From Haliotis rubra (lineage: Eukaryota): 64,000 nt of DNA. The notes beneath the pieces are model-generated. The model worked only from the letters and a program-made list of their open reading frames with translations, had not been told where the DNA came from and ran no database searches. The stretch's first letter is position 1. Each line of letters opens with the position of its first letter. Positions 1 to 64,000 of the stretch are shown one piece after another. The stretch is taken from the NCBI RefSeq assembly GCF_003918875.1, contig NW_025767512.1, positions 1,364,001-1,428,000 of the forward strand, in the 5' to 3' direction. The position numbers were made by a program, and so were the translations under genes.

Positions 1-1284
1 TTTCCCTCAGTATATGTTCTGTAAAACCGGATTAGCCCAAAGGCTATCCTTGCAAGAGACCAAGTGGTTGAGGCGATCGCCCGTAGCGCCAAAGGTCCGG
101 GTTCGATTCCTCGTACGATACAATATGTTAAACCTGTTTCTGGTGTCACATGGCATGATGCTTCGGATAAAAAAAATAAAACAAAACTCACACCAACCAA
201 TGCACACATATAAGTGATAGCTCAGTTGCACCAAATGATGTGAAGACAGGTTGACGATATTGTTTTTTGAAGATGTTTACGAAAACATTTTAAAGTCTGT
301 ATTGAAATATATACACCACCATATCAAGATAGTTTCAATGATATAATACGCGTATCTGCATCCGTGTATCACTACATACTGGGTACCAGGGTGACCAGTT
401 GCCTATGAAACAGAAAGTTTGTGCAGAGTTACTTCCCTTGGGTGTGTCATGATCCTAAGATTATGTGTTAGATTCTCCCTGATTATCATCCATGGTTTGC
501 CGCTCTATACCAACGTAGAAGACTGGAACCACTTTAGGTATACCGCATACATATCACTATTAAACTGACAAGCCTTGATTTAAAAAATAAAATATAAAGC
601 TAAAACACACATGCACATTCACACTAAACCCTTGACCTGGAGATCACAAAGCCCAAACTAAACACATGTCTTGTTTAATTAGTGTAAGAAGCGCTCGTAC
701 AATAAGCCATACATCCGCGGTGAATCATGTAGGCACTCAAACGTCTTGATTCTAAACCTGTACCACTGGTGGTGGGTGGTTGTAGATGAAGAAAAGAGGT
801 AGTTGCAGCTGTCGCGATAGTCGTGTTGAAGTCACAATCATCCATAGGAATGAAAGGAATACATTTTGTAAAAACAACATTTATTAGGTAGCGTCTCCAT
901 GTTCTATTATTTAAACGAATCTAATTTTCCACTCCTTACAGAATTCAATCAATATTAAACTCGGGGGATATTGATTCGGGAGCTGATAACAAGAATTCCT
1001 TTATTATACAGTCCATTTTTTTTAAGCACTGCATATGTTTTATTCTGCTAACACAAGACGAGGCGAAATGCACCCAACGTTAACAGATTTACAAGATTAC
1101 ATTCTCCCGTGTTCCTGTAAGTCAAAGCTATCTTATTCACAAATCAGCTATTGAAAATCTTACGATCTAGCACCCTTATTTTTAAGAGACCGTGCGTTTA
1201 ATTCACCACATTGTCACAAGTCCTATTGACGGTGACAACAACGGCTAGATATCAGAATACATATCTTTCGCGTCCCCAAATCCC

Positions 1285-1641
1285 GTCGATCACGTGACTG
1301 CATCGATCTATTGATATCCACCGAGGCCTGACGTCCCATTGATTTTTATCAAAGGAAATTTCGAGCATTGAGAAACACTACTGACACTTCGTTGGCGTGG
1401 GTATCGTGTAATGCTCCGAGGGTATTCGTCGTAAATGAAGTATTTAACTATCACAATGCTTGTATTTACCTCGACACTCTGACATACCTGTAATCAACCG
1501 ACACATCTATACCGACGTTGTTTACCTGGGAGACGGGCAACGGGTGCCCGTGTTTCTGTTACTGATCTCTACTGAAGTCTTACAAATGTTGCACAAATCG
1601 ACGCGGATTTCATAGATATCGGAAAACAAAAAATGGTGAGT
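1285..1641 (+). promoter_or_regulatory. CpG-richer promoter-like segment ending in ATG|GTGAGT (possible alternative first exon)
   Basis: TCACGTGA E-box near 1290, TGACGT near 1329, aaaaATG at 1633-1635 directly followed by consensus donor GTGAGT, with an in-frame stop upstream. Confidence 0.35.
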
Positions 1642-2286
1642 TTATAAAACATTTTCCTATTGAATATTCTGATGTATCGATACATAATTAACTTGGAATA
1701 TGACCTTCACTATTTCAAACAATAAATAGCAATTGCTAACAGACGTGTCAGCGGATTATATACAACAGAAAATGTTATTGGTAACGGAATAATACTTTCT
1801 TTCAAACACAAATATATTTAGGAAATATTTTGCTCATGTATATTTATTTTAAAATATGATAATTTACAGTTTGGTAAAACTTATCCAAACTGACAAACAG
1901 CTATTTCAAAGAGTTTTACAATATAATATTTAAAACTATTGTTAATAATGAAATTTATCTACATTTATTAATATTAAGTGTGATGTCATGTATATATCAT
2001 TTTTTGCAAAACACCTATTGCGTGTATGTATACAAAGAAACATCTTAGGGCAGCGGAATCAGAAGACAGATAAGGAAGTAGACCGATAGTGAGGAAGTGG
2101 AATAAAGATTTGAAATGCTAGACGTAGGTACGGGTCTTCGTTGTGTTAACTTCATTATACGTTACGGCACCTCTGGATCCGTTATCAGATACTTTCCCTA
2201 CCCAAATTTTACAAAAGTTAAATAACTAATATTATAAAATGGCAACAGATTACGTTATGCTGCCATGTATCCATTCAGCGAATTCA

Positions 2287-2449
2287 GGGACGGTGGGGTA
2301 GCCTAGTGGTTAAAGCGTACGCTCGTCACGCCGAAGACCCGGGTTCGATTCCCTACATGGGTACAACGCGTGAAGCCCATTTCTGGTGTCCCCAGGCGTG
2401 ATATTGCTGAAATATTGCTAAAAGCGTCGTAAAACTAAACTCACTCACT
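2287..2449 (+). mobile_element. Family A tRNA-derived SINE (about 165 bp), representative copy; others at about 5283+, 6263+, 9940-, 13166+, 13397+, 22408+, 25061+, 25484-, 30275+, 32249-, 39762-, 41998-, 43752-, 44297-, 47566-
   Basis: Box A TAGCCTAGTGG, tRNA-Asp-like GTCACGCCGAAGACCCGGGTTCGATTCCC with box B, (ACTC)n tail, TSD cagcgaattca. Confidence 0.92.
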
Positions 2450-2642
2450 CAGCGAATTCAAGTGAACCAACAGGTGATGTCAGACTCGTTCCACAAATGT
2501 CAAATTTGCAATAAACATCACCATTATTTATCGTTTAAATTGCATTTCCGGTTCTGCTGGAATTGTTATATCTGTAGAGATTATGATAATCAGTTCCAAG
2601 ATACATAAACATATTCTCGAATATAACATAAAGTTAATGCTG

Positions 2643-2656
2643 GTTTCCATAGAAAC
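2643..2656. promoter_or_regulatory. RFX X-box (GTTTCCATAGAAAC), candidate ciliary/testis promoter element
   Basis: Near-palindromic match to the X-box consensus just upstream of the candidate TEX36 first exon. Confidence 0.55.
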
Positions 2657-2737
2657 AGAATGTCGTGACAAGAACAGCGTGCATTCCTGCATGTGTCAGT
2701 CAACAGTGACGTGACAAGGTGCATTTATAAACTACAT

Positions 2738-2785
2738 ATGCCTCAAGTTGCTATTGACACGACAGGAAGAAGAAGAAAGGTGTGG
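2738..2785 (+). CDS. TEX36: Probable first coding exon of the TEX36-like gene (MPQVAIDTTGRRRKVW)
   Basis: ATG at 2738, about 80 nt after an RFX X-box. Ends TGG|GTGTGT in phase 0 and joins the next exon as W|YRHRG, resembling vertebrate TEX36 DGRW|FPHIG. Donor is weak; ATG|GTGAGT at 1633 is an alternative. Confidence 0.45.
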
Positions 2786-3061
2786 GTGTGTTACTGCAGG
2801 GTGAGAACACGTGCAGGTAACAAAGCGATATGTGTAAATGGGACGTTTGCGAAGCCCATAATCGTGATCGAATAGTTGAAAGCGTCATAAATGTGTCAAC
2901 ATCATTAAAACGAGATGTGCGTAAGTCTGTTTGTGTTTTAATGTTCAAATATCCATGTACCTGAAATTTGTCCCCGTGGCCAAGAAAAATCCTCGATACT
3001 TTTGTTCGACTCGCTCTCACATTTGAAGGAACGTGGGAGTGTGGTCACGAGAGTCACTATC

Positions 3062-4832
3062 TTTAGGATAATGCTTTTCTGATATATCCTTTACATGTTT
3101 CGGATAATTCATTTCTGATATATCCTTTATATCCGTAGGATAATACATTTCTGATATATCCTTTACATGTTTGGGATAATGCATTTTTGATATATCCCTT
3201 TTATCCGTAGGATACTGCGTTTCTGATATATCCTTTACATGTTTGGGATAATGCATTTCTGATATATCCCTTATATCCGTAGGATACTGCGTTTCTGATA
3301 TATCCTTTACATGTTTCGGATAATGCATTTCTGATATATCCTTTATATCCGTAAGATAATACTATTTCTGATATATCCTTTACATGTTTGGGATAGTGCA
3401 TTTCTGATATATCCTTTACATGTTTGGGATAGTGCATTTCTGATATATCCCTTATATCCATAGTATACTGCGTTTCTGATATATCCTTTACATGTTTGGG
3501 ATACTGCGTTTCTGATATATCCCTTTTATCCGTAGGATACTGCGTTTCTGATATATCCTTTACATGTTTGGGATAATGCATTTCTGATATATCCCTTATA
3601 TCCGTAGGATACTGCGTTTCTGATATATCCTTTACATGTTTGGGATAATGCATTTCTGATATATCCCTTACTCCGTATATACTGCGTTTCTGATATATCC
3701 TTTACATGTTTCATGATATATCCCTTATATCCGTTGGATACTGCGTTTCTGATATATCCTTTACATGTTTGGGATAGTGCATATATGCCCTTATTTTGAT
3801 ATATCCTTTATATCATTTCGTTGTAGGATACTGCGTTTCTGATATATCCTTTACATGTTTGGGATAATGCATTTCTGATATATCCCTTATATCCGTTGGA
3901 TACTGCGTTTCTGATATATCCTTTACATGTTTGGGATAGTGCATTTTGATATATCCCTTATATCCGTAGGATACTGCGTTTCTGATATATCCCTTTACAT
4001 GTTTGGATAGTGCATTTTGATATATCCCTTATATCCGTATGATACTGCATTTCTGATATATCCCTTATATCCGTTGGATACTGCGTTTCTGATATATCCT
4101 TTACATGTTTGGGATAATGCATTTTTGATATATCCCTTATATCCGTTGGATACTGCGTTTCTGATATATCCTTTACATGTTTGGGATAATGCATTTTTGA
4201 TATATCCCTTATATCCGTTGGATACTGCGTTTCTGATATATCCTTTACATGTTTGGGATAGTGCATTTCTGACAGATCCTTTAAATGTTGGGATAGTGCA
4301 TTTCTGATATATCCTTTATATGCTTGGGATAATTCTTTTCTGATATATCCTTTATATCCGTTGGATACTGCGTTTCTGATATATCCTTTACATGTTTGAG
4401 ATAGTGCATTTCTGACAGATCCTTTACATGTTCGGATAGTGCATTTCTGATATATCCTTTATATGCTTGGGATAATTCTTTTCTGATATATCCTTTATAT
4501 CCGTAGGATAATGCATTTCTGATATATCCTTTGCATGTTTGGGATAGTGAATTTCTTATATATCCTTTATATCCGTAGGATAATGCATTTCTGACATAAC
4601 CTTTATATCCGTTGGATAATGCATTTCTGATAGATCCTTTGCATGTTTGGGATAGTGCATTTCTTATATATCCTTTATATCCGTAGGATAATGCATTTCT
4701 GACATAACCTTTATATCCGTTGGATAATGCATTTCTGATAGATCCTTTGCATGTTTGGATATAGTGCATTTCTGATATATCCTCTATATGTTTGGGATGC
4801 TCTCTCTGATATATCCTCTATATGTTTGGGAT
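3062..4832. repeat. 36-bp minisatellite with 72-bp and 108-bp higher-order structure
   Basis: Alternating units ataatgcatttctgatatatcctttacatgtttggg and atactgcgtttctgatatatcccttatatccgtagg; ends in (CT)n(CA)n. Confidence 0.95.
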
Positions 4833-4833
4833 G

Positions 4834-4872
<39 letters not shown>

Positions 4873-5081
4873 ACGCCTACCTCTGGGTCCACCTTTAGGC
4901 ATCCATTTTGTAATTTGTTGAGACAGAACCATATCATCGTGTGTTCGGATGCCAAATTACCGGATCACACTATTTTATGTTTCCATGTTTATCGGCGCAG
5001 TACCTAACCACCACTAAACATCATTTAAATATATAATACACCTCTCCCTCACTGAAATCCCTAATTTTTGCGTTCTCTGGC

Positions 5082-5124
<43 letters not shown>

Positions 5125-5728
5125 CCGTCACTGTACCCTTGCGTGTTTTCGCTGTACTACAACGCTGTACACGTCCCTGTGAAGAGTTGCCTCCCTTAGT
5201 CCTGCCAGTATCAGATGAACATAGGTTCGAATCCAAGAATCGCCCTCAGAAATACACCTATCCCGTCTCTGATGAAGGAAATGGGACTGTGGGGTAGCCC
5301 AATGGTTCAAGCGTTCGCTCACATGGTTACAATGTGTGAAGCAAATTTTCTGGTGTCCCCCGCCGTGATATTTCTGGAATATTGCTAAAAGCGGTGTAAA
5401 ACTAAACTCACTCACTCACTGATGAATGAAATGATTTACGACATCTAAGGTCGTAACTGTGGCAGTCAACACAAAGCCTCAAGTATTCCGCTTGACCTAC
5501 AGGTATAAACTTTACAGTGCTGGAAGACTAATTGTGTTTGTTGACGGTTTATGTGTTGTGTACAATAAACACTACAACGTGCATGTAATCGATCTGTGGC
5601 GGCCGATCTTTCCACAGCACTGCCAAAGGGGATTCAGGAAAAAGATATTTTTCATTGCACAGATTGCGACCTTTTCATTGTAAATAGGTTTCGGAGCTAC
5701 ACTGTGGCCCGTCATCACGTTGCAGCAA

Positions 5729-5971
5729 ACCCACGAAGATCCGGGTTAGAATTGATCTTCAGCAACCATGCTTGTCGTAAGAGGCGACTAACGGGATCGG
5801 GTGGTCAGGCTCGCTGACTTGGTTGACACATGTCATCGGTTCCCATTTGCGTAGATCGATGCTCATGCTGTTGATCACTGGATTGTCTGGTCTAGACTCG
5901 ATTATTTACAGACCGCCGCCATATAACTGGAATATTGCTAAGTGCGGCGTAAAACTAAAGTCACTCACTCA
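5729..5971 (+). mobile_element. Family B SINE (about 240 bp, Meta-domain-like core), representative copy; others at about 10719+, 11870+, 28812+, 33730+, 36394+, 40720+, 41500-, 43585+, 45895-, 46655-, 47855-, 48650-, 59434+
   Basis: Core CATGCTTGTCGTAAGAGGCGACTAA; 3' tail ctggaatattgct...gcggcgtaaaactaa shared with family A; TSD cacgttgcagca. Confidence 0.88.
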
Positions 5972-6657
5972 CGTTGCAGCACCTTATGATTGGACAAGAC
6001 GTGGCACTGTAACATAACGTTGTTTTCGAAATTGTTCACACTTAAAAAATATGAACAACGAAATGTAATACAACACAAAATGGCGGTCGATCAAACCTGA
6101 CCTTTTCTTACAGCCAATGTCATATTCATTATTTTCTGATGGATTTTAAGCAGGTCTCGATCACGATCCATTTTAATTGTCTTTCTGTTTGGGTTTTAAG
6201 AAACACTACTTGAAACCGCTTTGAATATACATCACATTTGGGTTCTAAGTTCTAAGTTTGATGGGCGGTGGGGTAGTCTAGTGGTTAAAGCGTTCGCTCG
6301 TCACGCCGAAGACCCGGTTCGATTCCCCACATGGGTACAATGTGTGAAGCCCATTTCTGGTGTCCCCGCAGTGATATTGCTGTGGAATATTGCTAAAAGC
6401 GTCGTAAAACTAAACTCACTCACTCACTCGATATCAGTTTGATTCAACGACAGTTCTTCTCGGAAGGTCCGGGTTAGAATTGGTATTTAGCAATCCAATT
6501 GGGTTTGCTCAGGTTCGTTGAATTAGCTGATACATGTCATTCGATCCCATCCTTCCACCCTCGTATCTTCACAGACCCCGAAAATATTACTGACTTAAGA
6601 CCACATTGAAGATTTTATTTTGCGTTGGCGGATCCAATGGGGGGGTGGGGGGTAGGG

Positions 6658-6693
<36 letters not shown>

Positions 6694-8425
6694 AGGTTTC
6701 GAAAATCCCTGGACCCCCCCACCCGAAAATGACTTAAGACCAAAAGATTTTATTTTGCTGGATCCGCCCCACCCCCTCAAAATTCCTGGATCCGTCCATG
6801 CATCGTATGGCATCGCAAAATCCAATACACAATCCTTATACGAAAATGGTTACATTTAATGTTGACAATCACTGACAGCATTCGGCCCAATATTTATTGG
6901 AAATGTCGAGTACAAATAGTACCTTATCGTTACGGCTGTCTAAAGAGTGATTTATGATCCTAACAGACAAACAGATTTTAGGATTGAGTTCGTTCAACAA
7001 CCGCAGGTGTATTCCCTCAGGCGATTCAATTCCGACTCGAATAAATCACATAACGTATATTGATATGCGCGGTTTTATGACAACCAAAGGGGAGTAATTG
7101 CTTTGAGTTGAAATTTATACATTGAAGTTTGAAGGACTAACAGGTAAGAAAGTCTATCGCCTTCGTTTTAGTTTATGGCCGACCTTTGTTACAAATGGAT
7201 TTATGTATCGGGTTACGTGTGAATAGAGAAGAAAGAGCATTTACGGCGATAACCTTTGTCAGCTTTGAGCAGTTTCAGAAGGACGGGAGAAAAGGGATAT
7301 ACATGTGTATGTGGCTCGGGAAATTTGCAATACAAAACGAGCACAGATTTGTTTAGAATTGTATGGCAAATAGCCGTTGTAAATATATGTACAATGCTAC
7401 GGATTTGTTTACACGTGGACATGGTAAGCATCTGTTGTGACGATGGTGTGTATAGACAGGCTGTTTATAGATATTTTGAAATAAAACACTTATCAAAAGA
7501 ACGGCTCTGTTGGAGCATTCCGGATCGCTCGGATATTTCCGTTACCGACATAATACCTGACAACGATAGAGTATCGGTGTCGTCTGAATTGTCTATAAAC
7601 CCACACAAGCCGACAGTTCACATATATACTACTCAAATTAGTTAAGGAACACTCATTCCTTCATACCATGAGTGTAGCGATATGGAAGTGATCCTTAACT
7701 TCTTTTTGGTAGTGTGGCTCGTACGGCATGACGGCCACTTTGAGACTTTTCAAGCCTAAATTATGGATAAATATTATGGATATATATTTTTATATAAAAT
7801 TAACATAACACAACGACTACTCAGGCACCGTGTTGTATTGCGTTCACCACGTGACCTAGTGAAACTAGTTAATGGTGATCATGCTGTTGATCACTGGATA
7901 GCTGGAATATTGCTGAGTGCGGCGTTAAACAACAAACAAATATAATGGTGAGTGACATAGTTTGGTTTTACGCTGCTTTGAGCAATATTCCAGCAATATC
8001 ATCGGGAAACTAGCTAATAAAGCACCAATGAGACCTATAGGGTTCAGGTGAGACGAGTGTCTCCATTGGAGACGATCTCAAAGTCAAGTCGGTAAGAGTA
8101 AAGCATCTGATTGATTGATACTACGTTTATTAAACCGACTTATTGATCATGGGCGTAATATTGCCACGGTGAGTCTATTTTACCTTGACGTACTGATTAT
8201 GATTACAGCAGCCATTAATCATTAGAACCGATAAGATGGTTCACTGTTATCAAAAGTAATTCTATGTGCAGAGTTGCTTCCCCTGGACGTGCCGGAAACC
8301 TGTGATAGTGGATTCGAATTCCTGTTTCGCTCTGATTATGTTTGTGTTTACTTTATCTATGAGTGTGCATATATATCGTGCTAAACGCTTACGATCTGCT
8401 TCAAGATTTCCTCAACAACATGCCA

Positions 8426-8780
8426 CGTGTATGGTACTGACACGTTCAGGTGTATGCTACTGAGATGTGCAGGTGTATGGTACTGACATGTTCAGGTGTA
8501 TGGTACTGACATGTTCAGGTGTATGGTACTGACATGTTCAGGTGTATGGTACTGACATGTTCAGGTGTATGGTACTGACATGTTCAGGTGTATGGTACTG
8601 ACATGTTCAGGTGTATGGTACTGACATGTTCAGGTGTATGGTACTGACATGTTCAGGTGTATGGTACTGACATGTTCAGGTGTATGGTACTGACATGTTC
8701 AGGTGTATGGTCCTGACATTTCAGATGTATGGTCCTGACATGTTCAGGTGTATAGTACGGACACGTGCAAGTGTATGGTC
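8426..8780. repeat. 23-bp minisatellite (ggtactgacatgttcaggtgtat)n
   Basis: About 10 perfect central units with degenerate flanks. Confidence 0.95.
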
Positions 8781-11700
8781 TCATTCCTTAAAATCATATT
8801 GCTTGAACTTATTCTTTAGATTTTACTATGTGGCTTCCTATGAGGCCATTACATCCAGATGCATGTCCTCTATACTTATATGTCCCGTTGGGATTCAGAG
8901 GCAGAATGGTACTACATGTTTCCAGGTTGACTGCTGTCATCATTTCATGAAGGTCGTACCTGATGCCTCCAGTACTGACATGTGCGGATGCAGAATAATT
9001 TGTCTGAGCCCATCATTTCAAAGGTCGTACCTGATGCTCCATACCCCTGGCCCAGATTCAATTACTCACACCCCGCTGTGATAAACTTAGCGGCATTAAA
9101 CAATATTCATTCAGTCCACTTCATGTCCTCGTTGCCACTTATCAATATATCTGTAATGCCACAACCTAATATGCAGCGATGTTTATTGATTAAATATCTA
9201 ACTGCGCGGACCGGAGTTAAGCTATCTGACACGAATATCATCCCAATAAAACGGTGTATTTATCGAACAGTCTAAGCATACGATACCAGGATTACCGGAC
9301 CGTGAGTCAAGTAACTGCTGAAATATTTATCGACCTACAAAAAAGGTGTAACCTGTACTTGCCTAGTTACAGAGTACGCAGTCATTGTCAGGATATTGAT
9401 TAAACCCATTAGAGACTGACTGCGAGGGAGAAGCTGACGTTTGATGTTAGGTATGTATGTTTTCCTCAATGTTCTTTTCAATACACTTTTACATACGTTT
9501 AGACAACGAAGATATCGGACCGTTTTGAAATATCACGCATTTGTGAAATCGATGCCGCGTATCAATCGACGCTTTGTGATCAGGTATACATGTAAGTTAT
9601 GCAAACAAGTTATTGATAATAAGAAATCCTCAGATCATGGTTTAGCAGTAACTAAGATCTGATTTCAGGAAGATTAGACAAACAAAGATCCATGTTAGTT
9701 TATACCATAATCTGCTATCTGAAATTTACTTATAGAAGTGTTTAATTTACGAGCAAAGTTCGTCTACAAACACCCTTTGCTCATTTCAGAGATTAAACAT
9801 TAATTATATATTGAAGGTCGTTAAGTTTTAGGGTCGCTTTATTATTTGTAATAACAACCTTTCTTACAAAAATCAACAAAACAGATGTACTGACAGATGA
9901 ACTGCAAACCATATTTGTAAACATCTCTGAAGTTAAACTGAGATTGGTTTTAAGCCGCTTTTAGCAATATTCCAGCAACATGAACTGGGCTTCACACATT
10001 GTACCATATGGGGATTCGAAAACATCTTCTGCCAAGCTTTAAACTACCCCACCGCCCCCTGAAGTTAAACAGTGAAAAATATGATGCACCTTCACTTTAT
10101 GGAACGTGATCCGTTGGTTCGATAATGTTCGTGATCGACTGAATTGGAAAACGTGACAGCACATGGCTGCATTGGGGTACAGACAAATGTAGTTGAAAAT
10201 ACTACACTGACGTACAAAAGAAAGTTTACCTGTTTTCGGAGATCTTTTCCACAGACAACAAAAATAAAAAAGACAACGGAAATGTTAAACCGAAATGTTT
10301 TGTTTGTGAATTTACATTAAAAACCACTGTGTACGTGTTTCCCAAACACCCCAGATATCGTGAAAATAATCCCAAAGAACCAAGTGCGTACTTTCTTTTG
10401 TTTGTCGGTATATTTACATATTCCTGTAGCGATGGGGTCCGTGTACAGTTCCGCTAGGTTACAGCATGGAGTCGATAGCATGTGATATATGTTTGCTTTA
10501 TGTAGCTAGACATACAAAAGAAGCACCGTGTACCAGGTTAGCACATTCTGTTAGTACTTGTGTACTGGTCTAACCCAAGCGAGGCTAAGGGTAGCTCATG
10601 CTGGTCTGGACAATGAGGCTTGCTGCAGTATCTGAAAATGAAAGAAAACTCTGGGCTCATTTTAAATCAATTTTTCTTAAAATTAATTTAGGAACTGTTT
10701 TGTTTCTCTCTTTCAAATGACCCGTGAAGATCCGGGTTAGAATAATGATCTTCAGTAACCAATGCTTGTCGTAGAAGGCGACTAACGGGATCGGGTGGTC
10801 AGGCTCTCTGACTTGGTTGACACATGTCATCGGTTCCCAAATACGCAGATCGATGCTCACTGGATTGTCTGGTCCAGGCTCGATTATTTACAGACCGCCG
10901 CCATATAGCTGGAATATTGCTGAGTGCGGCGTAAAACTAAACTCACTCTTTCAAATGCGTCAGTTTCTGAGAATAGATATTAGCCTAGGCGAAGGGTAAC
11001 AACTTCCTGTTTTCGTTCCCGGACTAACTTTTGTATGTCCAATGTCACCCAATGCGAATGAATTTGGATAAAGCCATACATGAACAATACTAATTAACGA
11101 GGGGTATGATTACACAGCTGGTTCAGGATGGCTGACAGTCGGTGTACAATACAACGGGGATTATTGGGATAAGCGTATTATAAATAATGGCAATTACGTC
11201 ATTCCTGACATGGCATTCCTACATGTTAAGTAGCCTTTGGACTTCAATGTCTATTCACACAACGATTGTCCCAAATCGGTCGCCATGACGAAAGTAGCCC
11301 TCTTACGCTGAGATAAGTACACGTGTGTTACACTCAGGAACATCGACAGGACAGATGTGTTGAGTTAGGACATGAGAAACAAATCCATTAACCAGCCTGG
11401 TTCCATGGGTTTGCTGCGCAGACGCATAGTGGCGTCAGCAGTGAAGCGCCAGCACAGCATACCCAGAGAACCAGTCTGACAAACAAACCGTAAAAAGCAT
11501 TAGCTCGAAGCGCTCGTAAAATATTAAGAAACTAAGTATTGAAGAGAGCAGCAAATGGAATCAGCTTGTGGTTGGTATACGGGGTATCAACGAACCTTCA
11601 AATGCTCTTTCACTTTTATTTCTTGATACGGATGTAGAAATGATATTAGAGTGTACCCTCTTGGTATTCCGTGCATGATAAATACGTGTATGGTGTGAGA

Positions 11701-12181
11701 AATGGAAAATACATGTATGGTGTGAGAAATATGAAATACATGCTAGTTGTTTGAGAGGTCATGCACTTTGACTTAGTTGATACATATGTCATCGTATTCA
11801 AACTGTTTAGACCGATGATCATGTTGTTATTTACTGAATTATCTGGTCCAGATCCGATTATTTACAGATAGAAGCCCGTAAAATTGGTCCGCCCTAACCC
11901 ATGATCGTCGACTAAAGGCATCGTTTGTCAGGCCCGCCGACTTGGTTCACATCTGTCATTGTATCCCAATTCCTCAATCAATGCTCATGCTGTCAATCAC
12001 TGGATTGTCTGGTTACAGACCACCGTGATATACATGTAGTTGCTGAATGCAGCGTTAAACAAAAAAACAAATAGATCGCCTTCACACAGACACAAATAGA
12101 TCATCTTAGATGGATCTGCCATACAAATAGGGGTGCACCTGACGTTAATGCCTCCCATCAAAGTTTCTTTGTCTGTTACAG

Positions 12182-12328
12182 TATCGCCATCGAGGCTTGG
12201 AGCCAGGTGTGGCGGATATGCAGAGAGCGGCGGCAACAAGTACAGGGGCCATGCTTGTCGGGCCGTTCATGGACGACAACGAATTCATACCACAACCCCC
12301 GCCTCCTCCATTCAACGTGAAGAAAGAC
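12182..12328 (+). CDS. TEX36: TEX36-like internal exon (YRHRGLEPGVADMQRAAATSTGAMLVGPFMDDNEFIPQPPPPPFNVKKD)
   Basis: Acceptor tttctttgtctgttacag|, donor |gtgagt, 147 nt open, phase 0/0, in frame with the HDNR exon. Confidence 0.75.
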
Positions 12329-14549
12329 GTGAGTTGTAAACTGGTTCTCTGTCTATGTGCGCTGACTTTTTCAACGCATTATTAGCGGTAAACGCAATAT
12401 TTTAGTAAGAATCGGTGGGACCAGACGACTTCCGGTTATCCGGGGCAAATGTTATGCATTCAGTCCGGGATGACAAGAATTTTGAAAAAAATACCCACAA
12501 AGCAAATATGACAGTCCGCATTCCCGGGAACGAGAGTTAGCTAGCGATCAATCCAGGTCTAACCGGAAGTCATGCTCAAATTGATTTTACGCAACTGAAT
12601 AATAAAAACTTTGTCAATATACAGTCAGTACCGCAGATGAAGATTTTTGGGTAAGGTACGAAATTATCAATGTTCTATTGACTCGATGCCTTGGAATTCC
12701 TGTCGTCTGTCTGCCAGTCAATAACCTCAGATTGTGAGACTGAAACAGAAAGTCTGGAAATAGAGACGAAGCATTAAGTGGAATATTCAGCAAAGATAAT
12801 AACTTCCGGTCCTTACCGAGAACATATGATTCGGCTGGGGTCATCGGAAGAAAACATCGATAAACTGACACGGATAAGGAAGTTGTTAATACACGATCTG
12901 TGTTTGTCAACCCAGTTGTATACAGGTGAAGTGTGGTTATACACTGAGTCACTGAGTGAATGTTGTTAAATGCCGCAATCAGCAATATTCCAGCTACATC
13001 CTGTTAGTCAGTAATAGTCACCCCGTCTAGACCAAATATATAGCATGTCTTATTATGTTAACACGCATTTGGCCAATAATACCTCCACTCCAGCCCCTTA
13101 AGCCCATCAAGCATAACATTTTATGTTTAAACGTTCAATTGTTATGATGATTATTAATCAAAACTGGGGCGGTTGGGTAGCCTAGTGGTTAAGGCGTTCG
13201 CTCGTCATGCTGAAGACCCGGGTTCGATTTCCCACATGGGTACACACATTTCTGGTGTCCTTTTTGATACCTTTCCAACTGATGCCTTTTTGTTGGAAGA
13301 TCTCCAAATGTCCCCATCACAGGTCATATCACACTAACCGAGAGAGATTGATGACGGCTTCATTTCCGTGAAATAAGCATGGGTTCTTGAGCCAAAGGGG
13401 CGGTGGAGTAACCTAATGGTTAAGGCGTTCGCTCGTCATGCTGAAGACCCGGGTTCGATTCCCCACGTGGGCTGGGCACAATGTGTGAATTTCATGTCTG
13501 GTGTCCCCCGCCGTGATATTGCTGGAATTTTGCTAAAAGCGTCGTAAAACTAAACTCACTCACTCACTAATCAAAATTGTCCGACAAAGGAAAGCATACG
13601 CATGAAAATTGGATTTGACTTTAAAAATTACAAAAGCTGTAAAAAAAATATATAAATACTGCAAACTCCAAGTCCCAGATTCAGTTATGATGAGGTCCAA
13701 ATTACAGCTTCGATACCCGCATGAATAGCAGTAGTTATTTGCTTTATTTAAAGTCGCACGCACAACTAAGGTATTTCGGCGACGGGGTAGTACACGTATT
13801 AAGAAATGAGGGGGAACAAAAAATAGAAATTTTGAAAGAGTGGTGTTACTACCCAAAACAAACAAACAAACAAACCAACAACTGAATATTAAGGGTAATT
13901 TGAATGGGAGGCCGAATTAAAAAGGTAAAACATCTGAAATAGGTAAAGAGAATTACAGTTTGGAATTTAATATAGATGTACAGGCAACGTTATATACTTC
14001 TTTTGCCGGCAGTTTATTTTGTGGCTACCCTCACAAGACAAAGACAACATCTCATTGTTACACGGGGCCAGAGTTACAATATCTGGACCAAAGTTTACCA
14101 GACCGTGACGGCAATACGCCTCTAAGGGAGTTATTTAACCAGAACGCGTCTGTTCGCTGGAATTCTCCCTCCTTTCTCCCACACACAATGGCGCATCCAG
14201 CACCAGGAGTCGGGGCCGTTGTTACACGTGTCGAAGAGGTAGCTCGCGAACCCGGCGACTGCCTCAACTAATCCCCCGACAGAAGGACGGATTACTCGCA
14301 ACATGGTCTTTTTTATCAATGTCATCTCAAACACGTTCATACAAATGTTAAGTTGAGAATCGTGACGCTTTGATCCAGTTTAAGCCCCACTTGTTATACA
14401 CGTTAGGGGCCTCACTTCGGTGTATTATGGCCATGGTCAAGCACTGTATTATTGGCCTACATACGTATGAACAAAGCAAATAATTGGTGTTATGTAATAC
14501 GATACAAGTACGATATTTTGTCTATACACTGAAACATACTGTCTTAGTT

Positions 14550-14911
14550 TGTGTGTGTGTGTTTGAGTGTGTGTTTGAGAGAGGGAGAGTATGTGTGTGT
14601 TTGAGAGAGCGTGTGTGTATTTGAGAGATAGAGTAGGCCTATTTGTGTGTTTGAGAGATAGAGTAGGCCTATTTGTGTGTTTGAGAGCATGTGTGTTTAT
14701 TTGAGTGTGCGTGTTTTTAGAGAGGGAGAGTATGTGTGTTGAGAGTGTGTGTGCGTCTATGTATATGTCTGTGAAAGTTTGAGAGAGTATGTGTGCGAGA
14801 GAGATAGAGTGTTTGTGTGTTTGAAAGAGAGTGTGTGTGTTTGAGAGGGAGAGAGAAAGAGAGCGTGTGTTTGGAGAGGGAAGGAGAGAGAGTGTGTGTG
14901 TGGATGTTTTA

Positions 14912-14943
<32 letters not shown>

Positions 14944-15165
14944 GTGTGTGTTTGAGATAGATAGAGTATTTGTGTGTTTGAAAGAGAGAGTGTGTGTTTG
15001 AGAGGAGAGAGAAAGAGAGAGCGTTGAGAGGAGAGAGAGAGCGTGTGTTTGGAGAGTGTGTTTGAGAGGAGAGAGAGAGAGAGTGTGTGTGTGGATGTTT
15101 TAGTGTGTGTGTGTGTGAGAGAGAGAGAGGGTGTGTTTGAGAGAGAGTATGTTTGAGAAAGTGTG
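14550..15165. repeat. Compound (GT)n/(GA)n low-complexity tract
   Basis: Interleaved gtgt/gaga runs with internal duplications. Confidence 0.95.
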
Positions 15166-15927
15166 TTGTTGAATACTTTTAGACGAGCTAATGTGTGTTG
15201 TTATTATATTTATGTATTTTGTGACCCTCGTGGTCAAAAATCAACCAACACCAGCATAAAAATTATTTGGAACTTAGTTTAAAAAATGAATGCGAAAGAG
15301 TACCAGATATTGAGTCTTTCGAAGAAAAGGCAGTGGCGGGAGTAAATATTTTCGAATGAGAAAACATGGAAAATGGATGCCAGCCTACAAATTTGTTTTG
15401 TTAGCTATATACTTTCCATCAAAAGTTTAGACTCACTGGTGTAAATGTAGCCACTTACTTCAAGTCAACTTTTCTAAACTAGATTTTGCAAAATATTCCA
15501 TGCTGTGTAAAGGTACTGTTTACACATGAACTGATGTCTTGTAAAACAAATTTGTTACATTGAAACCATTATTGTCATTAGTTCAATAAATAATGAAACT
15601 GTGAAAATTGGTGAATTCTTAAAGAACCACTAAACTTTGTTTTTTTGTTACTCTTTTAACCATTACATATGAAAGATTTGTGATTAGTCTTATGCGGAAC
15701 ACCAAATTTATTCTTTAAAAACTTGTGGTTAATTAATACCGAGCGATTAAAAGTGGCCAAAAAGTCGCCTGCCTCCCTCTCGCCCGCCAACAAAACCGCA
15801 GACAGGTTACGTAACTCTGTCGCCAGAGCACTGCAGTGACGTCATATGAGGAACGATTTTCAGTTAGTTGTATAGAAAATGTGTAGCACGCTCATCATTT
15901 TGATGATTTCTCGACATCAACGACGAC

Positions 15928-16110
15928 ATGCCGAATCGTTGCTTTGTCGTCAATTGCTCCTAGGGGTCGGGCGATGGTGTCCCCATGCACAGATTTCCAC
16001 AGGACCCCGCAGTTCGTGCTAAATGGGTTATGTTTGTGAGTGCGAAGCGAGCGTTGTGGAAGCCTGAAACGATATCTTACTTGTGTTCAGATCGCTTCAC
16101 GGAAGTTAAA
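15928..16110 (+). pseudogene. Degenerate THAP zinc-finger remnant of a DNA transposon
   Basis: MPNRCFVVNCS*GSGDGVPMHRFPQDPAVRAKWVMFV...WKPETISYLCSDRFTE: C-x4-C, FP, W and LCSx(H>R)F, with an in-frame TAG at 15961. Confidence 0.8.
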
Positions 16111-19100
16111 GAATCAAAACTACTTACTAATTCTAGTAAAATATGCATATGATTGATGACCATACAAATTTTCTATGACACAACTTGTAACATAACGATT
16201 TCTTCCTCGGAAGTGAGTTTGTGGTCGAAGTAACAATAATATTGTAAGTAGTATTATATTCACACCCACCTCGCTGCCACGAGAGAAATTGTTATGTTAT
16301 ACGCTATGTCATGCAAAATCCTATTGGCCATCAATAAAATACATATTTTACTACGAGTAGAAAGTAGTTTTCATTTTGTAACTCGGTGAAAACAAACCTA
16401 AATACCATTTATCCTCAGTCTGGCGGATGTTCCCGACAGAATCGCCGCCATTTTAAAAATAAAAATCTGTTAGAATTAATGAGATTATAGTTTGTTTTCA
16501 TCAAGTTAGAAAATCAAGACTACTTTCTACTCGTAGTTAAATATGTATTGGAATCATAACCAAACCGATTTTGCATGACACAACTTATAACATAACGATT
16601 TCTTCCACGGAAGCGAGGTGGGGGTCGAAGTCACAATACTGCGCGACAAATTCCTTCTACATTCCCATGGTTAATGTCCATCACCAGTATGTAGATACTA
16701 GTCAATGTGCGTCTGTATATTTGGTCTTATAATCCTAATTAGTTTATTATCATACTTGTATGCATTTTGAAACTAAATAAAAAGCAGACGATCTGCTGAT
16801 ACTTATAGTGAATTTATAACAGAACTGTAATATCTAGACATTTTATAGTTTGCCAATGTGAATCATAATTCGCACACACACCCTAGTGCATGTTGTCTGT
16901 CTCATTACACTTCAAGGCGAAAACAATGATTATGCTAAATGCTACGACAAATGAATAAAAACAAAATGCAAATATTAAAATTAAAACAGATTAAAGTTAT
17001 AGGAACAATATCAGGCCATCACCTTGTTCGAGGAATGTATCCATCAATATCCACAAAACTGTTCCAAATGATGTGTCTTTGAACAGTTTAATATACAAAA
17101 AAGTGATAAATCTTTTCAGGTATTGGTGTATAGTCTCATTGGTCACCCAAGATAGCACACCTGGCAACTGATTGCATAATGTCCGCCATTCTTTGAAAAC
17201 GGTAATTTAGTTAGCCAATAATGAGCAATCAGTCACTGTATTGGCGGTTAATCCTTTGAAAGAAGGACGTTGTTTTTACGCAGACACCGACACGACAGAG
17301 TGTATTCAGTATAGATTAGTAAATCTACATACATAAACACTACCTTTTGACAATTCCGCTGTGTAAGATAAAAGTAATTAATCAATCAGCGTGTTATCGG
17401 TTAATCCTTTGATCGATGTTTATAATGTTGAATATTTACTCCAGACACAAGAAATGCCAAATGGGAACCTTTGTCGGGTAATCTAAGTGTCTTACCACTA
17501 ATTATACCTGTTATAAATTCATTAACTGACCATCAAGTGAATGATGACAAATAACATGTGTGAGGTTTATACCACCTAACACGGGTTACAACAAGGGAGT
17601 ATTAATTGCTGTATTGCATGTGAAAACTTATGGGCCGACACTGTTTGAGAATACAAACAGATTTTTACATGACATGATTAATTATCGAGGTAAAAAAACA
17701 CAGAAATGGGATCAATTTGGATCAGTCATTATACAAATAGGGCCTAACGACACCAATCGATTTTGACAGAATCGTCTATGAAAACAAGTTGTAACTCGGA
17801 AACTAGGCAAAGCAGGAGACAAAATTAAATGACAGTAGATTGTGAGAACATATAGCTTTAATTTTCCACAACAATTGTCACGATTTCAGGTTTATACAAG
17901 CCTGTAAACAAGATAATTTAACCCCTAAAATGTAGATGAATTCTGCATCGGCCCTCAAAGCTATTCCTCATATGACGTCACAGAGGCGCGCCGCTCTGAT
18001 TGGTTGAAATTTCGTTCGCGGGTTAGAACTGTGCACTGTTGTCAAAAAGGTCGATTTAAGTCAATTAAAGGTCGAAATGAGTAGTTTTAATGACGGGGTT
18101 TCATTTATAACGATGCCAGTCAGTGATTTATGTATTTGTACCCCCTAGGGTTTATGTGACCTTTAACAAAATTTTACACCAAAACGCAGCTGTTGACATG
18201 TGAGATATTTGCACATGCTTTTCAGCAACTTGATGCATGATCCTCGTGCAATTCATCTGCATAAGGTTTGCAGTTAGTTCCCCCAAGTTAGTGGAGAAAT
18301 TCATCTTCAATGTAACCATATGTATATATGTAACATATAGTGAGTGCTTTAAGTGAGTCTAAACTTTTGATGGGTAGTATATTTGATTTGATATCTGTAC
18401 TATTTATTTTATCAAACACTGACGCTCTTTTGTAAATCCACTTTTTAGAATTTAGTTTTTTAATAAAACACACCGCTCCCTGTTGTTTTCACATAATGTA
18501 CCATGATTCCGTGACAGGCTGTTAATACTAAACCCACTGTTGGCGACTCTGACGTTGTAAGCTGAAACGCTTTGTTTGTTCGACTCATTTGTTAGTTCGG
18601 GATATTAAAACCACCGTGACACCAATACTCTACATTTACCATGACATTTAAGATTAAAATATGTCCATTGTCCTTCAAGATAAACACGATTATAAACCGA
18701 GATTGGCACGAATTTCACTCTGTCGCTTAAATGTGTTTTTAAGAAAACATATTCAAAGCAAATGTAAAACACCATATTAACATTTTAAGATCTATATTTT
18801 AGTTAAAAACACAAAAATTGAGTCGGTTTCTATGGATACTGTTTTGCGTGAGAAATATGCATTATTTGAGGTACATTGTACAACAGGCAGCGAAGATTAA
18901 AATTCCTTTTAAACATGTTGATTGGCTTAAAGCTTTAGTAATAGAAGTCTTTAAGCTGGGTATCGGTTTTGAGGAAGTTGTTAGGGCAAGTGTTCTGCTA
19001 ATGGCTTCTGCTGAAGCCTTTTGTTATTTAGGAAAGTGTGTTAAATAACACTGGGTCTCCGGGTGGAGTAATTATAGGAATTCAGGAAGTTCAAACCCAT

Positions 19101-20254
19101 TTAGTTTCTTCGCTTGAATACATAGCTGGAGTGAATGCCCTTACATTATCATCACCATTAAATCATCATCATCGTCATCATCATCATCACCATTATGAGA
19201 ACCCAGCTATGCGAGTTAAGGAAACAGAGTTGTAGTTGAAATAGACAATGAAGTAACGAGCACCTATAATCTAAATTCTGTGAAAAATTTAAAAACACGT
19301 TTTCCTTTCCTTTTCATTCACTATGGAAACTAAATAATGAACGAATTTAAACTGCATGAATAAATATCAAATCCGTGATGTATTGTTATTATACAATATT
19401 TTATCACCATGATATCTAAAACAATTATTTGCAGTGTTTGCGGTTACGTTTGATTTCGAACATATCGACTTCGTTTCGTTTTAGTCAATTCAGCTTTTCA
19501 CTTCTACATCAGATCAATTTCACTGCCACGTTGTCAGTGAAACCTGGGTATTTTAAAACAAAAGTGGATCCCGTTTTACTGAAATAATGGTTCATTTGCT
19601 ATGCATAATAGAAAAAACCCATCATGGCCCATCTTCTTCTAAAGAATATAATTGGTTTATTTGACTGAAAACTAAATTGAGCACCTCTTTGTCGGAACAA
19701 ATAATTGAGCTCAAGCTTTGGAAAAGTAACCTTTAACGGTTTGTAAAATGTACATCATTAAGCACAAACAGTGATACTTAAGTTGAAAACCTTTAATTAA
19801 AAAATGAAACACAAATACACATGCAATACATCCGGCCATAATCTCTCGCTACAGATCAACACAAAGTATCGTTATATGAACTTGTATAGCCATAAACCTT
19901 ATAATAAAATGTATGAACCTCAAGTGACAGAAGTATCAGACAAAGCAGGAGTGATTATTTTTACTTTCCTATTTTTACTCGTATCACTGGGCTGTGCTTA
20001 TAACCACTGTTTGCTACCCCATATGGCAGTTAAGTGACTGAAACTCGTGGTTTACTATTTAAGGGGTCCAGAATAAGGAGGTTTTACTAGGAAGGGCGTC
20101 TGAAGTTACGCCAATTCTCTTTGTATGGTGCACGCATCAATTTAAAGTCATTCAGCTCGCGGCGTTGGCATCTGAGGTTCAATTGTCGATTGCTAACCGG
20201 TTCAGATACGGTTCGTTTGTTAAACTGACTCCATTGTGTTTTTTGTTTTGGCAG

Positions 20255-20335
20255 GTGAATTACAAGAAGTCTAACCGGTTCAGTAACCATGACAACAGAA
20301 ACGCCTTTCAGGATCACGGAGTGTACCTCGGGAAT
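20255..20335 (+). CDS. TEX36: TEX36-like exon with the HDNR motif (VNYKKSNRFSNHDNRNAFQDHGVYLGN)
   Basis: Acceptor ttttgttttggcag|, donor |gtaagt, 81 nt. FSNHDNR..F...GVYL matches the TEX36 signature FSVHDNRHSLENSGCYLDS as recalled. Confidence 0.85.
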
Positions 20336-21092
20336 GTAAGTTCGAATTTGTTCTGATATCAGTTCATTGTTCTACTGGATATTCTGGTATTCAGATAAGC
20401 ATACTGCTTGTTTACAAATCCGGTTCCACTTTTGGAAATAAATGTTTAAAGCATACGACGTGGAGATGCTGGTTACACTTCCGTGTGAGCCACAGTATGC
20501 GAGATCAATGAAATTGTCACAAATTCAGTTATAAATGAAACGTTGAGTTCAATTTGTAATGAAGTTCATACAATCACATTTTTTAAATCGTTATTTTATA
20601 AAGTTGTTAATGTAATCGGTACTGAAACAAAACAAGCTTAGATTGTCAAAGACTAAATGGGATTTTCTTTGTTGAACAGCAGATATAGAAAATCTTTAAC
20701 TTAGTCATTGTTTCTCATAGGGGGCAGAACAGATGACAGATGTTTGGCTATATATTTCCAATCTTGCCCTTCACTGTCAAAAGTCCTGGTCGTATATCAC
20801 TAACAAATTACCTTTTATCACGTGACTCAACTAAACGGCCAATACTATTGTTTGGTTAGAAAGCGGACAAAGACGCTGATATGACGTCACAGGGATGAGT
20901 TCAAGGATCACAAACCTGTTTCCTGGTCGAGATAAAAAGCCGGATCAAATTGTTTGACCAAAACTGATTGTTATTTTAACGAGGTGAATTTGACCAAAAC
21001 TCTAAACAAATATATCGAACCAAATGAAAACTAAGTAAATCACTGTGAAAATATTTGTTTACGTGAAACATCGACAATCATTAGTATAGTTA

Positions 21093-21116
21093 GGGACCGT
21101 TCATAATTTATGGCTG

Positions 21117-21156
<40 letters not shown>

Positions 21157-21441
21157 ATGATTATGATTTTTATGGAGAAGCATGTACAATGTGAATGACC
21201 CCCCCTAAAATTTATGTACAAAATAAGTGACCCCTGCATGCCATGTACAAAATCAATGACCCCCCCCTTCCCATAATTTCTAAGCATAATTTTAAACATA
21301 CTTTTATGTACAAAATTGCTGACCCCACCTAGTACGTGTGTACAAAATTGATGACCCCCCACCCCAGCTCCCCAGAACAAAATGAGTGACCCCCTCTTAA
21401 AATCATCACACCCCTTATTATTATGAATTATGAACGGTCCC
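21093..21441. mobile_element. PIF/Harbinger-like MITE
   Basis: TIR GGGACCGTTCATAATT, TSD TTA. Confidence 0.85.
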
Positions 21442-21647
21442 TTATGCTACACATTTAGCTGTAGCTTGACCCCAGAACATAAATTAGAAATTGAACCTAA
21501 GTCCAATTTAGAACGAATTGGCATGTCTGAATTACATCAATTCCTAAATTATGCATTGTTGTGGCCTATTTGAATTTTATTTCTCAGATACTTATTTTCA
21601 AGTAAGATTATCATATTTACGTGACCACATCTCAGTCTGAATATGCT

Positions 21648-21836
21648 TAGTCTGTCTCACAGTCACTGCGCATTATGTTCCCTTCTGCCGAGCCCTTTCA
21701 GCAATGCTTAAGCCCTAAATGAAGCAAGTCTAGATTTCCTCAGAATCTCCCATCTCATTAGGGCTCCTTTTCGATTTAAAAGGGATTTTTGTTTCTATTA
21801 AAATTATATATATCCCGAGACTAAGTTTTAGTCTAG
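21648..21836. repeat. Unclassified interspersed repeat (about 190 bp); relatives at about 35201-35350 (reverse) and 53027-54304 (interrupted)
   Basis: tagtctgtctcacagtc...agtctagatttcctcag...gagactaag...tagtcta shared between copies. Confidence 0.7.
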
Positions 21837-22571
21837 ATTAAGCTGCTCATGTTCGGATATTCATTAAAATTTTGGTATCTCCGTTGACCAGCAGTTATAC
21901 TTGTAACATAAATGGCAGTCACAATCCATATCCCTTTGTTTAATGAGTCTGTTAACGTCTAACTAGAAACCATTCACAGCAACGTGTTGTATACTCGTCC
22001 AGTGTCGAGCGGCACTATTCCTAGCGTCACACTATTTCAGCGTTGAAAAATTATAGCGTTGAAATGTTTTCGTTTTTCCATATCAGCATTGCGCATTATT
22101 TGCTTTGAAAATAAAATGACAAGAAAACTGAAAGTCACCTACGCAGCTTGTCGGATATCTTCGGACAATAAGGGTAATTAGTTGTGTCCCTAATTAAATT
22201 GGATCATGGACCTACAATTCCCAAGTCACCTCCCCGAGGTCAAGGCCATTGCACAACGTTCCTTCTCAATCGATAGTACTGCATAACTTAACTGAAAATT
22301 GCAGGTGTAACGTTTATACTGTGACGCCTCTGCCTTACTGCCCACTGATTACATCTTAAGCGTGATCTTTATAAACATATATCAATGTACCTTGTGTTCT
22401 TTTAGAAGTGGCGGTGGGATAGCCTTATGGTTAAAGCGTTTGCTCGTCACTCTGAAGACCCGGGTTCGATTCCCTACATGGGTACAACGTGTGAACCCCC
22501 GTGATATTGTTAAAAGCGGCGTAAAACCATACTCACTCTTATGTATTATTATTATATTTTTGGTTTTTAAG

Positions 22572-23039
22572 GGTCGCGAAACACGGCTTCTTGGACGACG
22601 TCTTCTCAACGTTGATCGTCGTCTCCATGAAACCAACAATAGCTTTCTCTCCCACCAAACGATGCACCCAATACAAGTGGATCAGAACAGCTTATACACA
22701 GCTTCGTTTCTCGGCAAACCGACCAACGAGCCACCAGTTCACCGGAGATTCCCGAAGGCCTACAAAGAACCCCAGGAAGGAAGTATTAAGCTCGAAACAT
22801 CCACACCCTGCTGGTTCAAGGCACCGGAAGTTCCCTATAGAACAGCTCTTCATGATTTAGCTGTGACACAGGAACCCTTCCTAGAACACAACCCATGGAG
22901 ATACTCAAATAATGCTCTGAAGCGAGTTTACCCACCTTATGATAGAAAGAGCGAACCTGTAGTGAACAATACCTTTAATCGGTTTGGAGCCGCCTTCACT
23001 GACCCCAGGCCTCCTAGCCATAGACGGTCTCAGATATAG
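22572..23039 (+). CDS. TEX36: TEX36-like terminal exon (GRETRLLGRR...HRRFPKAYKE...RRSQI*)
   Basis: Acceptor tttttggtttttaag|. LGRR...RRLH and RRFPKAYKE match TEX36 GLGRKK...KRQH and RRFPRCYKE. Stop TAG at 23037-23039, AATAAA at 23127. Confidence 0.85.
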   Translation, partial: GRETRLLGRRLLNVDRRLHETNNSFLSHQTMHPIQVDQNSLYTASFLGKPTNEPPVHRRFPKAYKEPQEGSIKLETSTPCWFKAPEVPYRTALHDLAVTQEPFLEHNPWRYSNNALKRVYPPYDRKSEPVVNNTFNRFGAAFTDPRPPSHRRSQI

Positions 23040-23126
23040 TCCTTGTTTATTTGTGCGTGTAAATTTAATGGTTTTTTTAACGCGGATTTCGATGTCAATT
23101 TATTAATTATGCTTTCGTAATGAAAC

Positions 23127-23132
23127 AATAAA
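23127..23132 (+). terminator. Polyadenylation signal AATAAA of the TEX36-like gene
   Basis: First AATAAA after the stop codon, about 90 nt downstream. Confidence 0.5.
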
Positions 23133-24942
23133 ACAACTCAGATGTCACAGAATCAAGTTACGTTTCGGAATAATTTCCTGTTCTGGGTTTTTCATGGAAA
23201 TGCACATGCGCATGGGACTGATGAAAACAAGGATCGTTCTCAAAGTAAGACACGAACCCGTTAATCTCAGTCCTGCCTTAGTGTTTGAGATGTGCGGATT
23301 AATAATATGTTATGGTTAACTGAAACACAGTCTAAATGTACAGTTTCGAGTTTCGTTGTACAAACAGGAACTATTCTGATACTCCCTTGAAATGGTCATG
23401 TATTACTGTGCAGTTGATATAATGTGTTCGTGATATTTCGGTTTTCATAAGATCAGATTTCGTTTTATTTCCTTGAAATTCTAGTGGAATACACATGGCT
23501 GTGTTGGTCACGTGAGATATTTCAAGCTGATCTGTTTTCGACAAGGAACAGTTTTTGGAACAAACAAGTCTCCATCCTCTTTGGTATAATTTCTGTCCAC
23601 TAATGTCTGTCACTTTGGAAAATGACATTTATAATTTTCTGGAAAGAACTCAGAATTTCTTTCATTTCGTGTAATTTCGATGAAGTTTATTTTTATTGTC
23701 AATGTCGTATTTTTTATCACACGGACTGAAGATACCACGGGGCACTCCAACTTAAACATTCAAGGTAGAACTTGAACATCATGAACTATTGATTGTTTGA
23801 GATCGTTTTTTTAGGGTGTGGGGGAGGGATCGGTTCGCATGTCAGTGAAGGTTCAATGTCTAATGATTCATATTTTGGACAGATTCTAGCAGATTGTGAT
23901 GATTCATGTAATGTGTCTATGTCCGTGAAGGTCCAGTTTGTATTGGTTCACTTTATCGAATGCATATTCAAAGACAAATGGGGAAACGAAGTATTATAAA
24001 GCCAGTATTACTACGTTTATATTATTCACATTTTCTGTGATATATTGAAATGCACACATATGCATAAGATGTTGTTTATCTAATTAAATAATTTTCACAA
24101 TTATTATTTGTTATCTTTTAGTATGTTTTAGTAACACACCAAAACGACCTACTGAAGATACGCAACACATGTTAAAAAGAAAATAGAATAATGATATTAT
24201 ACCGTTTACTAGTATGCTGTTTTTTGACGGACTGTGTTCATCATAGAATTTATTCTTTTGTGTGAAGCCGCCATCAACCGACAGTTTCAGCAGTATTGCT
24301 GTTGAATAAGAAAATGATTCTCAAGGCCAATCTCGTTTTTAACATTTATTTTTCGGATGTCTTACATGAAAAAATCCGTCAAGTGAACAAAATCAATTCA
24401 AAATATGTTTATAAAGTTCTTATCAACTAATGGTTTGCTGGTATGAAAAAGAGCTTTCTAGCGTATTTATACCAAAATCGTGTTTATATATGAATGGCAT
24501 TGGTGAAGACGTTTTTGTCTTTGTGGCTCTGAATAATTATGAACTTATGCAAACGCCCGTCGTTTTACAATGACCAAAGCCCGACCACCCGATCCATTCC
24601 AACAAGCATAAGATTCTGGGGACCTATACTCTGGCCTGGGTTCATAACGGTTGTGTTTGTATGTATAACAGCCATGCATCTCGATGTGAGAGTGTTTAAC
24701 ATGCCTACCTTGGGGGGTTAGTTCAACAACATTGACGGATGGAAATGAAATAAGCTGCTCAAAGCGTTGGTATATCAAGCCTCTCACAGACCTTTGTCAA
24801 TCTTCTTTAAATTCTTCAAGGATTCCAAGGACATATGGCTCACAATCACTCCACCACTAAAACGACACTGACGCCTGCGGGTATTAGGGAACAATAGGGA
24901 CCTGATGGTTTCAGTATGGTGCTTTTGACATTTACATAACCA

Positions 24943-25046
24943 CTTCTGAAGCTGCCTGGTTCCCTGCGTCTGTTGCGCCTGCGCTACGCTCCGACACTCA
25001 GTGTTGCAGGCGCAACAGACCCAGGGAACCAGGCTGCTTCAGAAGT
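24943..25046. repeat. GC-rich hairpin, about 40-bp stem; shorter relative at 11394-11477
   Basis: acttctgaagctgcctggttccctgcgtctgttgcgcctgc pairs with gcaggcgcaacagacccagggaaccaggctgcttcagaagt. Confidence 0.85.
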
Positions 25047-26070
25047 TTCAGTCAGCTACTCGGGACGGTGGGGTAGCCTAGTGGTTAAAGCATTCGCTCA
25101 TCACGCTGAAGACCAGGATTCGATTCCCCACATGGGTACAATGTGTGAAGCCCATTTCTGGTGTCCCCCGCCGTGATATTGCTGGAATATTGCTAAAAGC
25201 GGCGTAAAACTAACTCACTCGCTCGCTCAATCAGCTACAGCTACAGTAATGACTGATGCGTCCATTCGCAAGGTCCAAACTAAATTCATGGGCGGGGTAG
25301 CTTAAGGGAACAAAATTGTACTTTACGTGTTTTCTTACAACATAGTTGATGGCCAGTTGTCGGAATTTGCACGGATTCCATCAGTGTGGTCACTGCCACT
25401 CACTGGTGTCGCCAGAGTATATTCAGCGTTACCGGGAGTAGGTTCTGCGTTGACCCTTACACTGGACACCGTCGTGTCGTAACAGTGAGTGAGTTTAGTT
25501 TCACGCCGCTTTTTGGCAGTATTCCAGCAATATCACGGCGGGGGACACCGGAAATGGGCTCCACACATTGTTCCCATGTGGGAAATAGAACCAGGGTCTT
25601 CGGTATGACGAGCGAACGCTTTAACCACTAGGCTACCCCGCCGTAGTTAATGGTCAGTAGACAACTTTAGAGACAACACGTTTTACTTTAAAGACAAATA
25701 ATAGTATTTACAGAAATAGATCAGCTCATCTTTTAATAATGTGTATGAAGAAGTATGTGACCTAACTCCGTGATTTGAAAATGCGATTATATGATAATTT
25801 CCTGAAACTTATTGCATTCAAACAGTTATCTTTCTTGCTTCGAGCTTTCATTTTAGAATTTGGTTAGTTTTTTATCATTTTTCAGTATGCACATAATGCA
25901 TGGTCCCATTTACTGTTGAATCTCTGTGATGCCCTCAACGGTTCCACAGTCCGCAGTAGGCAGATTGGTCTATTTCTCTTGTTACCCGTGGAGGTGTAGT
26001 AGAGGGGTTTTCCACAAATTTACCAGCACAATGATCGATATGGATTACACACCATTTTGACTACAGTTAA

Positions 26071-26486
26071 AGGCACAATGTCATCCCAAATTTCTCTAAA
26101 AATGAATAATGCATTTCTCTCAATAATACTATCAGCCATCAGGGACGTTGCATTAAATCGACTCTCGCGCCCTCTACCGGCCGAACATTAGTTCAAGTAA
26201 ACCGCACGAACCTCCAATAACCCAACTTGTGATTGAAACCAGTTCGGCAAACACCGACGACACCGCGGGCGACAGTTTTCGATGTACGAAGCAATTGTTT
26301 ACATCCATATATGGCAAGTGTTCTGTTTGGAAGCTGTTCGCCTCGAAGTTTCAATTATCGATTTCAGGCAAGTCGAAAGGCATAGTCAGTATTTAGTACA
26401 ACAATAGGAAGCTAAAGTGATTGCATATGCCCCCAATATATAAAATATAGGCCAAAATATTGTCGAAAATGGGTGGCATTGTGCCT
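26071..26486. mobile_element. Kolobok-like non-autonomous element
   Basis: TTAA TSD, TIR AGGCACAATG.CA.CC; RR...YY termini argue against piggyBac. Confidence 0.8.
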
Positions 26487-27579
26487 TTAAGGAAAATACT
26501 GGTTTGCAAGTGTACATAATGTAGAGGGCATTCCATCAACAATAATTATGGGCGAAGCAGTCAACTAGAATCGAATATTTGTAAGAGAGTTTGGGTGCTG
26601 TTTGTACTTGGAACAAGTTTGTTGTTGATCTATATGTGAGATGAAATGGAAAATTGCAAATTTGAACATTACAAAGCCATGCAGTTATCTCGTCTGTTTT
26701 CTTTAAGCAAAGACCGCCTACGGCACTATCATTGGGCCTTACGCGGCATTGTTCGTGATGTATTGCTTTTTGCTTGACAGAAAATATGATTGAAATGTTT
26801 CAACGTAAGCAGTTACATGACAAGTTTGTCAGTTTAATTCCTTGCTATTAAACATTGTTGTCTTCCATTATTACTAGCGTGTCAATGCCCATACTTCGTG
26901 GTTCAGTGACTGCTAATTACAACAAACCAAACCCTGTCGCTGTGTGAATTTGGATCGAGTCCAAAAAAGAAAGAGAGGAAGTAGATTCCTTGTAGTGTTC
27001 ATTATTCATTTATTCATGAATTCATCCCTTTCAAGTTATGAGTGTCATTCAATGTTTTATAACTCGTAAACCGACTTGTGGTGCTATATGAGCATACACA
27101 AACACATTCCATAAGACAAGCAAGAGGTTTGGCAGGACTGATGATTATGGTGCCATGGCAACATGGTACATCGAGCCTTTTAGAAGATTCTTTGAATTTT
27201 TCGCTTTCTGGGATAAAACATATTTTGTAATTTGTTCATTTTTCGTTGTTTTTCGGAAATTTCCTCATTTATGCAATTACCAAAATATGATAAAGCGTTT
27301 ATTCATTTTGGAATACAGTGGTTCTTTTAAAAATTCACCCTAAAACATAAAATAAGGAGGAGTAACGAAGAGCAGCAGAGATTTTCATAAATTTTAATTT
27401 ACTCTTATAATTGGGTTTCAGTAAGGTGTATAATTTCAAATCCCGTATGTTTATCGGGGCAAAACACCCATTACATATAAGAGACAGGTTTCGTGCGTTT
27501 TAAAACAAATATAATAAAGAAAATAAAACAAATAATACGTGCATATCCTGAGTACTAGTCGCGACTGAAGTACTTCTAT

Positions 27580-27682
27580 CATCCTGGATAATCTCCAGGG
27601 TATACGTTCCGGATTACGTTCCGATAAATCTCCAGTGGAGTGGGATTTATCGGAACGTATACCCTGGAGATTACCGAGGATG
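27580..27682. repeat. Near-perfect palindrome/hairpin
   Basis: taatctccagggtatacgttccg...acgttccgataaatc pairs with gatttatcggaacgtataccctggagatta. Confidence 0.85.
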
Positions 27683-28223
27683 TTCTGTCGGTAGGGTCAT
27701 TTTACCTCCTTGTTAAGTATAGTGGGAATAGTCATAACGTGAGGGCACTGAGTAGCCTCTGAGGAGGTAACGATTATACTGTAAAGAAATGCATTCTGAG
27801 AGGATTTGAGGGCATGGTCAATGTGAAAAGTATGGTAAAAGAACAAAGGTTAAAACAAGGTCGAAGTTTAAAATTCGTAAGAAGAAAAAACTGGAAAATG
27901 TACGTTGAATCCTACTAGAAACTGCAAGTGTAATAGACTCCATGACATTTTGAAATATTCTTTTTCATTTTTGCTGCAATATTAGATTTGGTATTCGAAC
28001 TATTTGAACAAATTGGGATATCAGCGTTAGTGAGTATTATGTAAAGTTCCAGCTTCACCGGTTTTCTGAGAAGATGCATACGACTGATGCCGGGCGCCGG
28101 ACGCGGGATGCCGGACGCCGGACGACGAACAAACAGGTCCTGGCATATGTTCGCTAGACTGTTAGTCAGGTGGGTTTAAACAGGTTAAATTTTACATCAG
28201 GTAGCAACTGGTCTTCAGCAACC

Positions 28224-28224
<1 letters not shown>

Positions 28225-28261
<37 letters not shown>

Positions 28262-28811
28262 TATCATCATCATTTATCATCATCATTTATGGCCATGAGG
28301 CCAACAGTGCTGCATGTGTAAAACAAGTAGACAAAACATGTATATGCGCCACACTGAGAATATAGATCTTATTAATTCAATTAATATGCTTATGTGTTCA
28401 TAGAGACTTTTTGTTTTGATCGAAGTACAAACATTTTTTTAAGAAAGATACAAAGTCTTAGGAGTCTATTCTTGTCCCTTGTTCTCATTAGTTTAAGAAA
28501 CATTTAAACATTAGGGTAATTACGACAGTTTTCAGGTAAATATCTAACACGATACTCATTGTAAAGAGGACACAATAATGTAATGTGGAATTCATCTTCT
28601 AGTTCAGTCACACAGGAGGTACAAAACGCAGTTTCATAGTTTTGGGAGTATCTATACGAACTAACATTAAAATCATGTACATTGCAACGCGGTTTTGTCA
28701 AACATCTCCGTAAATCTCTTGAACTAATAGTTACAAGATATTTTCAAAGAAAATAGTCTGTCTTTATGGTTGAATAGAACGTCAAGGATTTGGATAAAGC
28801 TATATTTTGAT
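28225..28811 (-). mobile_element. 3' fragment of a non-LTR retrotransposon (CR1/L2-group-like) with (ATG)n tail
   Basis: FCTSCVTELEDEFHITLLCPLYNEYRVRYL is the C-terminal CxxC...EDEFH...CP.Y motif of LINE ORF2; stops are present; microsatellite tail at 28225-28290. Confidence 0.75.
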
Positions 28812-30274
28812 ACCATGCTTGTCGTAAGAGGCGACTAACGGGATCGGTGGTCAGGCTCGCTGACTTGGTTGACACGTGTCATCGTATTCCAATTACATAG
28901 ATTGATACTTATGCTGTTAATCACTGGATGATTTGGTCCAGAATCGATTATTTTACAGACCGCCGCCATATAGCTGGAATATTGCTGAGTGTTGCGTTAA
29001 ACAAAAAACAAAAACAAAATCTGATAACCAAACAATGGGTAAGGGCTCCTTCAGGCAAGAAGAAATAATCAAACCTTCAACTGTGTTCTAGTAATCTCAG
29101 CAAGTGACAAGATTAGTTAATTTGTTTAAGTTGAACTTCTGCATTTGCTCACCCAAGCAATCGACTCGGGCTCTCAAATGGAAAAGCAGCAGGCTTCTCC
29201 TGTCGCAGTATGTCACGATAACTTCACGTTGCGTGTAAATGAATAATATTTAAAGCTAATATAATATTCTCATTCCGAGGTGGACACGCCTGAAGCTCGA
29301 ATTTCACTGAATAATAGATCCAGCACGGCCATTTTCACGGCGGATGTTGAGGATCGAAGAGATCGATCGACAGCTTGACACTCTGGGAGTGAGCGTTCGA
29401 AGACGCGGAACGTGATCCGCGGACAGTTTCAAGAATAAACACAAGAGTGAAGAAAACAAATGTTGTGTTTTCTATTCAATTAAACTTCAGCTGTGAAATG
29501 CCATGTCGAATTTAGTTTGAAAGGCAGATTTATTTTACTATCCATTTTATTGATATATCCGTTGGCCATGTGAGTTAAGTCATCATCATTTTGTGCTTGG
29601 CACCTGCACATTTACGTATGACGAAAATGAAATTGACTTATTTATTTTTCATTTCCATTGATAAATGTAAAATGTATGCAGGTGGCCCAGTCGTCGACGA
29701 TATCGCGATTTGGATAGAACAGCGTCCATTCTACGTGCCAGAGAATGCGCTGACCCCTCCCCTCAAACTCATGATCAATATGGCTAAAATGCTACACAGA
29801 CGGCCACAATACTGTTCTGCATACAACATCTTCAGATTTACGTCAAGGCATCGCGTTGCTCCCCAAATGCAGTGCTCATACAGATCACGACATTGTCTTG
29901 CACCTGTAAACCCGGTGCTCATCCAGATCAAGATGTCGTCTTGCATCCGAAATTCAATGCTTATTCAACTTCGCCATAAAGCTGGAAAATTGCTTGTACC
30001 CGAAATCCAATGTTCCACAATATCAAGATATCGCGTTGCACCCAAACACCAAGGGCTCACTCGGACAATGTATCGAAATCTATCATAACGGAATTTAATG
30101 CCACATTTCAGGTAAGTCAAAGGTTCCCCTGCACCTGGTTCTTTTGTTAGGCACGCATCAACTCAACTCGTTCTGTGGTGTAAATGCTGGTCCAGGGAAG
30201 ATACCAGACGGCCTACAAAGCATCAACGATTCGGGCACAGACAGAAGCCGGGTAATAGTCCTTATTTCAAAAGT

Positions 30275-30441
30275 TGGGGCGGTGGGGTAGTATAGCCTGG
30301 TGGGTAAAGCGTTCGCTCCTCACGCCGAAGACCCGGGTTCGATTCCCCACATGGGTACAATGTGTGAAGCCCATTTCTGGTGTCCCCTGCTGCGTTATTG
30401 CTGGAATAGTGCTAAAAGCGGCGTACAACTATACTCACTCA
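30275..30441 (+). mobile_element. Family A SINE
   Basis: Full copy with TSD atttcaaaagt. Confidence 0.9.
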
Positions 30442-31290
30442 CCATTTCAAAAGTAAATTCTAAAATAAATGTGTAAGCTATAACGTAGTGCAAAACAATC
30501 AGGGGCAGAATTTGTCCTCATCGTTGACCAGTGTTTTTCAAACTAATACCTCTGGAAATATGATGAGCCTGTTTTATAAAACTGTTTATAAAACAACGCT
30601 TCAAATTGCTATATTTTGAAGAACCAGTATTCTACATTGATAGACAGGCATTTGTCTGTATCGTTATTGTAGAAACACATATTTTCCTGACGGGTTGGCA
30701 ATCCATATCTAAAAATAAAAATCAGTGTTGATATTAAACTACTGAGATTTCAGAGCTAAGTGTAAACTAACATGTAGTCTTTGAAACGTAAATATTTTAC
30801 AGAAACTAACAGATAAAAATATATCTGAATAAAGTATAGGGATAAAGCAGCCCCAAACCTCGATCGCTCCATTTTCAGAAAATAGGGTTATCTAGACTTG
30901 CCAGCTATTATAGATTTGATTGGGCTGTTTAGGACAAATTTGTTTCAAGGTCAGTGTGACAAATTGATTAATAAGCTTGGGAGCAAAGCTAACCTTTGGC
31001 CCAGCGCTTTTTGTTGATTGACAAGCGGAGGTCACTGCACATTAGTGTACTCTTTGTTTTGTCAGATCCAAAGGCTTGGGAACGTGTGGATATTTCATGC
31101 AGATAATGTATGTAAATCGATAAGATTTTTTAACGCATTTTAATAAATCATATCCAGTAAATAGCACTTGGTCCGGTTTTTGTAATTCTTGGAATTGTCC
31201 GGATGATAATCGACGGAAGTGATAAAGGGAGATAATACAACAAGTAGAGAATGGAGCACGCTGAACCTTTGTGAAACATTTTGTAAAGCA

Positions 31291-32711
31291 ATGGCAGCAA
31301 GTTACGCTGAAAATGAACTGAATTTGCTTCCAGCTATCTATGATGTAATACGAAGGTAATATCAAATGTCTGAAGATGACAATGTTGTTTCGTAAATGCC
31401 AACTAGACATTGTATCAATATAGGATCATTTGGGTTTCGCAAACAAACGTATCACTTGCGTTAGGACACCACAACAGACTATAATGTGTGAATGCAGAGA
31501 CCACATAATCTATTATATGGTCTCTGGTGAATGTTTACGTCATTAGTGCATTTGATAAAACCACGGACTTCTGTTATCTTATAATCTTTTCCCATAGGCG
31601 GTTCAAAAATTATATTTCTACTATAAGTGATTCATTAAAATGCCCATACTATTTTCTTTCGTTTATTTGTTTAAGCGCAACACGTGTAACTAGTAGTATT
31701 TTATATTAAACAAAAGTTAACGAACACGTAATGTTCAGTTGTGAGCTTCATCTGTGAGTTTGTTGGTATCGACGTATTAGTTATCAAATGTGCTACAGAC
31801 TGTAGTACAGTGCAACACAATATAATTTATGTATTTATCACATTGAATGGGTTGTCGAAGAAATGTTTGTTCATTAGCTGTAATGGTAACAATTTGCAAT
31901 GACCATTTATCAGATGTTCAAAAGGGAAAGAGTTCCTTCCGTTCCCCCAACCTAACTCTAAACCTAACCCTAACATAAATTTTGGACTTTTAGTCATGTT
32001 TGTGAGTTCTCTAGTAATTGTTGTAAAAGTTTTGTTAATAATTTTAGCATATATTAATTTATATCTATTATTTGGGAAGGGGGAACGGGAGGATCTCTTA
32101 CTTTAAAGAGTAAAATCTTGAAAATCTAAATCACAGAATGGCATATGATGCATCAAACTATTTTATAACAGCTGATTCAACTTAAATAACCTGAAAGAGC
32201 TTCATGATTATTTTCGGATAGGAAGTGCTTTGCATTTCACATTAACAGGAGTGAGTGAGTGAGTTTAGCTTTACGCCACTTTTAGCAATATTCCAGCAAT
32301 ATCACGGCGGGAAACACCAGAAATGGGTTTCACACATTGTACCAAAGTGGGGAATCGAACCCGGGCCTTCGGCATGACGAGTGAATGCTGCATTTTAACA
32401 CTTTATGATATTAGTATCAGCTTATCCAGTAATGGGGAGTAACACAAATCCCATAGGTATTGATGTTACACTAAAAATGTGTGTTTTCTCTTCTTCAGTA
32501 TTGAGAAGGACTCCCATGATGTGAATCAAAAGATGACTGATCTTAAAACCAGCTGCAGAAAGCTCGAGAAAGTGTTGATAAACTTTCTGGCATCCAAACA
32601 AGCAAAGACGAACAATTGAAAAAGATTGCTGTGCTCCGTAAGCAGCTGACGTTGAAGACTGAGTTACTGCAGAAATACAAGAAACTGAACAATTTTGAAT
32701 TAGGACATTGA
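31291..32711 (+). CDS. MED9: Mediator subunit 9; exons 31291-31355 and 32499-32711; apparent 1-nt deletion near 32545-32550
   Basis: MAASYAENELNLLPAIYDVIRS|IEKDSHDVNQKMTDLK then, after adding one base, QLQKARESVDKLSGIQTSKDEQLKKIAVLRKQLTLKTELLQKYKKLNNFELGH*. Matches recalled MED9 FLPLVHNIIKCMDKDS...PGI...KNELLQKYK. GT-AG phase-2 intron 31356-32498. Confidence 0.88.
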
Positions 32712-32837
32712 GGCTGTTCTTGTTATAGATTCATCATCCTGTTGGTTTTACTGGAACCATTGAATATCACTTAAGTACAAGTTCTGGTTCTTCATACACC
32801 TCATCGCTGAAGACTTATTTGTGCAACTCTCTGATTA

Positions 32838-33359
32838 ATGATGGAGGGTGATACCAGTGTTCACGCCATCTATAAAAAGGATCCTGAAGAGTGGATGCAG
32901 TTTGTGTATAAACAAGTCACAGTTCTGGATGAGGGTGGGGCAGAACATACAGGCTGGGTGTTTACTATAGACCCAGTTTCAGAAACCATTGTCCTGGCTC
33001 AGTTTGATCAAGATGGCAACGTTAGCGTTGACATCATTAAAGGCAGCACTGTGTCAAAGATTACTGTTATCAATAACAATACAGAACTGTATAGAGTTCA
33101 ACTTGATCAGCTGTTCAGGCCAGCTTCAGCCTTGGCTTTGACCCCTGACGAAATGAAGAGAAGACAGCTCTTGCTAAAATCATGGCTGGAAAAGAATCGG
33201 ATTCCAGTTACAGTTGATGGAGACATTTTGACAATTGCAGATGCTCTCTTTATTGAGCCACCATATGGGTTTGAAAACTGCCGCAGTACAAATGAAATTG
33301 TGCTGGGAAGAATTCAAGGCTTGATAAAAAATATGCCTGAAGATCATGACACATGGTGA
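32838..33359 (+). CDS. GEMIN6: Gem-associated protein 6 (SMN complex, Sm-like fold), 173 aa, intronless CDS
   Basis: KKDPEEW..FVYKQV.V...GWVFTIDPVSETIVL, LKSWLEKNRIPV and IEPPYGFENCRSTNEIVLGRIQGLI match recalled Gemin6 motifs. In-frame TGA at 32832 bounds the ORF. Confidence 0.93.
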   Translation: MMEGDTSVHAIYKKDPEEWMQFVYKQVTVLDEGGAEHTGWVFTIDPVSETIVLAQFDQDGNVSVDIIKGSTVSKITVINNNTELYRVQLDQLFRPASALALTPDEMKRRQLLLKSWLEKNRIPVTVDGDILTIADALFIEPPYGFENCRSTNEIVLGRIQGLIKNMPEDHDTW

Positions 33360-33729
33360 TAAATGTCGCATGTAGATTCCTACTTCATTTTCATACATCT
33401 GCAATTATTTTCGCCAAAGTTGTCATGAAATATATCAGCCTCTGGTCATATATATCAAAACATATTGTTGTCATATATTATAACGTTTTATTACGTCAAT
33501 TTTTTTCAAAAGAGAACATGCTGTTCATCTGAGCCAGTGTTGAAAAGAACAGGGCATCTGGGTTCTGGTTCCCCTAAATGTGTCAGCTTCATACTTGTGC
33601 TTGTAGGTTTCATAAAAGTGGTAACTAAATACCTGAGTGAGTGAGTGAGTTTCTATTTAACGTCACATCGGCAATATCTCACTCAGTCATATCGTGACGA
33701 AAATACCTGAGAGTACTTATTATCCATAA

Positions 33730-33966
33730 CCCGTGATGGTCCGGGATAGAATTGATCTTCAGTAACCCATGCTGGTCGTAAGAGGCGACTAACAGGATCG
33801 GGTGGTCAGGCTCGCTGACTTGGTTGACACGTCATCGGTTCCCAATTGCACAGATTGATGCTCATGCTGTTGATCACTGGATTGTCTGGTCCAGACTCCA
33901 TTATTTACTGACCGCCGCCCTATAGCTGGAATATTGCTGAGTGCAGCGTAAAACTCACTCACTCAC
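33730..33966 (+). mobile_element. Family B SINE downstream of GEMIN6
   Basis: Full copy with TSD acttattatccata. Confidence 0.9.
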
Positions 33967-34566
33967 TTATTATCCATACTTCACAGTCTTGATGACACTG
34001 CATTCCGTCTTTAAGTGTGAATATACAAGACTGCTGTGTCTATTGAAAGAGGCTTCATACAACTCTAGGAGATGATAAAGAGCCCAATCAAAACATACAG
34101 ATTGTGGGGATCATTAATTTGTTTAGCTGGAACACATGACCATGTAATTAATATTTTAAATCAACAATCTCGTAACCTTTAGCTTTATCTGCACGTTTTG
34201 TTGGTATAAAAATAAACTGCATACAACTCCTGAAGATGGAAAGAGCCATAACTCCATACACAGACATTGTAGGATCCCATCATTCCAGGATATTCTGGCA
34301 TTGATAAATCCAGATGGATGAAGCACTTTGGCACATGTCATGTGAGGATCAATACTGTTTGTTATGTAACAACTTGTGCTCCCCTGTTACTCTGTCACTG
34401 GGCCAGGCCCTTGTGTAATTCATTGGTGAAAAGCAGCAGCACTGCAAACCAACCAAATGCATTCTCAGCGAGATCAATGGTGATGGAGGAACACTGTGTA
34501 TACAAACCCTTGAAGTGTTGGTGATGGGTATTGCTGAACCCTCATTGTGGCAAAATGTGTATCTTA

Positions 34567-34868
34567 GGGACTGTTCATAATTTATGGCTTGGGGGATGAT
34601 GATGATTTTTAATGGAGAAGCATGTGCAATGTGAATGCCCCCTCCCAACATTTATGTACAAAGTAAGTGACCCCACCTGCATGTCATGTACAAAATCAAT
34701 GCCCCATAATTTGGGTAATATTTTTATGTACAAAATTGATGAACAACCCACCACCCTCTCCCTATTACATGTGTACAAAATTGATGACCCCCCTGCCTCC
34801 CCAGAACAAAATGTGCGACCCCCTTAAATGCATCATCACCCTCCTAGCCATAAATTATGTATGGTCCC
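34567..34868. mobile_element. PIF/Harbinger-like MITE, same family as 21093
   Basis: TIR GGGAC..TTCATAATTTATGGCT, TSD TTA, shared interior. Confidence 0.85.
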
Positions 34869-35878
34869 TTAGCGTGTTCTCTGTCTTTAGTCATAAATTC
34901 ATTAAGTTGTCTACTTGAATTGTAATTTAATTTAGTTTTAATTGATGAACTTTGCATCTGATGTATGCTTAACACCTGTATGTAAACCATGATATATGTA
35001 CAATCCTTATTATGACATTTTGCTCTACCAAAATCAATTTCAAAGAAATGAAATGTGCCCAATATTCCACTCTCCAGTTTTTCTACTTATCATGTTTCTA
35101 GGAAATTGGTCAGGCTCAGTCTCTTTTTTTCAGAGGGAAAGTGTAAACCTTTTTTTTAATTTTTTCTTCTAAATTTGTAGATTGTCCTGCTTGATGAAGA
35201 CTAGACTAACACTTAGTCTCTGAATAATTATACGTCTTTCGATAGATTCAGAACTTGAGGATATCTAGACTTGCTTCATTTAAAGTTTACCATTGCAGAA
35301 AGGGCTGGGCAGAGGGGAAAATAATGCAGTTCGGGGACTGTGACACGGGCAAAACCAAGAGTGAATGTTTACTGTTTACATTTTTATTCAGTTCCTGTTG
35401 TAGCACTGAGAACTGGTTTTGAAGATTAGCCGAGTAGTATTATACCCTTATTGAGCTGGGAGATTTTGAACTGTAACTTTGTATAAGTTCAGACACCTTT
35501 GTATCGTTTTCATTTTATGTCAAGATGTCAAATCATTATAATGAATGGTCATATTCATCAGTTTCAACATTGTTCAATGAGAAATAAATACTTTTACCGG
35601 TACTTCTTTGAATGTGTTTTGTAATGAGCAAGTTTTGAGAATTGCCCCTACTTTCCAGCACAATGTTTGTGTTGTCTTTTATTGTTTACTGATGCACACT
35701 GTATATTCAGGCTCTTTGATTCTGTCCTGTTAAAATAAGTCAAGACACAACCCAGTGGTTGATGTCATGAGCAACTGCCAATCTTTTGAGTAAGTCTGAC
35801 CAACCAGAGTCTGTGTTGCTCACTGCAATCTCATTAATTTCAGATGTTTTACTCAGATAAGTTATGAAACCTAAATTA

Positions 35879-36143
35879 GGCCAGACCAATTTTATTTCTT
35901 GTTTTACGGATCCGCCTGTCGTATTTTATTAAGAATAAGAAGAAATTTTTTTCATTTTCCCCGCTCAAAAAATTAAATCCTTTGGTTTTTATTGGCCAAA
36001 ACTGTAAACTCACAAGACAAATGTTTTTTGCTCTATATACACTTCATAAATTGCCAAAAGTAAAATACTTTGAGTATTTAGAATGAATATTACTTTGACT
36101 GGTGACAAAAATCCGTAAAACAAGAAATAAAATTGGCCTGGCC
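35879..36143. mobile_element. Harbinger-like MITE, second family
   Basis: About 34-bp TIR GGCCAG.CCAATTTTATTTCTTGTTTTACGGAT, TSD TTA. Confidence 0.8.
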
Positions 36144-37801
36144 TTATATTGAAAAAAACCTCAACATGCTGACTTGGTTGATGCAGGTCTTCATACTCAA
36201 ATTTCATAGATCGATGACCGTGATGCCAATCAGGCCCGGAATTAGATATCTGGAATTTTGCTGAGTGCAGCATCAATCAGCAATCAAAGACAGTAATTGT
36301 TGTACCCAGCCTGATGCTCAGTATAAAGGGAAATGAACAAGGACTAGTCCATTAGGAGCCAGTATACTGTGAGTGGAGCATCCAGCGGACTATACCCGTG
36401 ACGATCCGGGTTAGAATTCGTCTTCAGCAACCAATGCTTGTTGTAAAAGCTGATGAACAGGATCGGGTGGTCAGGCTCACTCACTTGGTTGACACGTCTT
36501 CTTATCCCAATTGCGTAGATCAATGCTCATGCTGTTGATCACTGGATTGTCTGGTCCAGACTTGATTATTTACAGTATGCCGCCAAATAGCTGGAATATT
36601 GCTGAGTGCGGTGTTAAATAAAAGCAACCAACCAGTGGTCTAGCAGTACCAAATCTGCATTAGTCGAGACTTCTATAAGCAGACACACAAACACATTGCA
36701 CGTTGCACAATATGTGCAATAATCTTTCACACAACATTAAAGCCAATTCCATGTCATCATGAGTCAACATACTGGAAACAAGACAACGATGGGTTTCATA
36801 TACATTGTCTTGCTTTATTATACATGAGTATATATTATGGTACATGTTCATCTTTGCCAAGCACACATACAAACACATGCAAGCAAATCTGGCATGAAAG
36901 TTGGGAGGTGAAAATAGACAAGTTCATTTGGTGGCACTGATGATCTGAACAGACAAGGAACAAAAAACTTTAATACAGAATTAAAACATCTCTGTGAAAG
37001 ACACATTCAAGAAGCCTGTCTAGAAATATTGAATCTTGCAATAAACACAAGCAGAACACATATTTGATCATCATCCATTGTTACAAATAGTGTCGAGTTG
37101 GTGTACATATTCACATTGTCTCGACATGGAATATAATCACAATTTGAATGCTTGCCACTCAAGCAATATCAAGATGGGACAGAAAAAGGCTTCATATTCT
37201 CTACCAATGTGGGATTCGAACCTGGACGATCGTCGAGATAAGCAAAACACATTAACCGCCTGAAACATACAGCATTAGAAATCTTGGCAAAATCTTCAAT
37301 GGTCGTATGTCTGGAATTCACATCAGAACTAATGAAAGATTTTACCACCAAGGATGTCAAAACGCTCATACTTAGACCCACAGCATCAAGACTAAACACT
37401 GGTAAATATCTCTCTCTATTTCCCAAAATTTACTGACAAGAAATCCACACATGTTGCATTTAACTTGAAGTGAACACCCTTTCAGGATGCTGTCCAAACA
37501 TGAAACTGCTACTTTTAATGCCATGCTTCACAAAAAGATTTACTAGTCTTCAAAGTTTAAGAATTGGTTTAATACCACTTAGAAAAGTCTCAGTTTTATC
37601 ACTACTTGTCAGCTTGGTATGGGGGAAAAGTCTGACGTGAAACAATTCTCAGATGTTTATTTCTTTGGTGAAATTCTGGAATAATGTCATCAACAGAGAC
37701 AGAATCAGGATGAACTGGGATTCGAACCTGTGATCACGGAGATTAGGCACACCAAAGGGGGGCAACTCTGCTCAGCGAATTGCAGTGTTTTACACAACTA
37801 A

Positions 37802-38040
37802 GGGACCGTTCATAATTTATGGCTGGGGGGAGGAGAGAAATGCCGATTTTGATGATTTTAAGGGGAAGGGGGGGATAATAAATTTTGTACACGTGTACTT
37901 TGGGGGTTGGGGGGTGACAGCAATTTGGTACATAAAATGAGGTCACTTACTACATAAAGTTTAGGGCTTTTCAATCACATTGGACATGCTTCTCCATAAA
38001 AATCATCATCACCCCCTAGCCATAAATTATGAACTGTCCC
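37802..38040. mobile_element. PIF/Harbinger-like MITE, same family, opposite orientation
   Basis: Same TIR, TSD TAA. Confidence 0.85.
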
Positions 38041-38537
38041 TAAGCCACCTGGAGCCTTAAATATCAGTTAGAAGACTCCACTTAAACTGAACGAAACTAA
38101 CATTAACTGTAAATCAAATCATTTACTGAAGGGAAGATAGGTTGTACAAACAAGCCAGTGTCCTTCGACTGAATTAAAATGGTGATTACACATATTGCAG
38201 ACAATCAATCGCACTTCTTTACCTACAAGACACAACCATTCTTGTCAGACACAAACGGATGCATTCCCTGTACATTACATACACTTTCTTTTGAGAGTTA
38301 TATTTTCAATCGACAATAACTAAGATAGTCAAATCAAAATGTTGTAACTTACCATATATAATAGGTAGTGTTATCAGAACTTAGAAACACTCTGATAAAC
38401 ATGATAATCATGATCTGATCAATATGTCAAGGAATTACTTGTCGTAAGCTCTGATCATGGACGTGGGTATAATTCCTCTTAATATTTTGTGTAATGTTCC
38501 CGTAACGATTTGATCATTGTTTCCCAAAGTGTGAGTG

Positions 38538-38644
38538 CTTATGTAAACAGCACTGCTGCAAATCTCTGGAACTATGTCATGGGGAAGTGAGGTCTTATGT
38601 AAACAGCACTGCTTCAAATCTCTGGAACTATGTCATGGGGAAGT
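38538..38644. repeat. Tandem duplication of about 56 bp
   Basis: cttatgtaaacagcactgct.caaatctctggaactatgtcatggggaagt occurs twice. Confidence 0.9.
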
Positions 38645-39075
38645 TCAATTATTGAATAAATGATAAACAGAAAAGGGTTTCGCACTTCTCTTTCATGATA
38701 AATGGTTGTTTACATGTGTTAGTGGTGAATCTTTCGATAGAGTAATATCACAGGACTTTGAACTGTTAACATAGTGGTGAAATCTTTAACTTTACACTGG
38801 TACACATTGTTACTTCATAATAGGTGTAACGTTCCTCCATAACCTATGAATATGCATGTAAATTTGACAGTGTAGAAGTACTTCTTGTACCTTTGGTGTC
38901 TTGAAATGAAATACCATGCATACCTCATATCGGTCATTTAGACCAACACTTTGCATGAACTTCTTGTAAATCCTACTAGTTTATTGACCACAACTTTCAG
39001 TGATTCCGCAACTGGTCTCACCCTTAGATGGTTAAGACAAGTAAGGTTGCTATGTTTACCAGAACAACATCAATC

Positions 39076-39291
39076 CAGTGTGCGAAATAGTTTGTAAATC
39101 TTGCTAGCCAGTCGGTCATAATCTTGCATGATTTAAAAGTGTATTATAAGTTAGCAAGTCAGAGAGAGTGATTTACAAAGTGACCCCATGAAAATTCACT
39201 AGCCAGTCGGGCCAGTGACTATGGAGATTTACTGGCCCGACTGGATTTTGCTAGCCACGGGCTAGCGGGCCAGTGGCTATTTCGCACAGTG
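39076..39291. mobile_element. hAT-like MITE
   Basis: TIR CAGTGTGCGAAATAG / CTATTTCGCACAGTG, perfect 8-bp TSD CATCAATC. Confidence 0.88.
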
Positions 39292-39761
39292 CATCAATCC
39301 AATTAAAATCAGATCTTCAGTACAATATCTTTCTGTATGAAGATCCAAGGACATCTCACAAGAAACATCATGCATTGTCCAAAAAGCGCTGAGGTTGCAA
39401 CATTCTTGGTCCAATGACTGAAGAATTCGTATTTCTGCATCTCAATACACTATCAACAAGTTCTCACTGTTAATCATAAAGGCTGCACTGTTACACTGAG
39501 ACATATATTTTCTACACTGGTCATTTCCAAGTGACCTGGTATCCAGACCCAAAATGAATGGGGCACTTCTGAATGTAAACAAAAACACCCACCCATACCG
39601 GGTGTACTATCAAGGTTATATTGTCATATGCAGCCGTTTTCTTTCTCTCAGTACATACAAGGATTGTTTGTTCTCTGCGTGTTCTCTTTTGTTAAAATTT
39701 AAATTGAAAAATATGATGCAACCAAATACATCTGAATCATTTTAGATTCATTTGGCTCAAG

Positions 39762-39927
39762 ACTGACTGACTGAGTATAGTTTTACGCCACTTTTAGCAA
39801 TATTCCGGCAATATCACGACGGGGGACACCAGAAATGGGCTTCACAAATTGTACCCATGTGGGGAATCGAACCGGGTCTTCAGCATGATGAGCGAATGCC
39901 TTGACCATTAGGCTACCCCACTGCCCC
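39762..39927 (-). mobile_element. Family A SINE 3' of the MAEA stop
   Basis: Full copy with TSD tttggctcaaga. Confidence 0.9.
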
Positions 39928-40489
39928 TTTGGCTCAAGAATGCATGCTTACTTCACGGAAATGAAGCCGTCATCAATCTCTCTCGGTTAGTGTGATGTGA
40001 CCTGTGATGGAGACATTTGGAGATCTTTCAACAAAAAGGTATCAGTTAAGAGTAAACTATCTGATTTTAATAAAATTGGGAACAATATCTGGAAAAAATT
40101 CACAAATATGTAAACATTTATCAAGACTGCAATTCTAAATGAATTAAGCCATACATCCCGGCATTCATAAGCAATTGTTAACCAAAGACAACATTGAACA
40201 GTTGATGTCACTTGACATGTAACTCACGATCAGAGTGAAGATTCACTGACCAATCAGCGCTCAGCTTTAAGATTGGAGTGTTTTCACAGAAAAGATGCAG
40301 CTTTACACGTACATAATCAGTCGTCATCTCACATGGAGTATCTACACCATTCTACTTGGTTCTATGTGTGATGGCAAGCTAAAATCAGTCAGAACCAGCC
40401 TCTTTCTTACATTCTGTAACACTATTTATCTATCTACATCACATGGTCGTCTTTCATGCAGTGCCTTTTTCTCTGTCATGGGACACTCA

Positions 40490-43400
40490 TCACATGACAA
40501 ACACCTTGTCGATATCATCTAGCTTGTAGATTTCTCTTGTTCGTGGGCAGACAACTCGACCGTCGTTATTAGAAGCCATTGTCGCAAGGGACTGAAACAT
40601 TAACAGATATAGGAATCACACAGGATTGATATGGACAAAGAGAAATACTACTCATAATACCATGAAATTATTGAAAATATTTTTTTAAATCTTAATAGTG
40701 AGGTGAAGTTACAAAGTTTGGAACCCAGGTTAGAATTGGTCTCCTGGAACCCATGCTTGTCGTAAGACCCGACTAATACGATTGGGTGGTCAGGCTGGCT
40801 GATTTGGTTCATGCATGTTATCATATCCCAGTTGCATACATCGATGCTCATGCTGTTAATCACTGGATAGTGTGATGCTGTCTCGATTATTTAGATACCG
40901 CCAAAATATTGCTCTAATATTGCTGAGAGCGGTGATAAACAAACAAACAAACAAATCTACTCACATTGTAACCGTACACATGTCCATTTGGGAGCATCAT
41001 TGGTGGGTTGTTCTCGTTGAGAGAGCCACCTGTGATTGTGCAGATAAGTTTGGAGTTGGCACAGTGAGCATACGGCAGCGGTCTTGCGAGCTCGTTCAGG
41101 TGCTTGGAACACACGGGGCAGTTCGGGTTCTTGTTCTCTGACGTAGACTTGTAACAGTGACTGGTGGCTGTTAAGGAATTCTCACCTACTGGAAGGCATT
41201 TGTAATATAGAACTGCCTAATGGTTTGACAAACACAGAATCAATCATAGCCCACAAAACTTCAAAGAATGTTTTTAGTCAGTGTCAAAGCTTTGGAGTCA
41301 TCCCACCAGCCCCTGGTGATCAGGATTATGTAGATATTAGTGTTAATTTACTGTCCATTATTGTCTGAAGTTACTTGACCAAACAGAATTTATTTGACTC
41401 TGGCTTCAGTTTACCAGCTAAAGCTGCAGATGATAAAATACACCAAGTGGGTGATTAGAGAAATTATACTGTAAAACTTCTCAGGACATTTTCAGTAATA
41501 GTGAATGAGTGAGTTAAGATTTACGCTACTTAGCAATATTCCAGCTATATGGCGGCGGTCTGATAATAATCAAGTCTGGACCAGACAATCCAGTGATCAA
41601 CAGCATGAGCATCGATCAGCTCAATTGAACCGATGACATGTGTCAACCAAGTCAGCGAGCCTGACCACCCGATCCCATTAGTCGCCTCTTACGACAAGGA
41701 TGGGTTACTGAAGATCAATATTCTAACCCGGACCTTCATGGGTATTTTCAGTAATAACAGACTTCTGCTGTAATTCCACAGTGATGCTGGCTTCACACAT
41801 TTACAATCATTGAGCACAGGTATGGTGTCGTGAAACCTTACAATATACTACAGGACAATTTGGGATTGAATCCATAATCATAGCTTTTGTTTTATTTAAG
41901 GTACAGGCATCATGAAGCAATGAATTTCTCTGCACCAACTCTTACCTAAATCGTTCTAATAATTAAATCACTTTTATACAAGCACTGGTATGCTTCTGAG
42001 TGAGTGAGTATGGTTTTACACCACTTCTAGCAATATTCCAGCAATATCACGGCAGGGGACACCAGAAATGGGCTTCACACATTGTACCCATGTGGAGAAT
42101 CAAACCCAGGTTTTCAGCATGACGAGCAAAGGCTTTAACCACTAGGCTAAACTACCGCCCTGGTATGCTTCTGATAAACATGGAAACGTAATCCGTGTGA
42201 ATCTTCAATACAATGCCATTATTAAAGGTTTCTGGATTGTCATTGGGGAGCACCTAAATATCCCAGGTAACTCTCTACTATATTCACACTGATGTAAGGA
42301 GTGTTGGTAAAGGATACGGCGTTTTGAGTGAAGACAGCCCCGCCTGGATGGCCGCGGTGAAGACAGACGTACAGTTGAGCTGGTGCAACTTAAAGTTCTC
42401 CTCCCGGAACTGCTGGACAAGCTCCTGCCAACGACTCACATCCAACAGCTCCTGAAACATCAGAACATTCACTAAATCACTCACTAGTCCTGAAACATCA
42501 CAAGATACAGTAGCTCACTCACTTCACCTGTAAACATCATCACATACACTCACTTCACCTGAAACATCATCACATACACTCACTTCACCTGAAACATCAT
42601 CACGTACACTCACTTCACCTGAAACATCATCACGTACACTCACTTCACCTGAAACATCATCACATACACTCACTTCACCTGAAACATCATCACGTACTCA
42701 CTTCACCTGAAACATCACCGCGTACACTCACTTCACCTGAAACATCATCACGTACACTCACTTCACCTGAAACATCATCGCGCACTCACTTCACCTGTAA
42801 CATCACCGCTTCACTTCACTGAAACATCATCACACCATTACACTCACTTCACCTGAAACATCATCACATACACTCACTTCACCTGAAACATCATCACTCA
42901 CTTCACCTGAAACACTCACTTCACCTGAAACATCATCGCATACACTCACTTCACCTGAAACAAACATCACTTCACCTGAAACATCGCCACACTCACTTCA
43001 CCTGAAACATCATCGCGTACACTCACTTCACCTGAAACATCATCGTGTACACTAACTCACTAATTCATCTGGAAACACCACATCTATACTAGCTCACTCA
43101 CTAACCCTGAAACATCACCGCCTACACTCATTCACTTACATATCAGCATGCACTTTCTCTGAAACATCACAGCAAACACCTACTCAATAAATTGTACTAT
43201 AAACATCTCATACAATCACTCACTGAAACCAGGGCATCATTCCCTTCAGCGCCATACCTTATAAGGAGCTATCTGTGTATCACTGGGGAAAGCCAGGAGC
43301 GCCATGACCTTCTGCACAGCTGGGATCTGGTCGTCCTCGACACCACTCAGGTATTTCCTGGCATGTCTGCAAACACAATACATTCAACCGTTCAGGACGA

Positions 43401-46400
43401 AGGATACATTTTACTTGACTGCTACTGAATTGATGTAAATTCTGGTTAAATCTGGTTGCTACCCTTCAGGTAGCATGCCAACTGTCTGTCGCCTCCCTGT
43501 GAACAGCAACTATTTGTTTGTTGTTTAACACAGCACTCAGCAATATTCCAGCTATATGATGGTGGTCTGTTCATAATTGAGTCATCCGGGTTAGAATATT
43601 GATCTTCCGTAACCCATGCTTGTGGTAAGAGGCGACAAACGGGATCGGGTGGTCAGGCTCGCTGACTTGGCTGACACATGTCTTCGGTTCCCAATTGCGT
43701 AGATCGATGCTCATGCTGTTGATCACTGGATTGCCTGGTCCAGACTCAATGTGAGTGAGTGAGTGAGTGAGTGAGTGAGTGAGTGAGTGAGTGAGTGAGT
43801 GAGTGAGTGAGTGAGTGAGTGAGTGAGTGAGTGAGTCTTTATGCCGCTTTGGAGCAATATTCCAGCAATATCACAGATGATGTCAGACCAGCAATGGGAT
43901 TCACGCATTTTACCAATGTGGACACAAACCTGATGAACGAATGCTTTAACCACAAGTCTACCCCACTGCCTCTTGCAAATGGGAACACTTAACAGACATC
44001 AAGCAACACACTAATCAGATGGTAAAACCAAGCAGACAGACCCAGGTAAACTGATAGGTTTCTGGTGTAACAATAAAACTGATATGCCATCTTGCAGCAT
44101 AAAGCCCAATAATGTCCACAANNNNNNNNNNNNNNNNNNNNNNNNNNNNNNNNNNNNNNNNNNNNNNNNNNNNNNNNNNNNNNNNNNNNNNNNNNNNNNN
44201 NNNNNNNNNNNNNNNNNNNNNNNNNNNNNNNNNNNNNNNNNNNNNNNNNNNNNNNNNNNNNNNNNNNNNNNNNNNNNNNNNNNNNNNNNNNNNNNNTTTA
44301 GCAATATTCCAGCAATATTACATCAGGAAATACCAGAAATGGGCTTCACACATTGTACCCATGTGGTGATTCGAACCTGGGTCCTTGGTGTGAGGAGCAA
44401 GCGCATTAACCACTAGGCTACCCCACCTCCCTGTTCAAATTAAAGGTTCATAAATCAAATGATATAATCTATACACTACACTATGGACGCAATCCAATGA
44501 CTAGTGAAACATTCTGTGCATCTAATAACTTATATTACCATTGCTCTGTACTGGTGCAAATGTGAATGAAAACCTTCACAATAATGGTGTCCGACTTACT
44601 TGACAGCCTCCAGTCGCTTATCACTGCGGACCAACTCAATGAACTCCTGTCTGCGAACTTTGAACTCTAGGGTACTCTGAAACCAAAGCATAATTGATGA
44701 AGATGCTGCTTCCACATTGGTTGAAGTTTCCTATTTTCATGTGATAAATCTGGAGTATAGCCTTACTGATACTGGGATATATTAAGGATGTAAAAGTAAC
44801 CGACCCTGGCAAGCAAATAGGAAAGAATTGTTACTAGGTTCAAAACTGATATTTTTTATTAAAGTGTTTTTATTCAAGTTGAAGTTCAATATGATTTTAT
44901 TGGAACATGTATATAATATTTTGATTTTATTTTGAAGTCAATTTACAAGACATCTTAATACAAAGAGACATCATTCAAAAGTAAGACTAAGAGACTGAAT
45001 GTGTATAAGATCTGATCGATTTTGTACAGTCACTGCAATCTATGTCACCTTCTAACAAGAAACATGATAGAAAGGAAAAAGATATAACCTTCATCTTTCG
45101 TAGTTTGGACTTGTTGTCGTAGCACCAAGCTAGACAGGGCCCAGTCTCGTGTCTCATCAGCGATTCCTCCACTTCCTTTGAGGTGAGGAAGAGCTCTATG
45201 TTTGTCAAATCCTGCAAACAAATGCATCTTAACTTCATGAATATTGACACACGTTTTCAATATAGTGGGCTAATAAGACTGTTGTAACATATATGAATAA
45301 AAAGCTGTGCTAATGTCAACTAAACAAAATGGAATTATGTGTTAATTAATAATGTCACAATCCAGGAGTGATGGTACAAAATCTAAATTTTTGAATATTT
45401 TTTTTATTACGGAAGAAAGGAATTTAATCCAAAAATAAAATCCTTGCAAACTTTTGTTTGGTACATTTAGTTGATGCTAAAATAGTTGATACAGTAAAAA
45501 TAAGATCTAAAATAAGTAAAAACAGCTAAGAAACAAGTTCATTGGCAAGAAAACTAAAGGCATTGTCCCAGACAAATGGCAACAAAACAAAAAGCCTGAA
45601 TACCAAATTGCGAACATTAGCAAAGCAGCAAAAGATGGTGTACCTCTATTTCAGAATGCCGGGCCAACTTGAGAGCTGTGTTATAGTACCCGGCCCGTAG
45701 GAAGAACTCCACTAGCATGCGATCCAGACGCTTCTTCTGCCACAGCGGACGCGCCTCCTCGGGGAGATTCTCAGCCTCCTTCAGGTGCTCTACCCGGCGT
45801 TTGATGACCCGGGCAGCCTCTAGTTCATCCTGGATACTTTCATCGGCCTGCAATCATACATCATGTAGATAGGGTAGATGAGTAAGTGGTTGAGTTGGTG
45901 AGTGGGTTGATTGGTTTGTTGTTTAGCTCAGCACTCAGCAATATTCCAGCTGATAAGCTGTGGTCTGTAAATAATCAAATCTGGACCAGACAATCCAGTG
46001 ATCAACAGCATGAGCATCGATCTATGCAATACGATGACATGTGTCAACCAAGTCAGCGAGTCTGACCACCTGATCCCCTTAGTCGCCTTTAACGACAAGC
46101 ATGGGTTGCTGAAGACCAATTCTAACCCGGATCTTCACAGGTTTGTGTAAGTGGGTGTGCGTAGGGTGTATATAAGAAAACTGAATGAACACAATCCCAT
46201 AACAACTTCAAAACAAGAGGACAACATCAAGGACATGGAATCAGTTTCTTTTAGAAACACCAAAACATAAATGGCTGCATGGGTTTGATAAATATGCAAA
46301 ATATTCACTGTTTTTCAAGCTGTGCTTTGGAATTAAGTGACAAAATTGATGAACAGATGGAGGGATGGACGTAAGGAAGGAGGTAAGGATGGACGGCCAG

Positions 46401-49400
46401 CATCCATTCCCAAATCCTCCCTCCACTGTATGGCAGGGCATGAAATAACTTGAAGTATGGGCAGGGGTGGAAATAACCCATTGCCCGACGTCCGAGTCCA
46501 GTGTTTTTTCTGGTAGAGTAAGTGTGTGAGTGTGTGGTTGAGTGTGTGTGGTGATGGTGGTAGTTGTGGATCTTGTGTAAATAAGAGAACTGCGTTAACA
46601 CAATCCCCGGCAACCAATAATTTGGACCAGCTTCCTGTAGGAGTGAATATACATGAGTGAGTGAGTTTAGTGTTACGCCGCACTCAGCAATATTCCAGCT
46701 ATTTGACGACAGTCTGTAAATAATCGAGTCTGGACCAGACTATCCAGTGATCAACAGCATAAGCATCGATGAATATACTTGGAGAAAGGAAGGGTAACTC
46801 ATCAAAAGTATTTTGGCTTATTTTTTCACAAAGTTTGAAAACTTGTAAAGGCTCTAATTGCAAGCACTAAATAATAAAACCCACTTCTAGGAAGTAGGCT
46901 AGTTTGGATAACATTTGTAAACTGTGTTCGTCTTTTTTTCCCAGTAGTTCACTATATATATTCTTAGAAGTTCCACTGTCAAGGGGTATACATCGCAAAT
47001 ACAAAACAAGAAGACAACATCACTGATATCCCCTGCAATGGAAAATACTTGCTGTAATTAAATCTATTTCTTTAAGAAACACCAAAACATAAAAAGGCTG
47101 CATGGGTTTGATGCATGGACGGAATGATGCATGGGAGGATGCATGGGAGGATGCATGGGAGGATGGATGGATGGATGGAAGGACAGGGAGGTGGATGGAA
47201 GGATGCATGGGAGGATGGATGGACAGGGAGGTGGACGGAAGGATGCATGGGAGGATGGATGGATGGAAGGATGCATGGGAGGATGGATGGATGGATGGAA
47301 GGATGCATGGATGGACGGAAGGGTGCATGGGAGGATGGATGGAAGGAAGGGTGCATGGGAGGATGGATGGAAGGAAGGATGGATGGATGGATGGCCAGCA
47401 CCTGATCCCACATCCTCCCTCCACTTCAGGGCAGGGCATAATGACATGAAATATCAGCCAGCCAACAGAGATGTCATGAGAAATATCCACACTCCCAGTC
47501 CATAATAATGCTCTATCTGATGGCCATACATTGTAAATCTTAATCCTCCATTTTCAACTCAAACACTGACTGACTGAGTATGGTTTTACTACAGGTTTTT
47601 TAGCAATATTCCAGCAATATCACGGCAGGGGACACCAGAAATGGGCTTCACAAATTGTACCCATGTGGGGAATCGAACCCGGGCCGTCAGCGTTAACCAC
47701 TAGGCTACCCCACCGCCCCAAAACTCTAACAAACAAGCATAGTAGTGGGGTTCAACTCTACGAGGGAATCAATGCAGATGGAGCACTGATGGGCAGTGAT
47801 GTTGACTAGTGACTGTTTGTCTCTTGGTATTTTAAAGCTGTACTCACATATAATGAGTGAGTGAGTGAGAGTAGTTTTACGCCGCACTCAGCAATATTCC
47901 AGCTTTATGGCGGCGGTCTGTAAATAATCGAGTCTGGACCAGACAGTGCAGTGATCAACATCATGAGCATCGATCTGCGCAATTGGGAACCGATGACATG
48001 TGTCAACCAAGTCAGCAAGCCTGACCACCCGATCACGTTAGTTGCCTCTTACGACAAGCATGGGTTACTGAATGTTCATTCTAACCCGGACCTTCACAGG
48101 TTACTCACATGTAAGGAAATATATGCAATTCTAAGTGAACATGACAGGCAAACTGGGTAAAAATTATAATCTTGTTCAAAACTGGAGTTTTATTGTTTTC
48201 ATATTCTTAAAATATAAAGGTATGTCTGGGGCTGCAAAGAATACACTATGTGGCTAATATGATACGTGTCATGAATATTGGGTAACGAACACAAATAATT
48301 ATTCATGAATGCAATATTGTAGGTAAGTGATTGATGTACAATATGGAACGCCCATGTTGACAGTGTTAATTTGTCACAACAATAACCAGTGATCTCATGA
48401 CACTCAAATTTTGGTATGTAATAGTTATCAGTTATAGTTGACAGCACCATGTGTGGCCTTGGCAAACTAACATAACTTGCACAGCTGCAAGGCTAGTACA
48501 TATTCCATTCTTGCAAATCTCACTTTCAAAAAGTACAAAAGGGTTCAATAAAACATGCATAAAACATCCTCAATCTTTCAAATTGCACATTCAAGTTTGT
48601 CTATTTTCCAGATAATTTACTGTCACAACAAACTCAAGCTTTAGTGCTTGTTGGTTTGTTGTTTTTATGCACTCAGCAATATTCTAGCTATATGACGGTG
48701 GTCTGTAAATAATCAAGTTTGGTCCAGACAATCCAGAGATTGACATCATGAGCATCGATCCATGCAATTTGGATACAACGACATGCATCATACATGCATC
48801 TGACTACCCCAATCCTGTTATTCATCTCTAACGACAAGCATGGGTTGTTGGAGATCAATTCTAATCTGTATCTTTTCGGGTATCAAGCATTAGCAGATAC
48901 ACCACTATGATATCATGTAATATCTAAAAAGAAAGGGTTAAGCAATTCCTTCTATGTGAAGCTAAGACCTTTACAATCATTTCTTAATCGATAGGACAAA
49001 AGGAGAGATTCTTTTGCTAAAGCTGTACAGTAACACACTGACCATAGCATACATTGAAATCAAATACATAAAAAGTAACAGTCAGTATGTTTATCTTCTA
49101 TTCCATCATTAGAACAAACTATTGCCTCATACAGACATATTGCCTGACAAAAGACCTACCTTCCTCTTGAGGAATGTTAACTTTTCCACCATGTTGTCAA
49201 GGACTCTTGAGACATCACCCACAGAGACACTACTTTCCTGCAGACATTTCTCAAGTTCGTTACCAGCGCCTTGTATGTGAGACACTTCACGATCAATATT
49301 TTTTTGTGCTGTTCGAAACTTTTTGTTCAGTACCTCATATGGAACCTGTATGACAAGAAAACATGACAAAAGTAGAGATGGTTTAATTTGAATTGAAGAA

Positions 49401-50379
49401 CAACCCCAAATGATCATTACCATGACAAAAATAAATGACACCACCATATCGCTAAAACTGATTAAGTTCTGCAGCAGAACACTAGGTCACATATGTAACA
49501 TGCCATACCTAAGCTGTAGTCAGCATGATTTTAGTGTTATAAACAGTGCCCCCCTTAGGTTATATTTGTATATACAGACACAGTTTGCTCAAGCAACCAA
49601 TAATGTTTGACTGGGGTCAATTTACTATTAATATCTCCAAGGGACTGGGATAGAGATCTTTGACAATGGACCATTTTCATGATTATTTAGAATGGGCCAC
49701 TGCCCTTGTGTCAAAAGTAAACTTAAAAAATTTAATGGGCCATTTTTTATTCTAATGTGCAAAATGGCCCTGCCTTTCCCAATCCCTGATCTCCGATCTA
49801 AGCTTGTTTGTGTACCCAAAAATGCTGTACCCTTATTACAGTTGCATGGTTCTGCATGTATGAACTTGCTTGTGAACGAATCTCTCTGAAAGTTTCCTAA
49901 ACTAACTTTTAAGAGCATGGTATCCTTTCTAGAGAAGTGTATGAAAGGAAAAATTACATTTTTTGTGCCACTTAAATTTGGTGAATTTTGGAGCTATGTG
50001 AAAAGACAAATCATTTATTACGTCTATCTTACTTGTTTCCGAATAATTATGGTCCGTTGACACTTTTTGAACGTCGTTAATTGAATCCCTTTAGCCATTC
50101 CTTTTAAACTTTATAATTACATCTGAAGTTGACACTGTCGATGTGTCGTGCTGGTCTGGTTTCAGGTTTAGTTGGGTCATTTCAGTAATGAGCCGAGACG
50201 ATTAGTTTTCGCCTTAAGATCTCACAAGAATGATGTTAGCATTAAACATGATTCAAAACAACATAAAGTTTGTATTCTGTAACGAGATTTGCGTTGAATT
50301 GAAAGAAACTATTGCAGATTACGTCTGAAAACCATCGTACCTTCAATGTTGGATGTTCCAAAGACTTCACGTCCGCCAT
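40490..50379 (-). CDS. MAEA: MAEA (GID9), CTLH E3 ligase RING subunit, 389 aa; exons 50379-50341, 49345-49160, 45847-45644, 45211-45089, 44676-44600, 43366-43258, 42451-42318, 41160-40965, 40591-40490
   Basis: Nine exons total 1170 nt with consistent phases and GT-AG ends. [13 protein letters not shown]|[20 protein letters not shown], Lis[60 protein letters not shown]...[10 protein letters not shown]...[15 protein letters not shown]...VCPRT...KVFVM*. Confidence 0.97.
41161..42317 (-). other. MAEA: U12-type (minor spliceosome) GT-AG intron, MAEA intron 7
   Basis: 5' site GTATCCTTT; branch box TTCCTTAAC (41178-41170) 9 nt before the 3' end; no polypyrimidine tract. Confidence 0.92.
41998..42160 (-). 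mobile_element. Family A SINE inside the U12 intron
   Basis: Full copy with TSD ctggtatgcttctga. Confidence 0.9.
42482..43170. repeat. 30-bp minisatellite (cacatacactcacttcacctgaaacatcat)n filling MAEA intron 6
   Basis: About 19 recognisable units at 42512-43050 with degenerate flanks. Confidence 0.95.
44122..44296. other. Assembly gap (N run) in MAEA intron 5
   Basis: Run of N next to a SINE tail; MAEA frame is complete across it. Confidence 0.99.
46211..46448 (-). mobile_element. Short HINE-like element in MAEA intron 2
   Basis: aacaag terminus, ggat/ggac microsatellite, end atcctccctccac...ggcagggcat; sister copy at 47006. Confidence 0.6.
47006..47445 (-). mobile_element. HINE-like element with expanded (GGAT)n/ggatgcatggga tract
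   Basis: Same termini as 46211-46448; tract 47100-47395 explains the overlapping low-complexity ORFs. Confidence 0.65.
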
Positions 50380-50853
50380 GATTGTTTGACCCGGAAATGC
50401 ATAAAACAAACGTATTTTGGGATTCCTTTTTCAAAGTTAAACTTTCAACATCATGCGATTTCTATTTGACGTGTAAATATTTGATCGTGTTAAAAAATAT
50501 TCCCTATGGAAATTTCGTACATCACCGTATCTGTTCCGGAAAACTCCGAAGAGCCAGCTCTCGCGGCACACTGACTGATGATGCGAGATTTAGCGAGAGC
50601 ACGCGCCATTTAGCGGCAGGACTACTGACCACTGAAAGTTTTTCAACACTCGAGAAGAAAGCCACTCAATTCTTGAAATTGTCGATAATAATTACGATTT
50701 TTCGAATAATTGAAGTCCTAACACCCTGAGCACCATCCCGGTTTACCCAGGAGGTGACTGTGGATATCGCACGGAGTGATTGAATCGTGTTCACAGGACG
50801 GACTAGGCCTGTGGCGGACATTGCGAGCCTTTGTCTTGATCCGAAAGGTGAGT
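50380..50853 (+). promoter_or_regulatory. Bidirectional promoter region and probable non-coding first exon (about 50600-50847) of a divergent gene
   Basis: ETS-like CCGGAA at 50391 and 50536, YY1-like CGCCATTT near 50604, CpG enrichment, about 250 nt without ATG ending in AAG|GTGAGT; acceptor ttttcag| at 50992. Confidence 0.55.
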
Positions 50854-53099
50854 TTAATCGAGTCGCGCTGACCCAATGGCGAACATTATGTCGCAGTTTG
50901 ATGTGTAAATCAGATAATACGTGAATTAAATTAGTCAGCAGATCGATCAAGCATATTGCATTTGTGCTGTAATTTTACTCTTAACTTTTCAGTTGTGAAA
51001 CAGCCAAGTTGGCACAAAATTAGGTCATTGCTTGTCGGGGAGCATGGACTAAATAAGTCCGCTTATGATTTGTACGCTTCAGTGCAATTTTTTTCTCTCG
51101 GCAATCGACAATTATTGATTCCTCAATGTTTGTTGAAGGAGGCAGTCGTGATTCCTCCATCTGCCGAGATGTGGCGCAAAGCTGACAGGCGCGTGTGTTC
51201 AAAATATCCCAGTTTTGACTATTTGCAGACTGCACCATGGGACATCCATGTCGGTGCATTTTATGCAAATGACCCCCAGCAGAGGGGTGTCGATTTCGCC
51301 GAGGCTTGATGACGGACCGTACTTCCTCCCTTTGTTTTGCCCCTTCCTAGTGTCAAATAGTTTCGTAGACAGGCAAATAAAGCCACATTTATGAATATTT
51401 GAACAATTTTGTACGAATTGTAAAGCGCATTTCAGGAATTTCCAAACATTGAACGAATCCTTCACATGGGTTATATCTCTGAAGTTGTCCAGGTGGTGTG
51501 TGTATTGACAACAATGATTGTGTTTATTAGCCTCTGTGTAAACGTCATAAATTATCACTTTGATGAATTGACACAGCTAACTCAGAGACTTGTAAATTGA
51601 TTTGTGCCCTTCAATCTGATGAATAAAATTACGCTTTCTAGCGTGGTACGTTTTAGCTTCATTTGGATTAAGCAGAATGCAAACATTGGCCCAAATATTT
51701 ATTGATTCTTGTAGGGTGAGATTGTGTGTCAGAGATGGATGGTGATTATGTTGAACTGGCAAATGAAATCAGTGTTGGAAATGATCTCTTTGGCATGACT
51801 AAATTTGTATTGTTTGCAATTTCAGATTTAACACACCTATTCTATTTTGTGATTACTTGCTAGTGACAGTGCTTGTTTAACTGAATATTTTAGCTGTGTG
51901 TTTTATGTTGACTATTTCACATGGCATGCTTTTACATGGTTGCTTTATTATTTTGCGTAGCATTGATTGATGTGTGGAATCTTTGCCAGCTCCATTTATA
52001 GTCAGTGTACTTCTAAATTCTGATAACTTAGGAATTTTTCATTTACCATTATGGTCATGTTATTTTCATTTGTCAAAAGTCAGTAGTTTAAGTTCTGCAC
52101 AACATGTAAAATGATATGAACATTATGTGTATACTTCGGTACTTACCCAGTTACATCATTCTGGACTGAAAACTGCTATCAGTTTGTCACATTGTTTATG
52201 AAATCACATTATAACATAGTAAGGGACCTGTATTCACTATATAGTTTGTTGTGTAGTGTCACTCTGCAATAGGTAGATAATCCTTGGGGTTGGGTGGGGG
52301 AGATGCTCAGGCTGCCCTAGTAACATGCATAGAAGTCATCATGTAATTTGGAGAATTTTGGCATGTTTCTTTCAAGATTTATGTGTTTGTAATGATTTCC
52401 CATTTTGTTTGTTGATAAACACATTTGATATATCATCTTCCAAGGAAAGCCTTATTGAGGACAAGTAGTTTTTTTATATTTGATAGTTTACATTGTTTGC
52501 AAGGACAAACAAGCACTTATGCAGCTGTTTTACAGAAGATGCGTCTTGGGGTGTCACATCTGTCATTGCTAGGCATGCCATGATGCACCAAGGTCAGGGT
52601 GATCTGTGTATTGGGTTATCATGACACTGGTGAACATGCATTTCATATATATTCTAGGACTGTGCATGATATTACTGGTGTACCGAAGTATGTATCTCAA
52701 ATAATTTGTATTGCAATATTTTTAGAATGAATATTTGGTTAAAAAAATATAACTAGTTTTGTCATTATCTTTATGGTGTACGTTAAACTATACACTTTCA
52801 TTGACCCATAGCAATTAATTGATAAAATGACATAGGTTGAATAGTATAAAATCTATAAAAAAGAAACAATCACTAACTATCCAGCCTTTTTGTTTTTGCA
52901 ATTGGTGATATCAGAACCGTATCATTTGTTTTTAGGGAATTAATATGTAGAAAATAAAATCTGTATGTACAAACATCAAAACCCATCGTCAAACACAAGC
53001 TCACAGTACATCACAGTATGTATCCTAGTCTGTCTCACAGTCCCTGAACCACATTAATTTCCCTATTGCCAAGCCCTCTCTGCAATGCTAAAGCCTTAA

Positions 53100-54177
53100 A
53101 GGTCACATGCAACGTAAAACACAACTTTGCAGATTCTGATACCTTTCGGTATGGACATAGCGAAACAAATCGTCAAAAATGCAAATTCAACTTATAAAGT
53201 TGAAAAATAACGCAATGAAAAAAGACGTGCGAAATCGGAGTTCAAACGTTTCGCTAATTTTCCCCAGACTTTTCTGGGGAATACGGGTTTCAACAGCTGG
53301 GCTGCGCTCATAGCACGTGCGCAAGTAAAGAGGTTCGCGCAGCTTGGAAGCGGGTTGTCGGGTGAATACTCGGTGAAGGCTTTGGTGTGAGCTATTTTTC
53401 TAATGTTTTGTTGATATCTCACGAGCGCGAGCTTTTATATGTTATGACAGTAAATAAACTGTTTATATAATTTCAATTGTCTATTTCACCACACGTTCTT
53501 CTTACCGCGTCACTTTCTCAGTTCGATGCTTAAAAGCAATGTCATTATTTAAGCGTTGACAGAATTTCTAACTGTGATATAGATATGTCGTTTGTCACAG
53601 ACAAAACTCAATGTCTTGTTTTATTGACACCTGTGTGTCTGCCTGCCTGTCTGCTAATGACAATATTCAATACACAACTCGCGATCACTGACCACATGCA
53701 ATTTGAACTTAACACCAATCAGGCTATACACCATAAACAAAAGCGCATTGATTTATGGCCCGAGTTCGGTCTCTGTTACATTATGTAATTACACAGACAG
53801 GCAGGTGTGATACTTGAACACATGACATGTTATGATGTCTGTTGATTGCAAAATGTTATACACAAAAAATGAGCATGTATTTACAAAACCCAACATCTCT
53901 ACACACACACCATGAGCCAGCCGTGAAGGCGGCATCTGCTAATGAACCAGCCGTTACACTTGAGTGCACACCAACCCGCTCTGACTGGGTTCGGTATCCC
54001 GGCTGCTTTGTTTCGAGGGAGGTAAACCCAAGTACACAATATTGCACTTTTGATTTGCGATTATACGCTTATAATTTTGTTTATTTGTTTTTTCATAATC
54101 AGCAATGCATATTATATGTCATGAAGAAGTGATAATTGTGTTTTAATTATGTTTGATTTTTTGGTTGCATGTGACCT
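53100..54177. mobile_element. Kolobok-like non-autonomous element nested in an older repeat
   Basis: TTAA TSD, TIR AGGTCACATGCAAC; flanks rejoin into the repeat seen intact at 21648-21836. Confidence 0.85.
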
Positions 54178-54984
54178 TTAAATAAAGTAAGTCTAGATTT
54201 CCTCAGTCTGAATCTCTGGTCTCCCTGGGGCTCCTTTTCAATATATATGGGCTTGTTTGTTACTATCAAAATTATATATATTCAGAGACTAAGCCTTAGT
54301 CTATATGTATCCCTGTATCCCAGTATATTGCAGTACAATTCATTTGCCAATACACAGTCCTAATATTTACACCTGGCTACATAATACAGGTGTTAATTGG
54401 CTACATAATACAGGGGTTAAATTTGATTCGTATTTGTGTTTGTTTTTGATGAAGTATATTTATTATGCTTTGTAGTAAGTCTCCATGATAGTTGCTGGGT
54501 TGTATTACCTTGTGACTCATTGCAATATAGATTACCATGTCTGCATAAAACCTGAGAACAGACCTAAATTAAACAATTTTGTTGTCGTTTCTGTAGCTGG
54601 CCACTGATGGAGAATGCCATCCTGATGTAGTGTGAATTGAGGACACAGTGTGTGGTTAGCGTGACATGACACCCAACTGTGCATCATACATATTTATTGA
54701 TATTGTTACATTGTCGTCAGCTGTGTGAGTACAATTGGGTGAATATATGACTTCAACACTCTGTTTCAAAGTGCAGACTAAAAGTGCAGACAGAATTTGT
54801 TGTCACAATACGTTCAGTGCACTGACAGAAATGGCCACACATGTAAATATATGGTAGAAACTGATTTCTGTGCTTAGTTCTCAAACATAGTTGTAGTGTT
54901 TTAAAAAGAAATAAGCCTACAACCCTATTACAGTGAGGCCTATATGGTTTATTTCTGTCAAAGGGGCCACATGCCCATAGGACA

Positions 54985-55338
54985 GACCGCCTCTGTGGTG
55001 TAGTGGTTAGAGCGTTGGGCCGGACTGCGAAAGGTCACGGGTTCAATCCCCGACCGCGTCATACCAAAAGACGTTAAAATATGGTACTTGTTGGTCCCTG
55101 CCTGGCGCTCGGCATTAATGGGTACAACAAGGACTGGTCGGCTCGGAGTCAGTATAATGTGTCTGAGTGGGGTATTCATGCTTCACTGCAGCATGGTATC
55201 TCAGTGGACTAGTACTATAAAACCAGCTTCAGTCTGGGCTAGTACAAGCAGCCGCACATACACATACACACGCATGCACGTCATATGGGCGAAATATTCT
55301 CAAACACGACGTTAAACCCAATTCCACCACCACCACCA
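54985..55338 (+). mobile_element. tRNA-derived SINE with V-domain-like core
   Basis: Box A TGGTGTAGTGG, box B GGTTCAATCCC, core GTCATACCAAAAGACGTTAAAATATGGTAC...CCCTGCCTGGCGCTCGGCATTA, (CCA)n tail, TSD cccataggaca. Confidence 0.85.
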
Positions 55339-56667
55339 CCCATAGGACAATACAATTGTAAAATACACAAACATAAAATTTTAAAGAGGTGTAATTGGAA
55401 CCACAACATTTTTTTTATTTGGCCTTAGATATTTGGACTGCTGTGATTTCTTTGTGAAACAGAGCATTGTTATCTGTATCGTATCATTGTACTCCTCGCT
55501 GCCATGTGGGTGGAAGCAGTTAATCGTCGAAGTCCTTCCTGGAGCTTGTAACTTAATGTGCTAATCGCGTCAGCATCTGTCATTTTTAAGTTCACATTTC
55601 ATAACAGATGTAATTTCACAATTCAAATGCTATCAATGTTTGTGTAGTATCACGTGACACACATATTCACGGCAGCGTTTAAGGTTCATTTCAAAATTCT
55701 GTCCAAGCTTGAAAATATCAATTTACATTCATTATATTTGACGTTTCCTTTATTTCTATACCTGCACAATCATGATTTCTAAAGTGTAGTATTTCACACT
55801 TTTATACCATTTTTATTAGAACTGTATACTTTACCCAGTCTGCAATCTTGCTCTGGTTACTGGACTGAAATGTACTTTTGTTTCTGTTGTGTCTCACAGT
55901 ATCATGTTGGTGTTCACTCTCCAAAGTGGGCCAGTACAAGAATATTTTTGACAAAAATCATTTTTCAAAAAAATTGTTTTCGGGTGTATTTTATGACTAA
56001 AATTTGATTTGTGAATGTCTCTAAGGCACTGAGATCATATTTGAAACTTGTTAACAGTTTGACTCCATATTAATTTGGCTTTCATTATTAATTTGAGAAT
56101 GCTGTTGGCACCTTATCACAGGAGACAAGATCAGAAGTCCATTAATTGTTCATTTGGGAAAAAAACCCAGCGTCCTTATCTTGATAATCAATTTGATTGA
56201 GTCTCTCAGTTGCTAGCTTTTTCTTTAAAAAATACCAACACCTTTTAACTTCATTTTTGACAAAACAATCACTCATCTCCTTAACTTTCAAATATATCCC
56301 TTTACAAATGTAAAATGAAAAATATATGCCTTGACAATATGCTTCATGTAAAGTGGTGATGTTTTATAAGGCTGCAATGAAGATTGTTGTATGTCAACAT
56401 GGATAGTTTCAAAATGCAGCTGGCTGGCCGTAATGAATTTTGACTAGCCTGAGGCTAACAGAATAGTGTAGGTTCACTTACCGGATCATAATTTCGGGAT
56501 GGGTCATGTCCCGTCATGATGAATTTGCCCTGAAACCTCTCAGGGAACAGATTGAGTCTGTGCGTGTACCTCAGTATAATCAATTTATAATTCTGATGTG
56601 ACGATTTTCTTCATCTAATTGCAATATTTGTGGTTCATTGGACCATCCTTTGCTTAATGTGTGCCAT

Positions 56668-57015
56668 CAGGGCTCCAGATAATTTTTCATGATCAGGAGT
56701 ATGTACTCCTTATTTTTCTAATATAGGAATACTGGAAAACCTTACAAGTACATTTAGAGTACTGAATGGAATTTAATGGAGTATCAGTGATCTTGTGTTT
56801 AGTTTCATATATGCACCACAACATTGCTACTCTTGTGTAAATGGAGCAATAAACAATAAAATAATACGTTTCAGATAAATACATCTGTAAATGATTCTAA
56901 GACCATACACCATTGCTGTGGTGCATATCTGCTACGTTTTCTGAATTATTTCCTACAGTATCGTGCATATTTTACATTCTTAGATATGCCAATACGGCCC
57001 TTATCTGGAGCCCTG
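56668..57015. mobile_element. MITE with TIR CAGGGCTCCAGATAA; second copy at 61724-62011
   Basis: 15-bp perfect TIRs and two highly similar copies; no clear TSD. Confidence 0.78.
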
Positions 57016-58042
57016 CACAATCATTTAGGTCAGTGTTACATTTTCTGTGCCAAGTAATTGGTTATACAAATTCAAGTTCATCTTTTTGCACTGTTTTGTG
57101 AGAATTAGCATGATGAGCTATTGTAGTGTTGGTGGTCAAGGCATTGTCATTTTATGAGCAGTTCATAGCTGAACTAACTGGACCGGAAGACATTTAATTC
57201 TGTTCATTACATGGTGTTGTATGAATGAATAGTGTTGGCGGAATATATTTTTCTGTTAGGTACCATTAACACAGTTAAACATGTTCGTTGTGGCTAAATG
57301 TCACATAAAGATAATATTTGTTTCTGAGAGAATAGCTTGCGACAGTGTTTAAATAGTGATTTGGGCTCAGGTAAAGTTGTCATTTCATCTTTCAAGTTTT
57401 GACGAGACATTTCAGTAGGCTGAAGACTAGGTAATTATAATCAAAGTATTTGGCTTAAACAGCATTTTACTTTATCGCTACCCAATGAACAAATATTTAT
57501 GCCATTTTAGAAGACAATCGGTTATTGAAAGAAAATGAACAAATTTGAAATGTTCCTTGAAGACAGGGTCAGTGTTTCTGGTGTTATGTTTATATGCTCT
57601 AGTAAATTACAATACGTTTCATGTCTAAAATCTACTATCCTATCATCAATGATGATAGATCTAAGTCTTGTACTATCCTATCATCATGATGATAGATCAG
57701 TTGAAAATTCTCTTGGACAACAGGGCTGCCTTGAATCAATCTCAGAGCCAAAGTCCATATCCCATGTTAAGAACACAGAGCTACTCATGTGGGTACTGTC
57801 ATAAGTTCTTTCATTTTTTCGGACATGAGGGCTGCCAACCCTTGGATTTAACAATCTCAGAGCCATCCCACTTGTCCATATCCGGCATATACCAGTGTAT
57901 ACCTGTGAATGGAATCATTGATGAATTTACTTTTGACAAAGTAAACAGAACAGATGTAGAACAATTAGGATGTGAATACACTTGATGCATAAATGCCTGC
58001 CAACTCTCACATGTGGCTTGCGCCTCACGCTTTTATTACTCA

Positions 58043-58351
58043 GGCCTAAAAAAACATGTTGTGGTTCTGATTACCCGTCCGGCCCTTGAATTCTGGTGCC
58101 GACCCTGGTTTTTTTAAGCGGTATATATTAAATATGCATTCAGATATCATTGTTTTTTCCCTGGCACATCGGTCATTCTGGTAGAGAATGTCAACATGAT
58201 GGCGGCAATCTTGAATAAATAAACAATTGATAATGTGTTATTAGTTTCTCCTTTACTTCTAAAATAAAATGTAAAAAAAATATATTCCTACCCACCTACC
58301 CTAAATTTTAAAGAGCTGTAATCGGAACCACAACATTGTTCTTATTTGGCC
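58043..58351. mobile_element. Harbinger-like MITE, third family; solo end also at about 55390-55427
   Basis: TIR GGCC.AA...ATGTTGTGGTTC.GATTAC, flanks tca/tta. Confidence 0.7.
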
Positions 58352-58497
58352 TTATGTCACGCCTCATGACAAAACTGATAAATCTCACACTAAACTGAAT
58401 TACACCAAAAATCACACAAATAAGTTTGAAAACATAATTTTCGGTGACTTTAGAGAATTTGCATGTATGCGTCGATTATTTCAGGGGGTCCTCAGCA

Positions 58498-58876
58498 CAG
58501 GGACTTACCTTGATTCCTGTATTTGAGGGTCCCTGGGACTCATACTCTTAATTTTCAGGGGTCCAGGACAACAAAATGGGTGTCCCAGACACTTAAATAT
58601 TATTATTAATGCTATGTTGTAATATTGTTGTAATTCAGTTATTGTTATTGTATTGTGTATCATGATCATCACAGTGTTACAGTAATTAAATTGCAAATAA
58701 TACCATAACCCAGCTGGTAGCAAACTCAGTGATAACTTCTTGTCACTTGATTGGAATTTTTGCAAAAGTATTTAGACTTCTTCTGAGTCCCTGTGGACGC
58801 GCTAATAAATTTTGTTGCTTCCATTGTCAATTTTTGTAAGTATAGGATGCAGCAATTCGTGCCCTGTAAATCCCTG
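58498..58876. mobile_element. hAT-like MITE; inverted sister copy at 59759-60094
   Basis: TIR CAGGGA.TTAC / GTAAATCCCTG, 8-bp TSD cctcagca/cttcagca. Confidence 0.78.
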
Positions 58877-59758
58877 CTTCAGCACCTCAAGGTTTTTTTT
58901 CTCTTGAATAATGTCATTCACAAATAAAATTTAAGAAATTGAATGTAAACATTCCATATTACAACTGCTTATTAATTTGCTTATATTAAAGCGATATTCG
59001 CTGTTAGGCCTGTTTGTTGGCATGAAGTTATTATTCATATTTGATGCTTGTTTTTATTGGAATTTTATGTAGTTATACTGCCTTGGGTCTGTTCTGTTGG
59101 CTGTTATGCATCAATAAATTATCATTTTAAATCAATGGACACAAAATGACATTTCAGATGTGTTATTATCATTTGTTTGTGTGCTCCATGAAGTATGTGA
59201 CAATGAACTATTTCTGAATACATCTAATTAACAACAGGCAACATGAGGCTGTCAGTCAAATAGGAAATATAGATGTTCATGTACGCAGTTGAAATGGATA
59301 CATTGGACAGTTGCGCAGTTTGTAAGCCATGTGTTTTTTAAGTGTTTCTTCATATTTAAGAAGGCAGTTCAAAATAATTTGGTTATGATGACATTTTTTA
59401 CAGCTCTGGGTAACCAAATCTCTTAGTCTATAGTCCGGGATCGGGTGGTCAGGCTCGCTGGCTTGGTTGACACATGTCATCGGTTCCCAATTGCGCAGGT
59501 TGATGTTTCGAATTTTGATAACCATCGTCACTATTTCAATTCAATATTTGAATACCTATTTAGATTATTACCACACAGCCAGAACGTAATTTTGACTCAA
59601 ACTTGAGCAGTTTCGAGCGCTGAAATAAGGCGAAATGTGATTGGTTTACGTGGGGCTAATTATCCAATAAGAATTGTTGTTAGTAGACAATGCCAAGTTG
59701 ACGATGAATTTCACGCTGAAAAGCAGATGTTTTTACTTGTATGAAGAATCGAATAAAA

Positions 59759-60094
59759 CAGGGATTTACAGGACGCGAATTCCTGCGTCCTATACACATA
59801 AAAATTGACAATGGACGCAACAAAATTAATTAGCGCGTCCACAGGGACTCAGAAAAAAAGTCCCAATACTTTTTGTAAAAATTCCAATTGAGTGACAATA
59901 AGTTATCACTGAGTTTGCTACTAGCTGGGTTATGGTATCATTTGCAATTTAATTACTGTAACAATGTGGTGATCATGATACACAATACAGTAACAGTATT
60001 AATGATAATATTTAAAGTGTCTGGAACCCCCATTTTGTTGTCCAGGATCCCAGAAAATTAAGCTCAAATACAGGACTCTATAGGTAAATCCCTG
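59759..60094. mobile_element. hAT-like MITE, reverse-oriented relative of 58498-58876
   Basis: Same TIRs; interior is the reverse complement over about 300 bp. Confidence 0.78.
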
Positions 60095-60593
60095 CATAAA
60101 AAATTATTGAATCGAGGGTCCAATATCGAAAATCGTATCAAATCGAATCATGGTGTGAGTGAATTGTTGCAGTCCTACATTTCTATAAGTGTGTCGAATA
60201 CATTTTCTAAGCAAATTGGCTTGGCCTCTTCCTATCGGTTTGCAGTGAGCTGGTCATTGGCTTCCTGCATAGAATTATGTAATTTGATTAGCTCATGGGA
60301 AGAAATAAGACAATTACAATTGATTTGAAACCTCCAGATATTAGATATTGACTTAAAAAAATGATAGGGTGATTCAGTGCAAAGGCTGTGGCAACTTGAC
60401 TATCAGTGTCCAAATGGGAAATCTTCGAACAGTAATGATACAGAGAGTGTACGAGTGTTTCCTTGATTTGGAAATCATTTGTAATTGACACAGTTTGAGT
60501 TGTAAACTCATACCACAATTGGATGTCACAGATGTATTTTCTTCAGCAATATTAATGTTTAGATGTTTCTTTTTCAGTTTGTTAGGTTGTGTA

Positions 60594-61419
60594 TTATTAT
60601 CCCCCGCCGCGCGTTTAGCGAAAAGCGGGGGATATAGTATTAGGCCCCCGTCCGTACGTACGTACATACAAATTGGAATATCTTAAGAACCGTTCACTAG
60701 ATTCTTTTCATATTTGGTACCTAGGTTCATCACACTATAAGAAAGGTCCAAGTCAGGTTTGGTGACCTTGACCTTCATTTCAAGGTCACAAGGGGACTTT
60801 CATGTTTTACCTGCATGTTAAGCTATCTCAAGAACCGTTCACTGGATTTTCTTTATATGCAATTCCAAGCTTTATCTAGGGAAGGTGCAGGGCCCAGTCT
60901 ATTTTGGTGACCTTCACATAATTTTCAAGGTCATGGCGACACTTTGAAGATTTCAGCATGTTAAGCTATCTCAAGAACCGTTTCTGAACCGTTTCCTGGA
61001 TTTTCTTCATATTCAACCCCAAGCTTTATCTAGGGAAGGTGCAGGGCCCAGTCGATTTTGGTGACCTTCATTTAATTTTCAAGGTCACAGAGACACTTTC
61101 ACGATTTCAGCATGTTAACCTGAATTGTCATCAAGATATTTTAACAACGGTTCACTGGATTTTCTTCATAGACTTTCAAGACCTCCCTTGAATGTTTTTC
61201 AAAAAGCAGTTTCTTTAGTACTAGTTTTGCATATTTCATGCTCTGTGACATTCATGTCAAGGTCAATGTCAGTCTTGAAATTATGTGTGTGTTTGAACAA
61301 CTAAAGAGCAAGATAATGGTTTTTTTTGACATTTAATTTCATCTTAAACTTTCATTACTTTATAAGTTTGATTTGATAATTTGTGGGGGGATTATGTCAC
61401 CTTAGTGACAATGCTTGTT
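60594..61419 (+). mobile_element. Helentron-associated (HINE/DINE-1-like) element with internal tandem repeats
   Basis: 5' inverted pair atcccccgc/gcgggggat, ccgt/acgt microsatellite, about three internal units of about 140 bp with gacctt...aaggtca, 3' hairpin tgtcac-ctta-gtgaca, ends cttgtt. Confidence 0.8.
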
Positions 61420-61723
61420 GATGTCTCCCTAGACAAATCTGCTTGCTTAAATGTCATGTGTTAACCAAAGTAAGTTTGAATGCTCTTTTTGCCTTGTACC
61501 TCTAAGTGAGAACTTACTGTATTAGTGAAAAAAAAATTTTTGGTCAATATGAAAAGGCAAGAAACATATGCACTTTTATGCCACATCTATTTAATACATC
61601 TGGCAATTAGTTTGAAGTTTGACAGATATTGATATATCTTTTTCAACTACTGACCCCAGCTGTTGGTAAAAGTCAGCCTGTTTGCGAAATGATTCAAGTC
61701 ACAGCCCTTTGTAGGTACAGTAG

Positions 61724-62011
61724 CAGGGCTCCAGATAATTTTTCAACATCAGGAGTACGTACTCCCTATTTTTTCAATATAGGAATACTGAAAAACTTAA
61801 GAGTAGATTTTGAGTACTGAATGGAATTTAATGGCTTATCAGTAATCTTGTGTTTCTTTTCATATCTGCACCACAACATTGCTACTCTTGTGTAAACATG
61901 CGTACACCATTGCTGTGGTGCGTATCTGCTATGTTTTCTAAATTATTTCCTACCATATCATGCATATTTTATATCCGTACATAGCCGATACGGCCCTTAT
62001 CTGGAGCCCTG
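61724..62011. mobile_element. MITE with TIR CAGGGCTCCAGATAA, internally deleted copy
   Basis: Collinear with 56668-57015 apart from a deletion of about 60 bp. Confidence 0.78.
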
Positions 62012-62076
62012 AGTGGTCAAGCTGGTGCAGTGTTGGTCACCAAACTGTTGTGTTGGTAGTCTATCTTTTGTACATA

Positions 62077-64000
62077 CATCTTTTGTTCTCATATTAATGA
62101 TCAAATATAAATAACAAACACGTAAACCAACATTTAAACGTCATTATATTTTTGCAATTAATGGAAAATGGAAAAATACCCAATTGAGTTTGAGTGAGGT
62201 GGGTACAGTTTATTTGGTTACACAAAGGAAAATTAGGATGCCCAATTGAGATGAACACCAGGAGAGTACATAACTCAGTGACCCAAAAAGTTATCTGTAG
62301 CTCTGATCTCAGTTTCAGCAACATTAATTGGTGCTGTGTCCAAATCCTCTTCACCAGCCTCCGTAACTTCACTAAAAGAGTACTAAGAGAACCAGTTCAG
62401 ATGCTCTGAGCATCAGTCGGAGAGATCAAGGTTATGTCATCCCTTCCACCTGCTATGAACTGATGAAGCAATAACCACACCATATCTGAACACTATATCC
62501 TGTTTCACTGGCTTCCCAATCGCTTTGTTGCAATATTATCTTCCCACGATAGTTAACCTACCAACGTTGATCTCCCTCGTGTGCACTTGTTTAATTTGCT
62601 GTTACTGTCAGCCTTCCACAAACCATATTTATTCTGTACCTTGTTTACGATTCAATCTTGCATGACGACAGTGTCTGGATCCATTTTGAAACAGCGCTGT
62701 TACAGTAAACGTGTAAAGTTGTTATCCGTAAATTGTCTCCTTACAGTCAAACTAATACCCTTAAAATGTCTTGAGGCAGTCTTTACTGGATTTGACTGTT
62801 CATATGGACAGTCATAAGCTGAGGAGTGACAGAAATGTTCTCGAGGTTGACTCAGGAGCAGACGTCGCAAAACAGCTGTGTCTTCAGTTTAATGTCCCCA
62901 AAACTGCCTGAAGCTATTGAGAGAGAAAATATCTTATCCAAAGCATATTTTTACATAGAACAGATTACTAAAAGTTATGGGTAAAACTGCTCTGGTTATG
63001 AAAATGATATTTAATAGTTATTCTTATCACTGGTCCCTGAATAGTCATTTGGGTTATCGGACTCTGAAGGTCAGGGAATCCCTGTGTATCTTCAATGCAG
63101 CCCGCTAAGATACTCAGTTTCAAATAAATACACAATTACAGCATTGTCAGACAATGATTCATGTTCAAGCAGTATGGTGTCATAAGATACATGATAAACC
63201 CTTTTAAAAAAAGAGAGGTAAATTTAAGAGGTACAGCTTCGGTTTTTTTCAATTTTGAGTTTTGTGTTGTCCCAAACAAACAAAATCCAGGTCAGCCATG
63301 TTACATAGCAATTGATTGCAAATATGCAACGCCATACGTGGCAATATCGTGTCTATGTTGAGCAAAACATGCCGTCACACGTGACTGAACCATTCAGGAA
63401 ATGTGATTATTTTATAGACAGTGATGTCGTTATGTCAACAGCTGCGGACGCGAGCAGTGGCTCGGGGCTATAGATACGAGACATCCACTGTAGTGCTTGC
63501 TTATGAGTAGACTGCCCTTTATCTGGCCTTGTTAGGTCAGATTCTCACAGGCCACAATCTATTGTGAAGGAGGAAGGACTTCCACATACTGTCTAGGTTA
63601 TTCCATCCGTGTTTACTGTTTCAGGAAAATTGTTGATGTTAATCTTGTTGCTGATAGGTAGGATTGTGTCATACATAAATGAGGGCTGGTCAATTAATTT
63701 CAGATCAGTGTTCAGTCTTCTGACCACTTTTTAAAGGTGTAGAGTAGGTTAGTGGTTTTACAGAGCTACAGATAACTTTTTGGGTCATTGAGTTATGTAG
63801 TACATGTATATGTACTCGCTCGTGTTCATCTCAGTTGGGTATTCTAATTTTCCTTTGAATAACCAAATAAATTGTACTCACCTCACTCAAACTCAATTGG
63901 GTATTTTGCCATTTTCCATTAATTTTAAACACATAAAGTTTAAATGCTAGTGTTTTTTATTCATATTTGATCTATAATATGAGAAACGGTAAGAAAGATT
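62077..64000. mobile_element. Long inverted repeats (about 230 bp; 62077-62306 and 63761-64000) around a 1.45-kb spacer; foldback-type element
   Basis: aatacccaattgagtttgagtgaggtg...tgacccaaaaagttatctgtagctctg recurs as its reverse complement at the window end. Confidence 0.75.

Follow-up and report, generated by a model that had tools for sequence, protein, structure and literature searches.

Outside insects, animal mRNAs coding for two unrelated proteins with no recourse to trans-splicing are, to our knowledge, rare, and we know of few that are conserved across phyla. MOCS2, which encodes the large and small molybdopterin synthase subunits, and MOCS1A/B are deeply conserved animal bicistronic genes; their ORFs are close or overlapping on one mRNA, and the layout has been kept for hundreds of millions of years. 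Dicistronic genes without trans-splicing are described in Drosophila, where they are among the 'rule-benders' of FlyBase (PMC4528330). There, two unrelated conserved ORFs separated by a short spacer share one capped and spliced mRNA, the second of them often being small. In green algae, polycistronic nuclear mRNAs have short, AUG-poor inter-ORF spacers and fewer AUGs in the upstream ORF (PMC7896298); leaky scanning is reported as the route to the algal ORFs (PMC11291117). In the spliced-leader (SL) operons of nematodes, tunicates and chaetognaths, one promoter serves housekeeping genes that lie on the same strand at intervals of about 100 nt.

Features of all these systems appear to recur in the MED9-GEMIN6 pair of the abalone Haliotis rubra, which probably belongs to a kind of animal gene that is uncommon but already known. 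The partners encoded by MOCS genes act in one pathway and complex, whereas we know of no complex shared by MED9 (Mediator) and GEMIN6 (SMN complex), and nothing points to binding between the two proteins; MOCS2 ORFs overlap, whereas MED9 and GEMIN6 ORFs are 17-182 nt apart among the loci compared. The pair lies in a window of 64,000 nt (RefSeq assembly GCF_003918875.1, contig NW_025767512.1, positions 1,364,001 to 1,428,000). Coordinates given here are those of the window, and all features described are on its + strand. It is likely that MED9-GEMIN6 is an ancient spiralian dicistronic mRNA, from which GEMIN6 would be translated by scanning ribosomes, mainly through reinitiation. A literature search for MED9 with GEMIN6, dicistronic Gemin6 and bicistronic mollusc genes found no report of the pair. 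Being compact, single copy and retained in gastropods, bivalves and a nemertean, it is a natural system for studying how, in metazoans, a ribosome that has passed an ORF of 90 codons arrives at another long one, and for asking why such linkage persists.

The coding part of MED9 exon 1 (31291-31355) comprises 21 codons and 2 nt. It is followed by a GT..AG intron (31356-32498, donor GT at 31356) and by the coding part of exon 2 (32499-32711), which ends in a TGA at 32709-32711. The C-terminal 54 aa pass the Pfam gathering score for Med9 (PF07544; 42.5 bits, cut-off 26.9, 6.9e-11), and the two exons are 84-95% identical to MED9 of H. cracherodii, with exon 1 at 95%. The intron is missing from RNA-like contigs X1, X3 and X6, which cover exon 1 and join it to exon 2, yet it is covered by the DNA run X15. 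It contains a SINE copy (~32250-32395) and telomere-like TAACCC repeats (~31945-31975). The GEMIN6 CDS (32838-33359) is an intact ORF of 173 aa and, as the preliminary description had it, is intronless. It carries both Gemin6 Pfam domains (PF06372, 60.6 bits, cut-off 23.9; Gemin6_C, PF20417, 77.1 bits, cut-off 33.4) and is 92% identical to the gem-associated protein 6-like of H. cracherodii. Each gene is single copy: searches across the genome found no second or intact MED9 and no further GEMIN6.

MED9 had been taken for an intact ORF in the preliminary description, which overlooked a frameshift. Its reading frame is interrupted in this assembly. Exon 2 follows one frame until ~32548 and another from 32547 to the TGA at 32709, and the ORF from the ATG at 31291 stops, as assembled, at 32617-32619 after 61 aa. 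Alignment places the shift at an A-run (32545-32548) with a 1-nt deficit: the window has A4, and the equivalent run is A5 in H. cracherodii and in one Logan contig. Over 32497-32713, contig X6 has 218 letters against 217 in the window. Because the genome holds no other MED9 copy, the frameshift most likely reflects a homopolymer error of the assembly, and it flags the presence of such errors.

Upstream of MED9, the ETS-like motif CGGAAGT that had been noted at about 31214 occupies 31214-31220 and is a candidate core promoter element. RNA contigs of relatives start at ~31246-31251, some 30 nt downstream of it. A 7-codon upstream ORF (31251-31274), also found in H. cracherodii, lies at the extreme 5' end of these contigs. 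A promoter just upstream of 31246 would produce a pre-mRNA from which the single intron (31356-32498) is removed; the predicted mature mRNA would run from a MED9 ORF of ~92 codons across a short spacer lacking AUG into the intronless GEMIN6 ORF, and end in a long 3' UTR.

RNA-derived contigs from two related abalones, with the intron removed, run unbroken through the spacer and GEMIN6. A single 1069-nt contig (X6) aligns to 31246-31353, 32497-32713 and 32815-33403, and contigs X1 (1275 nt) and X3 (1273 nt) cover exon 1 and 32497-33626. The oyster clade provides four layouts of Logan cDNA contigs (L005-L008), in all of which Med9 immediately precedes GEMIN6 and the spacer measures 41 nt. All oyster-clade contigs with GEMIN6 (17 of 17) fall within these layouts and have MED9 sequence before it; L006 carries a spliced, full-length MED9 (91 aa) and GEMIN6 on one contig. 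Spliced RNA is thus continuous over both ORFs in X1, X3, X6, L006 and L008, as contigs rather than single molecules. These contigs and the recurring layout support the earlier proposal that the 3' exon of the MED9 transcript contains GEMIN6.

Contigs are assemblies, and one that spans two genes is not proof of a single molecule; single molecules spanning both ORFs are what we infer from them. Overlapping MED9 and GEMIN6 mRNAs could fuse into one contig during assembly and would then be indistinguishable from a dicistronic mRNA. It is unlikely, on balance, that the locus makes two overlapping but separate mRNAs, one a MED9 mRNA that carries GEMIN6 as 3' UTR, the other a shorter mRNA for GEMIN6 protein whose promoter would lie within the MED9 intron, exon 2 or the spacer. 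Such an arrangement would suit L005 and L007, which hold intron sequence directly upstream of exon 2 and could be DNA, pre-mRNA or intron-initiated transcripts. It would also suit the situation in Drosophila, where no more than 45 of 159 dicistronic loci appear to be exclusively so (PMC4528330). However, spacers as short as those of Lottia (17 nt), one further assembly (30 nt) and oyster (41 nt) are too small for a promoter, and a start in exon 2 or the intron still leaves MED9-frame and other ATGs before GEMIN6. Among the contigs seen, none starts in the spacer. Independent genes, moreover, need no strict same-strand adjacency across phyla. An additional GEMIN6-only transcript beside the dicistronic mRNA is possible.

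The adjacency is not peculiar to this genome. A MED9 stop, a spacer and a GEMIN6 ATG follow one another in H. cracherodii (182 nt), Lottia (17 nt), Mytilus (180 nt), three further assemblies (73, 30 and 85 nt) and the nemertean Lineus (120 nt), as a check for conserved adjacency across molluscs and other lophotrochozoans had called for. Judged from these layouts, the arrangement is older than the split between molluscs and nemerteans. In Lottia, Mytilus, L012 and Lineus, VPS35L lies upstream of the pair in divergent orientation; ORF peptides from these four loci gave no match to VPS35L in the window at 1e-4. Babylonia may be an exception, with MED9 and GEMIN6 listed on contigs of different size. 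Gene tables for Lottia and Mytilus give GEMIN6 at the locus and lack MED9, so one gene of the pair is easily overlooked or scored absent in spiralian genomes.

GEMIN6 is intronless in nine of nine spiralian loci examined. In the hemichordate Ptychodera, the one outgroup compared, it has introns (3.9 kb for 180 aa) and no MED9 neighbour. This fits the retroposition suggested in the preliminary description: an intronless, retroposed copy of GEMIN6 probably landed in the MED9 3' UTR. After so long a time, a poly(A) remnant or target-site duplications would be expected to have eroded. With GEMIN6 free of introns, the MED9 stop remains in the last exon, and the mRNA would be spared exon-junction-dependent decay.

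The intercistronic spacer in the window (32712-32837) was described as 126 nt long, free of ATG, AATAAA and ATTAAA and poor in CpG. All of this holds: there is a single CpG, and common poly(A) hexamers are absent. Neither AATAAA nor ATTAAA occurs in the spacer of any of the nine loci compared (17-182 nt), each of which has two conserved, non-overlapping ORFs on the same strand that no poly(A) signal separates. Eight independent spacers contain 2 ATGs where 13.8 are expected, and 0 of 5000 shuffles were that low; a control stretch 3' of GEMIN6 contains 12. No ATG-started upstream ORF overlaps the GEMIN6 start at any of the nine loci. MED9 exon 2 has 1.11 ATGs per 100 nt and GEMIN6 has 2.73 (P = 7e-5), a difference which may be an effect of the amino-acid composition of exon 2. 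The depletion of AUGs from the spacers would favour scanning and reinitiation; it would be expected, too, if the spacer, which resembles a 5' UTR, were the leader of a separate GEMIN6 mRNA.

If the mRNA is dicistronic, ribosomes would most likely finish the short MED9 ORF, scan the spacer and reinitiate at GEMIN6, with a minor share arriving by leaky scanning past the MED9 AUG. The MED9 AUG in the window has a strong context (G at -3, G at +4), and the spliced sequence ahead of GEMIN6 contains six more ATGs, in line with the start context and several internal ATGs said earlier to disfavour simple leaky scanning. Position -3 is a purine and position +4 a G at every MED9 AUG among the loci compared, and because all these contexts are strong, reinitiation is favoured over leaky scanning. 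After an ORF of 90 codons, ribosomes in well-studied systems usually reinitiate poorly, which counts against this explanation. The MED9 start contexts also set the pair apart from the algal mRNAs, for which leaky scanning is reported (PMC11291117).

The preliminary description had left reinitiation and alternative splicing as the two routes to GEMIN6. The spacer statistics favour the first, and an alternative acceptor has found no support. Under the second, which has a slight chance of being correct, MED9 exon 1 would be spliced to an acceptor within the spacer or close to it, and most of MED9 skipped, leaving a short upstream ORF that ends before the GEMIN6 AUG and allows efficient reinitiation. 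Oyster, H. cracherodii and Lineus do have plausible pyrimidine-rich AG sites shortly before the GEMIN6 ATG, and alternative splicing gives monocistronic isoforms at many Drosophila dicistronic loci (PMC4528330). Against this, the window has no AG in the last 30 nt before the GEMIN6 ATG, and an alternative acceptor cannot apply in Lottia because its 17-nt spacer is wholly without AG. Among the joints listed, all spliced contigs use the canonical exon 1-exon 2 junction, although contigs drop rare isoforms.

That the pair is an SL operon, an internal-ribosome-entry unit or a readthrough fusion is very improbable. The short same-strand intergenic distance is like that of nematode or tunicate operons. 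The pair is unlike them in that no spliced leader or monocistronic processing is seen and mature RNA contigs retain both ORFs; none of the GEMIN6 contigs bears a foreign leader, a weak test since contigs drop rare forms. No case of SL trans-splicing has been demonstrated in molluscs (PMC3795323), and an SL operon was rejected. A structured internal ribosome entry site was likewise rejected: the spacers, compared with one another, neither have a sequence in common nor fold consistently into a stable structure (z-scores +0.9, -3.5, -0.7, +1.1, -2.0 and 0.0; +0.90 in the window). A fusion protein is excluded, as the preliminary description had concluded, by stops in the GEMIN6 frame, namely the MED9 TGA at 32709 and spacer stops at 32772, 32808 and 32832, and by the relative frame of the two ORFs, which varies among species (0, 2, 2, 0, 2, 1, 0, 1 and 0 by locus).

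MED9 has other close neighbours outside Spiralia. In Drosophila it shares a locus with CG42518 that counts among the dicistronic genes, and one P insertion is named for both (PMC4978919). In Aedes, an 82-aa NCBP2AS2/Mrx7-like ORF begins 2 nt after MED9; it is not Gemin6, and a Pfam search with it gave no match. Kinship of this ORF with Priapulus UQCC2 was considered and rejected, since comparison shows the two to be unrelated. The spiralian loci differ from that of Aedes, and probably from that of Drosophila, in having GEMIN6 as second cistron. We suggest only tentatively, and with some doubt, that in protostomes MED9 serves as a privileged first-cistron 'carrier', whose ~90-codon ORF permits resumed scanning and behind which lineages lodged differing small housekeeping genes: GEMIN6 in Spiralia, UQCC2 in Priapulus and the NCBP2AS2-like ORF in mosquitoes, possibly matching Drosophila CG42518. 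Spiralian GEMIN6 would then be made solely from the dicistronic mRNA by reinitiation, and the dosage of an SMN-complex subunit would have been tied to a Mediator subunit for more than 500 million years.

Downstream of GEMIN6, RNA-like contig coverage points to a long 3' UTR (33360-35531), which probably belongs to the same transcript. Contigs X1 and X3 reach 33626, and past an embedded SINE the region ~33980-35531 is covered at equal depth. The first AATAAA hexamers after MED9 are beyond GEMIN6 at 34211 and 35583, as reported previously; an ATTAAA exists at 33036, within the GEMIN6 CDS. The SINE in the probable 3' UTR (~33634-33971) is in the opposite orientation to the intronic copy.

MED9 and GEMIN6 lie on the same strand and are separated by an intercistronic spacer of 126 nt (32712-32837, + strand), as the preliminary description had placed them. 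GEMIN6 is an unbroken, intronless ORF of 173 codons (32838-33359, +). Both Pfam Gemin6 domains are matched well above cut-offs, and the product is 92% identical to the Haliotis cracherodii 'gem-associated protein 6-like'. MED9 has two exons, also on the + strand. Exon 1, coding from the ATG at 31291, ends at 31355 and is followed by a donor GT at 31356; exon 2 is preceded by a pyrimidine-rich acceptor, starts at 32499 and ends with the TGA at 32709-32711. The C-terminal 54 residues, up to this TGA, give a Pfam Med9 match (6.9e-11). The spacer had been described as lacking ATG and AATAAA/ATTAAA and as poor in CpG; it contains 0 ATG, 0 common poly(A) hexamers and 1 CpG, and the predicted in-frame stops are present. 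The CGGAAGT motif is located at 31214, AATAAA is found after MED9 only at 34211 and 35583, and the start context of MED9 is indeed strong. The MED9 ATG is preceded, at a distance of 17 nt, by a 7-codon upstream ORF (31251-31274) whose start context is strong. It is conserved in H. cracherodii (L002, ~4155-4178) and sits right where the RNA contigs begin. The only N run in the window (44122-44296) is outside the region studied.

Two ORFs had been claimed. GEMIN6 is intact, but MED9 is not one open frame as assembled. Within exon 2 the reading frame changes between the initial stretch and the portion coding for the Med9 domain, and the assembled ORF from ATG 31291 stops at 32617-32619 after 61 residues. 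A single A is missing from a homopolymer: the window has CTT-AAAA-CC, with the four A at 32545-32548, whereas H. cracherodii and a Logan contig have five (alignment A1). With five A, H. cracherodii MED9 is an intact protein of 92 aa. Over 32497-32713 the RNA contig of a second abalone relative (organism B) exceeds the window by one letter. The genome (1,378,282,171 bases in 2855 contigs) has one copy each of MED9 and GEMIN6, so the missing A most likely stems from a homopolymer error of assembly; a true lesion carried by the sequenced haplotype is possible but less likely. The A4 run in the genome's only MED9 hints at further homopolymer errors in the assembly.

Four sequencing runs from two close relatives of H. 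rubra were mapped on 31000-35800. In X15, a DNA run of organism A, the MED9 intron is covered; in X1 and X3 (organism A) and X6 (organism B) it is uncovered, repeats excepted. The X6 contig (1069 nt) matches 31246-31353, continues directly with 32497-32713 and then with 32815-33403. In this contig exon 1 is joined to exon 2 by splicing; next comes a spacer whose sequence has diverged too far for alignment, and then GEMIN6. The X1 (1275 nt) and X3 (1273 nt) contigs cover 32497-33626 in one piece, plus exon 1, the latter read from the same-depth difference at 31320. Because the intron is absent while sequence from MED9 to GEMIN6 is continuous, these contigs represent processed RNA running through MED9, spacer, GEMIN6 and 3' UTR; such contigs may fuse transcripts that overlap, and neither transcript ends nor rare isoforms are visible in them. 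Past a SINE, RNA-like coverage resumes at equal depth and reaches ~35531, ~50 nt short of the AATAAA at 35583, which suggests a 3' UTR of ~2.2 kb.

The proposed check for conserved adjacency was made on loci fetched through GEMIN6 and MED9 relatives, and the layout was found across molluscs and in the nemertean Lineus longissimus. Spacers measure 182 nt in H. cracherodii (L001/L002), 17 nt in Lottia gigantea (L004), 180 nt in Mytilus edulis (L009), 41 nt in oyster-clade Logan contigs (L005-L008), 73, 30 and 85 nt in three ENA assemblies (L011-L013) and 120 nt in Lineus (L017), where both genes are annotated. All 17 of the 17 oyster contigs bearing GEMIN6 reduce to the four layouts L005-L008. 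Two of these, L006 and L008, are spliced; the former encodes a complete MED9 of 91 aa, then GEMIN6. In a GEMIN6 tree, one of the three ENA assemblies falls together with the annelid Owenia. In Patella the two genes have adjacent locus tags; many short contigs of equal size common to the MED9 and GEMIN6 match lists are suggestive only. GEMIN6 is intronless in every one of the loci measured. In the hemichordate Ptychodera it spans 3.9 kb with introns, and MED9 is absent within 8 kb upstream. Since the layout is present in molluscs and Lineus and missing in Ptychodera, the linkage is older than the mollusc-nemertean split and is not general to bilaterians. The preliminary observation is largely confirmed, and its interpretation, that GEMIN6 sits in the MED9 transcript, is supported by intron-free RNA contigs of two relatives and by the recurrent layout.

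A divergent VPS35L gene precedes MED9 in Lottia, Mytilus, L012 (one of the ENA assemblies) and Lineus; it was not found within the window. In Mytilus and Lineus an SNF2/ERCC6-like gene lies 3' of GEMIN6, making a microsynteny block wider than the pair. Babylonia areolata MED9 and GEMIN6 are listed on contigs of different length (102.9 and 74.6 Mb); either the linkage is broken in a neogastropod, or two different assemblies are involved. The gene tables of Lottia and M. edulis list only GEMIN6 at the locus, though MED9 is intact. Either the dicistronic layout causes one gene to be overlooked in annotation, or the tables keep only the longest product per gene.

The spacers share no common sequence and no consistent stable fold, and AATAAA/ATTAAA occurs in 0 of 9. 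Across eight independent spacers, 672 nt in total, there are 2 ATGs; 13.8 are expected from shuffles, and 0 of 5000 shuffles were as low. Equal lengths immediately 3' of GEMIN6 contain 12. At no locus does an ORF that opens at an ATG in MED9 exon 2 or in the spacer extend across the GEMIN6 start. ATG density per 100 nt is 1.11 in MED9 exon 2 and 2.73 in GEMIN6 (P = 7e-5), and Lineus exon 2 lacks ATG altogether; part of the difference in density may be due to amino-acid composition. MED9 start codons have a purine at -3 and G at +4 in 6 of 6 examined. As read from sequence, spacer and leader features fit ribosomes scanning the spacer. A separate GEMIN6 mRNA, with the spacer as its 5' UTR, is also possible: the same properties would suit a 5' UTR, but spacers of 17-41 nt are too short for an intergenic promoter. 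The favoured route is reinitiation, by which GEMIN6 would mainly be reached after the short MED9 ORF; leaky scanning might supply a minor share. Taken together, these features make an IRES, a fusion protein and an SL operon unlikely readings. Drawing on an idea in PMC3951408, the lack of an intron in GEMIN6 would always leave the MED9 stop in the last exon, so that MED9 translation should escape exon-junction-dependent decay, a possible reason for GEMIN6 having stayed intronless.

Other candidate partners of MED9 occur in other protostomes. In Priapulus caudatus (L014, 8001-8800) MED9 has no intron; 134 nt after it comes a same-strand UQCC2/CBP6-family ORF, a candidate for a different dicistronic partner, and then TFIIE-alpha. 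In Aedes aegypti (L015, 48233-48486) an 82-aa ORF begins 2 nt after the MED9 stop. It matches no Pfam family, resembles NCBP2AS2/Mrx7-type small proteins (atlas search score 0.91, a language-model lead only) and probably corresponds to Drosophila CG42518. Drosophila MED9 and CG42518 are treated by FlyBase as a dicistronic pair. A single P-element insertion named for both genes (PMC4978919) agrees with this treatment. Given these candidates in Priapulus, Aedes and Drosophila, MED9 may repeatedly serve as a first cistron, with partners that differ between lineages. Non-trans-spliced dicistronic genes of Drosophila number 159 loci, 45 of them apparently exclusively dicistronic (PMC4528330), and the MED9-GEMIN6 unit is predicted from sequence and contigs to work like them. 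It also resembles the deeply conserved MOCS2, here with a new gene pair and a distribution across phyla within Spiralia. Full-text literature searches found no report of the linkage. For MED9-GEMIN6 the translation route is putative, as is the exclusivity of the dicistronic transcript.

Several repeats occupy the non-coding parts of the unit. The MED9 intron has a short run of telomere-like TAACCC-type repeats (31945-31975). A very abundant SINE, with contig depth up to tens of thousands, is present in two copies of opposite orientation, at 32250-32395 (MED9 intron) and 33634-33971 (presumed 3' UTR). Their core arms (32267-32310 and 33912-33955) are 77% complementary; the pair flanks MED9 exon 2 and GEMIN6 and could pair in the pre-mRNA. 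The presumed 3' UTR also contains a MITE-like inverted repeat pair of 47 nt (34563-34609 and 34826-34872), 81% complementary and 216 nt apart, and this region has high multi-copy depth.
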